64,000 bases of DNA from assembly GCA_045578365.1 (NCBI GenBank), contig JAZNKC010000033.1:3009-67008 (forward strand), given 5' to 3'. This document shows, one piece after another, positions 1 to 64,000 of this stretch. The translations under genes were made by a program, and so were the position numbers. Numbering within the stretch: the first letter of the stretch is position 1; each line of letters begins with the position of its first letter. Source of the stretch: Ructibacterium sp. Lineage in GTDB: Bacteria > Bacillota > Clostridia > Monoglobales > Monoglobaceae. Under the pieces are notes generated by a model that was given only the letters and a program-made list of their open reading frames with translations, had not been told where the DNA came from and made no database searches.

Positions 1-1
1 T

Positions 2-589
2 GGAAAGGATGGGGAAACCCATCAAGGGGTGTTTGATATTTCCTATCTTTCCCACCTTCCGGGATTTACCATTTTATCCCCGTCCAATGAGGAGGATTTT
101 TCCCGGATGCTGCGCTATGCAGTAGAAGAATGTAACGGTCCGGTGGCAATCCGTTATCCCCGCGGTGCGGCAATGGCTGCAGAATGGGAAACCACAGAGA
201 ATACCCATTTTTCCGGAAATCTGGTACGAGATGGTGAAGATGTCCTGATTGCAGCGGTTGGAACAACGGTGTTCGATGCACTTGCGGCGGCTGAAATCTT
301 GGAGAAACATCAGATTCATACCGCAGTTCTGGATATACAACAAATCAAACCTTTCCGTGCGGAGATTCTTCTCAAGCATTGTAAAGGGAAAAAATTGATT
401 GCATCCCTTGAAGATAATGTGCTCACCGGAGGATTTGGACAACAACTTTGTGCGATTTTGCAGCAAAAAGTAGAAGTGTTTGCTTATCCGGATGAACCCA
501 TTGTTCAGGGATCCATCAAGGAATTGAAGTGTAAGTACGGGTTAACCCCCGAACAAATTGCAAAAAAAATCTTACACGCTGTGATGTGA
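2..589 (+). CDS. dxs: 1-deoxy-D-xylulose-5-phosphate synthase, C-terminal part (5' end outside window)
   Basis: Frame from nt 2 reads GKDGETHQGVFDISYL..GPVAIRYPRG..EDNVLTGGFG, typical DXS motifs; lies upstream of tlyA as usual. Confidence 0.95.
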   Translation, partial: GKDGETHQGVFDISYLSHLPGFTILSPSNEEDFSRMLRYAVEECNGPVAIRYPRGAAMAAEWETTENTHFSGNLVRDGEDVLIAAVGTTVFDALAAAEILEKHQIHTAVLDIQQIKPFRAEILLKHCKGKKLIASLEDNVLTGGFGQQLCAILQQKVEVFAYPDEPIVQGSIKELKCKYGLTPEQIAKKILHAVM

Positions 590-596
590 GGAAACT

Positions 597-1391
597 ATGG
601 CAAAACAACGATTAGACAATTTTCTGGTAGAACAAGGATTGGTTGCCAGTCGTTCTATGGCACAGTCAATGATTATGGCCGGAGAAGTTTATGTCAATGA
701 CCAAAAGGCGTCAAAAGCCGGTGAGATGGTCACCGGTGAAGAAAAAATTGAAATCCGCGGAAAAAGTTTGAAGTATGTCAGTCGCGGCGGACTGAAATTG
801 GACAAAGCAATGACGGTTTTTCCTATCAGCTTAGAGAATGCTGTCTGTATGGATATTGGCGCATCTACGGGTGGTTTTACCGATTGTATGTTGCAAAATG
901 GTGCATCTAAGGTCTATGCAGTGGATGTAGGTTACGGACAGTTGGCGTGGAAATTGCGTCAGGACGAACGGGTTGTGAATTTAGAGCGCACCAACATTCG
1001 TTATGTAACAGAGGAACAAGTTCCCGAAGAAATTGACTTCTTTTCGGTGGATGTATCTTTTATCTCCTTGAAGCTGGTTCTTCCTGTGGCACATCAGTTG
1101 CTCAAAGAATCCGGAACCGGCGTTTGCTTGATCAAACCTCAGTTTGAAGCCGGCAAGGAAAAGGTTGGTAAAAAAGGTGTTGTCCGTGACAAAGCGGTAC
1201 ATCTTGAAGTGATTGAAAATGTCCTTGCCTTTACCCGAGAGATTGGATTTGTGGTATTAGGATTGGATTATTCTCCGGTCAAAGGTCCGGAGGGAAATAT
1301 TGAATACCTAATGTATATTGGAAAAAACGGTGAAGATATACAACCGGATGCTGAGGCAATCGTGGAAGCATCCCATATTTTGGATCGGTGA
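597..1391 (+). CDS. tlyA: TlyA family rRNA 2'-O-methyltransferase
   Basis: S4 domain, YVSRGGLKL, DIGASTGGFTD, LIKPQFE, GPEGNIEY. Confidence 0.95.
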   Translation: MAKQRLDNFLVEQGLVASRSMAQSMIMAGEVYVNDQKASKAGEMVTGEEKIEIRGKSLKYVSRGGLKLDKAMTVFPISLENAVCMDIGASTGGFTDCMLQNGASKVYAVDVGYGQLAWKLRQDERVVNLERTNIRYVTEEQVPEEIDFFSVDVSFISLKLVLPVAHQLLKESGTGVCLIKPQFEAGKEKVGKKGVVRDKAVHLEVIENVLAFTREIGFVVLGLDYSPVKGPEGNIEYLMYIGKNGEDIQPDAEAIVEASHILDR

Positions 1392-1395
1392 TAGT

Positions 1396-2244
1396 ATGAA
1401 AAAGCTTGCGCTTGTCCCCAATGCACTAAGGGACATCGGTTTGGATGAAACAAGAAAATTGGCACATTTTTTACTTGAAAAGGGAAATGTTGTCTTTATG
1501 GAAGATCGTTTCCGGAACGAAAGCTTGCCCGATGTGCAGTTTGGCTCCCTGGAAACAATAATGCAGGAAGCCGAATTGGCAGTTGTCCTCGGCGGTGACG
1601 GTACTATTTTGGATATTGCACCGCAGGCGGCAAGGTATCACATTCCTATTCTGGGTATCAATTTAGGAAGTCTTGGCTTTTTGGCACAAGCGGAAAAGGG
1701 CGAGTATGAAATCTTTGATGCAATTCTGGCAGGAGAATACCAACTACGGGATTGTATGATGCTGGATTGTACCATCCTGAAAAACGGAGAGCAAATCAAC
1801 CGGTTTACCGCCCTCAATGATATTGTAGTTTCCGGTGACGGATATTCCCGTATGGTTACAGTATCGGCATCGGTAAACGGAACCTGTATCGGTACATACT
1901 CTGCAGACGGTTTGATTGCCGCAACGGCAGTTGGCTCTACGGCTTACTCCTTGTCTGCCGGCGGGGCGATTATGCATCCGGAAATCGATGCGATGATTTT
2001 GACCCCCATCTGCCCGCATACAATGAAAGCGCGTTCTACGGTTTTGCCGGCAAAAGATGTGGTTGAAATTGTATCCTGCCCACCTTACCGTTCTTCGGTT
2101 GTGGTGATGGCAGACGGAAAACGAAAACATGTTCTGGAACAGGATGAGCAGATTCGCATCACCCGTTCGGACCAAAAAGTGCAACTGCTCTATACCAAAG
2201 ACAGAAACTTCTTTGATGTTCTGCGGAAAAAGCTTTCAGATTAA
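1396..2244 (+). CDS. nadK: NAD(+) kinase
   Basis: LGGDGT, GINLGSLGFL, LND, GSTAYSLSAGG motifs; start moved to ATG 1396 after the tlyA stop. Confidence 0.93.
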   Translation: MKKLALVPNALRDIGLDETRKLAHFLLEKGNVVFMEDRFRNESLPDVQFGSLETIMQEAELAVVLGGDGTILDIAPQAARYHIPILGINLGSLGFLAQAEKGEYEIFDAILAGEYQLRDCMMLDCTILKNGEQINRFTALNDIVVSGDGYSRMVTVSASVNGTCIGTYSADGLIAATAVGSTAYSLSAGGAIMHPEIDAMILTPICPHTMKARSTVLPAKDVVEIVSCPPYRSSVVVMADGKRKHVLEQDEQIRITRSDQKVQLLYTKDRNFFDVLRKKLSD

Positions 2245-2264
2245 AATGGAAAGGAGAGAGGGAA

Positions 2265-3950
2265 ATGCTGAGAGAACTTCATATTAAAAATATTGCAGTA
2301 ATCGAGGATATTACCATCTCCTTTGGTGACGGTTTTCACGTTTTAACAGGTGAAACCGGCGCCGGAAAATCTATTTTAATCGACTCCATCAATATGGCGC
2401 TTGGCGGACGTACCCCCAAGGATTTGATTCGTACCGGATGCGATACCGCAACGGTGGATATGGTGTTTGAGCTTTCTGAAAAAGCCGAACAAACCCTTTT
2501 GGAGATAGGAATTGAGAGCGAAGACGGACTTTTGTATATCAACAGACAGATTACCACCGATGGAAAGAGTCGCTGCCGTATCAATGGCCATATGGCGCCA
2601 CTTACACAATTAAAAGAAGCGGCGGAGGTGCTTCTCACCATTCACGGGCAGCATGATAATCAAGCAATTCTGAGTCCCAAAACCCACATCTATTTTGTGG
2701 ATGATTATGGATGCTATCAGGATTTACTTGCGGAATATCAAGGGCAATATCGCAAGGTAGAAGCCTTGAAGGAAAGATTACAGAATTTGCTTACCGATGA
2801 GGATGAAAAACAACGGCGGATTGAGCTTTTGCAATATCAGGTTCAAGAGATTCAGGCGGCACAGATTCGCCCCGGAGAAGAGGAAGAACTGGAAGAACGC
2901 AGAATATACCTTTCCAATATCGAACAAATTGCAGAAAGCAGCAACGATGCCTATGAGGCACTTTATGGGGATGAAAGACAGGCGGCTGCCTATGACAGGA
3001 TTTCCTCTGCGGTGCGTGCCTTGGAAACCATCCATAGCTTTGATACTCAAGTTGACGGGTTCTATCAGACCCTTAGTTCGGTACTGGCGGACTTGGAGGA
3101 TGTCACCCATGAACTAAGAGCATATCTTGATAAGATAGATTATCAACCCGGCGAGCTTGATTTTCTGGAAGAGCGTCTGCAGACCCTATTTCAGCTGAAA
3201 CGGAAATATGGCGGTAGCGAAGAGGAAATTCTCAACTACCTTGACCGTATCGAACAAGAGCTTGCAGAGATTGAAAACAGCGATGCCTTACGAGATGAGG
3301 TGAGCGCTGAATTGAAAAAGGAAACCAATTTGCTTGCAGATATGGCGGCAAAATTGTCAGAAAAACGGCGGGAGACAGCGATTCGTTTGCAGACCGCAAT
3401 TATGCAGGAGCTTTCGGATTTGGATATGCAAAAAATGCGTTTTTCTGTTGCAGTTGAGCCGGAGGAAGGTGCTTATACCACCCTTGGTATTGACAGGGTA
3501 GAATTTTTGATTTCCGGCAATCCGGGTGAGGCATTAAAGCCGCTTGCAAAGATTGCATCCGGCGGTGAAATGTCACGGATTATGCTGGCGATGAAATCCA
3601 TCCTTGCCAAGAGTGATATGGTTGAAACCTTGATTTTTGATGAGATTGATACCGGTGTCAGCGGACGCGCGGCACAAAAGATTGCAGAAAAGATTTGTAT
3701 GCTTGCCAAAGACCGTCAAATCCTGTGTATCACTCATCTTGCGCAGATTGCAAGTATGGCGGATACCCATTTCCTGATAGAAAAGAATTCGGATGAAACC
3801 CAGACCAAGACATCCGTGACCCCCTTAGAAGAAGATAAACGGAAAGAGGAGCTTGCACGGATTATTGGTGGGGTAATGATTACCGATTTGACACTTCAAG
3901 CGGCGCAGGAAATGCTGTCTATGGCAGAAACCTTAAAGGAGAATCGATAG
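2265..3950 (+). CDS. recN: DNA repair protein RecN
   Basis: LTGETGAGKS Walker A, ASGGEMSR signature, IFDEIDTG, CITHLAQIA. Confidence 0.97.
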   Translation: MLRELHIKNIAVIEDITISFGDGFHVLTGETGAGKSILIDSINMALGGRTPKDLIRTGCDTATVDMVFELSEKAEQTLLEIGIESEDGLLYINRQITTDGKSRCRINGHMAPLTQLKEAAEVLLTIHGQHDNQAILSPKTHIYFVDDYGCYQDLLAEYQGQYRKVEALKERLQNLLTDEDEKQRRIELLQYQVQEIQAAQIRPGEEEELEERRIYLSNIEQIAESSNDAYEALYGDERQAAAYDRISSAVRALETIHSFDTQVDGFYQTLSSVLADLEDVTHELRAYLDKIDYQPGELDFLEERLQTLFQLKRKYGGSEEEILNYLDRIEQELAEIENSDALRDEVSAELKKETNLLADMAAKLSEKRRETAIRLQTAIMQELSDLDMQKMRFSVAVEPEEGAYTTLGIDRVEFLISGNPGEALKPLAKIASGGEMSRIMLAMKSILAKSDMVETLIFDEIDTGVSGRAAQKIAEKICMLAKDRQILCITHLAQIASMADTHFLIEKNSDETQTKTSVTPLEEDKRKEELARIIGGVMITDLTLQAAQEMLSMAETLKENR

Positions 3951-4360
3951 TGGCAATGATGCAAACCGGCTATGTAGCCAAAATTGAAAGTGGCACAGTA
4001 AAGATTCGGGTAATGCGGGAATCGGCGTGTGGCGGAAACTGTGCATCTTGTCACGGTTGTCCGTCCGGAACGGTTTTTGTTACCTGCAAGGATGAACCGC
4101 AAAACCCCTTTGTGGTCGGAGAGGAAGTTTTGATTGAGATGCCAAGCAAAAAGTTTTTCTCCGGTATGTTTGGAAGCTATGGCATTATGGCGTTGGGAAT
4201 GCTGCTTGGCGCAAGTGTTGGATATGGGATGACCGTTACTGAAGGATTTTCGGTGCTTGGTGCATTTCTCGGTTTGGCAGTCGGTGCAGGTTTGATGCGA
4301 CTGTTGTCGAAAAAACGAGAGAATGACATTCAAATTATCAGACAGAAAGAACGAGGATAG
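3950..4360 (+). CDS. RseC/MucC family membrane protein
   Basis: RESACGGNCASCHGC Cys cluster plus two C-terminal hydrophobic helices. Confidence 0.75.
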   Translation: MAMMQTGYVAKIESGTVKIRVMRESACGGNCASCHGCPSGTVFVTCKDEPQNPFVVGEEVLIEMPSKKFFSGMFGSYGIMALGMLLGASVGYGMTVTEGFSVLGAFLGLAVGAGLMRLLSKKRENDIQIIRQKERG

Positions 4361-4365
4361 GAAGA

Positions 4366-5034
4366 ATGAATACCCCAAAGAGAATCACGATTTTTGTAGG
4401 CTACTACGGAAGTGGAAAAACGGAGATTGCGGTAAACTATGCCCTCGCATTGCGGGCGCAGGGGAAAAAGGTGGTTATCATCGACTTTGACATCGTCAAT
4501 CCCTATTTCAGGACCAAAGATGCAGAGGCGCTTTTGAACGAACGTGGCATCCGTTTGATTGCACCGATGTTTGCCAACAGTAATCTGGAAAACCCCGGTA
4601 TCCCGCCGGAGATTTATAGTGTATTTACCGACAAGGATGCGTATGTTATCTTTGATGTGGGCGGTGGCGAAGACGGTGCCATCCCCCTTGGCAGATACCA
4701 TTCTTATTTTGAAAAAGAAGCGTGTGATGTGTTCTTCGTGTTGAATGAGCGGAGAATGATTACCGGTGATTTGGAGGGGGCGCTGGATGCCTTTTCGGAG
4801 ATTGCGGCAGTCACACGGGTTCCTGTTACAGGAATTATCAACAACACACATTTGAAAGAAGATACCACCCCCGAGGTGATTCTCAAGGGGCAGGAGTTGG
4901 CAAAACAACTGGCTGAGGAAATCAAGCTGCCGGTTGTCTATCTCACAGGAACAGAGGAGAATCTGAAGAAATTGCCAGAGCAATATGAAGCTTTGGCGTT
5001 TCCGATTCACACATATATCAATTTGGTATTTTAA
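4366..5034 (+). CDS. P-loop NTPase (MinD/ParA/CobQ-like) associated with the oxoacid oxidoreductase operon
   Basis: GYYGSGKTE, DFDIVNPYFR, DVGG. Confidence 0.75.
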   Translation: MNTPKRITIFVGYYGSGKTEIAVNYALALRAQGKKVVIIDFDIVNPYFRTKDAEALLNERGIRLIAPMFANSNLENPGIPPEIYSVFTDKDAYVIFDVGGGEDGAIPLGRYHSYFEKEACDVFFVLNERRMITGDLEGALDAFSEIAAVTRVPVTGIINNTHLKEDTTPEVILKGQELAKQLAEEIKLPVVYLTGTEENLKKLPEQYEALAFPIHTYINLVF

Positions 5035-5053
5035 TTAAAGGAGGAAATAGAAT

Positions 5054-5260
5054 ATGGCAAAGGTAACCTTTCGTGCAGACCGCTGTAAGGGATGTGGACT
5101 TTGTACCACGGTATGTCCAAAGAAAATTGTGATTATGGACACGGAAACCATCAATGAAAAAGGGTTTCACCCCGCAACGGTAGTAGAAATGGAAAAGTGC
5201 ATTGGTTGTGCAATGTGTGCGACCATTTGCCCGGATTGCGTCATTAAAGTTGAAAGATAG
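5054..5260 (+). CDS. 2x[4Fe-4S] ferredoxin, delta subunit of 2-oxoacid:ferredoxin oxidoreductase
   Basis: CKGCGLCTTVCP and CIGCAMCATICP. Confidence 0.92.
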   Translation: MAKVTFRADRCKGCGLCTTVCPKKIVIMDTETINEKGFHPATVVEMEKCIGCAMCATICPDCVIKVER

Positions 5261-5278
5261 AAAAGAGGAGAAAAGCAA

Positions 5279-6340
5279 ATGGAAAAGAAAGTTTTAATGA
5301 AAGGTAATGAAGCGTTGGCAGAAGCTGCAATGCGTAGCGGTTGCCGGCATTTCTTCGGTTATCCGATTACCCCGCAGACAGAACTTGCAGCCTATATGGC
5401 AAAACAGATGCCCAAGCGTGGCGGCACCTTTTTGCAGGCAGAAAGTGAAGTGGCTGCAATCAATATGGTATATGGTGCAGCAGGTGCCGGTGCAAGAGTT
5501 ATGACCAGTTCATCCAGCCCCGGTATCAGCTTGAAGCAGGAGGGTATCTCCTACATAGCAGGTGCAGATTTGCCCTGCGTGATCATCAACATCGTTCGTG
5601 GTGGCCCAGGCCTTGGTGGTATTCAGCCGGCACAGTCTGACTATTTCCAGGCAACCAAGGGCGGCGGTCACGGTGACTATCGTCTGCTGGTTTATGCACC
5701 CTCTTCCGTACAGGAAATGGCGGATTTGGTAGGCGTTGCCTTTGATAAGGCAGACACCTATCGTATGCCTGCCATGATTATGGGCGATGGCATGCTCGGG
5801 CAAATGATGGAGCCGGTTTCCTTTAAGGAACCCATTGCGCCGGAAGACCTTCCCAAAAAGGAATGGGCAACCTACGGAACCGGTATGAAGAGAAAGAAGA
5901 ATATCATCAATTCTTTGTACCTGACCCCCGATGAACTGGAAGAACTCAATGATGCACGTCAAAAGAGATACGAAACTATCTTAAAGGACGAGGTTCTTTT
6001 TGAGGAATACCAGACCGAAGATGCTGAGTTGATTTTTGTTGCTTACGGCACCATCGCACGTATCGTTATGTCCTCGGTCAATACCTTGCGCGAACAGGGA
6101 ATCAAGGCAGGTTTGATTCGTCCGATTACCCTTTGGCCGTTCCCCTCTGAGATTATCAATCAGCGGGCAGATTCTGCCAAGATGTTCCTGACAGTAGAAA
6201 TGAGCCAAGGACAGATGGTAGAGGATGTCCGTCTGGCAGTGAATGGCAAAAAACCCGTTTACTTCTATGGCCGCAACGGTGGTATGATTCCTGAGCAGGA
6301 AGCAATCGTTGAACAGGCAAAGAAGTATTTGCAGAAATAA
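5279..6340 (+). CDS. vorB: 2-oxoacid:ferredoxin oxidoreductase alpha subunit (VorB-like)
   Basis: GYPITPQTE, QAESEVAA, TSSSSPGISL, RGGPGLG. Confidence 0.88.
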   Translation: MEKKVLMKGNEALAEAAMRSGCRHFFGYPITPQTELAAYMAKQMPKRGGTFLQAESEVAAINMVYGAAGAGARVMTSSSSPGISLKQEGISYIAGADLPCVIINIVRGGPGLGGIQPAQSDYFQATKGGGHGDYRLLVYAPSSVQEMADLVGVAFDKADTYRMPAMIMGDGMLGQMMEPVSFKEPIAPEDLPKKEWATYGTGMKRKKNIINSLYLTPDELEELNDARQKRYETILKDEVLFEEYQTEDAELIFVAYGTIARIVMSSVNTLREQGIKAGLIRPITLWPFPSEIINQRADSAKMFLTVEMSQGQMVEDVRLAVNGKKPVYFYGRNGGMIPEQEAIVEQAKKYLQK

Positions 6341-6359
6341 GGGAAAGGAGTAAAGAACA

Positions 6360-7112
6360 ATGGAAACAGTATTCGACAGACCTCATGCGTTGAGTGATGT
6401 AGTTACCAACTTTTGTCCTGGCTGTACCCACGGTATCATCACCCGTCTGGTGGCGGAAGTTTTGGATGAATTGGGTATGGAAGGAAAGGCAGTAGGCGTT
6501 GCACCGGTTGGTTGTAGCGTTATGGCATATAATTTTTATGAATGTGATATGCAGGAAGCAGCACACGGTCGTGCGCCGGCAGTTGCTACCGGTATCAAGC
6601 GGGTGCATCCTGAAAATCTGGTATTTACTTATCAGGGTGACGGTGACCTTGCGGCAATCGGAACAGCAGAAACCGTTCATGCGGCAGCACGTTCTGAGAA
6701 TATCACCATTATCTTTGTAAACAATGCGATTTATGGTATGACTGGCGGTCAGATGGCGCCGACCTCTTTGGTTGGTCAGGTTACCCAGACCACCCCTTAT
6801 GGAAGAAAGATTGAGGATCAGGGGTATCCCATTCGTATGGCAGAAATGCTCTCTACCTTGGAGGGTTCTGCTTATATTGAGCGTGTTGCGGTTGATTCTG
6901 TACCCAACATCCGCAAGGCAAAGGCTGCCATCAAAAAGGCGTTCCAATGCCAGCTTGACAAGAAGGGTTTCTCTTTGGTTGAGGTGCTTTCTACCTGCCC
7001 CACCAACTGGGGCAAGAGCCCGGAAGAGGCACTGGATTGGCTGAGAGAAAATATGATGCCCCAGTATCCTTTGGGTGTATATTGTGACAAATTGAGCAAG
7101 GAGGAAGAGTAA
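6360..7112 (+). CDS. 2-oxoacid:ferredoxin oxidoreductase beta subunit (TPP-binding)
   Basis: FCPGCTHG, GDGD..NN TPP motif, YGMTGGQ, STCPTNW. Confidence 0.92.
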   Translation: METVFDRPHALSDVVTNFCPGCTHGIITRLVAEVLDELGMEGKAVGVAPVGCSVMAYNFYECDMQEAAHGRAPAVATGIKRVHPENLVFTYQGDGDLAAIGTAETVHAAARSENITIIFVNNAIYGMTGGQMAPTSLVGQVTQTTPYGRKIEDQGYPIRMAEMLSTLEGSAYIERVAVDSVPNIRKAKAAIKKAFQCQLDKKGFSLVEVLSTCPTNWGKSPEEALDWLRENMMPQYPLGVYCDKLSKEEE

Positions 7113-7642
7113 TGATTCAGAAAATCATTTTTGCCGGTTTTGGCGGTCAAGGTGTATTGTTTGCAGGAAAGACCCTTGCTTACGCAGGTATGGACGAGGA
7201 TTTGCAGATTTCCTGGCTTCCTTCTTATGGTCCTGAAATGCGTGGCGGTACAGCAAACTGTTCGGTGATTCTGTCCGATGAGCCCATCGGCTCTCCGGTC
7301 ATTACCTCTCCGGATATTTTGATTGCGATGAACAAGCCCTCTTTAGAGAAGTTTGAAAACGCAGTTGCTCCCGGTGGTTTAATCGTTCTGGACAGCTTTT
7401 TGATTGACAAAAAGGTAGAGCGTGACGATGTAGATGTCATCTATATCCCTGCAAAGCAGTTGGCAGAGGAGAATGGCAATGCTACTTTGGGAAATATGAT
7501 TATGCTGGGTGCTTCCTTAAAGCATAAGGATATGATTTCCTTAGATGCTGTCTGCAGAAGTGTGGAGGAACACACTCCCCAGTCCCGTGCAGCTTTGGCG
7601 GAACTGAATAAAAAGATGATTACGATAGGATATCAGTATTAA
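7112..7642 (+). CDS. 2-oxoacid:ferredoxin oxidoreductase gamma subunit
   Basis: AGFGGQG, PSYGPEMRGG, NMIMLGA. Confidence 0.92.
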   Translation: MIQKIIFAGFGGQGVLFAGKTLAYAGMDEDLQISWLPSYGPEMRGGTANCSVILSDEPIGSPVITSPDILIAMNKPSLEKFENAVAPGGLIVLDSFLIDKKVERDDVDVIYIPAKQLAEENGNATLGNMIMLGASLKHKDMISLDAVCRSVEEHTPQSRAALAELNKKMITIGYQY

Positions 7643-7645
7643 ACA

Positions 7646-9562
7646 ATGCTAATTTCAATCAGCCAAGTGAACAAAAGTTTTTCCGGAAATCCGGTTTTAC
7701 GAGATATCACAATGACCATAGAGGAGCATATCCGCTATGGTCTTATTGGCGTTAATGGAGCAGGAAAATCCACCCTCTTAAATCTGATTATGGGCGAACT
7801 GGATGCCGACGATGGAGAAATCTATCGTAGTACTCAGCTCCGGTTGGGCTACCTCAAGCAAAACACCGGTCTTGATAGAACCAGTACCATCCTTGAAGAG
7901 ATGCGTAAGGTTTTTGAAGACGTGTTTCGGGCAGAGGCGGATATGCGCAGACTGGAGCAGGAAATGGAGTCCATCAAGGATCATACCTCGATGGAATATC
8001 GGTCTGTCACACAGGAATATGAGAAAAAGCAAGCATATTTTGACAGCCGTGACGGGTATCAGGTGGATGTAAAAATCAAAACCATCCTCAATGGTATGGG
8101 ATTTTTGGATAAGGACCTTGACACCCCCATTCATACCCTGAGTGGCGGTGAAAAAACAAGACTTGCCATTGCCAGACTCTTGTTGGAAGAGCCGAATCTT
8201 CTGATTCTGGACGAGCCCACCAACCATCTGGATTTTAAGACATTGAACTGGCTGGAGGAATATCTGCTCACCTACAACGGCTCGGTTTTGATTGTTTCTC
8301 ATGACCGTTATTTCTTGGATAAAATTGTGCAACAAGTGTTTGAAATTGAGCGTGGCAAACTCTCGTCTTATAAGGGAAACTACACCGCCTATGTGCGGCA
8401 AAAAGCAGAACGCAGAGCAAGGCTTGAAAAAGAGTATGAGGCGCAGCAACTGGAAATTGCCCATATGCAGGAATATGTGGATAAAAACCTTGCAAGAGCA
8501 TCTACTTCCAACAGTGCAAAATCCCGAATCAAAGCGCTGGAAAATATGGATGTCATTGAACGACCGGACGGGGACTTAAAACAAATCAAACTGCGGTTTG
8601 ATTTGACCAAAGAACCCTATAAGGACGTTCTTACTGTGGAGGATTTGGGACTTTGTGTCGGAAAAGAAAAAAGGGTGCTCTATGAGCATATTGACTTTTC
8701 CTTAAAGCGGCAGGAAAAGATTGCCATCATCGGTACCAATGGGATTGGAAAATCCACCTTATTAAAGACTTTACTTGGGATTTTGGAGCCTTATTCGGGT
8801 AGCTATACTTGGGGCAAAAACACCTCTCTCAGTTATTATGAGCAGGAGAATTTGAACCTGAATCCGGAGCGACAGGCGATCGATGAGTTGTGGGACAGAT
8901 TCCCTCATATTCCGGAAGCACAAATCCGCAAGGTTTTGGGCAATGTTCTTTTAACCAAAGAGGATGTGTTTAAGCCGGTTAAGGTCATCAGCGGCGGAGA
9001 GCGGGCAAAGCTTGCCCTTTGTATTTTGATGCTTGAAAAATCCAATGTGATGCTTTTGGATGAGCCTACCAACCATCTGGATTTGCCGTCTAAGGAAATT
9101 CTGGAAGAGGCACTTTTGGAATACGGCGGGACCCTATTGTTTATCTCTCACGACCGCTATCTCTTGAACCGACTTCCGGATAAAATCATCGAAATGAACG
9201 AGGACGGGTTGACGGTTTACGACGGAAACTATGATGCGTATATTGAGAGGAAGAAATTTCTTGCATCTTTGGCGGTGCAGGAAGAAGCGACAGAAAAAGC
9301 CAAGCAAAAACCGCAAAACGGAGGTTATCGCACCAAAGAACAACGGCGACAGGACGCAGAAAGAAAGGCAAGGCTGCGCACCGTAGAAAGTGAAATTGAG
9401 CGGTTAGAGGAAGAAGTTGACCTTTTGCAAGAGGAAATCTCCCGTGAGGAAATTTATACGGATTATCAGTTGTTAACCGAAAAAACAACCAAAATCGAAG
9501 AGAATCAGCAAGCGCTGGAAGCGTATTACGAGGAATGGGAAACCCTTCAGGAAGATGAATAG
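7646..9562 (+). CDS. ABC-F family ATPase (ribosome-associated)
   Basis: Two ABC cassettes (GVNGAGKS/LSGGE/LDEPTNHLD; GTNGIGKS/ISGGE/LDEPTNHLD), no TM segments, C-terminal coiled coil. Confidence 0.93.
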   Translation: MLISISQVNKSFSGNPVLRDITMTIEEHIRYGLIGVNGAGKSTLLNLIMGELDADDGEIYRSTQLRLGYLKQNTGLDRTSTILEEMRKVFEDVFRAEADMRRLEQEMESIKDHTSMEYRSVTQEYEKKQAYFDSRDGYQVDVKIKTILNGMGFLDKDLDTPIHTLSGGEKTRLAIARLLLEEPNLLILDEPTNHLDFKTLNWLEEYLLTYNGSVLIVSHDRYFLDKIVQQVFEIERGKLSSYKGNYTAYVRQKAERRARLEKEYEAQQLEIAHMQEYVDKNLARASTSNSAKSRIKALENMDVIERPDGDLKQIKLRFDLTKEPYKDVLTVEDLGLCVGKEKRVLYEHIDFSLKRQEKIAIIGTNGIGKSTLLKTLLGILEPYSGSYTWGKNTSLSYYEQENLNLNPERQAIDELWDRFPHIPEAQIRKVLGNVLLTKEDVFKPVKVISGGERAKLALCILMLEKSNVMLLDEPTNHLDLPSKEILEEALLEYGGTLLFISHDRYLLNRLPDKIIEMNEDGLTVYDGNYDAYIERKKFLASLAVQEEATEKAKQKPQNGGYRTKEQRRQDAERKARLRTVESEIERLEEEVDLLQEEISREEIYTDYQLLTEKTTKIEENQQALEAYYEEWETLQEDE

Positions 9563-9573
9563 GAGGCAAGATA

Positions 9574-9750
9574 ATGGCAGGAAATGTGAGTTGTGATACC
9601 TGTAAAAACTTTGTTTTTGACGAGGAATATGACGGCTATATTTGCTTGGTGAGTATGGACGAAGATGATGTTTATCGGTTCCATACTTATCGTGAGTGCC
9701 CCTATTATCAATCCGATGACGATTACCTCATTGTAAGAAAGCAAAAATAG
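9574..9750 (+). CDS. Small acidic Cys-containing protein (58 aa, DUF6472-like), absent from ORF track
   Basis: AGGAGG RBS at 9561; MAGNVSCDTCKNFVFDEEYDGYICLVSMDEDDVYRFHTYRECPYYQSDDDYLIVRKQK; followed by hairpin and T-run. Confidence 0.8.
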   Translation: MAGNVSCDTCKNFVFDEEYDGYICLVSMDEDDVYRFHTYRECPYYQSDDDYLIVRKQK

Positions 9751-9840
9751 TGTATTTTTAAGAATCGGTTGGCAAAGTACAATCGATTCTTTTTTTGCGA
9801 AAAAACGCAGTTTTTCTTGCCGGATTTTTCAAGATTTTCC

Positions 9841-9869
9841 TTGCCAAAACACTTGAAAAGTGGTACAAT
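9841..9869 (+). promoter_or_regulatory. sigma-A promoter of secA
   Basis: TTGCCA-17 nt-TACAAT with extended TG. Confidence 0.65.
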
Positions 9870-9919
9870 AATAGACAATCATGCGAATCTTTTGTCTTTG
9901 GACAGATGGAGGTATCAAA

Positions 9920-12676
9920 ATGTCTTTCAAAAGTGTAATCGAAAAAGTAATCGGCACTTATAGTGACCGTGAATTAAAGAAAATATATCCCATCCGTGAT
10001 GCGGTTTTGGCGTTGGAATCTACTATGGAAGAAAAGTCAGATTCAGAGCTGCGTGCAATGACTGATGTATTCAAGAAAAGATTGCAAAACGGGGAAACCA
10101 CCGACGATATTCTTCCGGAAGCGTTTGCTGTTTGTCGAGAAGCTGCTTGGCGTGTGCTTGGAATGAAACATTTTCCGGTGCAGGTTGTAGGTGGTATTGT
10201 ACTACATCAAGGAAGAATTGCCGAAATGAAAACCGGCGAAGGTAAAACCTTGGTTGCAACGCTGCCGGCTTATTTGAATGCCCTGACCGGAAACGGCGTG
10301 CATATTGTCACCGTCAATGACTATCTGGCAAAGCGTGACAGCGAATGGATGGGTAAGCTCTACAACTTTTTGGGATTGACCGTGGGATTGGTCATTCACG
10401 AAAAGGATAATGCGCAGCGCAAGGAAGCATACAATGCAGATATCACCTATGGCACCAACAACGAGATGGGGTTTGACTATCTGCGTGATAATATGGTGAT
10501 TTACAAGGAACAAAAGGTACAACGCGGGCACGCCTATGCCATTGTGGATGAAGTGGACAGCATCCTGATTGACGAGGCAAGAACCCCGTTGATTATTTCC
10601 GGTGTCGGAGATAAATCCACCGACCTTTATTTGCAGGCAAATCGGTTTGCAAAAACCTTAAAATACAAAAAGGTAGTCGAAACCGATGCCAAGGTTGAGG
10701 TTGAAGATGATGCGACCTATGATGATTATGATTATATTGTGGACGAAAAGGCGCACACCGCCATTCTGACCCCGCAAGGTGTCAAGAAAGCAGAGGAGGC
10801 ATTCCATCTGGAAAATCTGACCGACCCTGCTAATATGACTATTTCTCACCACATCAATCAGGCGTTAAAAGCAATCGGCGTGATGAAACGGGATAAGGAT
10901 TATGTAGTCAAAGACGGCGAAGTGATTATCGTTGATGAATTCACCGGCCGTATGATGTTGGGCCGGCGGTACAGCGATGGCTTGCATCAGGCAATCGAAG
11001 CAAAAGAAGGCGTAAAGGTAGAAAATGAGAGCAAAACGCTTGCAACCATTACTTTCCAGAATTTCTTCCGTCTTTACAAAAAGCTTTCCGGTATGACCGG
11101 TACTGCACAGACAGAAGAAGATGAATTTCAGGAAATTTATAAACTGGATGTGATTGTGATTCCTACCAACAAACCTATGGCGCGTATGGATGATGCGGAT
11201 AGTATTTATAAAACCGAGGCGGCGAAGTTCCAAGCCGTGATTGACGAGGTTATCAAAGCGCATCAAAAAGGACAGCCGGTTTTGATTGGTACAGTTTCCA
11301 TTGAAAAGTCGGAACTTTTGAGCAAGCTTTTGACAAAGCGTGGCATCAAGCACAATGTGCTGAATGCAAAATTCCACGACAAAGAAGCTGAAATTGTTGC
11401 CCAAGCGGGCAAGTTCGGTGCAGTAACCATTGCCACCAATATGGCAGGTCGTGGTACGGATATTGTTCTTGGCGGTAATGCTGAATTTATGGCAAAGGAT
11501 GAAATGCGTAAGCAAGGCTTTGAAGAAGAAATGATTGTTCAGGCAACCGGCTTTGCAGAAACCACCGATGAGGAAATCCTGAATGCCCGCAAGGTATATC
11601 AAGAGCTTTATCAAAAATTCAAGACAGAAATTGAGCCGGAGCAAAAAAAGGTTCTGGATGCCGGAGGCCTTTATATCATCGGTACCGAACGTCACGAAAG
11701 CCGCAGAATTGACAATCAGCTCCGTGGTCGTTCCGGTAGACAAGGTGATAAAGGTTTCTCTAAGTTCTATCTGTCTTTAGAAGATGACTTGATGCGTTTA
11801 TTTGCGCCGGAGAGAATCAGTCGGGTGATGGAAACCTTTGGCCTGGATGAAGGAGAAGCCATCGAGCATAAGATGCTCAGCAATGCCATCGAGGGTGCGC
11901 AGCAGCGTGTAGAAGGAAGAAACTTTGATATCCGTAAACACGTGCTGCAATATGATGATGTGAACAACCAACAGCGTGAAACGATTTATGCCCAGAGAGA
12001 TCAGGTTCTTGACGGGGAAGATATGAAGAATTATATCTGCAAGATGATACGGGATACCGTAGCCAATATCATCGCCTTTTCTGCCGGTGAAATTTCCATT
12101 GCTGAGGAATGGGATTGGAACGGACTCAAAGAACAGATGCTAAATATCTTTGGAGAACTCCCTGCTGACACCTATGAGATTTCTGAACATGAAATGGATC
12201 ATATGACGCAAGAGAGCTTGCTGGAACGTCTGCTTGAAAGTGTTTATGCAAAGTATGCAGAAAAAGAGGCAGAGTTTGGTGATGCAATGCGTGAGGTAGA
12301 GCGTGTTCTCATGTTGCGGGTTGTGGACCAGAAGTGGATGGACCATATCGACAATATGGAACAGCTCCGTCAGGGTATCAATCTGCGTGCTTATGCACAG
12401 CGCAATCCTGTGATTGAGTATAAGTTCGAAGCAATGGATATGTTTGAAGAAATGATTGATTCTATCAAAGCAGATACTGTGAAGCATCTGTTCCACGTGA
12501 TTCCCCAAACCAGAATTGTGAGAGAACAGGTTGCAAAGCCTGTGGCGGAAAACCACGGTTCTGACGGGACCATCAAGAAACAGCCGGTTCGGCGCAAAAC
12601 GGATGTAGGAAGAAATGACCCCTGTCCCTGCGGAAGCGGAAAGAAATACAAGCATTGCTGTTTGGGTAAAGAATAG
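9920..12676 (+). CDS. secA: Protein translocase ATPase SecA
   Basis: [45 protein letters not shown]-terminal [18 protein letters not shown]; GGAGG RBS before ATG 9920. Confidence 0.98.
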
Positions 12677-12717
12677 GCTTAAGAAAAACAGAAAATTTTT
12701 TTGAAGGATGTGAGAAT

Positions 12718-13831
12718 GTGATAGCTTTTGATGAGTATAAGCTCGGCCTTGACGGCATGGAAAAAGATATAACAGAACTGAGGGGTTCACTTTAACATCG
12801 ATAAGACCATATCCGATGCAGAGGAACTGGAACAAAAGACCATGGCGGCAGACTTTTATAATGATATGGAAGCTGCCGGAAAGGTTTTGCAGCAACTTAA
12901 GGGATTGAAAGAAAAGGTAAGTCGCTATGAGCGGCTAAAAGCCTCTTGGGAGGATTTGGTTACCTTGGTTTCCCTTGCGATTGAAGAAAACGACGAAAGC
13001 GTTTTAGACGAGGTAAAAAGCGGCTACAAGCAGTTGGTGGATGACATTGAAACTATGAAACTGGAAACCTTACTTTCCGGTAAATACGACAAAAACAATG
13101 CCATTTTGACCTTGCATGCAGGTGCCGGTGGTACTGAGGCGCAAGACTGGTGTGAAATGCTGTTTCGGATGTTTACCCGTTGGGCAGAACGCCGTGGGTA
13201 TAAGACAGAAACACTGGACTATCTGGATGGAGAAGAAGCGGGCATTAAGAGTGTTACTTTGTTGGTGGAGGGGCTGAATGCCTATGGCTATGCCAAATCC
13301 GAAAAAGGGGTACACCGACTGGTTCGTATTTCGCCGTTTGACTCTGCGTCAAGACGGCATACATCCTTTGTATCTGTGGAAGTAATGCCCGAAATCAACG
13401 ATGATATTGAAGTGCAGATTGACCCGTCTGATTTGCGTGTGGACACTTATCGTTCCAGCGGCGCAGGCGGTCAGCACATCAACAAGACGGAATCTGCCAT
13501 TCGTATCACGCATATCCCCACAGGGGTTGTTGTTACCTGCCAGAATGAACGGTCGCAGCATAAAAACCGTGAAACCGCAATGAAGATGCTAAAATCCAAG
13601 TTGATTGAAATTGCAGAACGGGAACAAAAAGAAAAGATTGAGGACCTAAAGGGCGTGCAAATGGAAATCGGCTGGGGAAGCCAGATTCGCTCTTATGTGT
13701 TCCATCCTTACAGTATGGTCAAAGACCATCGGACCAATTTCGAGGTGGGAAACACCGGTGCTGTGATGGATGGTGATTTGGATGGGTTTATCAATGCATA
13801 TTTGATTGCAAAATCCAAAGGTGAGCTATAA
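12718..13831 (+). CDS. prfB: Peptide chain release factor 2, expressed by programmed +1 frameshift at 12790-12796
   Basis: GTG 12718 opens [25 protein letters not shown]; AGGGGT-TCA-CTT-TAA-C; +1 frame runs into the 329-aa ORF with SPF and GGQ motifs. Confidence 0.95.
12781..12796 (+). promoter_or_regulatory. prfB frameshift cassette (internal SD, slippery CTT-T, UAA stop)
   Basis: AGGGGT SD-like, 3-nt spacer, CTT TAA C; same geometry as the canonical AGGGGG-nnn-CTT-TGA-C. Confidence 0.9.
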
Positions 13832-13850
13832 GCAATAAAGGAGAAGACTA

Positions 13851-14924
13851 ATGTTTGATAAATTATCATTTATTGAAAAACAGTTTGATGAACTAGCAGA
13901 GAGAATCAGCGATCCCGCAGTGATTGCAGATCAGGAAACCTGGCGAAAGCTCTGTAAGGAGCATTCGGATTTGACCCCGATTGTTGAGAAGTATCGGGAA
14001 TACAAGATGAACAAAGAAACCATCGATGACGCCAAGATGATGATGGATGATCCCGAAACAGACAAAGAATTCAAAGAAATGTTGGTGGAGGAGAGCAAGC
14101 AGGCAAAAGAAAACATTGCCCGCATTGAGGAAGAATTAAAAATTCTGCTTCTCCCCAAAGACCCCAATGATGACAAGAACGTTATCGTGGAAATCCGTGG
14201 CGGTGCTGGCGGTGATGAGGCTGCCTTGTTTGCCGGAGATTTGTTCCGGATGTATTCTTTGTATGCCGATTCCCAACGTTGGAAGACAGAAGTACTGAAC
14301 CTGAGTGAAATCGGTATCGGCGGCATCAAGGAAGTCACCTTTATGATTGAGGGTGCGGGTGCTTACAGCCGTTTGAAGTTTGAAAGCGGTGTCCATCGTG
14401 TACAGCGTGTTCCTGAAACCGAATCCAGCGGACGCATCCATACCTCTACCGTAACCGTTGCGGTGCTGCCGGAAGTGGATGATGTGGAGGTAGAAATCAA
14501 CCCTGAAGATTTGCAGATTGACACCTATCGTTCCAGCGGTGCCGGCGGTCAGCATGTCAACAAAACCGAGTCTGCCATCCGTATCACCCATATCCCCACA
14601 GGAATCATTGTTGCCTGTCAGGATGAGCGTTCTCAGCACAAAAACCGTGAGGCGGCAATGAAGATGCTCCGTTCCCGTTTATATGACAAGATGGAGCAGG
14701 AGCGTAACGCTTCCATTGCGGCAGACCGTAAAAGTCAGGTAGGCACCGGTGACCGAAGCGAGAGAATCCGTACCTACAACTTCCCACAGGGTCGTATGAC
14801 AGACCATCGTATCGGTCTGACACTTTATAAGCTGGAACAGATTATGAACGGAGATTTGGACGAAACCATCGATGCTTTGATTACCACTGACCAGAGTGAA
14901 AAATTAAAAGCACAAGCAGAATAA
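13851..14924 (+). CDS. prfA: Peptide chain release factor 1
   Basis: [16 protein letters not shown] (PxT motif), [18 protein letters not shown]. Confidence 0.97.
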
Positions 14925-14992
14925 AAGTATAGCATCCACCGGCAAGTGTTTTACGCTTGTCTGTGGTTTTGCTTTAGAAAGGAGGGGACCTG

Positions 14993-16453
14993 ATGCAAGA
15001 AAAAGAAACCAAGTATTTGGCGGTATCGGATGCAGATTTACAAATTGGTGCTGCAATTTTACAAGAGGGCGGAACCGTTATTTTTCCCACGGAAACCGTC
15101 TATGGATTGGGTGCTGATGCCCGCAATCCCAAAGCCGCAGAAAAAATTTTTGAGGCAAAAGGCCGTCCCTCTGACAATCCCTTGATTGTACATATTGCAG
15201 AAGAAAAGCAACTGAATGATTTGGTGACTGAAATTCCCGAAAGGGCAAAAACCCTTATGCAAGCGTTCTGGCCGGGTCCTCTTACGCTGATTTTTAAGAA
15301 AGCGGATTCTGTTCCGACTACGGTAACCGGCGGACTTTCTACTGTGGCAGTCCGGATGCCGGAACATCCTGTTGCGAGAAAGTTGCTTGCCCTTGCCAAG
15401 GTTCCTGTAGCCGCACCAAGTGCCAATCTGTCGGGCAAACCCAGTCCCACTACTTTCCTGCATGTAAAACAGGATATGGATGGGCGTGTTGATGCCATTG
15501 TGGATGGCGGCGACTGTCGGGTGGGTGTAGAATCCACCGTTCTGGATATCAGCGGTGAAATTCCCATTTTATATCGACCGGGCGGTGTCACCAAAGAAGA
15601 AATCGAAGGCTTGATTGGACCGATTCAGGTGGTTACCAAAGCCAAGGAGGGGGAATCTCCAAAATCCCCTGGCTTAAAGTATAAACATTACGCACCTGAT
15701 GCAGAAATTCAGATTCTTCAGGGTTCGATGGAGCAAGTGGAGGCTTATGCAAAACAACTTTCCAAAGAACACAAAACGGCAATTTTGACCTTTGATGAGT
15801 TTCCGGCATTTCCGGATGGAATCGTCACCTATTCCTTAGGAAGCAGGAATAATCCTGAAGATGCGGCGCATCGCCTTTTTGCGGCGTTGAGAAATCTGGA
15901 TTTACAAGGTGTCAAATACATTCTTGCGCCGGAAATCCCCGATGACGGTGTTTGGAGTGCCGTGCGCAACCGTCTTTATCGTGCAGCAGGAGAGAACATT
16001 ATCTCCTTGACAGAAAAATCCGTGCTCTTTGTTTGTACCGGAAACACCTGCCGTAGTCCTATGGCAGAGGGGATCTTAAAGGAGATTGCAAAACGGGAAC
16101 AGTTATCGGTTTCTGTTTCATCCGCAGGTATTTGTGCAGGGGATGGAAGTGCAACTCAAAACGCAATCAAAGCAATGCAAGAGATTGGTATTGATATCAG
16201 TGCGCATCGAGCATCCCAACTGACATTAGACAAAATGCAAGAAGCGGACCTTATCTTAACTATGACCGCAGGACACAGACAAATGATTCTGCAAGCCTTT
16301 CCGCAATTTGCAGGCAAGGTGTTCACCTTGGCGGAATGGACAGGAACATCTGCGGATATTTTGGACCCGTATGGCGGGGATTTGGACGTTTATTGTGCTT
16401 GTCGGGACGAAATTCAGGAGCTGCTTGAGAAAGGATGGAGGAAGCTGAAATGA
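14993..16453 (+). CDS. Fusion of Sua5/TsaC2 threonylcarbamoyl-AMP synthase and YwlE-like low-MW protein-arginine phosphatase
   Basis: FPTETVYGLG, KGRPSDNPLIVH, SANLSGKPSPT, PGLKYKHYAP, then VLFVCTGNTCRSPMAEG..DPYGG in one frame. Confidence 0.9.
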   Translation: MQEKETKYLAVSDADLQIGAAILQEGGTVIFPTETVYGLGADARNPKAAEKIFEAKGRPSDNPLIVHIAEEKQLNDLVTEIPERAKTLMQAFWPGPLTLIFKKADSVPTTVTGGLSTVAVRMPEHPVARKLLALAKVPVAAPSANLSGKPSPTTFLHVKQDMDGRVDAIVDGGDCRVGVESTVLDISGEIPILYRPGGVTKEEIEGLIGPIQVVTKAKEGESPKSPGLKYKHYAPDAEIQILQGSMEQVEAYAKQLSKEHKTAILTFDEFPAFPDGIVTYSLGSRNNPEDAAHRLFAALRNLDLQGVKYILAPEIPDDGVWSAVRNRLYRAAGENIISLTEKSVLFVCTGNTCRSPMAEGILKEIAKREQLSVSVSSAGICAGDGSATQNAIKAMQEIGIDISAHRASQLTLDKMQEADLILTMTAGHRQMILQAFPQFAGKVFTLAEWTGTSADILDPYGGDLDVYCACRDEIQELLEKGWRKLK

Positions 16454-16908
16454 TTCAGGTTACCATTCTGGAAGAGAAAGATATCGAACAGGTTTTAGAA
16501 CTGGAGCGAATTTGTTTTCCTGATGATCCGTGGGGACGAGCTTTGTTTGAACACGAATTGACAAATCCTCTTTCGGTTTTTCTTGTGGCCAGGGATATGG
16601 GAACCAGGCAAGTGATTGGTTATGGCGGAATCTGGTTGATTTATGATACCGGGGAGATTACCAATATTGCCGTCCACCCTGACTATCGGCGGGAAGGGGT
16701 TGGTTCTGAAATTTTGGCGGTCCTGACACAAATTTGTATGGAAAAAGGGATGGATGCCATCACCCTTGAGGTACGGGAAAGCAATCAGGCGGCGCAAAAC
16801 CTCTACGCGTCCAAAGGCTTTTTGGTTTGCGGACGGAGAAAACGCTACTATCAAGGAAAGGAAGACGCCTTAATTATGACCAAAGAATTACGAAAGGAAG
16901 AAAAGTAA
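16450..16908 (+). CDS. rimI: RimI family N-acetyltransferase
   Basis: [34 protein letters not shown]; ATGA overlap with upstream stop. Confidence 0.9.
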
Positions 16909-16909
16909 A

Positions 16910-17911
16910 ATGCGAATTTTAGCCATTGAGAGTTCCTGCGATGAAACTGCAGCGGCAGTGATACAGGACGGCACACAGATTCTTTCTAATGTAATCAATA
17001 CGCAAATAGAGTTACATAAAATTTATGGGGGCGTGGTTCCGGAAATTGCGTCCAGAAAACATATTGAGAACATCAACGCTGTGATTGAAAAAGCACTTGC
17101 GGACGCAGCTATGACCTTTGATGACATAGATGCCATTGCAGTAACCCAAGGCCCCGGATTGGTTGGTGCACTTCTGGTTGGTGTGTCTGCCGCAAAAGGA
17201 TTGGCGTTTGCGCTAAAAAAACCACTGATTCCCGTCCATCATATCAGAGGACATATCTGCGCCAATTTTTTAGAGAATCCTGAATTAAAACCGCCTTTTC
17301 TTTGTCTGGTAGCATCCGGCGGGCACAGCCATCTGGTGATGGTAAAAGAGGGAATGGAAGTAGAGGTCCTTGCAAGAACCAGAGATGATGCTGCAGGCGA
17401 GGCGTTTGATAAGGTTTCAAGAGTGCTTGGCTTGGGATATCCGGGTGGGCCTGCAATTCAAAAAAAGGCAGAAGAAGGCAATCCCAATGCCATTCGATTC
17501 CCCCGTGTGAATATGGGAGAAGATGGATTTGATTTCAGCTTTAGCGGCGTGAAAACTGCGGTGCTCAATTATCTGCATCATGCCGAACAAAAAGGAGAGG
17601 AAATTCCTGTTGCTGATGTTGCGGCATCCTTTCAGGAAGCGGTCATTGACGTGCTGTCGGAACATTTGATTGCCTGTGCAAAAAAATATGGTGTGCATCA
17701 AATTGCTTTGGCAGGCGGCGTTGCGGCAAATCAGCCTCTTCGGGAGCGTATTGCAAAAAAAGCCGAAGAAAATCAAATGTCCTTTCAGTACCCCCGATTC
17801 TCACTATGTACCGATAATGCAGCGATGATTGGCTGTGCAGCGTTTTATGAATATCAAAAGGGAAACCTTGCGGATATGACACTGAATGCCACACCCAACT
17901 TACCGCTTTAA
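16910..17911 (+). CDS. tsaD: tRNA N6-threonylcarbamoyltransferase TsaD
   Basis: [40 protein letters not shown]. Confidence 0.97.
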
Positions 17912-17920
17912 TGACCAATA

Positions 17921-17954
17921 AAAAATGACGATATCAAAGGATATCGTCATTTTT
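17921..17954. terminator. Bidirectional intrinsic terminator (tsaD/rpsT)
   Basis: AAAAATGACGATATC-AAAG-GATATCGTCATTTTT between convergent genes. Confidence 0.85.
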
Positions 17955-17999
17955 GTTTCTTAGTGTAGATAGTAGAAATTTTACCTTGAATAAGGTCGC

Positions 18000-18260
18000 T
18001 TACGCGATTTTGTTCAACTTTGCTGCGTACTTGCTCTTTCTGCGAGCAGCAGTATTCTTGTGCAGAATACCCTTAGCAACAGCCTGATCGGTCTTCTTTA
18101 CAACAAAGCTATAAGCTTCAGAGGCAGCAGCCTTGCCCTCTTTCAAAGAGGCCTCAAACTTTTTGATTGCAGTTTTGAGCTGAGACTTGATCATCTGATT
18201 TTCCAGAGTCTTTTTCTTGATAACTTTAACTCTCTTTTTTGCAGATTTAATATTAGGCAT
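18000..18260 (-). CDS. rpsT: 30S ribosomal protein S20
   Basis: MPNIKSAKKRVK..KGILHKNTAARRKS. Confidence 0.98.
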   Translation of the reverse strand: MPNIKSAKKRVKVIKKKTLENQMIKSQLKTAIKKFEASLKEGKAAASEAYSFVVKKTDQAVAKGILHKNTAARRKSKYAAKLNKIA

Positions 18261-18465
18261 GGTTTCACCTCCAAATCATCAATCTAATACATAGTGTACC
18301 GGTAGAAAAGCACTATTTTCTTACACCAGTATTTAATATCATACCACCATTTCAAGCAAAATGCAAGCATTTTTTCAAAAAAAATGAAATAATTTCTCAA
18401 AAAAAATGAATTTTCACATAAAAATTTTTTCTCAAGGGAAAATATTCAAAAAGGAGTTGAGAAAA

Positions 18466-19455
18466 ATGAAGCAAGTACGCTGTGATTTGGCGGTAGAAGC
18501 AAGAGAAATGCTCACCGAATTACAAGGGGAGTCCTATCAGATACCCGGAGTCAAAATCAATGAAGAAACGGTAGATGGCTATATCCAGATTACCAAGGTG
18601 GAAGTTCTGGATGATGAGGGTGCCAGAGAACTGGGAAAAGAAATCGGGACGTATGTAACCGTTGAGATGCCTAGCCGGTTTTATGGACAGCAGAAAATCT
18701 ATGAACAGATGTGCCAAACCTGTGCCAAGGTGCTCAAAGAAATGACGGAGAAATTTTTACCCTCAGAAGAGGAAACTGTTTTGGTGGTAGGACTGGGAAA
18801 CTGGAATATTACCGCCGATGCACTGGGGCCCAAGGTGTTGAGCTCCCTAATGATAACCAGACATTTGAAAGAGTATATGCCGGATGAAATTGACGAGGGG
18901 GTAAGACCGGTTTGTGGTATTACACCGGGAGTTCTGGGGCTTACTGGAGTAGAAACAGGGGAGATTGTTCGGGGGATTGTAGAACGGGTTAGGCCATCCT
19001 TGGTAATTGCGATTGATGCACTCTGTTCCAGAAAAATTGAGCGTTTGAATACCACCATTCAATTTTCCGATACCGGTATTACACCGGGCGGCGGTGTTGG
19101 AAACCAAAGACAGGCAATTACCCAAAAAACATTGGGGGTTCCTGTTATCGCCATTGGTGTGCCCACCGTTGTTGATGCGGCAACCATTGCCAGCGAATCT
19201 ATGCATCGGGTGATATTGAAGGTAAAGGAACACGCACAGGCAAACAGTGAATTTTATCGTTTTCTGCAAGAATTGGAGCAGACGGAACGCTATGAATTGG
19301 TGCGGGAATCCATACGCCCGGCCTTTGGAAATTTCATTGTGGCACCCAAAGAGGTGGATGCCATCATTGATGATATTTCGGATGTCATTGCAAACGGCAT
19401 CAATATTGCTTTGCATAAAGGAATTGGGCTTGAGGATATCGATCGTTATATCTGA
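18466..19455 (+). CDS. gpr: Spore germination protease GPR
   Basis: RCDLAVEA, VVGLGNWNITADALGP, IAIDAL, IGVPTVVDA; divergent from rpsT; AAGGAG RBS. Confidence 0.95.
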   Translation: MKQVRCDLAVEAREMLTELQGESYQIPGVKINEETVDGYIQITKVEVLDDEGARELGKEIGTYVTVEMPSRFYGQQKIYEQMCQTCAKVLKEMTEKFLPSEEETVLVVGLGNWNITADALGPKVLSSLMITRHLKEYMPDEIDEGVRPVCGITPGVLGLTGVETGEIVRGIVERVRPSLVIAIDALCSRKIERLNTTIQFSDTGITPGGGVGNQRQAITQKTLGVPVIAIGVPTVVDAATIASESMHRVILKVKEHAQANSEFYRFLQELEQTERYELVRESIRPAFGNFIVAPKEVDAIIDDISDVIANGINIALHKGIGLEDIDRYI

Positions 19456-19476
19456 TACCTCAAACCCAATAATATT

Positions 19477-20841
19477 TTAGTTTCTTAAGCTGTGAATCGG
19501 TGCCGGAATCCTGCCTCCGCGTGCAATGAACGCTTCGCTGGAATAGGGATGTACCGGCATTACCGGAGCAGAACCCAACAGACCACCAAATTCGATATGA
19601 TCCCCAATCGTTTTGCCCATGGCGGGGATGATACGGACTGCGGTGGTTTTTTGGTTAATCACGCCGATTGCCATCTCGTCTGCAATGATTGCAGAAATGG
19701 TGGATGCAGGGGTATCCCCGGGAATTGCAATCATATCAAGACCGACAGAGCAAACACAGGTCATTGCTTCTAACTTATCCAGATGTAATGCACCACATTC
19801 TGCCGCTGCAATCATCCCGGCATCTTCGCTGACAGGAATGAATGCACCACTCAAGCCGCCAACAGAACCGGATGCCATTACACCGCCTTTTTTCACGGCA
19901 TCATTAAGGAGAGCCAGGGCGGCGGTAGTCCCGTGGGTTCCGCATTTTTCAAGACCCATTTCCTCAAGAATGTAGGCAACGCTATCACCAACCTCAGGGG
20001 TCGGCGCAAGGGATAAATCCACGATGCCAAAGGGTACGCCCAGCTCTTTGGATGCTTCCTGTGCCACAAGCTGACCCATACGGGTGATTTTGAAGGCAGT
20101 CTTTTTGATGGTTTCAGCAAGAACGCTGAAATCCTTGCCCTTGATTTGTTCCAGAGCACATTTAACTACACCGGGTCCGCTGACACCAACATTGATGACA
20201 GAATCACCTTCGCCGACGCCGTGGAAGGCACCTGCCATAAAGGGGTTGTCCTCCACAGGGTTTGCGAAAACAACCAACTTTGCACAACCCATAGAATTAT
20301 CATCCTTGGACATTTCTGCAGTTTTTACGATGATTTCACCCATTTGTTTGACAGCATCCATATTGATGCCTGCCTTGGTAGTTGCAACGCCCACCGAGGA
20401 GCAAACCCGACTGGTGGAACACAGCGCTTCAGGAATCGAACGGAGGAGGATTTCATCGCCTTTGGAAAATCCTTTGTGTACCAAAGCAGAGAAACCGCCA
20501 ATAAAGTTGACGCCGGTTTCTTGTGCAGCTCTGTCCAATGTTTTGGCAAAGGCAACATAGTCAGTGGCATCGCTTGCACCGGCAACCATTGCAATCGGGG
20601 TAACGGAAATCCGTTTATTGATAATGGGGATTCCGTAACGACGGCTGATAGATTCGCCGGTTGCTACAAGGTTTTCTGCATAGCGGGTAATCTTGTCATA
20701 AATTTTATCACAAGCAACCTTGGCATCACGGTCAGCGCAATCCAAAAGAGAAATTCCCATAGTAATGGTGCGGATGTCCAGATGCTCATCACGAATCATT
20801 TGAATTGTTTCAACGATTTCATTGGGATTGATATTTAGCAT
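19477..20841 (-). CDS. UPF0210/DUF711 PFL-like family protein
   Basis: [44 protein letters not shown]. Confidence 0.9.
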
Positions 20842-20866
20842 AGTAGAAAAGTCCTTTCAAACTGGT

Positions 20867-21136
20867 TTAGATTCTGTGCATAGAATTAAAAATATCTTCG
20901 TGCTGGATACGGATTTCAACACCCAGCTCTTTTCCAAGCTGTTGCATAGAATCTGCTAACGCGGCGAAATCACATTTACATTTTTCAAGGTCAACCAACA
21001 TTACCATTGTAAAAATGTTTTGCACAATGGTCTGGGTGATATCCAGAATATTTACTTCATTCTCCGCCAGGAGAGTACTGGTTTTTGCAATAATACCGGA
21101 CTTATCACAGCCCATAACTGTTACAACTGCACGCAT
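20867..21136 (-). CDS. ACT domain protein (UPF0237)
   Basis: VVTVMGCDKSGIIA..NILDITQT..QHEDIFNSMHRI; usual partner of DUF711. Confidence 0.9.
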   Translation of the reverse strand: MRAVVTVMGCDKSGIIAKTSTLLAENEVNILDITQTIVQNIFTMVMLVDLEKCKCDFAALADSMQQLGKELGVEIRIQHEDIFNSMHRI

Positions 21137-21261
21137 AATGGATCCTCCAAATTTGTTTTTCGAAATATTTTGCCTATATTATACTCTTTTTGAAAAATGA
21201 TGTCAATCAACGAAACTATGAAAAATCAAGAAAAGAGAAGGAAAAAGCGGGCATTTTCAAT

Positions 21262-21295
21262 AAAAAAAGCGATGAACTTTCGTTCATCGCTTTTT
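21262..21295 (-). terminator. Intrinsic terminator of hpf
   Basis: AAAAAAAGCGATGAAC-TTTC-GTTCATCGCTTTTT. Confidence 0.8.
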
Positions 21296-21306
21296 GAATG
21301 TCAGAT

Positions 21307-21840
21307 CTATTTGACGGTTTCAATCAGGGCATAATCGCCGTCTTTTCTTTTGTATACGATGTTGGTTTCCATCGTATCAGGATTGGTAAAGATAAAGAAG
21401 TCGTGATTCAACATATTCATTTGCAGGATCGCCTCTTCCACAGACATGGGTTTTGCGGAGAAGCGCTTTACCTTAACAATGCGAAATTCCTCATCTTTTG
21501 CTTCTGAATCATCGCTGAAATCGATGTTATAGGATTCAATTTCAGTATCCCGCAGTCGCTTTGCCAATTTTGTTTTATTCTTGCGAATCTGCCGGTCAAT
21601 GTTATTTAAGCAGACATCGACTGCAGCTAAAAGTTCGCGATCGCGAGCCTCGGCGCGAATCAGGAAACCTTTGTAGGGGAAGGTAATTTCTACAACCATA
21701 TGCTCACGCTGTTCGTCAATCAGGATACGACATTCCGTGTCATCATGGAAAAATTTGCTTAGCTTTTCAACCTTGCTCAGAACTTTTTCCTTGCTGGAAT
21801 CCGCCAAATCAACCTTTTTGCAAATAATGTTGTACTTCAT
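21307..21840 (-). CDS. hpf: Ribosome hibernation promoting factor (long HPF)
   Basis: RQIRKNKTKL, KPMSVEEAILQMNMLNHDFFIF, VYKRKDGDYALIE. Confidence 0.93.
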   Translation of the reverse strand: MKYNIICKKVDLADSSKEKVLSKVEKLSKFFHDDTECRILIDEQREHMVVEITFPYKGFLIRAEARDRELLAAVDVCLNNIDRQIRKNKTKLAKRLRDTEIESYNIDFSDDSEAKDEEFRIVKVKRFSAKPMSVEEAILQMNMLNHDFFIFTNPDTMETNIVYKRKDGDYALIETVK

Positions 21841-21988
21841 ACACACGCCTCCTGTCTTTTTGGTTAAGATTAACTAAATAGACTGTTTAAGTCTACTTAA
21901 TCTGTTTATATTATACAATGAAAAGTGAAATATTTCAATGCTTTTTTTGCAACATTTTTGGAAGAAACTCTTGTTCAAACTGCATAAG

Positions 21989-22019
21989 AAAAACGCTATC
22001 GCATATGTGATAGCGTTTT
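21989..22019 (-). terminator. Intrinsic terminator of trkAH
   Basis: AAAACGCTATCGCA..TGATAGCGTTTT hairpin right after the trkH stop. Confidence 0.7.
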
Positions 22020-22023
22020 ATGG

Positions 22024-23466
22024 TTAAAACTTACGCCAAGTCTCCTTTGTGAAAAGCAAAAGAATGGGGAACAGCTCTAAGCGACCGGCAAGCATATCAA
22101 AAATTAAGACAAGCTTACTTCCTGCCGAAAAAACGGAATAATTTCCCAAAGGTCCAACCTGTTCCAGTCCCGGACCAATGTTGTTTAGGGTTGCTGCAAT
22201 TGCAGTAAAGTTGGTAATCAGGTCCAACTCATCAAAACTAATCAGAAAAACGGATGCGGAAAAAATCAAAATATAAGCAACCATAAATACATTGATGGCA
22301 CGCACAACCTCGTGGGGCACTGATTTTCCGTCGTTTTTCAGTTTTCCCACCCGACTGGGATGGAGGAGGTTGGAGGTTTCTTTCCGGACCGTCTTAAACA
22401 AAGTAACAAATCTGGAAATCTTGATACCGCCGCCGGTACTTCCGGCACAAGCACCCACAAACATCAAAAGAACAAGAATGGTTTTAGAAGCCTGCGGCCA
22501 AAGGTTAAAGTCTCCGGTTGAAAATCCAGTGGTGGTTATCATAGACCCCACTTGGAATAATGCGTAACGGAAGGCTTCACTGATACCACTATACAGAGGG
22601 GTAATATTCCATGTAATGATCACACAAGCGCAAAGAATGACGACAAAATACCAACGAACCTCTTCCATGATCAGCGCACGCTTAAATTTTCTGCACAAAA
22701 GCAGGAAGTAAAAGGTGAAGTTTACCCCAAACAGAATCATAAAGACAGAGATCACCGTTTGAATATAGGGTGAGTATTCTGCCATACTGGCGTTTTTGAT
22801 ACCAAAACCACCGGTCCCGGCAGTTGACATTGCTGCAGCAACAGCGTCAAAGAGGGGCATTTTTCCTAACAATAGAAAAACAATTTGTAAAAGCGTCAGT
22901 GCAATATAAATGCCATAGAGAATTGCTGCAGTCGATTGTGTTTTAGGTACCAATTTTTCAACCTGTGGTCCCGGACTTTCCGCTTTCATCAAATTGGTAT
23001 GGGAACCACCTTTAAGGGGGGTGAGTACCAAAAGAAATACCAAAACTCCCATACCGCCAATCCAGTTGGTAAAGCTACGCCAGAAAAGAATACTTTTGGG
23101 GAGAATTTCTACATTGGATAAAATGCTTGCTCCGGTAGTAGTGAAACCGGAAACCGTTTCAAACAATGCGTCAATCGGGCTTGTAATTGCACCGGTTAGC
23201 AGAAAAGGAAGGGCACCCATAATACTGATAACAATCCAGCTTAAAGAGGTGATAACCAAACCTTCTTTCAAATAAAACACATTTTTCTCCGGTTTTTTTC
23301 TGGATAGCAAAAAGCCAATCCCGATACACAAAAGAATGGTAAGCAAAAATGCTTGCGTACACAGAAATTCCCGATATCCAAGGGAAACTGCCAGAGGAAG
23401 CCCCAGCAAAATTCCTTCATATAGCAAGACTTTGCCCAGCAGATAGAAAACCATAGCTATGTTCAT
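22024..23466 (-). CDS. trkH: Trk potassium uptake membrane subunit
   Basis: SGFTTTGAS, GGMG, TTTGF, GACAGSTGGGIK, NNIGPG, GRLE. Confidence 0.95.
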   Translation of the reverse strand: MNIAMVFYLLGKVLLYEGILLGLPLAVSLGYREFLCTQAFLLTILLCIGIGFLLSRKKPEKNVFYLKEGLVITSLSWIVISIMGALPFLLTGAITSPIDALFETVSGFTTTGASILSNVEILPKSILFWRSFTNWIGGMGVLVFLLVLTPLKGGSHTNLMKAESPGPQVEKLVPKTQSTAAILYGIYIALTLLQIVFLLLGKMPLFDAVAAAMSTAGTGGFGIKNASMAEYSPYIQTVISVFMILFGVNFTFYFLLLCRKFKRALIMEEVRWYFVVILCACVIITWNITPLYSGISEAFRYALFQVGSMITTTGFSTGDFNLWPQASKTILVLLMFVGACAGSTGGGIKISRFVTLFKTVRKETSNLLHPSRVGKLKNDGKSVPHEVVRAINVFMVAYILIFSASVFLISFDELDLITNFTAIAATLNNIGPGLEQVGPLGNYSVFSAGSKLVLIFDMLAGRLELFPILLLFTKETWRKF

Positions 23467-23478
23467 AGGGAGCCTCCG

Positions 23479-24837
23479 TTATTTCTTGACAATATCCTGA
23501 ATATCCTGTAACCCTCGGTTTAGCGTAACAACCACCACAGAGTCCCCTACTTGAATCCGGTCAGAGCCCTTGGGGATAATGATTCGGTTTTCTCGGGTAA
23601 TACAACATATCAGCAAATTGGGTTTTAATTCCAGTTCGGACAGTGTTTTCTCAGTTACGATAGAAGGAGTTTCTACCGTAAATTCCAAAGCTTCCACACG
23701 ATCATCCAGAATGTGATACAGAGTTTTGATCTTGTTACCAAATTCATTCTGGATAGAACGGATGTGCTGCAGAATGAAATCACAGGTGAGATATTTGGGA
23801 TAGATGACACTGCCAATGTCCAACCCTTCTAAAATATCATCAAATTCCAAACGATTGATTTTGGTAACCAATTTTGCATGGCTGAGCTTTTTTGCAAAGA
23901 GTGCAAGAAGAACATTTTCTTCATCCAGATTGGTGAGGGGCACAAATGCCTCGACAGACTCCAACCCTTCTTCAAGGAGCAGGTTTCGGTCTGTGCCATC
24001 TCCACAGAGAATATCGGCCTCCGGCAAAAGCTCTGCCAGAGTTTCGCAACGGTCGTGCTTTTGCTCTACAATACGCACCCGAATGTGATGACTGAGCAAA
24101 TCTTTTGCAAGATAATAACTGATGGTTCCGCCACCCACCAAAAGTGCATTTTTCACAGGGCGGTGAGAGAGGTGCAGCTTTTCAAAAAATGCCGTCGCCT
24201 GCTGGCTGGTAGCCAAAAAGGTAATTACATCGTCGGTTTGCAAAGTAAAGTCACCGGACGGGATGGTAACGCTGTCCCCGCGTTCTATGGCGCAAATCAA
24301 CACTCCGTTTCCAAACAGGTCGGGGAATTGTTTTAAGGAAATCCCATTTAATCCGGTTTCTTCGGTCAGACGGAATTTAATCAAGTTTGCCATACCGTCT
24401 GCAAAGGCATCAATTTGGATAGCAGCAGGAAAACGCAAAAGGCGAGAGATTTCCCGTGCGGTTGCAAGTTCCGGATTGATAATTGCAGAAATTTCCAACT
24501 GTTCCTTGGCAAATTCGATTTCCTTGCTATAAATAGGATTGCGCACACGGGCCACAGTGTTACATGCTGTAGCCTTTTTGGCGAATAAGCAACAAAGTAA
24601 ATTCAATTCATCAGAACCGGTAACTGCAATAAAGATGTCTGAGGTTTCAATGCCGGCTTCTGAAAGGACGGCAATGGAGGCACCGTTTCCTACGATTCCC
24701 ATAACATCCAATTCTTCAGTAATATGGCTTATCCGTTCAGAGTCAGTATCTACCACGGTGATGTTGTGTCCTTCATCAATGAGTTTGCGTGCCAAAGCTA
24801 CACCAACCTTGCCACATCCAACAATTACTATCTCCAT
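23479..24837 (-). CDS. trkA: Trk potassium uptake NAD-binding subunit
   Basis: Two RCK domains (IVGCGKVG; LVGGGTIS), GDGTD. Confidence 0.95.
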   Translation of the reverse strand: MEIVIVGCGKVGVALARKLIDEGHNITVVDTDSERISHITEELDVMGIVGNGASIAVLSEAGIETSDIFIAVTGSDELNLLCCLFAKKATACNTVARVRNPIYSKEIEFAKEQLEISAIINPELATAREISRLLRFPAAIQIDAFADGMANLIKFRLTEETGLNGISLKQFPDLFGNGVLICAIERGDSVTIPSGDFTLQTDDVITFLATSQQATAFFEKLHLSHRPVKNALLVGGGTISYYLAKDLLSHHIRVRIVEQKHDRCETLAELLPEADILCGDGTDRNLLLEEGLESVEAFVPLTNLDEENVLLALFAKKLSHAKLVTKINRLEFDDILEGLDIGSVIYPKYLTCDFILQHIRSIQNEFGNKIKTLYHILDDRVEALEFTVETPSIVTEKTLSELELKPNLLICCITRENRIIIPKGSDRIQVGDSVVVVTLNRGLQDIQDIVKK

Positions 24838-24953
24838 ACAATCACTTCTCCGTTTTGTGAAATTTATCCTTTATGCTATTATAACACTTTTTTTATAAAA
24901 GTCTATATAAAATATAAAAATAATCGGCGACCTCAAGGCCGCCGATTGCTGAA

Positions 24954-25289
24954 CTAACTGTTTTCCAATGCTTGCTCCAACCAGAACATACCAATATCAA
25001 ATGCTTTATATAAACCATCACGTTCTGCTTGGCGAACCAACTGAGAACGTTTTCCCTCGTTGGTTTTCAGCTCGATAATAACATGCTTTGCAATCTGCAA
25101 ATCTTCCAGCGGTTCTTGTTCATCAAGCCGGAAAATAACCACATATTTGTCTTCAGGGTTTCCATAATAAATGGTATTTCCACAACGCAATAACGGCTTT
25201 CCGTTGTAGGTGAGAAGCTGCTTTTCAGCGCTTTCCTCAACCTTTTTCTTTTTGGTTGCAGTCTGCTTCGTCGTTGTTTTTTCAGCCAT
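24954..25289 (-). CDS. Conserved hypothetical protein
   Basis: LTYNGKPLLRCGNTIYYGNPEDKY..GLYKAFDIG; AAAGGTG RBS and upstream TTGAAA-17-TATGAT. Confidence 0.7.
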   Translation of the reverse strand: MAEKTTTKQTATKKKKVEESAEKQLLTYNGKPLLRCGNTIYYGNPEDKYVVIFRLDEQEPLEDLQIAKHVIIELKTNEGKRSQLVRQAERDGLYKAFDIGMFWLEQALENS

Positions 25290-25384
25290 TTCCATCACCT
25301 TTCTTTTTTGCAAGAAACTGTCATACCTATTTATCATAACAGATACCGGTAAGAATTTCAAGTAAAATTTTTATTTGTCTGCGA

Positions 25385-26593
25385 TTACGCCTTGGTTTCT
25401 AATAATTTTTCCATCAAAAGATGTCCAAGGGGTTGGTAAATCCCTGTTTCCTTGGCAGCAGTCTCGGTATAAACTCTCTCTTTTGCAGGGGCATTCTCCT
25501 CACTGCGGAACAGGATATAAGGGATTGGGTCAGAAGTATGTGTCTTGATTGCCAGGGGTGTAGGATGATCTGGCATTACCAAAATATGATAATCTTCGCC
25601 GGATTCTTCTAAATAGGAAAGAAGAGGAGCTACAATCTTGCTGTCAATACACTCGATGGATTTGATTTTGTTGTCAATTTCTCCACGGTGTCCTGCTTCA
25701 TCCGCGCCTTCCAGATGAACATAAACAAAATCGGCACCATTCTTCAATGCGGTGATAGCCGCTTCTGCTTTTCCGTCAAAGTTGGTATGTACTGTTCCGG
25801 TTGCTCCGGGAACCTCAATGACATCCAGCTCTGCACATTGACCAATACCCTTAATCAAATCCACCGCAGAGATCACTGCGCCCTTAATGCCAAAACGAGC
25901 TTGGTATGTATCTAAATTCGGCTTGGTACCATTTCCCCAAATCCAGAGAGAGTTTGCCGGATGCAAGCCTTTTGCCATGCGGGCTTGGTTCACCGGATGA
26001 TCCTTTAAGATTTCGTAGCTTTTCTTCATTAAATTTAAGATGGTTGCATCCTTAGGCAGATATTCCCCAACCACGCGGTCGGAAATATCGTGGGGAGGAG
26101 TCAAAGAAAAAGCGTTCTCCTTGTTGTGCCAAACCATTAAATGCCGGTAACTGATTCCGCCAAAGAATTCATACTCGTCGGTCTTCAGCGCCTGATTGAC
26201 CGCATCAATCAGCTGATGCGCTTCTTCAGTAGTGATTTCGTCAGAGCTGTAATCTACCATTGTTTTTTCTGCATACGCAGGATCATCGGAAAGGGTTACC
26301 AGATTGGCACGGAAAGTGGTATCGGTTAAAACCAACGGAACGCCGATGGATGCCGCCTCCAGAGGAGAACGACCGGTATAATATTTTTGGGGGTCATAGC
26401 CAAAGACGGAAAGATTGGCAACATCACTTCCCGGAGGGAGATTGTCAGGGACAGTAGTAACCATTCCAAGCTCACCCTTGGCTGCCAAAGCATCAATATG
26501 CGGTTTTTTTGCTGCCTCCAACGGGGTTTTCCCGCCCAGGGCGGGAACAGGGGTGTCTGCCGCCCCATCCATCAAAACAACAATATATTTCAT
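25385..26593 (-). CDS. apgM: Cofactor-independent phosphoglycerate mutase (ApgM type)
   Basis: DGAAD..KTPLEAA, PGSDVAN, YTGRSPLEA, DEAGH, PDHPTP. Confidence 0.9.
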   Translation of the reverse strand: MKYIVVLMDGAADTPVPALGGKTPLEAAKKPHIDALAAKGELGMVTTVPDNLPPGSDVANLSVFGYDPQKYYTGRSPLEAASIGVPLVLTDTTFRANLVTLSDDPAYAEKTMVDYSSDEITTEEAHQLIDAVNQALKTDEYEFFGGISYRHLMVWHNKENAFSLTPPHDISDRVVGEYLPKDATILNLMKKSYEILKDHPVNQARMAKGLHPANSLWIWGNGTKPNLDTYQARFGIKGAVISAVDLIKGIGQCAELDVIEVPGATGTVHTNFDGKAEAAITALKNGADFVYVHLEGADEAGHRGEIDNKIKSIECIDSKIVAPLLSYLEESGEDYHILVMPDHPTPLAIKTHTSDPIPYILFRSEENAPAKERVYTETAAKETGIYQPLGHLLMEKLLETKA

Positions 26594-26738
26594 TTTCTTG
26601 CCTCCTGAATTCCATAAATATCAACAGAATTAGTATACTAAAATCCCCAAAAACTGTCAAGAAAAAATCTCATCAAAATACCGACCCTAATGCATGCAAA
26701 AGAGTCGGCATTCTGAGATATTAGGAAAAAGGAGAAAG

Positions 26739-27551
26739 CTATTGTGCGTTTTTGATTTGCAGACGCAATTTGTCCGCAATCATTGCGATAAACTCGGAGT
26801 TGGTGGGCTTTCCTTTGGAATTTGCAATGGTATAACCAAAGAAGGAGTTAAGGACCTCGGTGTCACCTCTATCCCAAGCGACCTCGATGGCGTGACGAAT
26901 GGCACGTTCTACCCGACTGGGTGTGGTGTTGAAATCTTTTGCAACCGTGGGATATAATTCTTTGGTAATGGAATTGATGATATCCAAATCCTCCACAACC
27001 ATCATAATAGCGTGGCGCAGGTATTGATACCCTTTGATATGTGCCGGAATCCCGATTTCGTGAATAATTTCGGTGACCATAGTTTCCATATCCTTGCTTT
27101 GGGACTTCTCATTCAGTCCGCGAATCTCCCCTGCACGAATTTCCTTGCCTTTTGTTGCAGTTTCGGAAGAAAACATACAGATGCGATCCATTAAAACTTC
27201 AAAATCCACCGGCTTTAACATAAAATATTCCGCACCAAGGGCAATGCTTTTTGCTGCAATACTGTCATTGAGAACTGCGCTTACAACCAGAACTTTGGGG
27301 CGTTTTGCCAAATTCAGATTCTGCAATCGTTCCAAGACGCCAATGCCATCAAGGTTTGGCATCACCATATCCAGAATCAATACATCCGGTTCGGTCATTC
27401 GTATCATACTAATCGCTTCATTTCCGTCGTAAGCCATTCCGACAATCTCGATTTTAGGATTTGCTTTCATATATCCGGAAAGAACATCCAAATATTCCCT
27501 ATTGTCATCAGCAATCAAAACCCTTGTCTTTGGTACCATTTGTCCTTGCAT
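26739..27551 (-). CDS. spo0A: Sporulation master regulator Spo0A
   Basis: Receiver domain plus [47 protein letters not shown]. Confidence 0.98.
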
Positions 27552-27602
27552 TTTTGTACACTCCTTTGTGAAATTTATCGTTTATTTTTTGTTGGTAAAC
27601 CA

Positions 27603-27632
27603 ATTATAAACTTAATTTACAAATTTTGTCAA
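27603..27632 (-). promoter_or_regulatory. sigma-A promoter of spo0A
   Basis: Minus strand TTGACA-18 nt-TATAAT. Confidence 0.7.
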
Positions 27633-27781
27633 TAGATTTTGCGAAAAAAATTGGAAAATTTTTACACAACTTGGATTTTACTTCCAAAAACCCCTTTTTC
27701 GACTTTTTTCAAAATAAATAGTGGTATCTTCGGAAATTCTATGGTATAATCGTAGAAGTCAAGGACAGAAGGAGAAGAAGT

Positions 27782-29008
27782 ATGAACTATCAGGAAGCGA
27801 TTCAATATATTCATCAGACACCAAAGTTCAGCAGAGAGCTTGGAAACCGTTTGCTTGAAAAATTATTACGTCTGTGTGGAAATCCGGAGCAGAACTTACA
27901 ATGTATTCATATTGCCGGAACCAACGGAAAAGGCTCCACCGCGGTGATGCTTTCCCGAATTTTAGAGGAAGCGGGGTATCGGGTTGGACTGTTTACCTCG
28001 CCTTATATCGAGCGCTTTAATGAACGGATTCAGGTGAACGGAACCCCGATTCCTGATGACGCGCTGGCGAAAATTATAACCACATTGCGGGAGTTAATAG
28101 AAACTCATGATGCACCAGTATCAGAATTTGCTTTGGATACTGCTGCTGCATTTCTTTGGTTTCAGCAACAAAATGTCGATTTTGTCGTTTTGGAAACCGG
28201 ATTGGGAGGGCGATTGGATGCGACCAATGTAATTTCCAAGAGCTTGGTGAGTGTGATTACCAATATCGGACTTGACCACACCCAATATCTTGGAAATACT
28301 TTAGAAGAAATTGCTACCGAAAAGTGTGGTATTATAAAAGAAGGTTCTCCAGTAGTGGTTTATCCTGTACAGGATGAAACTGTTTTTGCCACCATTCAAA
28401 AATGTGCTGACCCAAAAAAGGCAGAGGTATTTGTTGCGGATCTTCCCTGGAAGGGAAAAGCCTATTCCTTAGGACTACAAGGAGAGTTTCAGATTTATAA
28501 CGCCGCAACGGTGCTGAAAGTGATTGATATTTTAAGGGATTCCGGCATCTCTGTTTCAGAAACCGCAGTGGAAGAAGGGTTAAAAAATGCCCACAATCCT
28601 GCAAGGTTTGAACGATTTGGCGAACAAATCATCCTGGATGGTGCTCATAATCCTCAGGCAATGCAAGCCCTTTGTCAAACATTGCAAACTCTTGAAAAAC
28701 CGCTTTATTTTTGCACTGCAATGATGGAAGATAAGGATTACTTATCTTGCGTAAAAATCTTAAAAAACTACGCCAAAGGTGTTGTTGTAACAGAAATTCC
28801 AATGCCGCGATGTTGCTCGAAAGAATTATTGAGAGAAACATTTTCCAATCAGGGAGTGGAAGAAGTTGTGGCGGTGCAATCTCCTAAGGATGCAGTAGAA
28901 ACTGCACTTACTATGGCAGGGACGAATGGAATCGTCTGCGTGTGCGGCTCGTTGTACCTTGCCGGCGAATTAAGACCTTATCTAAAAAAACAAAAAGCAA
29001 ACCGTTAA
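27782..29008 (+). CDS. folC: Folylpolyglutamate synthase/dihydrofolate synthase
   Basis: IHIAGTNGKGS, FTSPY, ETGLGGRLDATN, LDGAHNP, CGSLYLAG. Confidence 0.96.
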   Translation: MNYQEAIQYIHQTPKFSRELGNRLLEKLLRLCGNPEQNLQCIHIAGTNGKGSTAVMLSRILEEAGYRVGLFTSPYIERFNERIQVNGTPIPDDALAKIITTLRELIETHDAPVSEFALDTAAAFLWFQQQNVDFVVLETGLGGRLDATNVISKSLVSVITNIGLDHTQYLGNTLEEIATEKCGIIKEGSPVVVYPVQDETVFATIQKCADPKKAEVFVADLPWKGKAYSLGLQGEFQIYNAATVLKVIDILRDSGISVSETAVEEGLKNAHNPARFERFGEQIILDGAHNPQAMQALCQTLQTLEKPLYFCTAMMEDKDYLSCVKILKNYAKGVVVTEIPMPRCCSKELLRETFSNQGVEEVVAVQSPKDAVETALTMAGTNGIVCVCGSLYLAGELRPYLKKQKANR

Positions 29009-29027
29009 TCCGGTTTGCTTTTTGTTT
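28988..29027. terminator. Bidirectional terminator (folC / recombinase)
   Basis: AAACAAAAAGCAAACCG-TTAATC-CGGTTTGCTTTTTGTTT. Confidence 0.8.
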
Positions 29028-29049
29028 ACATAACATTATTATGGAAACT

Positions 29050-30048
29050 TTATTCGTTTTCCTGCTGGGAAGGCGGTTTGATGCGAGAGAGGGGGTTGTT
29101 TTGCACAGCGCTCCGCATCTGGTCATTATTGATATGAGTATAAATTTCTGTAGTGGAGAGTTGCTTGTGACCCAAAATTTCCTGCAGGACACGAATATCG
29201 ACGCCCGCTTGGTGCATCAAGGTTGCCGCCGTATGCCGTAATTTGTGCGTGGTATATTTATGACTGTCAAGACCGATTTTCTTCACATATTTTTCAACAG
29301 TATATTGTACAGTTCTACGGGAAATACGCTGACTTCGTTCTGAGAGAAACAGAGCGTTTTTATCCCGTGCAGTCGGAGTTTGTTGATTGCGCACCGGCAA
29401 ATATGCTGCGATTGCAGACAGACATGCCTCATTGAGATAAATGGTCCGCTCTTTGTTACCTTTACCAATTACTACCAATGTATCGCCACGGATGTCTGTA
29501 ATGTTAATATTTACCAATTCAGCCAATCGCATACCGCAATTTAAGAACAGCGTGAGAATACAATAATCCCTTGCGGCATTACGATTTTCAACAGATTCCA
29601 AAAGGGAAATGCTGTCTTCTAATGTAAAGTGTTTGGGCAGCTGCTTGGTCATTTTTACAGATTCCAGTTCAGCTGCCGGATTTTCATCCAAAAGTTTTGC
29701 TTTGTTACATAAGTATTTATAGTAGGATTTCAAGGATGAAATTTTTCTTGAACGGGAGCCTGCGGTGTTGCCCCGGTGACGATTGAGATAATTCAGGTAT
29801 TCATAGAGCGTCTGTAAATCCACACGACGGAGCATAGAAACATCCACATTGTCAATCGGGATTTCAGAAAACTCTACAGAGGCATCTACAAAACCAAAAT
29901 AGAGATTTAAGAAACGATAAAAGGTTCTCAAATCATAAAAGTATTCGTCGGCAGTTTTTGCAGACTTTCCTTGAATGCTTTCAATATAAATCAAAAAGGA
30001 CGCCAAAGGCTCCGGAGCCCCGTGGTCCAAGGCTTTTGCTGGTTTCAT
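29050..30048 (-). CDS. Xer-family tyrosine recombinase, candidate chromosome dimer resolvase
   Basis: Intact catalytic set: GMRLAEL (R), GKGNKER (K), HKLRH (HxxR), LGH..STTEIY (H,Y); 332 aa, no arm-binding domain; housekeeping neighbours. Confidence 0.9.
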   Translation of the reverse strand: MKPAKALDHGAPEPLASFLIYIESIQGKSAKTADEYFYDLRTFYRFLNLYFGFVDASVEFSEIPIDNVDVSMLRRVDLQTLYEYLNYLNRHRGNTAGSRSRKISSLKSYYKYLCNKAKLLDENPAAELESVKMTKQLPKHFTLEDSISLLESVENRNAARDYCILTLFLNCGMRLAELVNINITDIRGDTLVVIGKGNKERTIYLNEACLSAIAAYLPVRNQQTPTARDKNALFLSERSQRISRRTVQYTVEKYVKKIGLDSHKYTTHKLRHTAATLMHQAGVDIRVLQEILGHKQLSTTEIYTHINNDQMRSAVQNNPLSRIKPPSQQENE

Positions 30049-30085
30049 AGGGTTTCACCTCTTTTTCGTAAAGCATCCTCTATTG

Positions 30086-30115
30086 TATTGCACAAAATTT
30101 TTATTTTGTGCAATA
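30086..30115. other. Candidate dif (chromosome dimer resolution) site
   Basis: TATTGCACAAAA-TTTTTA-TTTTGTGCAATA: perfect 12-bp inverted arms, 6-bp spacer, 38 nt upstream of the recombinase start, at the apparent GC-skew switch. Confidence 0.72.
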
Positions 30116-30132
30116 TTTAATCTTATTTATTT

Positions 30133-30161
30133 AGTATATCTTCTTTTTGATAACAATACAA
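30133..30161 (-). promoter_or_regulatory. sigma-A promoter of the recombinase gene
   Basis: Minus strand TTGTAT-17 nt-TATACT; places the palindrome in the 5' UTR. Confidence 0.55.
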
Positions 30162-30191
30162 GCATCTTTCTTTTACAGATTTTTTACAAAT

Positions 30192-30962
30192 TTACGGGGT
30201 CAAAAATTGCGGTACTTCTTCTGAGAAGCAGATTCTCTTTTGAAAAATATTTTGTAACGTGATTAAAAAGTTTTTATTCTTAACATTTTTAATTCCGTAC
30301 AAAACAATTTTTTCCGGAACCAAAATCACCAGCGTGCTGATGAGCATATCGTTTTCCTTTTCTGCCTCCTCGTCTATCTCTGGAAATTCATCCAGAAACA
30401 TTTGCTCGCATTCTGTGGTAATTTCCTGATAGGATTCATCATAAAAACGATACGAACCATTAGTATCTGCGACCACATATAATTGGCTGAGTCGGGATTC
30501 TTCCAATTCTACAAAATAATGCAACAAATCCAAAAACTCCCGATAGCTCTCTCTGGACAAATACGCTTCTACACAGTCCTCCAACAAATACGCCGCCTCT
30601 TTGCGGTATTCCTGCATACCAAAAAATGTAAAACCATCCAAATTGATGAAATTGGAAACTTCTGCCAAATCCATAAGACTGTCCTTAATAAAGCGGACAA
30701 AGGCTTCTTTCTCGCGGGAAAACTCCTGTAAAGCTAATCTCTTTACACCGTCAACTTCTTGACTTGACATCCCAACTGTATAAGCGGAAAGTTTTTGAAA
30801 CAGTATTTCTTCTCCATAGGTTTCGTGGAGCCATTTGGCAACACGATTCAAGGTTTCTTCTTTTTGGTGAGGTTTTACTTTCAAACAGTAAATTCCGTTT
30901 TCTCTTCTAAAATCGGAAAGATTTTTCTTTGAGACAATAACTATTTCCTCCAACGGATTCAC
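30192..30962 (-). CDS. ytxC: Putative sporulation protein YtxC
   Basis: INLDGFTFF, ESYREFLDLLHYFVE, DMLISTLVILVPEKIVL, TLQNIFQKRI. Confidence 0.8.
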   Translation of the reverse strand: MNPLEEIVIVSKKNLSDFRRENGIYCLKVKPHQKEETLNRVAKWLHETYGEEILFQKLSAYTVGMSSQEVDGVKRLALQEFSREKEAFVRFIKDSLMDLAEVSNFINLDGFTFFGMQEYRKEAAYLLEDCVEAYLSRESYREFLDLLHYFVELEESRLSQLYVVADTNGSYRFYDESYQEITTECEQMFLDEFPEIDEEAEKENDMLISTLVILVPEKIVLYGIKNVKNKNFLITLQNIFQKRICFSEEVPQFLTP

Positions 30963-30989
30963 CCTTCCTAATACTTTTATAGTACTATG

Positions 30990-31697
30990 TCACGGGGAAA
31001 CGCAGATTATACCTCCCAAATCCTGCAGAGGTTCCGGTGACAAGGCGATGTGCTTTCTTCCACTTCCTTTTGTTTCTTGCTTCAAAGATGCAAAGTAAGA
31101 GCATTTTTCGGGATTTCCATACCAAAACAACTGTTTGGTATCACCGCCACAAGCGCCACCAATAAAACCATAAGGGAACCCTTCTAAAGAAACCTCCCCT
31201 TTGGAAACTAAAATGGACTTGATTGGAATTTTGTTTGCAATAATTGTATTATGTATACCAATATCCTCTGTCGCAATGGTGTGTTCATCAAGAACCGCAA
31301 TATTGCATTTGCTGTACCCTTGATTGATATGTATGATAGAAAAATTGACTCCTTGATAATAATCGAGGAGTTTTTTGTCGGTATATTGGGTGTTGCAGAA
31401 AATATATCTGCCCACTTTTGCTACATTATATGCAGAATCTCCCGGATAGGTGTCTGTCAGGTTTTTTTCGCCGCAAATTAACTTGACGGTAGCCGGAAGC
31501 TGTTTGCGATAATACGTATAGCAGTCCGGTGGTGTAATGGCAAGATTGTTATCAAGAGAGTGAATCTGAATGTCCGGATGGGTAGAAATTGCACTTTTGA
31601 TGTTTGGGTAAGACATGCTAAAGACAATTTGATGCCCGCACGACTTCAAAGTGTCACACATTTCTTTTGATGCCTTGGGATTAACGACAAGAATCAT
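30990..31697 (-). CDS. DUF6873-like hypothetical protein
   Basis: HPDIQI, YPGDSAYN, NQGYSKC, GFPYGFIGGA; usual neighbour of ytxC. Confidence 0.7.
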   Translation of the reverse strand: MILVVNPKASKEMCDTLKSCGHQIVFSMSYPNIKSAISTHPDIQIHSLDNNLAITPPDCYTYYRKQLPATVKLICGEKNLTDTYPGDSAYNVAKVGRYIFCNTQYTDKKLLDYYQGVNFSIIHINQGYSKCNIAVLDEHTIATEDIGIHNTIIANKIPIKSILVSKGEVSLEGFPYGFIGGACGGDTKQLFWYGNPEKCSYFASLKQETKGSGRKHIALSPEPLQDLGGIICVSP

Positions 31698-31710
31698 ATT
31701 TTCTCCTTTG

Positions 31711-31739
31711 GTATGATATTTACGATTTTAGTCAAACTA
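31711..31739 (+). promoter_or_regulatory. Putative sigma-G-type promoter
   Basis: GTATG-17 nt-CAAACTA, matching GHATR..CAWWHTA. Confidence 0.4.
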
Positions 31740-31773
31740 AGACTAGAATTTGCGAAAGGTCAGGTATTCAACT

Positions 31774-31941
31774 ATGTCAACGGTATTCTGTTCCGAGAGG
31801 AATTGCGCTTATCAAAAAGAAGGTCGCTGTAATCTTAATGGAATCAAGACCCAATCGGTAAAGCACCCTTCCTCCTCCGGTTGCTTTTATTATCGCAACA
31901 AAGCTATTTCGCCTGTAAAAACCGAAGGGCAGAACTCGTAA
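31774..31941 (+). CDS. Small Cys-rich hypothetical protein (55 aa)
   Basis: MSTVFCSERNCAYQKEGRCNL..GCFYY; GAAAGG RBS-like; overlaps the convergent amidohydrolase end. Confidence 0.55.
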   Translation: MSTVFCSERNCAYQKEGRCNLNGIKTQSVKHPSSSGCFYYRNKAISPVKTEGQNS

Positions 31942-33076
31942 AAACAGATAGTCCGCAAAGCAGAGCGCTCTCGTCAATATCAAACAAGGAATTGTGAATA
32001 GGCGCAACAATGCCTTTATCTTCATTTCGGCACCCAAGTTTGAACAGTGCAGACGGGCATTTAAGAGAAAAATAGGCAAAATCCTCCCCTGCCATAGTTG
32101 GAACGCCACCCTGGATACAAGCTTCTTCTCCGAGGCACCATATGGTGCTTTTTGCAATCAAGTCGGCGATGGTTTCATCATTCACCAGCGGCGGAAAAAG
32201 TTTTTCAAACTCATATTCATAATCTGCACCATAAGCATCACAAACAGATCGAACCACGCCCTCGATATTTTCTTCTAAGAATGTACGGGTATCACAATCC
32301 AAGGAACGAGCAGTTCCGGATAGAGAAACTGTATCAGGGATTACATTAGTGGCATCTCCTGCGTGAATGGTAGCCACGGTAACCACTGCGTTTTTCTCCT
32401 GTTTGGTAATAGATTGTAATTTAGAAATAATCTCTGCAGAAATCAAAATCGGATCAATAGCGTGTTGGGGCTCTGCTGCATGTCCGCCTTTTCCTTTGAT
32501 AGTAATATAGAAGTTGTCAGGGGAGGCATATAGCGACCCTTTTTTGATGCGAATACATCCAGCCGGAATATCGGAATCCACATGCAGGGCTATGCAGGCA
32601 TCCACCTTGGGATTTTCTAAAATTCCTGCATCAATCATAGGTTCTGCACCGCCATCGGTTTCCTCACCCGGTTGGAAGGCAAACTTGATTGTTCCGGAAA
32701 AGGAATCCCGCAGATGGTATAATAATTCGCAGGCGTTCAACAAAACAGCAGTATGGGCATCATGTCCACAGGCGTGCATCACTCCTGCATTTTCTGAACG
32801 ATAAGGAAAGCCATTTTTTTCTTCCACGGGAAGAGCGTCCATATCTGCACGGAGTAAAAGACATTTTCCGTCTTCTTTTCCCTTTACTTCTGCAAGAATG
32901 CCGGTTCCTGCAATCCCTTCCCGATAGGGAATCCCCAGAGAATCTAACCGCTTACAGATATAACGGGCAGTACCATATTCCTCGAAAGAAAGCTCCGGAT
33001 GCTGATGGAAATAGCGGCGATCCTGTATGAGCTGTTCCTCCATCTCCTTTGCCATAGAAAGAATTTTATCCTTCAT
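31904..33076 (-). CDS. M20D family amidohydrolase
   Basis: HQHPELSFEE, LRADMDALP, MHACGHD, FQPGEE, GGHAA, GEDFAYF. Confidence 0.92.
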   Translation of the reverse strand: MKDKILSMAKEMEEQLIQDRRYFHQHPELSFEEYGTARYICKRLDSLGIPYREGIAGTGILAEVKGKEDGKCLLLRADMDALPVEEKNGFPYRSENAGVMHACGHDAHTAVLLNACELLYHLRDSFSGTIKFAFQPGEETDGGAEPMIDAGILENPKVDACIALHVDSDIPAGCIRIKKGSLYASPDNFYITIKGKGGHAAEPQHAIDPILISAEIISKLQSITKQEKNAVVTVATIHAGDATNVIPDTVSLSGTARSLDCDTRTFLEENIEGVVRSVCDAYGADYEYEFEKLFPPLVNDETIADLIAKSTIWCLGEEACIQGGVPTMAGEDFAYFSLKCPSALFKLGCRNEDKGIVAPIHNSLFDIDESALLCGLSVFTSSALRFLQAK

Positions 33077-34949
33077 TCTCTTCACCTCTGTTATAATAAT
33101 CAAATACCTGTTTGGCAGCAGCTTTGCCAACCACCGCAGAAAGTTCCTCCAACGTTGCTTGCTTTAATCGTTCCGGTGTTACAAAGGTCATCAATAACTG
33201 TTTCCGCTTTGCGGGACCGATGCCGGGGATATCTTCTAATTCAGAATGCAGGGACGCATCCTCATGCTTTTTATGAAATCCGGAAATAGCAAATCGGTGA
33301 ACTTCATCCTGCATACAGGTCAAAAACCGGAACAAATTACCATCTTTGTCCAATGTAAATTCTTGATTTTCGTCGGTCAGGCCACGAGTCCGGTGCTTGT
33401 CATCCTTGACCAAACCAAAGACTGGCACTTCCTCTCCCAAGGTTTCCATCAAGAGTTTTACCGTGCTGACGTGCCCTCTTCCTCCGTCCAGCAATATCAG
33501 GTCGGGTAAGGGCAAAAACTTCGCCTTTTCGGCTTGCAAGGTTCCGTTTTGAATTGCATCCTCTTCCTCATAAGCACGCTTGAAACGGCGATAAATGACC
33601 TCGCGCATACTCTCGTAATCGTTGGCGCCTTCTACGGTTTTGATATGGAATCTTCGATAGTCTTTTTTGGATTCCTTTGCATTTTGATAAACCACACAAG
33701 CGCCCACACTCTGGGCGCCGGATATATTGGAAATATCATAGCTCTCTATTCGGAAAGGTGGGTTTTCAAGTCCCAGCACATGCATTAACTCTGCCAGAAT
33801 ATCATTCTGGCGCAGACGCTCTCTATCCCTTTTAAACCGGTGTTTTTGCAAGGATTCCTCTGCGTTTTTGTTTACCATCTCAAGCATGGTTGCCTTTTGC
33901 CCGCGTTTGGGAATATGCAGTGAAACCTTATGTCCAGTCTTTGTTTTCAGCCACGCTTCTACTTCTTCTATATCATCAAAGGTATCAGGAATCAAAATTT
34001 CCTTAGGTATCATAGTAGCGTGAAAATAATACTGTTTGATAAAGCCGGACAAGAGTTCAGGGATGCTCTCCTCTTCATTTTCAAAAACAAAATACTCGGA
34101 GCCGGAAATCTTTCCTCCGCGCATATAAAATACCTGCATACAGGTTTCTTCTTCATCCCGATAGATACCGATAATATCCCGATTATCCTCTTCCACCGAC
34201 AGCATTTTTTGCTTTTCACCCAGAATCTTCAGGCTTTCAATCTTGTCCCGATAGCGCGCCGCCCGCTCAAACTCCAAAGTCTCTGACGCTTCAAGCATCT
34301 TTTGTGTCAGAAGTTGAAGGATTGATTGATATTTTCCATCCAGAACATCGGCAATCTGGTCAAAAACCTCCCGATACTCCTCTTTGGAAATTTGTTCTGC
34401 GCAGGGCGCAGAGCATTGTTGGATGTGATAATATAAGCAGGGTCTTCCTTTGCCGATTTCCTCCGGCAATTTTTTATTACAGCTTCTTACTCGAAAGATT
34501 TTTTTAATGGTTTCCAGTGTTTCCTTTACCATATAGGCGCTCATATACGGACCAAAGTATTTTGCACCGTCCTTGCTGACCTTGCGGGTCATATAAATTC
34601 TTGGAAATTCCTCCTGGGTGGTAATTTTGATGTAGGGATATTGTTTGTCATCCTTAAGCAGAATGTTGTATTTGGGGCGATATTTTTTGATGAGATTGCA
34701 TTCCAGAACCAAAGCTTCTACTTCCGTATCGGTAATCATATAGTCAAAATCCGCAATCATTGAAACCATCGCCATGGTTTTGGGCGAATGATTTTTGGAG
34801 TGCATAAAGTATTGACTGACACGATTTTTCAGGAGTTTGCTCTTTCCTACATAGATAATCTCACCGGTTGCATCCTTCATCAAATACACACCGGGGCAAA
34901 GGGGTAAATTTTTCAGTTTTTGTTTTAATGTTGCTTCATCGAATTTCAT
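33066..34949 (-). CDS. uvrC: Excinuclease ABC subunit C
   Basis: PGVYLMKD..IYVGKS GIY-YIG, FERAARYRD, RIESYDISN, DGGRGH, HhH tail. Confidence 0.97.
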   Translation of the reverse strand: MKFDEATLKQKLKNLPLCPGVYLMKDATGEIIYVGKSKLLKNRVSQYFMHSKNHSPKTMAMVSMIADFDYMITDTEVEALVLECNLIKKYRPKYNILLKDDKQYPYIKITTQEEFPRIYMTRKVSKDGAKYFGPYMSAYMVKETLETIKKIFRVRSCNKKLPEEIGKGRPCLYYHIQQCSAPCAEQISKEEYREVFDQIADVLDGKYQSILQLLTQKMLEASETLEFERAARYRDKIESLKILGEKQKMLSVEEDNRDIIGIYRDEEETCMQVFYMRGGKISGSEYFVFENEEESIPELLSGFIKQYYFHATMIPKEILIPDTFDDIEEVEAWLKTKTGHKVSLHIPKRGQKATMLEMVNKNAEESLQKHRFKRDRERLRQNDILAELMHVLGLENPPFRIESYDISNISGAQSVGACVVYQNAKESKKDYRRFHIKTVEGANDYESMREVIYRRFKRAYEEEDAIQNGTLQAEKAKFLPLPDLILLDGGRGHVSTVKLLMETLGEEVPVFGLVKDDKHRTRGLTDENQEFTLDKDGNLFRFLTCMQDEVHRFAISGFHKKHEDASLHSELEDIPGIGPAKRKQLLMTFVTPERLKQATLEELSAVVGKAAAKQVFDYYNRGEENEG

Positions 34950-35047
34950 CAACCACCCCTGCCTTTCGTAAAAAAAGAGCATACTGCATTTTCACTTTTC
35001 AGCGAAAAGACAGTCTGCTCTTTTCAAGTCTATGTTTGTCCTATATT

Positions 35048-35308
35048 TTACGCAAAATTAGAAGATACCAAATCTACCAAAGCGGTAACTGCTTCTTCTT
35101 CGTCGCTGCCCTCAGCAATAATGGTAATGCTGAGTCCTTTGGTGATGCCCAAAGACAACACACCAAGCAGACTTTTTGCATTCACACGGCGACTGTCGCG
35201 CTCAACCCAAATGCTGGATTTGAATTCGTTTGCTTTTTGAATAAAGAATGTTGCGGGTCTTGCGTGGAGACCGATTTGATTTTGAATTACAACTTCTTTC
35301 ATATACAT
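35048..35308 (-). CDS. ptsH: Phosphocarrier protein HPr
   Basis: GLHARPA (His15), VNAKSLLGVLSLG (Ser46). Confidence 0.93.
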   Translation of the reverse strand: MYMKEVVIQNQIGLHARPATFFIQKANEFKSSIWVERDSRRVNAKSLLGVLSLGITKGLSITIIAEGSDEEEAVTALVDLVSSNFA

Positions 35309-35441
35309 ACTAATACCCGCTCCTTTAATTCCTAAATACTACAAAATATCGATAATTACTATTATATTACTAAAAATCAAAAAATAAGTCAATGGCTATT
35401 TTTATGTTTTTACTATGATTTTTCAGTTATTTTTAGTCATA

Positions 35442-36329
35442 TTAAACAATTTTATGCATTTGAAGCCATTGTTTGGTTTCAGCAGGAATTGCTTCCTTGT
35501 GAGCAACCACAAATGCACTGACTTTTGCTGCCGTTTCCAAACACTCCTGAATGGTTTTCTCGCGAAAATAAGCCGCCAAAAAAGTTGCACCAAAACTGTC
35601 GCCCGCACCCACCGTGGATACTACTTCTGTGGGTTCCGCATCACAAGAATAAAGGATTTTCTTCTCGCAATCGTAGCAACAAGCTCCTTCTTCTCCTCTG
35701 GTAACAAGAATCAATTTTATCTGCTTAAAAGTATCGGCAATACAAGGAATCGCTTCTTGAAAGTCCAGTTCTTTTTCGAAAATCGCCATTGTGACAATGG
35801 GTAATTCTTCATCGCTGACCTTCAGGATGGTTGCATTCTTAAGACAGAACAAAATGCTCTCTTTGGAATAAAAAGGTGCTCGAATGTTCAGATCGCTATA
35901 AATCTGCGAACAATACGCATCGTCTATCATTTTCTGAATGGTTTCCCGATTGTATTCTTCCCGTAAAGCCAAGGTTCCAAACGCCAGGACATCAAAAGTT
36001 TCGCCTTTCGTAATGTTGGGGGTCGGAATAAAATCATAGGCAACATCCGTCAAAAGATTGTACGAGGGAATCCCATTCGCATCCAAAGTAACCATACATC
36101 TTCCGGTATCCTTTTGGGGATGATGATAGATATATTCAGAATGAACGCCAAACGTTTCTACCTCAGCACACGCCCTTTCGCCTAATGCATCCTGACCTAC
36201 TGCAGAAACGATCCACGCATCACAACCTTGCAATACCGCGTGAGCTGCAAGGTTTAAGGGGGCGCCGCCAAGGTGCTCAGATGCGGGATAAACATCCCAT
36301 AAAATTTCACCAAAGGATAAAAGCTTCAT
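35442..36329 (-). CDS. PfkB family carbohydrate kinase (fructokinase-like)
   Basis: FGEILWD, GGAPLN, DLNIR, STVGAGDSF. Confidence 0.9.
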   Translation of the reverse strand: MKLLSFGEILWDVYPASEHLGGAPLNLAAHAVLQGCDAWIVSAVGQDALGERACAEVETFGVHSEYIYHHPQKDTGRCMVTLDANGIPSYNLLTDVAYDFIPTPNITKGETFDVLAFGTLALREEYNRETIQKMIDDAYCSQIYSDLNIRAPFYSKESILFCLKNATILKVSDEELPIVTMAIFEKELDFQEAIPCIADTFKQIKLILVTRGEEGACCYDCEKKILYSCDAEPTEVVSTVGAGDSFGATFLAAYFREKTIQECLETAAKVSAFVVAHKEAIPAETKQWLQMHKIV

Positions 36330-36421
36330 TCTTTTTACCTCCCGTTTTTCATAACGGTATCATATCATAACGCCAAAGATTTTGCAAGAAAAAACGGCTT
36401 GCATTAGCAAGCCGTTATATT

Positions 36422-36692
36422 TTAACCAAACAGAACAGAGTTGATGATGCTGTTTAAGTATTCCTGTCTGCCACTCTTGGGTTCTTTGGTGCTACCCAAT
36501 TTTTCAGCGTAAGCAGCCAGTTCTTCCAGAGAAGTTTGGTCGCTTAAAATCTTTTGACCGATTTCACTTTCAAAGCTCTGGTATTTTTCTTTGACAAAAG
36601 CATCCAGTCTGCCATCCTCAATGATTTTTGCTGCATTGATCAAGCCCAGTGCATAGGTGTCCATTGCCATAATGAAAGCGTGGAATATATCC
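36422..36692 (-). pseudogene. xylA: Xylose isomerase 3' remnant (last ~89 codons)
   Basis: DIFHAFIMAMDTYALGL..IEDGRLDAFVKEKY..IGQKI..SGRQEYLNSIINSVLF matches the class II XylA C-terminus; catalytic barrel missing. Confidence 0.8.
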
Positions 36693-37349
36693 TTAATTGT
36701 CTGCAATTCAGGGGAAATGGATGTCACGATTGACAGCAGTATCTACCAAATCAAAAAGGGCGAGGCAGTCCTTGTGTTTCCCCATCAGCTACACGCGCTT
36801 TCCAGTAATGAGAGCGAGCATACTCTGTGCATTTTTTCGCCGGAGCTGGTCAAAGCATACATCAACAAATACGCATCGCGCGTACCCAAAAACAGTAAGT
36901 TTTTGTTGAATCAATACCTCTTTGAAACCTTGCAATCCATCGACGAGGGATGTTCTTCCTTTGAAAAGAAAGGTTTTTTGTATTCCCTGTGTGCAGAATT
37001 TGACAAAACAACCGATTACAGGGAAAAAACAAAGAGTCAGGAACATTTGCTTTATAAAATTTTTGATTTTGTAGAGCTTCATTATCACGATGACTGTTCC
37101 CTGGATATTCTGGCAGAAAAAATCGGGTATAGCTATTCTTATCTTTCCCGTTATTTTAAGCGGATGACAGATATGTCTTTCAATGAGTATGTGAATCAGT
37201 ACCGAATCAGCAAAGCTTGCCATATTTTGACCAATTCTTCCTCCTCGGTCTTGCAATGCGCTTATGAAACAGGCTATAATTCCCTCCGCAGTTTTAATCG
37301 AAATTTTAAGCTCTATACCAATATGACCCCCAACCAATACCGCAAATAA
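36693..37349 (+). pseudogene. AraC family regulator, 5'-truncated
   Basis: Begins mid-cupin (LIVCNSGEMDVT..VFPHQLH); intact double HTH (YSYSYLSRYFK, GYNSLRSFNRNFK); upstream codons are antisense xylA. Confidence 0.75.
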
Positions 37350-37375
37350 AAACGCTCATCCGAGGATGAGCGTTT
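37350..37375. terminator. Bidirectional terminator (araC / spoIVB)
   Basis: AAACGCTCATCC-GA-GGATGAGCGTTT. Confidence 0.75.
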
Positions 37376-37387
37376 GTTATACGTTTC

Positions 37388-38413
37388 TTATTGCTTTTCT
37401 GCTTCAGCCAGCATGTTTTCGATAAATATACCATACCCACGAGTTGGATCATTCACGAATACATGTGTCACAGCTCCCACAATTCGGCCATTTTGCAGTA
37501 TGGGCGAACCTGACATTCCCTGCACAATTCCTCCGGTTTTGCTCAAAAGCCTCTCGTCGGTTATTTTGATAATCATTCCCTTGGTGCTCTCGGTATCTTT
37601 GTTGATTTTTTGAATTTCCACAGAAAATTTTTCTACTTTCTCTTCCTCTACATTTGCCCAAATTTCTGCTGTTCCCTCTGTTACCTCTTCCCTTTTTGCA
37701 ACAGGAATCGGGGAGGTAGATATCATTCTAACTTCCTCTTTTTCTATCGTTCCTTTCAGTCCAACCGTGCTATTGCTTTGGACATCGCCGATCTTCCCTT
37801 TTCCCTCTGAAAAAACCGCGATCAGTTCACCAGGATTTCCCTTTCCGCCTTTTTGAACTGAAACCACATTGGCTTTCCACAAATCTCCGCCTGTAATGGA
37901 AAGTACTTCTTCTGTTGCATCAGAAATCCCGTGTCCTAATGCGCCAAAAGCTCCGGTTTCAGGGTTACAATAGGTGATGGTTCCGATTCCGGATGCGGCA
38001 TCCTTGATCCAGACGCCGATGCGATAATGTCCATCCTTATTAGAAAGTTCCGGTTTTACCTTACAGGAATCCGTCTTTCCGTTTCGGCGAAAAACGATAT
38101 TAATTACATTTTCTCCACGGTTGTTCACCACTTCTTCCAATTGTTTGGCGGATGCGATTTCCATGCCGTCAATGCTTTCAATGCGGTCACCGCTACGCAG
38201 TCCTGCATCTTTTGCAGGCGTATGCCGGTTGTTTTCATAATCCTCAACATCGGTGGTATCCACAATGGTTACACCTTTCATATCGAGTGTGACCCCAATG
38301 GTTTGTCCCATAGGAATCAAAAAAACTTCCTCGGCATATGCGGGAAAGTTGAAAAAAGAAAAAAACAGGGTCAAGAGCAGAAAACGAACACTCTTTTTCC
38401 TCAACTGATTCAT
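37388..38413 (-). CDS. spoIVB: Stage IV sporulation peptidase SpoIVB
   Basis: Signal peptide, PDZ, GIGTITY, GALGHGI, GGIVQGMSGSPILQNG, GAVTHVFVNDPTRGYG. Confidence 0.93.
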   Translation of the reverse strand: MNQLRKKSVRFLLLTLFFSFFNFPAYAEEVFLIPMGQTIGVTLDMKGVTIVDTTDVEDYENNRHTPAKDAGLRSGDRIESIDGMEIASAKQLEEVVNNRGENVINIVFRRNGKTDSCKVKPELSNKDGHYRIGVWIKDAASGIGTITYCNPETGAFGALGHGISDATEEVLSITGGDLWKANVVSVQKGGKGNPGELIAVFSEGKGKIGDVQSNSTVGLKGTIEKEEVRMISTSPIPVAKREEVTEGTAEIWANVEEEKVEKFSVEIQKINKDTESTKGMIIKITDERLLSKTGGIVQGMSGSPILQNGRIVGAVTHVFVNDPTRGYGIFIENMLAEAEKQ

Positions 38414-38514
38414 ACTTCAACCTCACAGAGAGGAGAATTTCCTCTCATTCATAGTATGAAACAAAAATCGAGATTTACCCTGAAAGATTTTTATAAAACT
38501 TCTTAAATATGTAA

Positions 38515-38534
38515 GGTCGGTCCTTGGACCGACC
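38515..38534 (-). terminator. Hairpin terminator after the poly-Asn ORF
   Basis: GGTCGGTCC-TT-GGACCGACC perfect inverted repeat 13 nt past the stop, weak U-tract. Confidence 0.6.
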
Positions 38535-38547
38535 CCAAAACATCCAA

Positions 38548-38676
38548 TTAGTCTCTGTTCTGGTTGTTGTTCTTATTTTTGTTGTTGCTGTTGCTGTTAT
38601 TATTGTTGTTCTGGTTGTTGTTATTGTTATTATTGTTTTTGTTCTGGTTGTTATTGTTATTTTGATTGTTAGACAT
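38548..38676 (-). CDS. 42-aa Asn-rich small protein, absent from ORF track
   Basis: AGGAGG RBS, ATG 38676, MSNNQNNNNNQNKNNNNNNNNQNNNNNSNSNNKNKNNNQNRD*, mixed AAC/AAT codons. Confidence 0.8.
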   Translation of the reverse strand: MSNNQNNNNNQNKNNNNNNNNQNNNNNSNSNNKNKNNNQNRD

Positions 38677-38736
38677 AGTTTGTCCCTCCTGAAAAATTTT
38701 TTAATTTTATCTTTATCCTTTTCCTTGGTACACCTT

Positions 38737-38765
38737 TATTTTGTTCTGAAATTATAAAAATATAC
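38737..38765 (-). promoter_or_regulatory. sigma-G-type promoter of the Asn-rich ORF
   Basis: Minus strand GTATA-17 nt-CAAAATA. Confidence 0.6.
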
Positions 38766-38820
38766 AAAAAATTGTTACTTTTTTGAGATGATGAATAGAA
38801 TGTTGATAAGAGGTGTTATT

Positions 38821-39267
38821 ATGAATATCAATTCTATTAAAAATAGTACTGTCGAGAAAGCAGATACCAATTCCTTTGAAGGCATTGTAGTTCCACCTGG
38901 ATGTGACCATAAGATTTTGCGGGATTCCGGCGAACCTGTCCGCACCTATACGCCTGCATCCTATGATTCGGAAAGCTATGCAAATAACCAGAGGCGCATG
39001 CATATGATGAGCGGAAAATGCGACTTGATTTCTGTTCCGCAATCTCCATTGCCATCTGCAAGACGAAGTATGGCTGATTATTTACAAAAATTTCAAGGTG
39101 CGCATCTATGTCTGGATCTGTGGACGTCTTCCCGCCAAAAGATCAAACGCTGTGGCATTTTATTGGAAATCGGACAGGATTTTTTGGTTATGGGCGATGC
39201 CGGGAGCGGGAAAATCAGCCTGATTGACTTAAAACCTATCTGCTATATCAATATTTATTGCAGATAA
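38821..39267 (+). CDS. Hypothetical protein, probably spore-associated (small beta-rich C-terminal domain)
   Basis: GAGGTG RBS; YLQKFQG..GILLEIGQDFLVM..LIDLKPICYINIY resembles clostridial spore-coat-type hypotheticals. Confidence 0.55.
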   Translation: MNINSIKNSTVEKADTNSFEGIVVPPGCDHKILRDSGEPVRTYTPASYDSESYANNQRRMHMMSGKCDLISVPQSPLPSARRSMADYLQKFQGAHLCLDLWTSSRQKIKRCGILLEIGQDFLVMGDAGSGKISLIDLKPICYINIYCR

Positions 39268-39360
39268 AATCTCTTTTTTGTAATTTTCTGTTGCTTTTTC
39301 AATCGTGATTCGTTATAATAAACGATGTATGATTAAAAATGTTTGAAACAAGGGAGAATT

Positions 39361-39972
39361 ATGAAACAGGGGAAATTTATTGTTATGGAAGGACTGGATG
39401 GCTGCGGAAAAAGCACCCAGATTCAGCGTTTGGCAGAAACCTTACGTCAGCGTGGCGAAAAGGTGTTTATTACCGCAGAGCCTACAGATTTTGAAACAGG
39501 TGCTTATCTTAGGAGAATTTTATCCGAAAGCCAGGAGAAAAATATGTATCTCCAGGCAGCACTTTTTCTTGCTGACCGGTTGGAACATATTACCCATCCG
39601 GAATTTGGAATTAAACGCTATCTTGATGAGGGATATACTGTCATCTGCGATCGTTATTATTATTCCTCCTTTGCCTATCAGGGGACAGCAACCGATATCG
39701 ATTGGGTGATGGATACCAACCTTAAGTGTAAGGAAATCCTGACTCCTGATTTGTGTATTTTTTTGGATGTCAATCCAGACACCTGCAAAGAGCGCATTGA
39801 CCGTGTCCGTGAAAAACCGGAGCTTTATGAAAAGAACATCGATTTGATGCGCCAGATTCGTCAAAACTTCCTCTCTGTTTTAGAAAAACTAACCCCCGAA
39901 CAAAACATCGTTATCATTGATGCAAATCGCACCCTTGAAGATGTAGAAAAGGAGATTTTACAATATGTATAA
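39361..39972 (+). CDS. tmk: Thymidylate kinase
   Basis: [34 protein letters not shown]; upstream TTGCTT-17-TATAAT. Confidence 0.95.
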
Positions 39973-41101
39973 GAGATTATTTACTTCCGAGTCCGTAACC
40001 GAAGGACATCCCGATAAAATTTCTGACCTGATTTCCGATGCGGTTCTTGATGCCATTCTGGAAGAAGACCCCGATGCCCGTGTCGCTTGTGAAGTTACCG
40101 TAACAACCGGTCTTGCACTGGTAGTTGGCGAGATTACTACCAACAGTCGGGTAGATATTACCAACATCGTGCGGGAAACCATCCGCGAGGTGGGATATGA
40201 CCGCGCAAAATACGGATTTGACTGCGATACCTGCGCAGTTCTTAGTGCATTGGACGAGCAGTCCCCTGATATCGCTATGGGCGTAAACCGTGACGGTGCC
40301 GGCGACCAAGGTATGATGTTCGGCTTTGCCTGTGATGAAACCGAGGAATATATGCCTATGCCCATTTCCCTCTCTCACAAGCTTTGCCGCAGACTGACCG
40401 AGGTCAGAAAGACAGGCATCCTCCCCTACCTCCGTCCTGACGGAAAATCACAGGTTACTGTAGAATATAACGAGGATGGTTCCGTAAAGAGAATTGATGC
40501 AGTTGTACTTTCCACCCAGCACGACGAAAATGTAGATATTGAGGTTTTGCGTCAGGATGTGATGAGAGAAATCATTCTTCCTGTCATTGATGCAAAGCTT
40601 TTGGATGAAGATACCAAATACTTCATCAACCCCACCGACCGCTTTGTTGTGGGCGGACCGCAAGGTGATTCCGGTCATACCGGAAGAAAAATCATCGTGG
40701 ATACATACGGTGGTTACGCAAGCCACGGCGGCGGTGCTTTCTCCGGTAAAGACCCGACAAAGGTTGACCGGAGCGCTGCGTATGCTGCACGTTATGTTGC
40801 AAAAAATATTGTTGCTGCCGGCTTTGCAAAAGCTTGTGAAGTACAGCTTGCTTATGCCATCGGTGTTGCACAACCGGTTTCTCTGCGGATTGATACCAGA
40901 GGCACCGGTACCATCAGCGACAGTGAGCTTGCTGAGAAGGTCAGCAAGGTCTTTGATTTGAGCCCGAAGGGGATCATTGACGGACTGCAGTTGCGCCGTC
41001 CTATCTACAAGCAGACCGCCGCTTACGGTCACTTTGGCCGCAACGATCTGGATTTGCCTTGGGAAAGACTGGACAAGGTGGAAGCCCTGAAAAACGCTTA
41101 A
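39965..41101 (+). CDS. metK: S-adenosylmethionine synthetase
   Basis: [47 protein letters not shown]. Confidence 0.96.
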
Positions 41102-41113
41102 AGGAGCAAAACT

Positions 41114-42856
41114 ATGTCATATGACGGTATGGTTACCCATTGCGTGGTAGCCGAATTAAATCGGGTTTTGGTTGACGGAAAGATTGATAAGGTTCACCAA
41201 CCGGAACGGGAAGAATTGATTTTGTCCATCCGCACACGGGATGGACATTTCCGTTTGTTGCTTTCTGCCAGTTCCTCCAATCCCCGTGTACACCTGACGG
41301 AATCCGGAAGAGAAAACCCTATGACGCCCCCGATGTTTTGTATGTTGATGCGGAAACATCTGCAGGGTGGCAGAATTGTACGGGTTTCCCAATTGGGATT
41401 TGACCGTGTGATTTCTTTGGATGTGGAATGCCGCAATGAGCTCGGGGACCTTTGCATCAAAACCATTGTTACCGAGATTATGGGCAGACACAGCAATATC
41501 ATCTTGATGGATGAAAAACGCAAAATTCTTGACAGTATCAAGCACGTGGATTTCACCGTCAGTGCAGTCAGACAGATTCTCCCCGGATTGCTGTATGAAA
41601 ATCCGCCACAGCAGGAAAAGCTTTCTCCAAACGCTTTTCCTATCTTGGATGTATTGCGGGAGCTGGACCAGCAACCGGAAGACGCTTTGCTTGATAAATT
41701 TCTGGTAAACACCTTTCAAGGAATGAGCCCTCTGCTTGCGCGAGAGATTGTATACCGCTTTGCGGGAAATACCAAGATTTTCCGCAAGGATGTGGATACG
41801 GCGGCGTTTTTAACCCACACTGAAACCATCCTGAATGAGATTTGTGCCGACCGGTACGAACCCGTTTTGATGTTGGAACAGGAAACCAAAAAGCCTTTTG
41901 CGTTTTCCTGTATCAACCTGACCCAATATGCAGACGGTAGTATTTTTAAGGCTTCCGACTCCATCAGCAAGGTGATTGATGATTACTATGAAATCCGTTC
42001 CAAACGGGAGCATATGAATCAGCGGGCAAATCACCTGATTCGACTGGTGAAAAATAATATGGAGCGCTGTGAGAAAAAACTGGTTCTCCATCGGGAAAAT
42101 TTGGAAAAATCAAAGAATCGGGAACAATACAAAATCTACGGCGACCTGTTGACTGCAAACTTATATCGCATTACCTCGGGGATGAAGGAAATTTCAGTAG
42201 AAAATTATTATTCTGAGGCTTTGGAAACTATCACCATTCCCCTTTTGGAAGAGCTTTCCCCTGCCAAAAATGCCCAACATTATTATAAGCTTTATAATAA
42301 AGCAAAAATGACCGAGATTTACGCAACCCAACAGGCGGAACTTGCTGAGGAAGAACTCCGGTATCTGGAATCGGTACTGCACACCTTGGAGAATGCGGAT
42401 ACGCCTGCTGCGCTTGCGGAAATCAAGGATGAATTGGTTGATGGCGGCTACGTTGCATCAAGCGGTGCAAAAAACAAGAAACAACAAAAAAAATCCGCGC
42501 CCTTAAGCTTTACTTCAAAGGACGGATTTGAAATTCTGGTTGGACGTAACAACAAGCAAAATGATGAACTTACTATCCGGATGGCATATGCAACGGATTT
42601 ATGGTTTCACACAAAAATCATCCCCGGTTCCCACACCATTGTGCGCACCCGTGGCGGTGAAACCGTTCCAGACAGCACGATTTTAGAGGCGGCGCAGATT
42701 GCAGCGTATTACAGCAAGGCACAAAACTCCTCAAAAGTTCCGGTGGACTATACGGTAGTGAAAAATGTAAAGAAACCCAACGGCGCCAAACCCGGGATGG
42801 TGATTTACGACCATTACAATACCCTTTATGTGGACCCTAAATGTCCGGAAATATAA
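41114..42856 (+). CDS. rqcH: Ribosome quality control factor RqcH (NFACT/FbpA family)
   Basis: PPMFCMLMRKHL, EIMGRHSNIIL, VGRNNKQND, GSHTIV, AAYYSKA, KPNGAKPGMVIY. Confidence 0.92.
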   Translation: MSYDGMVTHCVVAELNRVLVDGKIDKVHQPEREELILSIRTRDGHFRLLLSASSSNPRVHLTESGRENPMTPPMFCMLMRKHLQGGRIVRVSQLGFDRVISLDVECRNELGDLCIKTIVTEIMGRHSNIILMDEKRKILDSIKHVDFTVSAVRQILPGLLYENPPQQEKLSPNAFPILDVLRELDQQPEDALLDKFLVNTFQGMSPLLAREIVYRFAGNTKIFRKDVDTAAFLTHTETILNEICADRYEPVLMLEQETKKPFAFSCINLTQYADGSIFKASDSISKVIDDYYEIRSKREHMNQRANHLIRLVKNNMERCEKKLVLHRENLEKSKNREQYKIYGDLLTANLYRITSGMKEISVENYYSEALETITIPLLEELSPAKNAQHYYKLYNKAKMTEIYATQQAELAEEELRYLESVLHTLENADTPAALAEIKDELVDGGYVASSGAKNKKQQKKSAPLSFTSKDGFEILVGRNNKQNDELTIRMAYATDLWFHTKIIPGSHTIVRTRGGETVPDSTILEAAQIAAYYSKAQNSSKVPVDYTVVKNVKKPNGAKPGMVIYDHYNTLYVDPKCPEI

Positions 42857-42888
42857 AAAGACCTGCACTTTACAGTGCAGGTTTTTTT
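42855..42888. terminator. Bidirectional terminator (rqcH / hydF)
   Basis: AAAAAGACCTGCACT-TTAC-AGTGCAGGTTTTTT. Confidence 0.8.
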
Positions 42889-44074
42889 ATCGAAATATTT
42901 CTGTTGCACGGTCTAAGATTCCATTCAAGTAGGCGATTGCCACACCATAGTTGCTGATTGGAATATTTGCCTCTTTCAGACGTTTCATTCTGGTTTCGAC
43001 TTCCTGCTTGTTGACCATACACATTCCGCAGGAAAGCGCCATTTTGTACTCACTCAGATCATCAGGAAAATCATAACCGCTGAAGTAGAAGAAACGGCAG
43101 CCAACCCCCAATTTGTTATGCACCAACATCGGTAGCTTTCTTCTAGCAATATCCTCATGGGTTGTGTTGTGAGAACACCCTTCCAGAACCAGAATCGCAT
43201 CCCCGTCCTTGAGATTGGCAAATTGGGAAACGCCCTCCAGATACTGTGCAAAATCCCCTTTTTTTCTGGCAAGGAGCATAGAAAACGAAGTAAGCGGAAT
43301 CTCCTTGGGGACAATTTCATCCACCAGAGGGAAGATTTGAGAATCGGTAATCACCAAATCCACTTTTTCAAGCTCGTCAAGAACCTCTTTCAGTTCCGTC
43401 TCCTTGGTGACCATAACTTTCATATTATGGTCAAGGCAATCTCTTAAAATCTGAACCTGCGGAAGAATCAATCTCCCCTTAGGTGCCGCACTATCGATGG
43501 GCGTTACCAGCACAACGGTGCTCTTTTCAGGGAGTAAGTCCCCTACCCAAGTCTCTTCTTCTTTTTTCTCTTCATTGATAGGCGTGTCTAATTTTTTCAG
43601 CTCCGCAACCATTCGGGTTTTCAATTCATCCAGCCCATCTTCTCCGAAATTGGACAAAAACACCGCATTAGGATTTTCTTTTTTCAACCAGAGCAAGGTG
43701 TCTTCATCCAACAGTTCACACTTATTAAAAACAATGATAGCAGGCTTTGAAAAATAGAATGCAGACGCCTCGTGAGTTGCTGCGTCAAGAACATACAGAA
43801 TCAAATCCGCTCGATCCAAAGTTTTGAGTGTTTTTTCCATTCGCTGTTTCCCGAGCTCACTTTGGTCGCTCAAGCCTGCCGTGTCCATCAGGGCAACTGG
43901 TCCGTAAGGGATCAGTTCCATCGCTTTGATGACCGAGTCGGTGGTGGTTCCGCTTACATCGGACACAATCGAAACATCCTGTCCCAGCAAACGGTTAAAC
44001 AGGGTAGATTTTCCTGAATTGGTATCCCCGACTAAGGCAATATGCTTTCGCATAGAAAGGGGTGTTTGTTCCAT
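42887..44074 (-). CDS. hydF: [FeFe]-hydrogenase maturation GTPase HydF
   Basis: GDTNSGKS, GTTTD, DTAG, APKGRLILPQVQ, ITDSQ, CxH..CxxC, NYG. Confidence 0.92.
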   Translation of the reverse strand: MEQTPLSMRKHIALVGDTNSGKSTLFNRLLGQDVSIVSDVSGTTTDSVIKAMELIPYGPVALMDTAGLSDQSELGKQRMEKTLKTLDRADLILYVLDAATHEASAFYFSKPAIIVFNKCELLDEDTLLWLKKENPNAVFLSNFGEDGLDELKTRMVAELKKLDTPINEEKKEEETWVGDLLPEKSTVVLVTPIDSAAPKGRLILPQVQILRDCLDHNMKVMVTKETELKEVLDELEKVDLVITDSQIFPLVDEIVPKEIPLTSFSMLLARKKGDFAQYLEGVSQFANLKDGDAILVLEGCSHNTTHEDIARRKLPMLVHNKLGVGCRFFYFSGYDFPDDLSEYKMALSCGMCMVNKQEVETRMKRLKEANIPISNYGVAIAYLNGILDRATEIFR

Positions 44075-44088
44075 TTCACAGACCTCCT

Positions 44089-45459
44089 TTATACAAAAAG
44101 ATCTCTCTGTCCTTGCTTGATTTTCTCGATATTTTCCCGCGTCAGTTCCCGAACCTTTTCATTTTCAATATTGGGAATCTCCCGCTCGATGGTCTGGATG
44201 GCTTTTTGCTTAAATTCTTCATCACCATAATCCAAGGTATATTCCGCAAGAGTCATCAACGCATTGGGGAGACAAACATTTTTGATGTTACCGGATTTGG
44301 CAAGGGCCATAAATCGGTCGCCGGTTCTTCCGCTACGATAACAAGCGGTGCAGAAGCTGGGCACCATTCCCTCGTCCATAATCCATTTGATGACCGACAT
44401 GGCATCTCTTTCATCAATGACTTCAAACTGAACGTGTGCTTTTTTGTTCTTTTGGTAGCTACCCACGCCGGTCGCAGAACCTGCACTCATCTGAGAAATA
44501 CCTAAGCGAATCAATTCCTTACGCATATCCTTGCTCTCGCGAGTGGATACAATCATACCGGTAAAAGGCACCGCCAAACGAATGATGGCAACCAGTTTCT
44601 TAAAGGTTTCGTCATCGACTGCATAAGGATATTGGGTCTGGAGTGCCCCTTCGGCTTTGCGAATACGGGGAACAGAAATGGTGTGGAAACCAACCCCGAA
44701 TTCCTTTTCCAGATGCTCGTTGTGGAGCATCAAGCCCATAACCTCAAAACAGGGGTCATAAAGTCCAAACAAGACACCGCCGCCCACATCATCAATGCCA
44801 CCTTGCATCGCGCGGTCAAAGGCAGTTGTGTGATAGTCATAGTCCCGTTTCGGCCCGGAAATGTGCATATCCAGATAGGTGGGCTTGTGATAGGTTTCCT
44901 GAAACAGAATATAAGTGCCGATGCCAACCTCTTTCAGCTTTTGATAGTTCTCTACCGTAGTTGCTGCAATATTGACATTCAAACGACGGATTTCGCCGTT
45001 TTCGAATTTCATATCATAAATGGTTTTCATACATTCAAGAATGTATTCAATAGGACAATTCTCATCATCCTCGCCCGCCTCTACTGCAAGACGTTTGTGA
45101 CCCATAGATTCCAAAATCTTAACTTCTTCCCGCACCTCATCCATGGTCAGGCGTTTGCGTTCAAACTTGTGCTTACAGTTGTAGCTACAGTATTTACACT
45201 CATTGACGCAATAATCGCTGACATAAAGCGGTGCAAACATTACAATGCGGTTGCCGTAAATGTGCTGCTTGATTTTGTGTGCAATGGAAAACATCCGCTT
45301 GAGCTGTTCCGGATTTTCCAGCATCAACAGGGAAGCAACCTCTTGATGGGTCAGCCCCTCAAAGTTGTCTGCTTTGTCCAGAATGCGGTCAATTTCTTGG
45401 ACATCGGTAGTTTTTGCGTTTTCCAAAAGTTTTTCTATATATTGCTCATCGATAAACAA
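44089..45459 (-). CDS. hydG: [FeFe]-hydrogenase maturation radical SAM HydG
   Basis: YGNRIVMFAPLY, CVNECKYC, LFQETY, PSFCTACYR..C; TTG start after GAAAGGA. Confidence 0.95.
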   Translation of the reverse strand: MFIDEQYIEKLLENAKTTDVQEIDRILDKADNFEGLTHQEVASLLMLENPEQLKRMFSIAHKIKQHIYGNRIVMFAPLYVSDYCVNECKYCSYNCKHKFERKRLTMDEVREEVKILESMGHKRLAVEAGEDDENCPIEYILECMKTIYDMKFENGEIRRLNVNIAATTVENYQKLKEVGIGTYILFQETYHKPTYLDMHISGPKRDYDYHTTAFDRAMQGGIDDVGGGVLFGLYDPCFEVMGLMLHNEHLEKEFGVGFHTISVPRIRKAEGALQTQYPYAVDDETFKKLVAIIRLAVPFTGMIVSTRESKDMRKELIRLGISQMSAGSATGVGSYQKNKKAHVQFEVIDERDAMSVIKWIMDEGMVPSFCTACYRSGRTGDRFMALAKSGNIKNVCLPNALMTLAEYTLDYGDEEFKQKAIQTIEREIPNIENEKVRELTRENIEKIKQGQRDLFV

Positions 45460-45494
45460 AATAATCAATCCTTTCCGCGAAAATTCGCCTTTTT

Positions 45495-45523
45495 ATTATA
45501 GACCTCCTATCTTTTTTTGTCAA
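45495..45523 (-). promoter_or_regulatory. sigma-A promoter of hydG-hydF
   Basis: Minus strand TTGACA-17 nt-TATAAT consensus. Confidence 0.75.
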
Positions 45524-45574
45524 GCAATGAAAAAGCCCCAAAACCAAGGATTTCAGGGCTTTTTTGATAATTTG

Positions 45575-46498
45575 TTAAAAATTTAGCAGAGATTCTATAT
45601 TTTCTTCGGAATATTCAATCTCTGCAGAATACATCCGTACATATTCTTCCATATCTTTGATCGTGACTTTCCCGTAATGCCGTAAATGCCATCCGCAAAG
45701 TCCTCCAATGAGATAGCATCCCGAAAGAATCATCCGTACCCGTTGAGGGGCATCGCCATTCCATTGCGCCTCGGTAAAATGGCGAAATAGAAAATAACAA
45801 GCAAGCTGTTCAAAGGGAATCGCAAATTCCTCTTCAAAAATCTGCAAGTCCAAGGAAAAATCTTTCAAGTTTTCCAATAACCCTGTCCATGCAAAATCCA
45901 ACCGTTCCAACTCAAGATATTCTGCGCAAAGTTCCTGCAAGGAAAACGCGGTAAAATCAAATCCAAAACGCTGCGCAAGTGTTGAAAATCGTTCCACGAT
46001 GCTGCAATTTCGATTCTGCATCAATGCAAAGAGTTCTTTTCGCAAAGTCAAATAGTATTCTTCTTCCTCGGTACATTGGATCTCTTCTTCGTGCAAGGGG
46101 ACCAATGCAAAGGATTCCTCGAAATTCAGGATAATTCTTGCCGCCTCTTCGCAACAAAGGCCAAGGCCCATTTCGGTAAAATCGGTGTAAAAATTGCGGA
46201 ATCTTGGGTGATCGGTGCAAATTCCGCACAAGGCATCTTCACCCAGATGAAGTATGATATCACAAAGCCCCTTTTTGTTCAAAAAAGGGCATCTGTCGTC
46301 CTCTTTCAAAATAAAGTGGGGTTCTTCCTCTTCTGTGATATTTTCCAGAATACGGGCGCCAAAATCATCTTTGAGCGACCGATAATGGTTCATCGTGGCA
46401 CCATCAATATCAATTTCCCAGCCAATGCAACAATTATGCTTGCATTGTCCTGCGATGCATCGAAATTGATGATAATAATTGGGCACAAGTATCTGCAT
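45575..46498 (-). CDS. FliB-family (flagellin lysine N-methylase-like) Cys-cluster protein
   Basis: PNYYHQFRCIAGQCKHNCCIGWEIDID, RCPFL..LC, ICTDHPR, CEEAARII, YSAEIEYSEEN. Confidence 0.8.
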   Translation of the reverse strand: MQILVPNYYHQFRCIAGQCKHNCCIGWEIDIDGATMNHYRSLKDDFGARILENITEEEEPHFILKEDDRCPFLNKKGLCDIILHLGEDALCGICTDHPRFRNFYTDFTEMGLGLCCEEAARIILNFEESFALVPLHEEEIQCTEEEEYYLTLRKELFALMQNRNCSIVERFSTLAQRFGFDFTAFSLQELCAEYLELERLDFAWTGLLENLKDFSLDLQIFEEEFAIPFEQLACYFLFRHFTEAQWNGDAPQRVRMILSGCYLIGGLCGWHLRHYGKVTIKDMEEYVRMYSAEIEYSEENIESLLNF

Positions 46499-46521
46499 CT
46501 ATATGTTCCCCTTATGTATGT

Positions 46522-47028
46522 CTATTCTTCTAACAAAACAGCAGTCCCCTTTTCTAACGATGCAGGGACATCAAGAATGCGCTGATTTCTGCTTCCACGG
46601 AATTTCAGCATCAGGCTCTTTTCTGCCAAAACAAATTTGCCGTCAATCAAAATATCCGTCAGTTTCAAAAGGTCTAAGATGGCAGGGTTCTTTTTTCCTA
46701 ACTCCAAAAGTTCTTCAAAGGTGAATCCGCTGTAACATACCAAATTCAAATGAAGTGCCTTGATTTCTCTGCCGAGTTCTGCCAATGCCTCCGGTTGGCA
46801 AAAAGGTTCTCCGCCCGAAAAAGTCACTCCCGAAAGCAACGGATTTTTTTTAATTTCCTCAACAATCCCATCTAAGGGAACGATCCGTCCCCCGTCAAAA
46901 TCGTGGGTTTGGGGATTGTGACACCCCTCACAATGATGGGGACATCCTTGTACAAATACGGTATAGCGGATGCCGGGTCCATCAACGATGGACTCCGGCA
47001 CGATTCCGGAAATACGAAGTTCGTTCAT
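46522..47028 (-). CDS. nrdG: Anaerobic ribonucleotide reductase activating enzyme
   Basis: SIVDGPGIR, QGCPHHCEGCHNP, SGGEPF, FRGSRNQR. Confidence 0.93.
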   Translation of the reverse strand: MNELRISGIVPESIVDGPGIRYTVFVQGCPHHCEGCHNPQTHDFDGGRIVPLDGIVEEIKKNPLLSGVTFSGGEPFCQPEALAELGREIKALHLNLVCYSGFTFEELLELGKKNPAILDLLKLTDILIDGKFVLAEKSLMLKFRGSRNQRILDVPASLEKGTAVLLEE

Positions 47029-47975
47029 TAAAAACCTATCTCCCTTGCAAGATTTTTCAATGCTTGTGAAGATTTTCTAAGTCCCTCAATCTCCTCAGGA
47101 GAAAAATCGATTTCCAAAATCTTCTCTGCACCATCACTCCCTACAATGGTTGGAGCGCTCAAACAAATATCCGAGATTCCATACTCACCGTCAAACAAAC
47201 TTGACACCGTGAGGATGGAATTTTCATTGCCAATAATACTTTCCACAATACGCCGCACTGCCAATGCAATCGCATAATAAGTGGACCCTTTTTTATTGAT
47301 GATTTCATAAGCCGCATTGCGGGTTTTGTCATAAAAACATTCTTTGCAGATATTCAAGGAATCACATTCCCCGGTGCTTGCGCAGTAAGAATCCACGCTC
47401 ATTCCCGCAACATTGGTAACACTCCAGGCGGCAACCTCTGTATCTCCGTGTTCACCGATGATATAGGTATGCACATTGCGCACATCCACATTGGTATGCT
47501 CACCCAGAAGATATTTCAGTCTTGCGGTATCCAAAACCGTCCCGGAACCGATGACATGCTTCTTGGAAAATCCTGAAATTTTGTATGTGATATAGGTCAG
47601 GATATCCACCGGATTGGTCACCACCATCAAGATGGTATCATCGTGACAATACTTCAATACATTTTCAATAATATCCTTAAAGATGTCGGCATTCCGTTTT
47701 AACAAATCAGTGCGTTTTTCGCCTTCTCTTTGGTTGGCACCGGCGGTAATGATAACCATATCACTGCCTTTAATATCTGCATAACTTCCTGCCACAATTT
47801 TCACAGGATTCACAAAGCAGATGCCGTGGTTCATATCCATAGCATCTCCCTCTGCTTTTTCCCGATTGATATCAATAATCACGATTTCCGATACCAATCC
47901 GCTCAACATCAGCGTGTAGGCGACGGTAGACCCAACATTTCCGGCACCTACAACTGTAATTTTCCCTTTGAACAT
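47028..47975 (-). CDS. ldh: L-lactate dehydrogenase
   Basis: VGAGNVG, ITAG, TNPVD, GTVLDTAR, IIGEHGD, KGSTYY. Confidence 0.93.
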   Translation of the reverse strand: MFKGKITVVGAGNVGSTVAYTLMLSGLVSEIVIIDINREKAEGDAMDMNHGICFVNPVKIVAGSYADIKGSDMVIITAGANQREGEKRTDLLKRNADIFKDIIENVLKYCHDDTILMVVTNPVDILTYITYKISGFSKKHVIGSGTVLDTARLKYLLGEHTNVDVRNVHTYIIGEHGDTEVAAWSVTNVAGMSVDSYCASTGECDSLNICKECFYDKTRNAAYEIINKKGSTYYAIALAVRRIVESIIGNENSILTVSSLFDGEYGISDICLSAPTIVGSDGAEKILEIDFSPEEIEGLRKSSQALKNLAREIGF

Positions 47976-48030
47976 AGTTTTCACCTCATCCATTAGGTTT
48001 CCCAAAGGTAAGGAAAATACTCATTCAGCG

Positions 48031-49425
48031 TTAATTGTGCAAATAAAATTCCCGATAGCCCTTATAAGTCATATAAATGTCAAATTTTCCGGCAATTTCA
48101 AAAGGTGCGTGCATCGAGAGCAGCGGAACACCTGCATCAATGACATCCATATCCAGATTCGCTACAAACTGTGCAATGGTTCCGCCACCGCCAAGGTCTA
48201 CCTTGCCCAATTCGCCAATCTGCCAGGAAACCTGATTGTTATTGAAGATCTTTCTGATTTTTGCAATCAGCTCAGCACCGGCATCGCTGGCACCGCTCTT
48301 ACCTCTGGAACCGGTATATTTGCAAAGGAGAATGCCTCCATTCAAAATTGCCGCATTTCTTTTTTCGCTTACGTCCGGATAATTGGGATCCAGTGCCGCA
48401 CCAACATCGGCAGAAAGGCAGGTGGAATTGCTCAAGCAATCACGCAACACTAAATCCGAATATGCATCCACGGTTTTGGCACAAAGCTTTGCCATCACAT
48501 TTTCAAAATATCTGGACTGCATTCCGGTAGCACCCATACTGCCGACTTCTTCCTTGTCTACCAAAAGACAAACTGCCGTTTTGTCCGGAGTTTTAACATC
48601 CAGAATGGCTCTGAGTGCGGTATACGCACATACTCTGTCATCCTGACCATAACCGCCAATCATACTTCGGTCAATGCCCACATCCCGCGCAGGGTAAGCC
48701 GGAACAATTTCAATTTCGCTACTAATCAAATCTTCCTCTTTGATATCATACTTCTCATGCAAAAGCTTGAGAACATTAAGCTTGACTCCCTCTTTGATTT
48801 CCTCATCCTCACAGGAAAGGTTTCCAAGAATGACATTCAGACTTTCTCCGGGGATTGCCTCGCTCATTTTTTTGGTCATCTGTTGTGTAGCTAGATGGGG
48901 AAGCAAATCCGTAACACAAAAAACAGGGTCCTCCTCTTTTTCGCCAATCACCATATTGATTTGGGTACCGTCTTCCAATGCCGCAACCCCGTGGATTGCA
49001 AGGGGGATGGTGGTCCATTGATACTTTTTGATTCCACCATAATAATGGGTCTTAAAATATGCAATGCCCTGGTCCTCATACAAAGGATTGGGTTTCAAAT
49101 CAAGTCTGGGAGAGTCGATATGTGCCCCGATTAAATTGATACCCTCTTTCATTGCGCGATTTCCAATTACCGCCGCAATTACGCCTTTTCCGCGGTTGAT
49201 GGTATAAACCTTATCTCCCGGCTTGAGCGTATCTTTTTCTTCCAGACAGACAAAACCGTTGCTTTCCAAAAGGCGACAAGTATCCTCGCAAAATTCACGC
49301 TCTGTTTTTGCATCAGAGATAAATTTGCGGTAATCCTCGCAAAAATCAAAGATTTGATTTTTCTCCTGTTCCTCCACCTTGGAGAACAGATTTTTATTTT
49401 CATAAATTAAGTCTTGATGTTCCAT
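48031..49425 (-). CDS. M18 family aminopeptidase
   Basis: AHIDSPRLDLKP, YGGIKKYQW, GQDDRVC, KEEVGS, SMHAP. Confidence 0.92.
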   Translation of the reverse strand: MEHQDLIYENKNLFSKVEEQEKNQIFDFCEDYRKFISDAKTEREFCEDTCRLLESNGFVCLEEKDTLKPGDKVYTINRGKGVIAAVIGNRAMKEGINLIGAHIDSPRLDLKPNPLYEDQGIAYFKTHYYGGIKKYQWTTIPLAIHGVAALEDGTQINMVIGEKEEDPVFCVTDLLPHLATQQMTKKMSEAIPGESLNVILGNLSCEDEEIKEGVKLNVLKLLHEKYDIKEEDLISSEIEIVPAYPARDVGIDRSMIGGYGQDDRVCAYTALRAILDVKTPDKTAVCLLVDKEEVGSMGATGMQSRYFENVMAKLCAKTVDAYSDLVLRDCLSNSTCLSADVGAALDPNYPDVSEKRNAAILNGGILLCKYTGSRGKSGASDAGAELIAKIRKIFNNNQVSWQIGELGKVDLGGGGTIAQFVANLDMDVIDAGVPLLSMHAPFEIAGKFDIYMTYKGYREFYLHN

Positions 49426-49441
49426 GATAAAGACTCCTTTC

Positions 49442-50071
49442 CTATTTTTCTTCCGTATATAGCTTGTGATACATTTCACAGGCCTTTTTTACACGCTTGA
49501 CATAGTTTCTCGTTTCGGGAAACGGAATATGCACAAGTTCGCCCTTTTCGTTGGTATACGCCTTATTTTTCAGCCACTTTTCCACATTCCCCGGTCCGCC
49601 ATTGTAGGCGGCAATCGCAAGATCTTGGTTTCCTTGATAGCGTTTTAAGAGTTTACTGAAATAATAACATCCAAGACGGATATTGAATTCCGGCTCAAGT
49701 AAATCCTGAACCCTTGCATCCTTGAGTTTTAGCTCCCTGATGCAATCTTTGGCGGTTCCTTCCTGCATCTGCATCAACCCTTTTGCGCCTGTATTGGATA
49801 CCGCATAAGGATCAAATTTACTCTCTGTGCGAATGATTGCATACACCAGTTCTTTTTCCAAGGAAAATTCTTCCGCATATTGTTCCACCCATTCCTGATA
49901 CTTGATGGGATATTGGGTTTTTATCAGTTTTTCACTGAATCCAAAATGATTCCCTATCCAGAACAAGATTGCCAATACGGCTATGCTGCCAATCAGCCTC
50001 CCAAGACATCCGCCGCAACCCCGCCTCTTTCGAGGGAGGTGTCTGCGTGCAGAAGAATGGACATTTCTCAT
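49442..50071 (-). CDS. Lytic transglycosylase (SLT domain), membrane-anchored
   Basis: IIRTESKF, GAKGLMQ, AAYNGGPGNV, ETRNYVKRV. Confidence 0.92.
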   Translation of the reverse strand: MRNVHSSARRHLPRKRRGCGGCLGRLIGSIAVLAILFWIGNHFGFSEKLIKTQYPIKYQEWVEQYAEEFSLEKELVYAIIRTESKFDPYAVSNTGAKGLMQMQEGTAKDCIRELKLKDARVQDLLEPEFNIRLGCYYFSKLLKRYQGNQDLAIAAYNGGPGNVEKWLKNKAYTNEKGELVHIPFPETRNYVKRVKKACEMYHKLYTEEK

Positions 50072-50664
50072 AATTCTAACCCCATAACATCCTGATAAAT
50101 TTCCTCAACCAGCTTTTTTAACGAGTCAAGGGTTCCTGTATTTTCAATACAATAATCAGCCTTGCTTTGCAACTCTTCGTCCGAAAGCTGGTGTGCCATT
50201 CTCTCTTTCACTTGCTTCCGTGAGCATCCATCCCGCTTTACCACCCGTGCAATGCGCAACTCTTCAGGAGCCACTACTGCCAACGTCTTATGACAGGAAA
50301 AAGGAAAGTCAGCGGAAAACAACAACGGTACGTCCATACAAACCAAATTCGCATTGGAACACTGTAATCTTTTCTCCATTTCAGCAAAAATGGCTTGATG
50401 GGTGATATGGTTTAGTTCTTGAAGCTTTTCAGAATCGGAAAAAACAATTCTTGCCAATGCTTTTCTGTCAATCTCCCCGTCAGGGAAAAGAATTTCCTTG
50501 CCAAAGCGGTTTACTGTTTCCGGATACGCACTTCCGTCCTTTTTCAAAACCTCTCGGGCAATGGCATCCGCATCAATGATTTCAGCACCAAGCGCTGCAA
50601 ACAATCCGGAAACGATACTTTTTCCAGAGCCAATTCCTCCGGTAATCCCTAAAATCTTCATCAT
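50068..50664 (-). CDS. coaE: Dephospho-CoA kinase
   Basis: GITGGIGSGKS, IDADAIA, DRKAL, DVPLLF. Confidence 0.95.
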   Translation of the reverse strand: MMKILGITGGIGSGKSIVSGLFAALGAEIIDADAIAREVLKKDGSAYPETVNRFGKEILFPDGEIDRKALARIVFSDSEKLQELNHITHQAIFAEMEKRLQCSNANLVCMDVPLLFSADFPFSCHKTLAVVAPEELRIARVVKRDGCSRKQVKERMAHQLSDEELQSKADYCIENTGTLDSLKKLVEEIYQDVMGLEL

Positions 50665-50742
50665 CTATCACCATAACGATTCTACTTTTTCTTTCTCGAA
50701 GATATTATAGCAGTTTTGAAAATTGATTACAATAGCTTTTGC

Positions 50743-50773
50743 AAAAAAAGAGCAGACAAAATGTCTGCTCTTT
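50743..50773 (-). terminator. Terminator after lipoprotein gene
   Basis: AAAAAAAGAGCAGACA-AAA-TGTCTGCTCTTT. Confidence 0.75.
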
Positions 50774-50779
50774 CACTTT

Positions 50780-51109
50780 TTATCTTTCGGCAGTTGCCGA
50801 ATCCCCTTGCGGATTGCCGGTGATATTGTTCATCGTTTCTTCCATTCCGGCTGTTGCACCGTCAACTGCACCTTGCGCACCATCTACAACACCCCTTGCA
50901 GCATCTCCAACACCATCTGCTGCGTTTCGAACCGCATTGCCTACACCCTCGGTTGCGGAGTCCATAGCACCGCTGGTGTTATTTTCTTGATTGTTATAAG
51001 GTTCTCCGGCTCTTCCATCGGTGTCATTTCCGTAATCCATGGTTGTCTCTCCGCATGCGGTAAGCAGAATGCAGCAGGCAAACAAGGTGATCAATAATAA
51101 TTTCTTCAC
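50780..51109 (-). CDS. Small low-complexity lipoprotein
   Basis: GTG start after GGAG; KKLLLITLFACCILLTAC lipobox; Gly/Ala/Asp repeats. Confidence 0.75.
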   Translation of the reverse strand: MKKLLLITLFACCILLTACGETTMDYGNDTDGRAGEPYNNQENNTSGAMDSATEGVGNAVRNAADGVGDAARGVVDGAQGAVDGATAGMEETMNNITGNPQGDSATAER

Positions 51110-51150
51110 TTTTCTTTCTCCTTTTTTTTGAAAAATTTCTTGTTTTTCTG

Positions 51151-51180
51151 TATCATACCCAATCAACAAAAAACCTATAC
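51151..51180 (-). promoter_or_regulatory. Putative sigma-F-type promoter of the lipoprotein
   Basis: Minus strand GTATA-15 nt-GGGTATGATA. Confidence 0.45.
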
Positions 51181-51280
51181 CTTTTTTCTAAATAATTACT
51201 TTTTTTGGCTTGCATATTCTTTTGGTATGTGCTATAATGCTTGCGTATCATTTTGCATTTCATCTTTAGGAGGTTTTTCT

Positions 51281-52294
51281 ATGAATATCTTAGTTACCGG
51301 CGGTGCAGGATATATCGGCAGCCACACCAGTGTATTGCTTCTTGAAGCAGGCTATGATGTGGTGATTGTTGATAATCTTTGCAACAGTTCCGCAGAGGCC
51401 GTAAAACGTGTCGCTTCCCTGACCGGAAAAGAGCCTGTCTTTTATGAAGCGGATTTGTGCGACGAATCTACCTTAGACAGCATTTTCGCAAAGCATTCCA
51501 TTGATGCGGTCATTCACTTTGCCGGATTAAAGGCGGTAGGCGAATCGGTTGAAATGCCTCTTACTTATTATGAAAACAATATCGGTAGCACCTTGAGCCT
51601 TTGCAAGATTATGGCAAAACATAATGTAAAAAAGATTGTGTTCAGCTCCTCTGCTACCGTTTACGGAAAGCCGGAAACCGTTCCGATTCGTGAAGATTTC
51701 CCGCTCTCCTGTACCAATCCATATGGGCGCACCAAGCTGATGATTGAAGAAATTCTGCGTGACCTTTATATTTCTGACAATGAATGGGATATCGCATTGC
51801 TCCGTTACTTCAACCCTGTGGGTGCACACAAAAGCGGTATGATCGGTGAGGACCCCAAGGGAATTCCCAACAACCTGATGCCTTTTATCTCCCAGGTTGC
51901 TATCGGCAAGCGTGATTTCCTCCGTGTATTCGGGGATGATTATGAAACTCCGGACGGTACCGGCGTACGTGATTACATTCACGTTCTGGATTTGGCAGAT
52001 GGTCACTTGAAAGCGTTAGAAAAAATCAGCGAGCACGTAGGCGTGGTTACCTACAACTTGGGAACCGGTCACGGTTACAGCGTATTGGATATGCTCCACG
52101 CATTTGAGAAAGCTTGCGGAAAAGAGCTCCCTTATCAGATTTGTGAGCGACGCTCCGGCGATATCGCCGCATGCTATGCAGATCCCAAAAAAGCAAAAGA
52201 CGAACTGGGCTTTGAAGCAGTTCACACCTTGGAAGAGATGTGTGCAGACACTTGGAATTGGCAATCGAAAAACCCTGATGGTTACAACAAATAA
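51281..52294 (+). CDS. galE: UDP-glucose 4-epimerase
   Basis: ILVTGGAGYIGSH, HFAGLKAVGES, YGRTK, LRYFNPVGAH; AGGAGG RBS. Confidence 0.97.
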   Translation: MNILVTGGAGYIGSHTSVLLLEAGYDVVIVDNLCNSSAEAVKRVASLTGKEPVFYEADLCDESTLDSIFAKHSIDAVIHFAGLKAVGESVEMPLTYYENNIGSTLSLCKIMAKHNVKKIVFSSSATVYGKPETVPIREDFPLSCTNPYGRTKLMIEEILRDLYISDNEWDIALLRYFNPVGAHKSGMIGEDPKGIPNNLMPFISQVAIGKRDFLRVFGDDYETPDGTGVRDYIHVLDLADGHLKALEKISEHVGVVTYNLGTGHGYSVLDMLHAFEKACGKELPYQICERRSGDIAACYADPKKAKDELGFEAVHTLEEMCADTWNWQSKNPDGYNK

Positions 52295-52315
52295 ATAAAT
52301 TGAGGAGAGATTACA

Positions 52316-53176
52316 ATGAGTAAAACAACACTTCTCGCCCTTGCGGCGGGCATGGGAAGCCGTTTCGGCGGCTTAAAACAAATGACACCGGTTGCAGGAA
52401 ATGATTCAGTGTTACTTGATTTCTCTGTTTATGACGCAATAGCATCCGGCTTTGACAAAATCGTTTTCGTCATTAAAGAAGAAATGTATCAGGATTTCAA
52501 AGAAATGATTGGCGACCGCATCAAAACTGCAGAAGTTGATTATGTTTTTCAGGAAATGGACTCCCTACCTGAAGGCAGAGTGAAACCTTGGGGAACTGCT
52601 CACGCAGTTTTGTGTTGCCGCGATAAGATTGACACCCCCTTTGCCATTATCAATGCAGATGACTATTATGGCCGTCATGCGTATCAGGATATTCACGAGC
52701 ATCTTCTGAATGCAAAAGATTTTGATTTTGCAATGGTTGCCTTTGATTTGAAAAATACCTTAACCGAGAACGGAACGGTTGCCCGTGGTGTTTGCGAAGT
52801 AGAAAACGGTTACCTCAAGCACGTTACCGAGCGCACCAAAATCAATAGCAAGCTTCAGTATACCGAGGATGAAGAAACTTGGATTGATCTCCCGGATGAT
52901 ACTGTGGTGTCTATGAACCTCTGGGGATTCACTCCGGCAATCTTTGATGTGTTGGAAGAACAATTTGCTGATTTCTTGAAGAACACACCCAATCCCTTAA
53001 AAGATGAGTTCTTTATTCCTCTGTCAGTAGAAAAACTCATCGACAGTGGAAAAGCAAAGGTAAAAGTTTACAACTGCCGTGATAAATGGTATGGTATGAC
53101 ATATTCCGATGACCTGCCGGTAGTAAAGCAGGCACTCAATCAAATGATTCAGGAGGGCTACTATCGTGGACTGTGA
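52316..53176 (+). CDS. Sugar-phosphate nucleotidyltransferase
   Basis: LAAGMGSRFGGLKQ, KPWGTAHA, INADDYYG, SMNLWGF. Confidence 0.88.
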   Translation: MSKTTLLALAAGMGSRFGGLKQMTPVAGNDSVLLDFSVYDAIASGFDKIVFVIKEEMYQDFKEMIGDRIKTAEVDYVFQEMDSLPEGRVKPWGTAHAVLCCRDKIDTPFAIINADDYYGRHAYQDIHEHLLNAKDFDFAMVAFDLKNTLTENGTVARGVCEVENGYLKHVTERTKINSKLQYTEDEETWIDLPDDTVVSMNLWGFTPAIFDVLEEQFADFLKNTPNPLKDEFFIPLSVEKLIDSGKAKVKVYNCRDKWYGMTYSDDLPVVKQALNQMIQEGYYRGL

Positions 53177-54257
53177 GTTACAAAGAATTGCCGAGCAATT
53201 TACTCTTGTAGGCAATATTGTTGACATATCTCCTTATGGGAACGGACATATCAATGATACTTACTGCATCCGGACCGATGAAGATAGACTTTATATTATG
53301 CAACGGGTAAACGACAATGTTTTCAAAAAACCTATGGATGTGATGACTAATATTTCTGCGGTTACCGGTTTTTTACAGGAGAAAATTCGTAACCAAGGTG
53401 GTAACCCGATGCGTGAAGCTATGAACTTGATTCCCACATTGGATGGAATGCCTTATGTTTCCGCATCTGAAAAGGGTCTTTATCGCATTTATGTATTCAT
53501 TGAGGAAGCGGTTTCGTATGATACCATTGATTCTCCTGAGATTTTTTACAACGCAGCAAAAGCCTTTGGTCGCTTCCAGAGTATGCTTTCGGATTTTCCG
53601 GCAGAAAAATTAAAGGAAACCATCTCTGGTTTCCATGATACCTATCGTTATTATCAAAAATTCGAAAAAGCTGTTAAAGAAGATTGCAAAGGTCGCTGTG
53701 CGGAAGTTGCAGAAGAAATCCAGTTTGTCCGTGACCGCGTGAATGACACAAAAATTGTAATGGAAGCTTTGGAACGCAACGAATTACCTTTGCGTGTGAC
53801 CCATAACGATACCAAGCTCAACAATGTTATGTTCGATACGGCCACCAATGCCGGTCTTTGCGTCATTGATTTGGATACTGTTATGTCCGGTTCTTTGTTG
53901 TTTGACTTTGGTGATGCCATCCGGTTCGGCGCAAATACTGCAGCTGAGGATGAAACCGATGTTTCCAAAATCACCATCAATCTGGAGCTTTTTGAGGCAT
54001 TTACCAAAGGCTATCTGGACGAGCTTAAGGATTGTATGACTGAAAAAGAAATTGAGCTTCTTCCTTTCTCTGCCAAGCTTTTGACTTTTGAATGCGGCAT
54101 TCGCTTTTTGACCGATTACCTTGTGGGAGATACCTATTTCAAGATTCACAAACCAAAACACAATCTGGACCGTGCCCGTAACCAATTTGCTTTGGTTGCA
54201 GATATGGAAAAGAAAATGGCAGATATGGAAAAAATCGTTCAGAATATTATCAAATAA
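53166..54257 (+). CDS. N-acetylhexosamine 1-kinase-like phosphotransferase
   Basis: GNGHINDT, RVTHNDTKLNN, IDLDT, DFGDAIR, RFLTDYL.GD.YFK. Confidence 0.85.
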   Translation: MDCELQRIAEQFTLVGNIVDISPYGNGHINDTYCIRTDEDRLYIMQRVNDNVFKKPMDVMTNISAVTGFLQEKIRNQGGNPMREAMNLIPTLDGMPYVSASEKGLYRIYVFIEEAVSYDTIDSPEIFYNAAKAFGRFQSMLSDFPAEKLKETISGFHDTYRYYQKFEKAVKEDCKGRCAEVAEEIQFVRDRVNDTKIVMEALERNELPLRVTHNDTKLNNVMFDTATNAGLCVIDLDTVMSGSLLFDFGDAIRFGANTAAEDETDVSKITINLELFEAFTKGYLDELKDCMTEKEIELLPFSAKLLTFECGIRFLTDYLVGDTYFKIHKPKHNLDRARNQFALVADMEKKMADMEKIVQNIIK

Positions 54258-55356
54258 AATCCACTAAAATACTGTTGCTAACAAAAAGATATTCCGGCGG
54301 GATACAAAGCCTGTCACCCAATCTCAGGAGAGTTCCTCTCCTGAGATTTTTTTTGATTACATCTCCAAAAACATCCTCAATGTTTCGTCCGAACCGGCTG
54401 TTGAATTCTTTGACACTAATGCCATCACGCATACGCAAGCCTAAAAAACAAAATTCACTTATTCGATCCCTGTGTGTCAAAGGAATTCTCTCCGCAACAG
54501 GCGATTTTTCTGTTTCCAAGGCTGTACAATAATCCAAAACATTTCTGAGATTATCGTACCGCACCCCATCAAAACAGGAATATGCCCCCGCACCAAAGCC
54601 AAGGAAATCATCACACTTCCAGTATTTGCAGTTGTGACGGCTTTCCTTTTTGGGCAATGAGAAATTAGAAATTTCGTAACGTAAATACCCTTGTTCCGCA
54701 AGGTAGTTCACGGCATAATCATAGAATTCTCTTACACAATCATCGCTCGGGAGGGTCGGATTTTTCATAAACAACGGGGTTCCCTCCTCCAGCTTCAGGC
54801 TATAACAGGAGATATGTTCCGGTTGAAAAGCAACGGCTTTTTCTAAGGTGGTTTTCCAGTTTTCCATGGTTTGTTCGGGAAGTCCGTACATCAAATCCAA
54901 AGAAATGTTTTGAAAGTCGGCATTTCTGGCATCCGAAAAACAATTTGCAAAATCTTGAAAACTGTGAATCCGTCCTAAATCCTTTAGTTCTTGCGCATTG
55001 GCAGACTGCAGACCAATACTCAAGCGATTGAAACCTGCCTGATGCAAAACAGCAAGGCCTTCTTTGTCGATGGTGGCCGGATTACATTCCAAAGAAATTT
55101 CACAATTCGGAGTTAAATCATATTTTTCTTTGACTACTGAAAGGATTTGAGCAAGACTATGGGCTGGCAAAACCGTCGGCGTTCCCCCGCCAAAATAGAT
55201 GGTATCTACTTCCCCGTCAGGAGCGTTCTGGATTTCCTGACACAAGGCATCTATATAACGTTGTTGCTGTTCTTCCATCCCTGCATACGAATTAAAATCA
55301 CAGTAAAGGCATTTCGCTTTACAGAACGGAATGTGTAAATAAATTCCCAAAGCCAT
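54250..55356 (-). CDS. hemW: Radical SAM heme chaperone HemW (HemN-like)
   Basis: YLHIPFCKAKCLYCDFNS, YFGGGTPT, YEISNF, HNCKYW; follows lepA. Confidence 0.92.
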   Translation of the reverse strand: MALGIYLHIPFCKAKCLYCDFNSYAGMEEQQQRYIDALCQEIQNAPDGEVDTIYFGGGTPTVLPAHSLAQILSVVKEKYDLTPNCEISLECNPATIDKEGLAVLHQAGFNRLSIGLQSANAQELKDLGRIHSFQDFANCFSDARNADFQNISLDLMYGLPEQTMENWKTTLEKAVAFQPEHISCYSLKLEEGTPLFMKNPTLPSDDCVREFYDYAVNYLAEQGYLRYEISNFSLPKKESRHNCKYWKCDDFLGFGAGAYSCFDGVRYDNLRNVLDYCTALETEKSPVAERIPLTHRDRISEFCFLGLRMRDGISVKEFNSRFGRNIEDVFGDVIKKNLRRGTLLRLGDRLCIPPEYLFVSNSILVDFI

Positions 55357-55377
55357 CTTACTTCACTCCTTTTTGAC

Positions 55378-55409
55378 AAAATCCGGTTTCCAGACGGAAA
55401 CCGGATTTT
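55378..55409 (-). terminator. Hairpin between lepA and hemW
   Basis: AAAATCCGGTTTCC-AGAC-GGAAACCGGATTTT. Confidence 0.7.
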
Positions 55410-55411
55410 TA

Positions 55412-57217
55412 TTAGTCTAACTTTAATACGGACATAAATGCTTCCTGTGGTACTTCTACCGAACCGACTTGACGCATTCTCTTTTTTCCTTCTTTTTGCT
55501 TCTCCAACAGTTTCCGCTTTCGGCTGATATCACCGCCGTAACACTTGGCAAGGACATCCTTACGCATTGCCTTGACAGTTTCTCTGGCGATGATTTTTCC
55601 GCCGATGGCAGCTTGGATGGGAACCTCAAACAACTGTCTGGGAATAACCTCTTTCAACTTTTCAGCCATTCTTCTTCCTCTGGTGTACGCACGCTCCTTA
55701 TGCACAATAAAGGAAAGTGCATCCACCATTTCGCCGTTTAAGAGCATATCCAGTTTTACCAAATCTGCCTTTTCAAACTTCTTAAATTCATAGTCAAAAG
55801 AAGCATAGCCACGGGTTCTGGATTTTAACGCATCAAAAAAGTCGTAAATAATCTCATTTAAGGGCAAATCATAATTCAGGGATACCCGTGTATCATCCAG
55901 ATAGGTCATATCGATATAAGTACCCCTGCGCTCCTGACACAACTCCATAATACTTCCCACATATTCTTTCGGGGTCATAATTGCCGCATGAACAATGGGT
56001 TCCATCATATAATCAATTTCAGAAGGCGCAGGAAGATTGGTGGGGTTATCAATCATCAAAACGGTACCATCCGTCTTAATTACCTGATATTCTACCGAAG
56101 GCGCCGTGGTAACCAAATCCAGATTATACTCTCTTTCCAAACGCTCTTGAATGATTTCCATATGCAAAAGACCCAAGAATCCGCACCGGAAACCAAAGCC
56201 CAGTGCCACCGAGGTTTCTGCATCAAAGCGAAGTGCCGCATCGTTCAGCTGCAGCTTTTCAAGAGCTTCCCGCAAATCATCATATCTTGCACCATCTGCC
56301 GGATAGATGCCGCAATAAACCATGGGCTTGACTTCTTTATAACCGGGCAGTGGTTCTGCCGCTCCGTTTTCTACGGTGGTTACGGTATCACCTACATGAA
56401 CCTCTTGCACGTTTTTGATGCTTGCCGCAATAAAACCAACCTCACCAGCTGAAATTTCTTTTGCAGGGAGCATTCCATTGGGGTGCAGGTATCCGGTTTC
56501 CACCACATCAAAGACTGCGCCGGTTGCCATCATTTTAATCTGTGTGCCAGGGGTCAGCTTTCCGTCAATCACACGCACATAAACAATAACCCCCTTATAA
56601 GGGTCATAGTACGAGTCGAAAATCAATGCCTTAAGGGGTGCGTTGTCATCCCCTTGGGGCGGCGGTACCAATTCTACGATTTTTTCAAGAACTTCTTCAA
56701 TATTGATTCCGTTTTTGGCAGAAATCAAAGGTGCGTTTTCTCCATCAATGCCAATAACATCCTCAATTTCCTTTTTGACCTCCTCCGGGCTTGCAGAGGG
56801 AAGGTCAATTTTATTGATGACCGCAACCAGCTCTAAATCGTGTTCCAGCGCCAGATAAGTATTTGCCAGCGTCTGTGCCTCAATCCCCTGTGCGGCATCC
56901 ACTACCAGAATTGCACCCTCGCAGGCAGCTAAACTACGGGAAACCTCATAATTAAAGTCCACATGCCCCGGGGTATCAATCAGGTTCAGGGTGTACTCCT
57001 CGCCGTCCTTTGCCTTATACAAAAGCTTGACAGCCCGTGCTTTGATGGTAATTCCCCGTTCTCTTTCCAAATCCATATTATCCAGAATCTGTGCCTGCAT
57101 CTCCCGTTGGGTCAAAGCACCGGTATGCTCCAACAGTCGGTCTGCCAAAGTGCTCTTTCCGTGGTCAATATGGGCAATGATTGAAAAATTACGTAACTTC
57201 TCCTGTCGATTGCTCAT
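55412..57217 (-). CDS. lepA: Elongation factor 4 (LepA)
   Basis: [47 protein letters not shown]. Confidence 0.98.
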
Positions 57218-58026
57218 TCTTTTTCCTCCAAATCAATCAAATGAAAATGCTTTAATCCCCAGTAAATTCCATCTTCTTCTACACCGCAGGTGATATATTC
57301 TGCCACCTTTTTCACGGCATCAGAATGCGGGGTCATTCCAATACCGTGGGTAACTGCCTGTAACATTTCTACATCATTGTCATAGTCCCCAAAGGCATAA
57401 ATTTGTTCCTGATTCAAATCAAAAGCCTTTACCACGGCCTCAATACCACTTGCCTTATTGATAAAGGATTTCCCTAAATCTGCAGAAAACAAATTGCGGT
57501 GCATCGGAATCAAATAACGGTCCGAAAACTTTTCGCAAAAACGATGATATTTTTCCGGCTTGTCAAAGGTAATTACCATTTTGTTCACCGTCAAACCATC
57601 CAAACTTTTCAAGGGGGAGAAACACCGCTTGTCCATCCGGAAAAGTTCCAGAAACTTCATAATTTCCGCTTCTGATCTTTCGTCATAAAAACAGGCGTTG
57701 GCGTTTTCTACGATATAGCCCATCTCGTTTTCTTCCAGACACGCGATAAGCTCTTTCAGTTCCTCCGTTTTGATGGTTTCAGAGAAAATTTCCTTTCCAT
57801 CTACCTCTGCCACCGCACCGTTACAAGAGATATAACAATCAAACGGAATCTTCAAATCCGGAATATAGCAACGGGCACGCCCTGTTGCAACTCCAATCAG
57901 GAATCCCTTTTCCTGCATCCTGGTTAATGCCTCTCTCACTTTCGGGGTCGGCAGGAAGATTTCGTGACGCTCGTCCACCAATGTGCCGTCGATATCACAG
58001 AAAATGGCTCCTTGATAGCTTTTCAT
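57214..58026 (-). CDS. Cof-type HAD hydrolase
   Basis: [24 protein letters not shown]. Confidence 0.9.
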
Positions 58027-58149
58027 TGATACACATCCTTTTTTATACTTCTTTTATTATACCATCGAAATGCAAAAATGCAACATTTTTTCGAGAAAAT
58101 CTTCCCGTAGCACTTGCATTTTTCTTAGAAATCATTTATGATAAATGCT

Positions 58150-60105
58150 ATGAAAACAAAAACAACTTTACCAAATGGATTTTTACCTGTTTCTCAAGAA
58201 GATATGACCAATCTCGGGATAGAAAATTTGGATTTTGTCTATGTCATCGGCGATGCCTATGTAGACCATCCAAGCTTTGGACCCGCGATTATTTCTCGTG
58301 TTCTTGAGCGGGCAGGTTTCAGCGTCGGCATCATTGCCCAACCGGATTGGCATAGTTGCGAAGATTTTCGCCGTCTTGGAAAACCAAGACTGGGATTTTT
58401 GGTTTCCGGCGGAAATATGGATTCTATGGTAAACCACTATACCGCCTCCAAAAAGCGCAGAAATACCGACTTATACTCCCCAAACGGAGAGATTGGTCAT
58501 CGCCCCGATCGTGCAGTCATTGTTTACTGTAACCGCATTCGGGAAGCCTATGGTAAAAGTGTGCCCATTATTATCGGCGGGATTGAGGCAAGTTTGCGAC
58601 GCTTTGCCCACTATGATTATTGGTCTGATCGGGTTCGTCGCAGTATCCTGATTGACAGCGGTGCCAATCTTTTGGCCTTTGGTATGGGAGAGCGACAAAC
58701 CGAGGAAATTGCAGCTCTGTTAGATTCCGGTGTTTCGATTAAGGATATCAAGCATATCCCCGGAACCATGTATCTGGAATCGGATAAAGAAGCACTCCCC
58801 TCTCCCTGTGTGATTGTACCGGACTACGATGCCGTCAGCACCGATAAAAAAGCTTATGCAAAGGCTACCATCCTACAATATAAAGAGCAGGATGCGGTTT
58901 CCGGAAAGCCGGTAGCACAACTGGATCGGGATTTTTATCTGGTGCAAAATCCTCCTGCCAAGCCACTTTCCACTGAAGAATTGGATGCAGTTTATGCGCT
59001 TCCTTTTATGCGCACTTATCATCCCGTGTATGAATCTCAGGGCGGTATCCCCGCCATCCAAGAGGTGCAATTCTCATTGACCTCTTGCCGTGGTTGCTTT
59101 GGCGCTTGTAATTTTTGCGCATTGAGCTTTCACCAAGGCCGCACAGTCACATCCCGCAGTCATGAATCCTTGCTCGCTGAGGCAAAACTTTTGACCAAGC
59201 AAAAAGGATTTGCCGGCTATATCCACGATGTGGGCGGTCCCACCGCAAATTTCCGTTTTGCATCCTGTAAAGGTCAATTACTTCACGGCGTTTGCAAGGA
59301 GCGCCAATGTCTTTTCCCCGCACCTTGTAAAAACTTAGAGGTCAATCATCAGGATTATTTGGAACTGCTACGAAAATTGCGTAAGATTGAGGGCATCAAG
59401 CGTGTGTTTGTCCGTTCCGGTATCCGCTATGACTATTTGCTTTATGACAAAGATGACACCTTTTTTACCGAGCTTTGCAAGCATCACATCAGCGGACAGC
59501 TTAAGGTTGCGCCGGAGCATATTTCCGACCATGTACTGCATTTGATGGGCAAGCCCTCTAAAAAAGTTTATCAAAAATTTTCAGAAAAATACTATGCCAT
59601 CAATGAAAAGCTAAACAAAAAGCAATTTCTTGTTCCTTATCTGATGTCCTCTCATCCGGGAAGCCGGCTTGAAGATGCCATCGCTTTGGCAGAATTTTTG
59701 CGGGACAATCATCTCAATCCCGAACAGGTACAGGATTTTTATCCCACTCCCGGAAGCCTGTCAACCTGTATGTATTACACCGGACTTGACCCAAGAACTA
59801 TGGAACCGGTCTATGTTCCCAAAACCTATCAGGAAAAACAAATGCAACGGGCACTTTTGCAATATAAACGTCCGGAAAATTATCATTTGGTTTATCAAGC
59901 ATTAAAGAAAGCTGGTCGGCTGGATTTGGTCGGCAATTCTGCAAAATGCTTAATATCTTATCCAAAAGGAGAGAAACACAATGGCAAAACTGTTGAGCGG
60001 AAAGCTGGTTTCCGCAAGAGTCAAAGAAGAAATGAAACTGGAGGTCGCAAAAATGACCGAGGCGGGCATGCAGCCCGGTCTGGCGGTCGTCATCGTGGGA
60101 AATGA
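58150..60105 (+). CDS. YgiQ family (UPF0313) radical SAM protein
   Basis: [47 protein letters not shown]. Confidence 0.93.
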
Positions 60106-60838
60106 TTCTGCTTCCCAAGTGTATGTGGCAAACAAAGAAAAAGCCTGCACTGAGCTTGGTATGTATTCTGAAAAGCACGCTTTGCCGGAAGATACTACCG
60201 AAGAAGAATTGCTGGCTTTGGTTGATCGCCTGAACAATGACCCCAAAATCCACGGAATTTTGGTGCAGCTTCCTCTTCCCAAGCATCTGGATGACAAGCT
60301 GATTATCAATCATATTCTGCCTGAAAAAGACGTGGATGCGTTCCATCCTGTGAATGTGGGTAAAATTATGATTGGGGATTTCGATTTTGTGCCCTGTACC
60401 CCTGCGGGCGTTATGGAGCTGATTAAAGAAAGTGATGTTTCCGTCGAGGGCAAGGAATGTGTGGTAATCGGACGGAGTAATATCGTAGGAAAGCCTATGT
60501 CTATGCTTCTGCTCCATCAAAATGGAACGGTGACCATCTGTCATTCCAGAACCAAGGATTTGAAAGAGGTTACCAAAAAGGCTGACATTTTGGTTGCTGC
60601 TGTGGGAATCCCCAAATTTGTCAAAGCAGATATGGTAAAACCCGGTGCCGTAGTCATTGATGTGGGTATGGACCGGGATGAAAACGGAAAGCTCTGCGGT
60701 GATGTGGACTTTGCTGAGGTAGAACCGATTGCCGGCGCAATCACACCGGTTCCCGGCGGCGTTGGTCCTATGACCATTGCGATGCTGATGCGCAACACCT
60801 TAACCGCTGCAAAGCGTGCCTTTGGAATTCAAGACTAA
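59981..60838 (+). CDS. folD: Methylenetetrahydrofolate dehydrogenase/cyclohydrolase
   Basis: [43 protein letters not shown]; AAAGGAG RBS. Confidence 0.97.
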
Positions 60839-60839
60839 C

Positions 60840-60867
60840 AAAAAGACGCCCCAACGGGCGTCTTTTT
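60840..60867. terminator. Bidirectional terminator (folD / GH18)
   Basis: AAAAAGACGCCC-CAAC-GGGCGTCTTTTT. Confidence 0.85.
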
Positions 60868-62161
60868 ATATGAAATCAGGGTTATCATCAATCCGATATT
60901 CTTGATTTAATACCACCCAATTTTGCGGGAATTCCCGCATAGAATTCCAGTAGCCGACCCCTTTTAGCCCCAATTCGTTGGCAAGGGCAAGCTTTGCCTG
61001 AATGCTTCTGGCATCCTCAAACCAGACCTCGTGGAGCCGTCCCTCGTTATCGGTATATTGAAACCACGGGGATTGTGCTTGGGTATCATATTGGATTTCT
61101 GCGCCAAATTCCCGCGCCAGATTGACCGCCTCAACCGGCGAAAGGGATGGTGCTCCGGGGTTTCCTTGCTCATAAGGAAGTGTCCAATTATAGCCATAGG
61201 TTGGAATCCCCAAAAATAATTTTTCGGAGGATATTCGTGTCAAGGCATACTCTACCACTCTTCGCACATTATTGATGGGCGCCACTGCCAGGGGCGGTCC
61301 AAAGGTATATCCCCATTCATAGGTCATTAAAAGCACCGCATTTGCCGATGCGCCGATTCCTGCATAATCATGCCCCTCGTAAAGTACCCCTCTTTGGGTA
61401 TCAGAGGTTTTGGGTGCCAAGGCTGAAAATAATGGCAATCCTCTTTCATTAAGGCGGATGCGCAATGCCTGCAAAAAGGCGATGTAGTCAAATCGCTCCT
61501 CGGGGAAGATAAATTCAAAATCCACATCCAGACCTTGATACCCTTTCTCCTCCATCAATGCTAAGATTTCATCAATCAAGGCTTCCTGTGTCTGGGGATT
61601 GTTAAAGACCAAGCTGGCCCGGGCATTGCTAAAGCCGCCCTCCTCGGTCAAGGTGGAAAGATGCATCAGGGGTTTGGCACCATATTCTTCAGCAAGAGAA
61701 ATCAAGCTTTCATCATCCAGAGGCACCAAGCCACCGGTTGTATTGATTCCATAAGTAAATGGTGCAAAATAGGTTAAATACGGAAGTTGCGGGCGCAACA
61801 AATCGGTCGCTACATAAGGATAAGCATAGCTATTGGTTACAAAAACCCCTTTATTCCCTTGATCCTGATAGCGTATTACCAATTGCTGACCCGGCGTAAG
61901 CTGTGGCAAGCCTCCAAGCCGAAAATTATTGCGGTATAACTGCCGAACCGTCGTGCCATATTGTCGGGCAATCCCCGATAAGCTTTCTCCTGCCGCCACC
62001 GTATGGATTTGTTCAGGAATGGCAACCACCAACGCTTGCCCCACCACCAGCGTATCATCAGCCATAATGCCATTATCCGCCATCAAATTTTCTGCATTCA
62101 CTCCATAACGGTCAGCAAGCCCTAAAATGGTATCTCCCGGCGCGACAACATGGATAATCAT
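60866..62161 (-). CDS. Spore LysM-GH18 glycosylase (YaaH/SleL/YdhD-like)
   Basis: Two LysM domains, GLDVDFE, LMTYEWG, VWFEDARS, GVGYW. Confidence 0.9.
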   Translation of the reverse strand: MIIHVVAPGDTILGLADRYGVNAENLMADNGIMADDTLVVGQALVVAIPEQIHTVAAGESLSGIARQYGTTVRQLYRNNFRLGGLPQLTPGQQLVIRYQDQGNKGVFVTNSYAYPYVATDLLRPQLPYLTYFAPFTYGINTTGGLVPLDDESLISLAEEYGAKPLMHLSTLTEEGGFSNARASLVFNNPQTQEALIDEILALMEEKGYQGLDVDFEFIFPEERFDYIAFLQALRIRLNERGLPLFSALAPKTSDTQRGVLYEGHDYAGIGASANAVLLMTYEWGYTFGPPLAVAPINNVRRVVEYALTRISSEKLFLGIPTYGYNWTLPYEQGNPGAPSLSPVEAVNLAREFGAEIQYDTQAQSPWFQYTDNEGRLHEVWFEDARSIQAKLALANELGLKGVGYWNSMREFPQNWVVLNQEYRIDDNPDFI

Positions 62162-62202
62162 CTTACTCCCTCCTGAAGCTATCGTTGCTTCATTCTATGC
62201 AA

Positions 62203-62230
62203 AAAGCCTGTCGACTATGCGACAGGCTTT
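62203..62230 (-). terminator. Terminator of the 2-hydroxyacid dehydrogenase gene
   Basis: AAAGCCTGTCG-ACTATG-CGACAGGCTTT. Confidence 0.75.
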
Positions 62231-62236
62231 GATTTT

Positions 62237-63184
62237 TTATAGTTCTACACGGTTTTGAATCTTGCCATCAAAAAATGCTTGCATATTGCTTAGCATTGCA
62301 GCAAAACAACGCATACGGGATTCCAGTGACCCCCACGCCATATGCGGGGTCAAACAAACATTGGGGTAATCTTTGATTGCATCATAAGGACTATCCTCAT
62401 CAAAAGGCTCTTTGGAATACACGTCCACGCCAATGGCTGCAATTTTCTTGTTTATCAGAGCATCACATAATGCCGCTTCGTCTGTCACTGCACCACGGGC
62501 AACATTGATAAAGATGGCATTGGGTTTCATCAAGGCGATTTTTTCTTTGTCAATCAGCTTGGAAGTTTCTACACTCAAAGGCAGATGCACCGAAACGATG
62601 TCTGACTTTTTCAAAAGCTCCTCCAAGGATACACAAGGAACTTCCTCCACGGGGGTTCTCTTATAGGCAAGGATGTTGCATCCGCAAGCGCGGGCTATAT
62701 CGGCAACCTTTTTTCCAATGGCACCATATCCCACAACGCCCCAAGTCATCCCTTCCATCTCGTGAAAAACCGGAGTCACGCAGTTGGGGAATCCGCTTTT
62801 GGTATATGCACCCCTTGCAACATAGCCGGCATATTCCGGAAGGTGGTTTAATAACGACATTGCCATTGCAATGGTGATTTGTGCGACGCTGTTGGTGGAA
62901 TAGCCCGGAACATTGCAAACACCAATCCCCTTTTCTTTGCAATAAGCAATGTCAATATTGTCATATCCGGTTGCCGCCTCACAAATCACTTTTAATTTTT
63001 TTGCGGCAGACAATTCTTCTTCTCTCAATTTCACTTTATTCACAAAAATGACATCCGCATCCTTGATTCGCTCTGCAACTTCTTGGGGAGCGGTAAAATC
63101 ATAGCAAACAAATTCCGCCTCAAAAGGAAGCTCCATCTTAAAATCATCCCCAAGGGTCATACGATCCAAAAAAACAACCTTCAT
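62237..63184 (-). CDS. D-2-hydroxyacid dehydrogenase (glycerate dehydrogenase-like)
   Basis: ATGYDNID, GYGAIG, SVHLPL, INVARG, TPHMAW. Confidence 0.9.
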   Translation of the reverse strand: MKVVFLDRMTLGDDFKMELPFEAEFVCYDFTAPQEVAERIKDADVIFVNKVKLREEELSAAKKLKVICEAATGYDNIDIAYCKEKGIGVCNVPGYSTNSVAQITIAMAMSLLNHLPEYAGYVARGAYTKSGFPNCVTPVFHEMEGMTWGVVGYGAIGKKVADIARACGCNILAYKRTPVEEVPCVSLEELLKKSDIVSVHLPLSVETSKLIDKEKIALMKPNAIFINVARGAVTDEAALCDALINKKIAAIGVDVYSKEPFDEDSPYDAIKDYPNVCLTPHMAWGSLESRMRCFAAMLSNMQAFFDGKIQNRVEL

Positions 63185-63234
63185 ACTATCACCTCATAAG
63201 TTTATGATAGCATCTAAAAACGGGGTTTGTCAAC

Positions 63235-63266
63235 AAAAAAAGAGTGGCCAAAAGCCACTCTTTTTT
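63235..63266 (-). terminator. Terminator after rpsR
   Basis: AAAAAAAGAGTGGC-CAAAA-GCCACTCTTTTTT. Confidence 0.85.
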
Positions 63267-63270
63267 GACA

Positions 63271-63519
63271 TTAGTCAGAAGTATAAGGCATCAAAGCGAT
63301 CTGTCTTGCTCTCTTAATAGCAACAGTCAGCTGTCTCTGATGCTTTGCGCAACAACCGCTGATTCTTCTGGGAAGAATCTTTGCGCGCTCAGTTACGTAT
63401 CTTCTCAGCTTTGCAACATCTTTATAATCGATATGCTCAACCTTGTCCGCACAGAAAGCGCAAACTTTTCTCTTTGCACGTCTGTTGCGAGGTCTTTCGT
63501 TTCTCTTTTCTTCAGCCAT
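63271..63519 (-). CDS. rpsR: 30S ribosomal protein S18 (Zn-binding type)
   Basis: [33 protein letters not shown]. Confidence 0.97.
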
Positions 63520-63542
63520 TTTACAAACCTCCTTCAAAGAAA

Positions 63543-63992
63543 TTAAAACGGAAGGTCATCATCCGTATCAAGCAAAGGAGTAAATGCATCGTCAGATACA
63601 TTGTCGGGGAAAGCCGGTGCCGCAGGCGCAGGACTTGCTGCATTCTGCTGAGGTGCGGAATAACCGCCACCCTCTTGGGTCCGCTTGCTTTCGCCAAAGC
63701 TAACTTCGCTTGCCACAACCTCAGTTGCGTAATTTTTCTTACCATCCTGACCTTCCCAGGTTCTGGTCGAAATACGACCAATTACGATAATCATCTTACC
63801 CTTGCTGAAATAGTTGCTGACAAATTCAGCAGTCTTATTCCAAGCAACACAGTTGATGAAATCAGTTTGCCGATTTTCACCGTAGCCATTATCAATCGCA
63901 ACGGAAAAACTACAAACCGGAGCGCCGGAATTGGTATGACGCAACTCCGGATCGCGTGTGAGTCTACCCATCAAAATTACTTTGTTAATCAT
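63543..63992 (-). CDS. ssb: Single-stranded DNA-binding protein
   Basis: [26 protein letters not shown]-terminal DDDLPF. Confidence 0.97.
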
Positions 63993-64000
63993 AGGTTACG

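What the first reader, a model, noticed from the sequence alone, without database searches (positions are those of the whole stretch)
29050..30161. Candidate single-recombinase Xer/dif module: a lone tyrosine recombinase with a palindromic dif-like site in its own leader
Seen: an intact 332-aa Xer-type recombinase. 38 nt upstream of its ATG, between a sigma-A-like promoter (30133-30161) and the RBS, lies TATTGCACAAAA-TTTTTA-TTTTGTGCAATA, whose core is 11-6-11. Known: dif sites are 11-6-11. The right arm TTTTGTGCAAT matches the E. coli XerD arm TTATGTTAAAT at 8/11 positions. The inner AAAA-N6-TTTT pattern resembles the single-recombinase sites difSL (XerS) and difH (XerH), and difSL lies directly upstream of xerS. 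Inference: identical arms imply one protein binds both halves, so this may be a clostridial one-recombinase dimer-resolution system. I do not know of one characterised in this lineage. Binding in the 5' UTR could also autorepress the gene.
Basis: partly seen in the sequence, partly recalled or inferred. Interest (0 to 1): 0.85.

Follow-up and report, generated by a model that had tools for sequence, protein, structure and literature searches.

The report
Symmetric clostridial dif site with recombinase
A perfect 30-base palindrome sits just ahead of a recombinase gene near where this chromosome's replication ends, and the pair is likely a one-enzyme system, common in Clostridia, that separates fused daughter chromosomes.

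Summary
Observation confirmed, except 'lone': the genome also has a RipX/XerD-type gene after spoIIM. The 12-6-12 palindrome (30086-30115) is unique in this genome and recurs beside orthologues across Clostridia, its two arms changing together (128 of 157 held-out deviations mirrored; shuffles 47). In seven relatives it lies 26 bp to 14.8 kb from the GC-skew peak, within 43 bp in three, one of them 66 kb from the gene; in this window it is 10 kb off. Three inovirus-like elements are flanked by arm-plus-6-bp repeats of it. Residue 245 tracks arm base 6 on both arms (115 of 120; independent-pair test not significant). In four near-complete genomes this is the only Xer-like gene found. Best reading (0.8): one recombinase binds both arms and resolves chromosome dimers; binding, recombination and FtsK control are untested. 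It works like XerS/difSL but fails XerS, XerC, XerD and XerA membership tests. Nine literature searches found no description, and the 2011 dif survey failed for Clostridium. This scan found the same system before on other DNA. New variant of a known kind.

The parts
29050..30048 (-). Xer-type tyrosine recombinase, 332 aa, catalytic R174 K199 H268 R271 H294 Y303 intact
30086..30115 (.). dif-type site, perfect 12-6-12 inverted repeat (28-bp core 30087-30114)
30104..30115 (-). promoter-side arm, predicted binding site of one recombinase monomer
   Evidence: binding inferred
30098..30103 (.). 6-bp asymmetric central region, predicted strand-exchange region
   Evidence: 0 of 75 central regions self-complementary; phage repeats in relatives end at its edge
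30086..30097 (+). gene-side arm, identical to the other arm
30133..30161 (-). weak sigma-A-like promoter (TTGTAT-17-TATACT, 8/12); would place the site in the 5' leader
   Evidence: (not listed); inferred
30056..30061 (-). ribosome-binding-site-like GAGGTG
   Evidence: sequence
29314..29316 (-). codon for R245, first turn of helix 244-257; covaries with arm base 6
29944..29946 (-). codon for E35, helix 30-50; weaker covariation with arm base 9
28988..29027 (.). 17-bp-stem terminator-like hairpin between the converging folC and recombinase genes
19000..31000 (.). GC-skew switch from positive to negative (terminus-like); raw maximum near 19712, slow decline across the site

Best explanation
The palindrome is likely this chromosome's dimer-resolution (dif) site, and the neighbouring recombinase likely binds both of its identical arms. 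Shown: the gene, the site, its conservation, the mirrored arm changes, the position at the replication-terminus skew switch, and phage-like insertions bounded by the site in relatives. Inferred: four monomers synapse two sister sites, cut at the edges of the 6-bp central region and add one crossover that turns a chromosome dimer into two monomers, as XerS, XerH and XerA do. The asymmetric central region would set the direction, as in Cre/loxP (established knowledge). Control by the genome's FtsK/SpoIIIE is assumed by analogy. In this genus the site may also repress the gene's own promoter. The RipX/XerD-type gene is probably not needed at this site.
For: Site beside orthologues: 95 of 115 loci including the training set; held out, 24 of 44 named genome loci against 0 of 34 distant Xer loci and 12 of 12 loci from two families outside the class. 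Mirrored arms: 175 compensatory cells against 60 shuffled in the 75 training sites (partly by selection); 128 of 157 deviations mirrored in 52 held-out sites, shuffles mean 46.7, maximum 69 of 2000. Position: 40.8-49.9% of the chromosome from dnaA in 9 of 9. Distance from the cumulative skew maximum 35, 26 and 43 bp in G110, G090, G112, where the gene is 66 kb, 14 kb and 0.2 kb away, 0.3 kb in G003. Exact canonical dif pattern in 109 of 251 phylum genomes but 1 of 23 with this family. Three inovirus-like records carry an exact arm-plus-6-bp repeat that diverges at the edge of the central region (0 of 300 shuffles each). R245 goes with C at arm base 6 on both arms in 115 of 120 pairs and is the top protein column for that base; 12 of 13 changes fall on the same branch, 0.76 expected, cross controls 0. 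R245 aligns four residues before XerD H225, which PMC5241119 places on the helix in the outer major groove. Only TIGR02225 match in G127, G156, G109, G169; 38 of 96 family genomes lack the RipX orthologue; symmetry is the same with and without it, 10.9 against 11.0 of 12. FtsK-gamma domain present.
Against: No binding or recombination data. In this window the site is 10.4 kb from the raw skew maximum, 10.3 kb in the 98%-identical relative (within its 5% plateau), 2.2 kb in G116 and 14.8 kb in G163, outside its plateau. The genome has a RipX/XerD-type gene, and in G091, G151 and L381 that gene lies within 3 kb of the module. No site was found near the gene in 20 of 115 and 20 of 44 loci; only some were followed up. 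G095 and G130 have a second hit at E below 0.01. G420 has both this module and a canonical dif 15 kb apart. The independent-pair test had only 4 well-supported pairs, all in the expected direction, p 0.125. 30 of 33 small viral records showed no exact second copy. The exact canonical pattern also misses 142 of 251 genomes, so its absence is weak evidence alone.
Confidence: 0.8

Rival explanations
1. The site is the dif site but is worked by two proteins in genomes that have both: this recombinase as a divergent XerC and the spoIIM-linked RipX/XerD on the other arm.
For: Own genome and 58 of 97 family genomes have the RipX orthologue. Databases name the protein XerC and its best NCBIfam score is XerC. 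The two genes are close neighbours in G091, G151 and L381.
Against: Both arms change together and both follow residue 245 of this protein. Likeness to the XerD arm is the same with and without RipX, 6.57 against 6.54 of 11. Among family genomes RipX is in 57 of 73 with spo0A and 1 of 23 without, so it follows sporulation, not the site. The protein is outside the XerC clade.
Confidence: 0.1
2. The palindrome is only an operator in the gene's leader, bound by the recombinase or another regulator, and is not recombined.
For: It lies between a promoter-like element and the start codon here and in most of the genus. PMC1914069 speculates the same for difSL.
Against: It also lies downstream of the gene (L049, L050, L082, L110, L117), over 1 kb upstream, or 10-66 kb away, and there it marks the skew peak. 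Phage-like elements are bounded by it.
Confidence: 0.04
3. Gene and site are the integration module of an old mobile element that prefers the terminus, not a housekeeping system.
For: Family members occur on 30 plasmid or chromid records, 5 of 6 fetched with a similar palindrome, and in viral records. A related sub-clade without the site occurs in genomes with canonical dif.
Against: Present in 97 of 151 class genomes, nearly always one chromosomal copy, among housekeeping genes here, opposite dnaA, and almost never with canonical dif.
Confidence: 0.04
4. The palindrome acts as an RNA hairpin (attenuator or stability element) in the leader.
For: Compensatory changes would also fit an RNA stem, and the scanner lists it as terminator-like on the + strand.
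Against: Only 8 of 900 cells are one-sided G-U-type changes against 175 two-sided. The element occurs in both orientations and far from the gene. It covaries with a DNA-binding helix.
Confidence: 0.02

Closest known systems
XerS/difSL of Streptococcus and Lactococcus (PMC1914069, PMC2965235, PMC5357621)
   Same: One recombinase gene with its site just upstream, at the terminus, in genomes without canonical dif; arms end in A-runs next to the centre.
   Different: Separate clade; 149 bits against the 267 cut-off; 332 against 356 aa. difSL is a 31-bp asymmetric site; this one is a near-perfect 12-6-12 repeat whose sequence drifts between lineages. Gene and site can be 66 kb apart.
XerC/XerD-dif (CodV/RipX-dif in Bacillus subtilis)
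   Same: 11-6-11 geometry, T..A-type central region, position at the skew peak, use by filamentous phages; highest HMM scores are XerC and XerD.
   Different: Identical arms instead of distinct XerC and XerD arms; both cut-offs missed; outside both clades; almost never with canonical dif.
XerH/difH of Helicobacter and Campylobacter (PMC5357621, PMC5241119)
   Same: Single recombinase, site near the gene, same fold.
   Different: Weak similarity (E 2.5e-17); difH arms are unequal. XerH was not in my tree.
Archaeal XerA/dif (PMC2958812, PMC5357621)
   Same: Single recombinase on an 11-6-11 site; best Foldseek hits.
   Different: 187 bits against the 220 cut-off; XerA needs no FtsK, whereas this genome has one.
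IMEX filamentous phages at dif (CTXphi, VGJphi, TLCphi; PMC5357621)
   Same: Small Rep- and Zot/pI-ATPase-encoding elements bounded by a full site and a site with one degenerate arm.
   Different: Here in Gram-positive hosts and at a symmetric one-enzyme site. PMC10061712 reports direct repeats around Enterocloster inoviruses; its main text names no recombinase.

Membership tests
XerS/difSL | Protein passes the XerS family model (NF003462) and groups with streptococcal XerS | tested here: not met
   149 against 267 bits; separate clade, SH-aLRT 99 each (quick tree)
XerS/difSL | 31-bp asymmetric difSL site | tested here: not met
   Symmetric 12-6-12 site; my site model scores difSL loci below 9 bits
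XerS/difSL | Site immediately upstream of the recombinase gene | tested here: met
   37 nt here; not universal in the family
XerS/difSL | One recombinase suffices | tested here: inconclusive
   Only Xer-like gene in 4 of 10 genomes checked and covariation on both arms; needs an assay
XerS/difSL | FtsK-dependent recombination | not testable with these tools
   FtsK-gamma domain present
XerCD/dif | Protein is a XerC or XerD orthologue | tested here: not met
   230 against 335 and 200 against 330 bits; outside the XerC/XerD clade
XerCD/dif | Site with distinct XerC and XerD arms, conserved XerD arm | tested here: not met
   Arms identical and covarying; 6/11 and 7/11 to the Firmicutes arms
XerCD/dif | Genome encodes both XerC and XerD and a canonical dif | tested here: not met
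   XerD-type only; best canonical score 15.5 against 38-43 bits; genome 89.6% complete
Xer/dif systems in general | Intact tyrosine-recombinase active site and fold | tested here: met
Xer/dif systems in general | Two 11-bp arms around a 6-bp centre, single copy | tested here: met
   second hits in 2 of 18 gene-carrying genomes
Xer/dif systems in general | Site at the replication-terminus skew switch | tested here: met
   26 bp to 14.8 kb in 7 relatives; 10.4 kb here
Xer/dif systems in general | Resolves chromosome dimers in vivo | not testable with these tools
   needs genetics
XerH/difH | XerH orthologue acting on difH | tested here: inconclusive
   Weaker match than XerD or XerA; XerH not in the tree
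Archaeal XerA/dif | Passes the XerA model (NF040815) | tested here: not met
   187 against 220 bits

The most novel reading that the evidence does not exclude
This is the missing chromosome-dimer-resolution system of most Clostridia: a separate one-enzyme Xer lineage on a fully symmetric, loxP-like site whose sequence drifts with the enzyme through a readable residue-to-base code (position 245 with arm base 6, position 35 with base 9). It is hijacked by gut inoviruses and carried on plasmids and chromids, while the retained RipX/XerD has moved to a sporulation-linked job.
Probability: 0.5. Interest if true: 0.78.

Novelty: new variant of a known kind. Interest (0 to 1): 0.64.

Why it matters
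The 2011 survey of dif sites gave no site for Clostridium beijerinckii and C. perfringens and sites 137-176 degrees from the skew switch for four other Clostridium genomes (PMC3025954 supplement), so the dimer-resolution site of this large group looks unresolved. This module gives a precise, testable candidate in about two thirds of the class genomes sampled. It also marks the terminus to within tens of bases in some genomes, names the landing site of gut inoviruses, and offers a natural set of recombinase-site pairs with different specificities. A symmetric site raises the question of how strand order and FtsK control are set without two enzymes or unequal arms. The mechanism class is known, and this scan has reported the system before.

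Tried and rejected
Canonical-dif pattern with 2 mismatches over 151 class genomes was at background level and gave no information; redone exact on a phylum sample. Polarised KOPS/SRS-like octamers (motifs recalled) were too few to judge and partly reflect G-rich skew. The careful tree did not finish; the quick tree was used, midpoint-rooted for drawing only, so no sister-group or donor claim is made. XerH and E. coli XerC/XerD were not in the tree. E248 against arm base 5 showed weak association and was dropped. The independent-pair test could not reach significance. No earlier notes on this genome. The supplement of PMC8136486, which traces XerC, XerD and XerS across Firmicutes, could not be read and may class this family; Table 1 of PMC1914069 was not shown. 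The name 'XerS-like' was rejected as a membership claim. Complex prediction was not used because it does not score DNA.

Full report
Observation. The window has an intact 332-aa tyrosine recombinase at 29050-30048 on the minus strand. It scores below every curated Xer cut-off: XerC 230 of 335, XerD 200 of 330, XerA 187 of 220, XerS 149 of 267 bits. The catalytic residues are present and invariant among 38 relatives, and the predicted fold (pLDDT 88.5) matches XerA, XerD and XerH. A perfect 12-6-12 palindrome lies at 30086-30115, 37 nt before the start. It is unique in the assembly and no leader shuffle of 20,000 matched it. Eleven other perfect palindromes with a 6-base spacer exist in the assembly, mostly terminator-like, so shape alone proves little. 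The promoter is weak (8/12). The gene is not lone: a 296-aa RipX/XerD-type gene follows a spoIIM-like gene on contig C64.

Conservation. Orthologues at E 1e-60 or better are in 97 of 151 class genomes. A matrix seeded on 40 palindromes, plus a rule admitting perfect palindromes, found the site in 95 of 115 loci, training set included. In held-out data it was in 24 of 44 named genome loci (Oscillospiraceae, Acutalibacteraceae, Clostridium and others) against 0 of 34 loci of distant Xer genes, and in 12 of 12 loci from two families outside the class. The arm sequence differs between lineages but both arms change together. In the 75 training sites 175 cells are compensatory against 60 in shuffles; this leans on my selection. 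In 52 new sites chosen by a matrix that scores the arms independently, 128 of 157 departures from consensus are mirrored, against a mean of 46.7 and a maximum of 69 in 2000 arm swaps. One-sided G-U-type changes are rare (8 of 900 cells), which fits a DNA dyad better than an RNA stem. No central region of 75 is self-complementary.

Position. The window's contig switches from positive to negative GC skew; the raw maximum is at 19712, 10.4 kb from the site. In nine chromosomes with known length the site (the gene, for G130) is 40.8-49.9% from dnaA. A covariance model run over 20 whole genomes (150 candidates scored in each) put its top hit within about 1.5 kb of the gene in 13 of the 18 that have the gene, and 3, 10, 14 and 66 kb away in four more. 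G095 has two hits, G130 a weaker second one, and the two genomes without the gene have nothing better than E 0.9. Nine of the 18 contributed to the model. The site is 35, 26 and 43 bp from the cumulative skew maximum in G110, G090 and G112; in G110 the gene is 66 kb away, so the skew peak follows the site and not the gene. It is 0.3 kb off in G003, 2.2 kb in G116, 10.3 kb in G023 and 14.8 kb in G163. An exact canonical Firmicutes dif pattern is in 109 of 251 phylum genomes but in only 1 (G420) of the 23 that carry this family. Seven genomes with a related sub-clade lacking the site all have canonical dif; six of these were in the tree. The pattern is strict, so absence alone is weak.

Evidence that the site is recombined. 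Of 80 viral records with a relative, I picked 33 small ones (4-10 kb); 27 carry the site. In three (L482, L500, L507) one arm plus the 6-bp centre is repeated exactly 5-7 kb away and diverges at the edge of the centre (0 of 300 shuffles each). Between the repeats lie a rolling-circle Rep in all three, a Zot/pI-like ATPase and small coat-like ORFs; none of the 17 ORFs I sent to Pfam was an integrase, though not every ORF was sent. This is the footprint expected of an element inserted by a host tyrosine recombinase, as at dif in Vibrio (PMC5357621, passages). The other 30 records showed no exact second copy and may be cut inside the element.

Evidence that this protein reads both arms. Across 120 protein-site pairs under 85% identity, arginine at position 245 goes with C at arm base 6 on both arms: 73 R with C/C, 42 non-R with non-C, 5 exceptions. 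Column 245 is the best of all protein columns for that base (0.74 bits; next 0.27). On a tree built without those columns, 12 of 13 changes at 245 fall on the same branch as a change at base 6, against 0.76 expected and 0 in cross controls; E35 with base 9 gives 4 of 13. The stricter independent-pair test had only 4 well-supported pairs, all concordant, p 0.125. I noticed the pattern by eye first, so it is a post hoc test. R245 starts helix 244-257 and aligns four residues before XerD H225, named in PMC5241119 (passages) as counterpart of XerH K290 on the helix in the outer major groove. RipX/XerD is not found in 38 of 96 family genomes (G100 left out), and in G127, G156, G109 and G169 (99-100% complete) this is the only TIGR02225 match, of 10 genomes checked. 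Site symmetry and likeness to the XerD arm do not depend on RipX. Among family genomes RipX is in 57 of 73 with spo0A and 1 of 23 without (kin are not independent).

Mechanism. Most likely (0.8) one recombinase binds both arms, two sister sites synapse, and a crossover in the 6-bp centre resolves chromosome dimers. Binding, cleavage, dimer resolution and control by the FtsK/SpoIIIE present here are inferred. Rivals: two-protein use with RipX (0.1), operator only (0.04), mobile-element remnant (0.04), RNA hairpin (0.02). Autorepression may be a side role in this genus.

Comparison. In a quick maximum-likelihood tree of 106 proteins the family and its siteless sub-clade form one group (SH-aLRT 99), apart from XerS (99) and from XerC/XerD (94-95). 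Rows taken as streptococcal XerS pass NF003462 and have a difSL-type site upstream. So it works like XerS/difSL but is not a member, and the database name XerC is not supported.

Literature. Nine full-text searches found no description. Seen: PMC3025954 passages and supplement rows: no site for C. beijerinckii and C. perfringens, four C. botulinum predictions 137-176 degrees and Anaerocellum 66 degrees from the skew shift. PMC1914069 passages and Discussion. Passages of PMC5357621, PMC2965235, PMC2958812 (no mention of clostridia in the main text of these three), PMC8138268, PMC5241119, PMC10061712 and PMC8136486. The last one's supplement was unreadable, and most subscription journals are not in the library. 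Earlier notes of this scan describe the same system in other genomes; I had reached my reading before seeing them, and they are not independent evidence.

Verdict. Real feature; new variant of a known kind; interest 0.64.

Noticed in passing
L001:6873-7763 (G000:C64): RipX/XerD-type gene after a spoIIM-like gene. No canonical dif or XerC partner was found, and in family genomes it tracks spo0A (57 of 73 against 1 of 23). Its substrate is unexplained.
   Followed up: partly
L296/L208 and L179 (G420:C92:28220-29258 and 43554): One genome has this module and a canonical dif 15 kb apart, plus XerC and XerD and a cluster of further recombinase genes on C60; possibly a replacement in progress.
   Followed up: partly
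L577, L579-L581, L585: Class genomes without this family carry longer, more distant recombinases with related sites upstream; perhaps a second one-enzyme lineage. 41 of 54 such genomes had no hit at E 1e-55.
   Followed up: partly
L573 (G651:C34): A gene passing the XerS model has a site 54 nt upstream that scores 21 bits on my model.
   Followed up: no
L209-L216: A tight sub-clade nested in the family lacks the site and occurs in genomes with canonical dif; function unknown, maybe mobile.
   Followed up: partly
L618-L623: Family members on plasmid and chromid records of Clostridium, Ruminococcus and others; 5 of 6 fetched have a similar palindrome. The large Monoglobus and Pusillibacter records may be chromosome pieces; the latter has phage-like genes right upstream.
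   Followed up: partly
L615:9001-9026: A tailed-phage-like record carries this site type next to an FtsK/SpoIIIE-like ORF.
   Followed up: no
G158 (single contig, 2.5 Mb): Neither gene nor site found, though 8 of 9 sampled members of its family have the gene.
   Followed up: partly
L507:7802-8606: The recombinase beside this prophage reads as two overlapping ORFs; may be a sequencing error.
   Followed up: no
window 26739-27551, 30192-30962, 37388-38413: spo0A, a YtxC-like gene and a spoIVB-like gene (the last by recall of the family) surround the module.
   Followed up: no
PDB chain 9i5v_14: Labelled ribosome-associated inhibitor RaiA but its first 300 residues match Xer recombinases.
   Followed up: no
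L371: A contig titled Vagococcus carries an Xer nearly identical to an Enterobacter one; contamination is likely.
   Followed up: no

Follow-up and report, generated by a model that had tools for sequence, protein, structure and literature searches.

The described protein closest to the product considered here is the gamma-type SASP, represented by SspE (PF04259, TIGR01442). Gamma-SASPs contain a long conserved repeat, present internally in one to three copies, and the consensus of the GPR cleavage site is E[FI][AG]xE. According to PMC8452069, C. difficile SASPs carry 'EIA' at this site and the storage role of the gamma type is itself only 'hypothesized'; PMC7649253 states that germinating spores, which have no biosynthetic enzymes, live on degraded SASP. 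PMC3533761 and PMC8452069 report gamma-SASPs as missing from clostridia, with sspE in 0/52 clostridial spore-former genomes in Table S3 of the former, and the same absence claimed in the initial annotation of this DNA agrees with these sources. In our own search PF04259 was found in none of 41 related genomes, and the B. subtilis control matched. Here we describe a small gene whose peptide would take the place of the gamma-type storage SASP reported missing from Clostridia.

The gene and its surroundings in the window (the whole 64,000-nucleotide stretch of DNA that was analysed) comprise the following features.

38548-38676, minus strand: small Asn/Gln/Lys ORF of 42 aa, 4.9 kDa, calculated pI 10.3, no predicted fold
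38685-38690, minus strand: Shine-Dalgarno (SD) sequence AGGAGG, 8 nt ahead of the ATG; GGAGG-ATG in 19/19 syntenic loci
38761-38765, minus strand: putative -35 element GTATA, sigma-G-type; G[CTA]ATA-17/18-xAxAxTA in 19/19 syntenic loci
38737-38743, minus strand: putative -10 element CAAAATA after a 17-nt spacer, without a sigma-F-type GG before it
38727-38732, minus strand: TGTACC at the likely transcription start, common to alpha/beta-SASP promoters (YGTAAC/TGTACC)
38512-38537 (about), minus strand: GC-rich 3' hairpin without a U-tract, -28.5 kcal/mol, z -4.8
38508-38513, minus strand: TACATA just behind the hairpin; TACAT within 100 nt in 17/19 syntenic loci, shuffles 2.5
38452-38480, minus strand: separate putative forespore-type spoIVB promoter GGGTA-17-CATACTA; xATACTA-type -10 in aligned relatives
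37388-38413, minus strand: spoIVB, Pfam S55 and PDZ, TIGR02860 at 373 bits, above cut-off; a downstream neighbour outside the unit
38788-39267, plus strand: divergent GerQ-like gene, weak Pfam Spore_GerQ match; best Foldseek match the GerQ filament 8zra (probability 1.0, E 0.006)

The initial annotation had proposed a complete minus-strand unit, and its parts (ORF, GGAGG, GTATA-17-CAAAATA and hairpin) are indeed all present. Our codon count returns the 29 Asn and 4 Gln among 42 residues that it had given, with 3 Lys and 3 Ser besides. Asn is written by 20 AAC and 9 AAT codons and Gln by 3 CAG and 1 CAA; the longest single-codon run is 3, yet the longest Asn run is 8. The Asn+Gln share of 0.79 is exceptional, no other exceeding 0.40 among 3891 SD-preceded ORF candidates of 15-120 aa in the same genome. 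AAC makes up 0.69 of the Asn codons, against 0.68 in eight highly expressed genes and 0.49 genome-wide (p 0.026). Side-chain nitrogen is borne by 89% of the residues, and the N/C ratio is 0.455, where the proteome median is 0.269 and the maximum in 1143 long ORFs is 0.349. The hydropathy of the peptide is -3.2, and structure prediction (pLDDT 59, pTM 0.14) suggests no fold.

The window peptide matched 0 Pfam and 0 NCBIfam families, and protein searches at E 10 scored nothing for it (24 candidates) or for a peptide of family f11, described below (437 candidates), although the low complexity of both queries makes these blank searches uninformative. The exact peptide is absent from about 15 billion predicted proteins. 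Exact look-ups of 18 small peptides likewise found none present, a true Geomicrobium gamma-SASP included, so that absence from this collection is no sign of novelty. No description of this peptide class was found in the literature searched, which included few subscription papers. Two C. difficile entries were considered as possible earlier descriptions: CD2245.1 is an unnamed sigma-G gene, and CDR20291_0316 is an 'asparagine-rich' coat protein under mother-cell (sigma-E/K) control. Judged from its sequence, the locus is apparently an unannotated forespore microprotein gene.

The promoter motif, placed 60 nt ahead of the ATG, closely resembles that of the alpha/beta-SASP gene of the same genome (GCATA-17-CACAATA, then TGTAACC), and the same geometry occurs at 22 of 28 parsed SASP loci of relatives, 2 further loci being unparsed. 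Its 17-nt form has 21 occurrences in the genome, 10 of them before an SD-start, and the genes behind five of these ten are spoVAC, an M23/SpoIIQ-like gene, a Mn-catalase, a YqzL-like gene and a DUF2508 gene. At 19/19 syntenic loci the motif lacks the G characteristic of sigma-F promoters, a distinction described in PMC3789822, whose mapped C. difficile sigma-G promoters, for example those of CD0684 and sspA, look alike. As the promoters recognised by sigma-F and by sigma-G overlap in C. difficile according to PMC7438776, we call the promoter 'forespore, likely sigma-G'; the motif thus makes the small gene a likely part of the forespore regulon, probably under sigma-G. The sigma-G-like promoter proposed in the initial annotation is borne out to this extent by the motif match to the alpha/beta-SASP and spoVAC promoters of the lineage. 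An overlapping sigma-A-like GTAACA-16-TATAAT is present at the window locus and is not retained in relatives. The genome encodes Spo0A, GPR, SpoVT, SpoIVA and one alpha/beta-SASP, and its SigG-like protein scores just below the curated cut-off.

Conservation was assessed at spoIVB loci from 41 related genomes, of which 38 matched and 30 loci were taken, the choice being blind to the small ORF. The small gene is kept at 21/21 same-genus loci (20 whole, 1 cut by a contig end inside an open frame), a count that leaves out three genus genomes without a spoIVB match; the synteny beside spoIVB that the initial annotation had put forward as a check is found at most of these loci. In 18 of the 21 a whole ORF lies just upstream of spoIVB. 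In G014 the small gene stands 3.9 kb upstream with both genes intact, and in G012 it lies on the contig carrying the first half of spoIVB. The small gene, with the same promoter motif, is also present in further genera of the family (8 loci in one set and 6 in another, one of the six being cut upstream); the 8 spoIVB loci that belong to different families of the order lack it within 1.5 kb.

At the 19 aligned loci the peptide varies in length from 29 to 42 aa, and 19/19 retain SD, ATG, frame and stop. Indels between close relatives come in multiples of 3 (3, 3 and 12 nt between L001 and L002, 12 nt between L012 and L014). In two metagenome contigs the repeat is altered by +6 and -12 nt, with an 11-nt insertion only just outside the ORF. 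The frame-preserving length variation predicted at the outset is thus what relatives display. The codon table is equally telling: AAY and AAR (Asn and Lys) are used 375 and 87 times, but CAY and CAR (His and Gln) 0 and 103 times. Such exclusion of His while Gln is kept would not be given by a DNA repeat and points to selection on the protein. QQ pairs number 0 where 15.9 are expected, and runs of Asn and Gln are shorter than in shuffles. When 16 members are aligned, 4 columns are invariant and the repeats are limited to short NQN/NKN units, with no long internal repeat of the gamma-SASP type; composition and length, and not the sequence itself, are what is conserved. Taken together, codon mixing, His avoidance and in-frame indels agree with the selection that the initial annotation had read from mixed AAC/AAT codons, and a real gene under protein-level selection is supported by these sequence comparisons.

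The window gene and gamma-SASP genes have much in common: each is a single gene with a strong SD, a sigma-G-type promoter and a 3' hairpin (a likeness of motifs only), and encodes a small, hydrophilic, very Asn/Gln-rich product. In contrast to a gamma-SASP, the window peptide has no HMM match, no EF[AG]SE-type GPR site and no Ala/Gly/Thr/Glu core. It contains no Phe, Ile or Ala. Among 145 members of the wider class described below the strict GPR motif occurs in 0 and a loose one in 2, plus two more f11 peptides. The class is also shorter than gamma-SASPs (median 39 against 51-84 aa) and richer in Asn+Gln (75-79% against 51%). The gamma-SASP analogy that had been claimed therefore stands for composition and regulation, whereas family membership fails on HMM, GPR site and repeat; the sequence evidence supports an analogue of gamma-SASP rather than a member of that family.

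A blind scan with the same DNA pattern also caught true single-repeat gamma-SASPs of Geomicrobium, the only peptides among those tested to match PF04259/TIGR01442. Asn-rich arms flank a central QF[SA][DE]E in family f11 (L133, L319, L365; 3/3 genomes), and L120 encodes an Asn-rich peptide with EFSE; these f11 and L120 peptides are 56-72 aa long, with a GPR-site-like motif. L365 also has a 61-aa ORF with TEFSEEL and a sigma-G-type promoter. Poly-Asn peptides with EFA were seen in Lysinibacillus (L181, L277), with no match to Pfam SASP_gamma nor, where tested, to TIGR01442; these are possibly divergent gamma-SASPs. A class-wide search for Asn-rich forms bearing a GPR site matched 39 of 301 genomes and gave a new such peptide in 0 of 30 loci, so that these forms are rare. 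Such intermediates suggest that the class may grade into gamma-SASP, but no family model matches them, their alignment is weak and they are few.

The small gene appears to be one member of a wide class in spore-forming Clostridia. A pattern of SD-ATG followed by 14 Asn/Gln/Lys-type codons, which favours AT-rich, SD-using genomes, gave at least 120 matches over all GTDB species. Among the 120 matches listed, 95 are closed ORFs that do not exceed 70 aa and contain 45% or more Asn+Gln, 90 of these being labelled Clostridia-type, 4 Bacillales and 1 Bacillota; none of the nine matches listed from outside Bacillota passed, one having 71 aa at 0.42 and one being cut open. The promoter motif, again among the matches listed, lies upstream of 55 of the 93 distant peptides whose flank is long enough (shuffles 1.6), and in controls it precedes 1/25 other matches listed and 8/552 long genes. 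For the 38 of these 93 that are without the strict motif, a relaxed one was found in 13 (shuffles 7.2, maximum 13), which is no clear excess.

In a class sample of 401 genomes the exact pattern matched 50, giving 35 true small ORFs and 15 false ones, that is, at least 35 carriers in at least 13 Clostridia families, a floor because known carriers are missed by the pattern. A class-wide pattern allowing 3 mismatches was noisy (148/401 genomes, many false; 30 loci held 6 small ORFs, of which 5 look real), and exact patterns were used instead. An order-wide pattern matched 105/151 genomes, but only 8 of 30 loci held small Asn/Gln ORFs, so that the figure is not a carrier count; an HMM built from the peptide alignment was insensitive, finding 8/41 genomes and missing the window's own. 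The distribution is patchy. SpoIVA is encoded in 32/35 carriers against 305/399 genomes overall (p 0.035, related genomes not being independent), and the 3 carriers without spoIVA have SigG- or SigF-like and SpoVT matches; as many sporulating families are without a carrier, the link to sporulation is suggestive only.

The 145 members contain 75% Asn+Gln, about 11% Lys, 1.7% hydrophobic residues and 1.4% Gly+Ala+Thr+Pro, with Gly at 0.5%. Their median length is 39 aa, their net charge runs from 0 to +6 (median +3), their mean hydropathy is -3.2 and their median pI 10.0. We define the class provisionally by common promoter, size and composition, homology across families being unprovable for sequences of this kind. 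Outside the window's family, the next long gene in 30 members is convergent in 16, on the same strand in 9 and not seen in 5. In L136:677-1403 (G148), on the gene's strand, the small gene stands right behind a gene resembling sigE, and not before spoIVB.

Resemblances to the alpha/beta-SASPs (PF00269) lie mainly in regulation. The window gene has their promoter geometry and start-site motif, and the SspA of this genome begins with an Asn-rich tail similar to the window peptide; against this, the peptide has no sequence match to them, no predicted helical DNA-binding fold and no GPR site. It did not match PF00269, and the one PF00269 gene of the genome is on another contig. In genus g52 (family f26, L336-L354), an Asn-rich ORF of 24-43 aa follows 18-51 nt behind an alpha/beta-SASP gene at 18/18 assessable loci, those with downstream sequence, one more being cut; no such ORF stood behind the alpha/beta-SASP gene at 10 loci of other genera in this family. 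The g52 peptides have more Arg and Glu than the window peptide and are near neutral. The alpha/beta-SASP gene of this two-gene unit is without the strict promoter motif. At L063-L066 the alpha/beta-SASP frames stop early (about 58 aa), and the TGACCCG that they have in common beyond this point suggests an insertion or intervening sequence.

Downstream of the ORF, the GC-rich hairpin reported initially is present and very stable, its stability being matched by 0/200 shuffles, with the qualification that the U-tract is missing. A terminator scan found none at the window locus, and at least 5 T in the 8 nt after the stem occur at 3/19 homologous loci. Without a U-tract the hairpin is not a canonical intrinsic terminator, and it is likely an mRNA stabiliser or weak terminator. 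RNAalifold gave no consensus for the 3' region owing to misalignment, and stems were taken per locus instead. Of the 17 genus loci with TACAT, 16 have it 8-14 nt past the stem, and the motif is mildly enriched in other families (35/112 against 17.6). The position of spoIVB directly downstream, as originally described, is upheld by the TIGR02860 match. Its xATACTA-type -10 persists in G014, although the small gene is no longer adjacent there.

Our preferred explanation, at roughly an even chance, is that the peptide is made under sigma-G, resides in the spore core and serves there as a store of amino acids, much as gamma-SASP does. In this model, sigma-G would transcribe a short, unstructured mRNA late in sporulation, and the strong SD and AAC bias would imply strong translation into a bulk peptide. 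This basic peptide of 4.9 kDa is predicted to stay unfolded and soluble, and would accumulate in the core with the SASPs. At germination it would be broken down by general peptidases and not by GPR, its Asn and Lys passing into early protein synthesis and its Gln also serving as amide donor. A store needs only composition and length, which fits what is conserved. Within the genus, asparaginase PF00710 was found in 1/6 genomes and PF01112 in 0/5, and AsnRS and AsnA are present, so that released Asn would go mainly to translation and its nitrogen may be hard to release; the release of nitrogen from a spore store, as first proposed, is weakened accordingly.

Some properties sit poorly with a store. 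The near-total lack of hydrophobic and small residues makes the peptide a poor general amino-acid supply, and GPR is encoded in the genome but the peptide has no GPR site. A narrow positive charge and the avoidance of QQ suggest a physical constraint beyond storage, and this charge together with the way Gln and Lys are interspersed among Asn fits a protectant equally well. If the peptide is a major spore-core protein, the reported clostridial gap in gamma-SASP would reflect a very small gene of low complexity that escapes gene callers and HMMs, and spores of common gut Clostridia would have a new component. The long-open question of gamma-SASP function would also become directly testable, as only composition, length and charge appear conserved here and a recoded peptide could separate a storage from a physical role.

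Foremost among the other readings, though in our estimation unlikely, is that the sigma-G spore-core peptide acts physically, as an unfolded, mildly cationic, amide-rich filler for which storage is secondary, replacing water or coating ribosomes, RNA and DNA in the dehydrated core in an LEA/hydrophilin-like manner. The extreme hydropathy and high pI of the class, its confined charge, the predicted lack of fold, the short Asn/Gln runs, the scarcity of asparaginase and the linkage to DNA-binding alpha/beta-SASP genes in g52 would all suit such a role. LEA/hydrophilins and KGG-repeat proteins are likewise extremely hydrophilic and predicted unfolded, but hydrophilins are Gly-rich, above 6%, whereas the class has almost no Gly, Ala or Thr; LEA_5/KGG models matched no clostridial member, though one Bacillales match had a hit, and the Arg/Glu-rich, near-neutral g52 peptides do not fit a cationic filler. 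Self-assembly is less favoured. Assembly in the spore into functional amyloid or a prion-like condensate, which we regard as quite improbable, would draw on the dominance of Asn and Gln that the class has in common with yeast-type Q/N-rich prion-like domains of low complexity. Unlike those domains, the members stand alone at 25-70 aa, are interrupted by Lys, have almost no aromatics and follow a forespore promoter. Charge disfavours prion formation, and the members are short, Lys-containing and poor in hydrophobic residues, with homopolymer runs below chance length. According to PMC10624427, N-predominant N/Q repeats are robustly amyloid in yeast when seeded, but unseeded repeats failed and polyN nucleates far less than polyQ. 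A composite proposal strikes us as improbable: that the amide-only peptide of gut Clostridia forms a reversible amyloid or gel matrix of the core that is also a nitrogen store and dissolves at germination, the QF[SA][DE]E/EFSE peptides linking one ancient, mostly unannotated class with gamma-SASP.

Explanations that dispense with a spore-core peptide fare worse. An Asn-tRNA-sensing leader, or an RNA acting itself as protein sponge or adenine-rich nucleotide store, might control or accompany spoIVB, and the fixed place before spoIVB in this family, a hairpin whose missing U-tract may permit read-through, a weak Rfam similarity to CrcZ, an sRNA with AAN repeats (19.6 bits, cut-off 95), and the proposal in PMC7649253 that spore mRNAs are nucleotide stores all lean that way. 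We nevertheless judge it very improbable, as spoIVB has its own conserved promoter, the two genes are 3.9 kb apart and intact in G014, and neighbours elsewhere are mostly convergent (16/30) or unrelated, observations that tell against the leader suggested in the initial annotation. The ORF is unpaired in the centroid fold and so offers no alternative structure, no alternative pairing or linked amino-acid operon of the attenuator kind was found, the third codon position is A in just 81/647 codons, and Hfq was found in 0/5 genomes. In this genus transcription may still run on past the U-less hairpin into spoIVB. That the locus encodes no product, being either a neutral trinucleotide repeat or the shadow cast by a hydrophobic ORF on the opposite strand, might be thought from its low complexity, the want of a database protein match and a 77-aa Val/Ile-rich ORF antisense to the small gene; such a reading is hardly credible given that SD, ATG, frame and stop persist at every aligned locus, where SD-preceded starts were found in 0 antisense frames, and given His avoidance, codon mixing and a conserved promoter.

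Several minor observations concern the neighbourhood. The divergent GerQ-like gene, which is unannotated and likely a spore coat gene, has an N-part with a conserved IVVPPGCD and a C-terminal Sm fold, and its linkage to the small gene holds across the family; translation may in fact begin at the Met at 38821. At 38480-38495 on the minus strand, immediately ahead of the spoIVB promoter, stands a conserved TTTCA[AG]AAA[AC]T, also seen in L004-L019, which resembles a CodY box. Both spo0A (26742-27551, minus) and gpr (18406-19452, plus) lie inside the window, spo0A about 10 kb from spoIVB; in L005, L020, L022 and L024 a Spo0A-like ORF comes directly after spoIVB. A 101-aa ORF at 36422-36727 (minus), overlapped by an AraC regulator gene, looks like a C-terminal remnant of xylose isomerase, and the genes at 42887-45468 (minus) resemble those of the hydrogenase maturases hydG and hydF.
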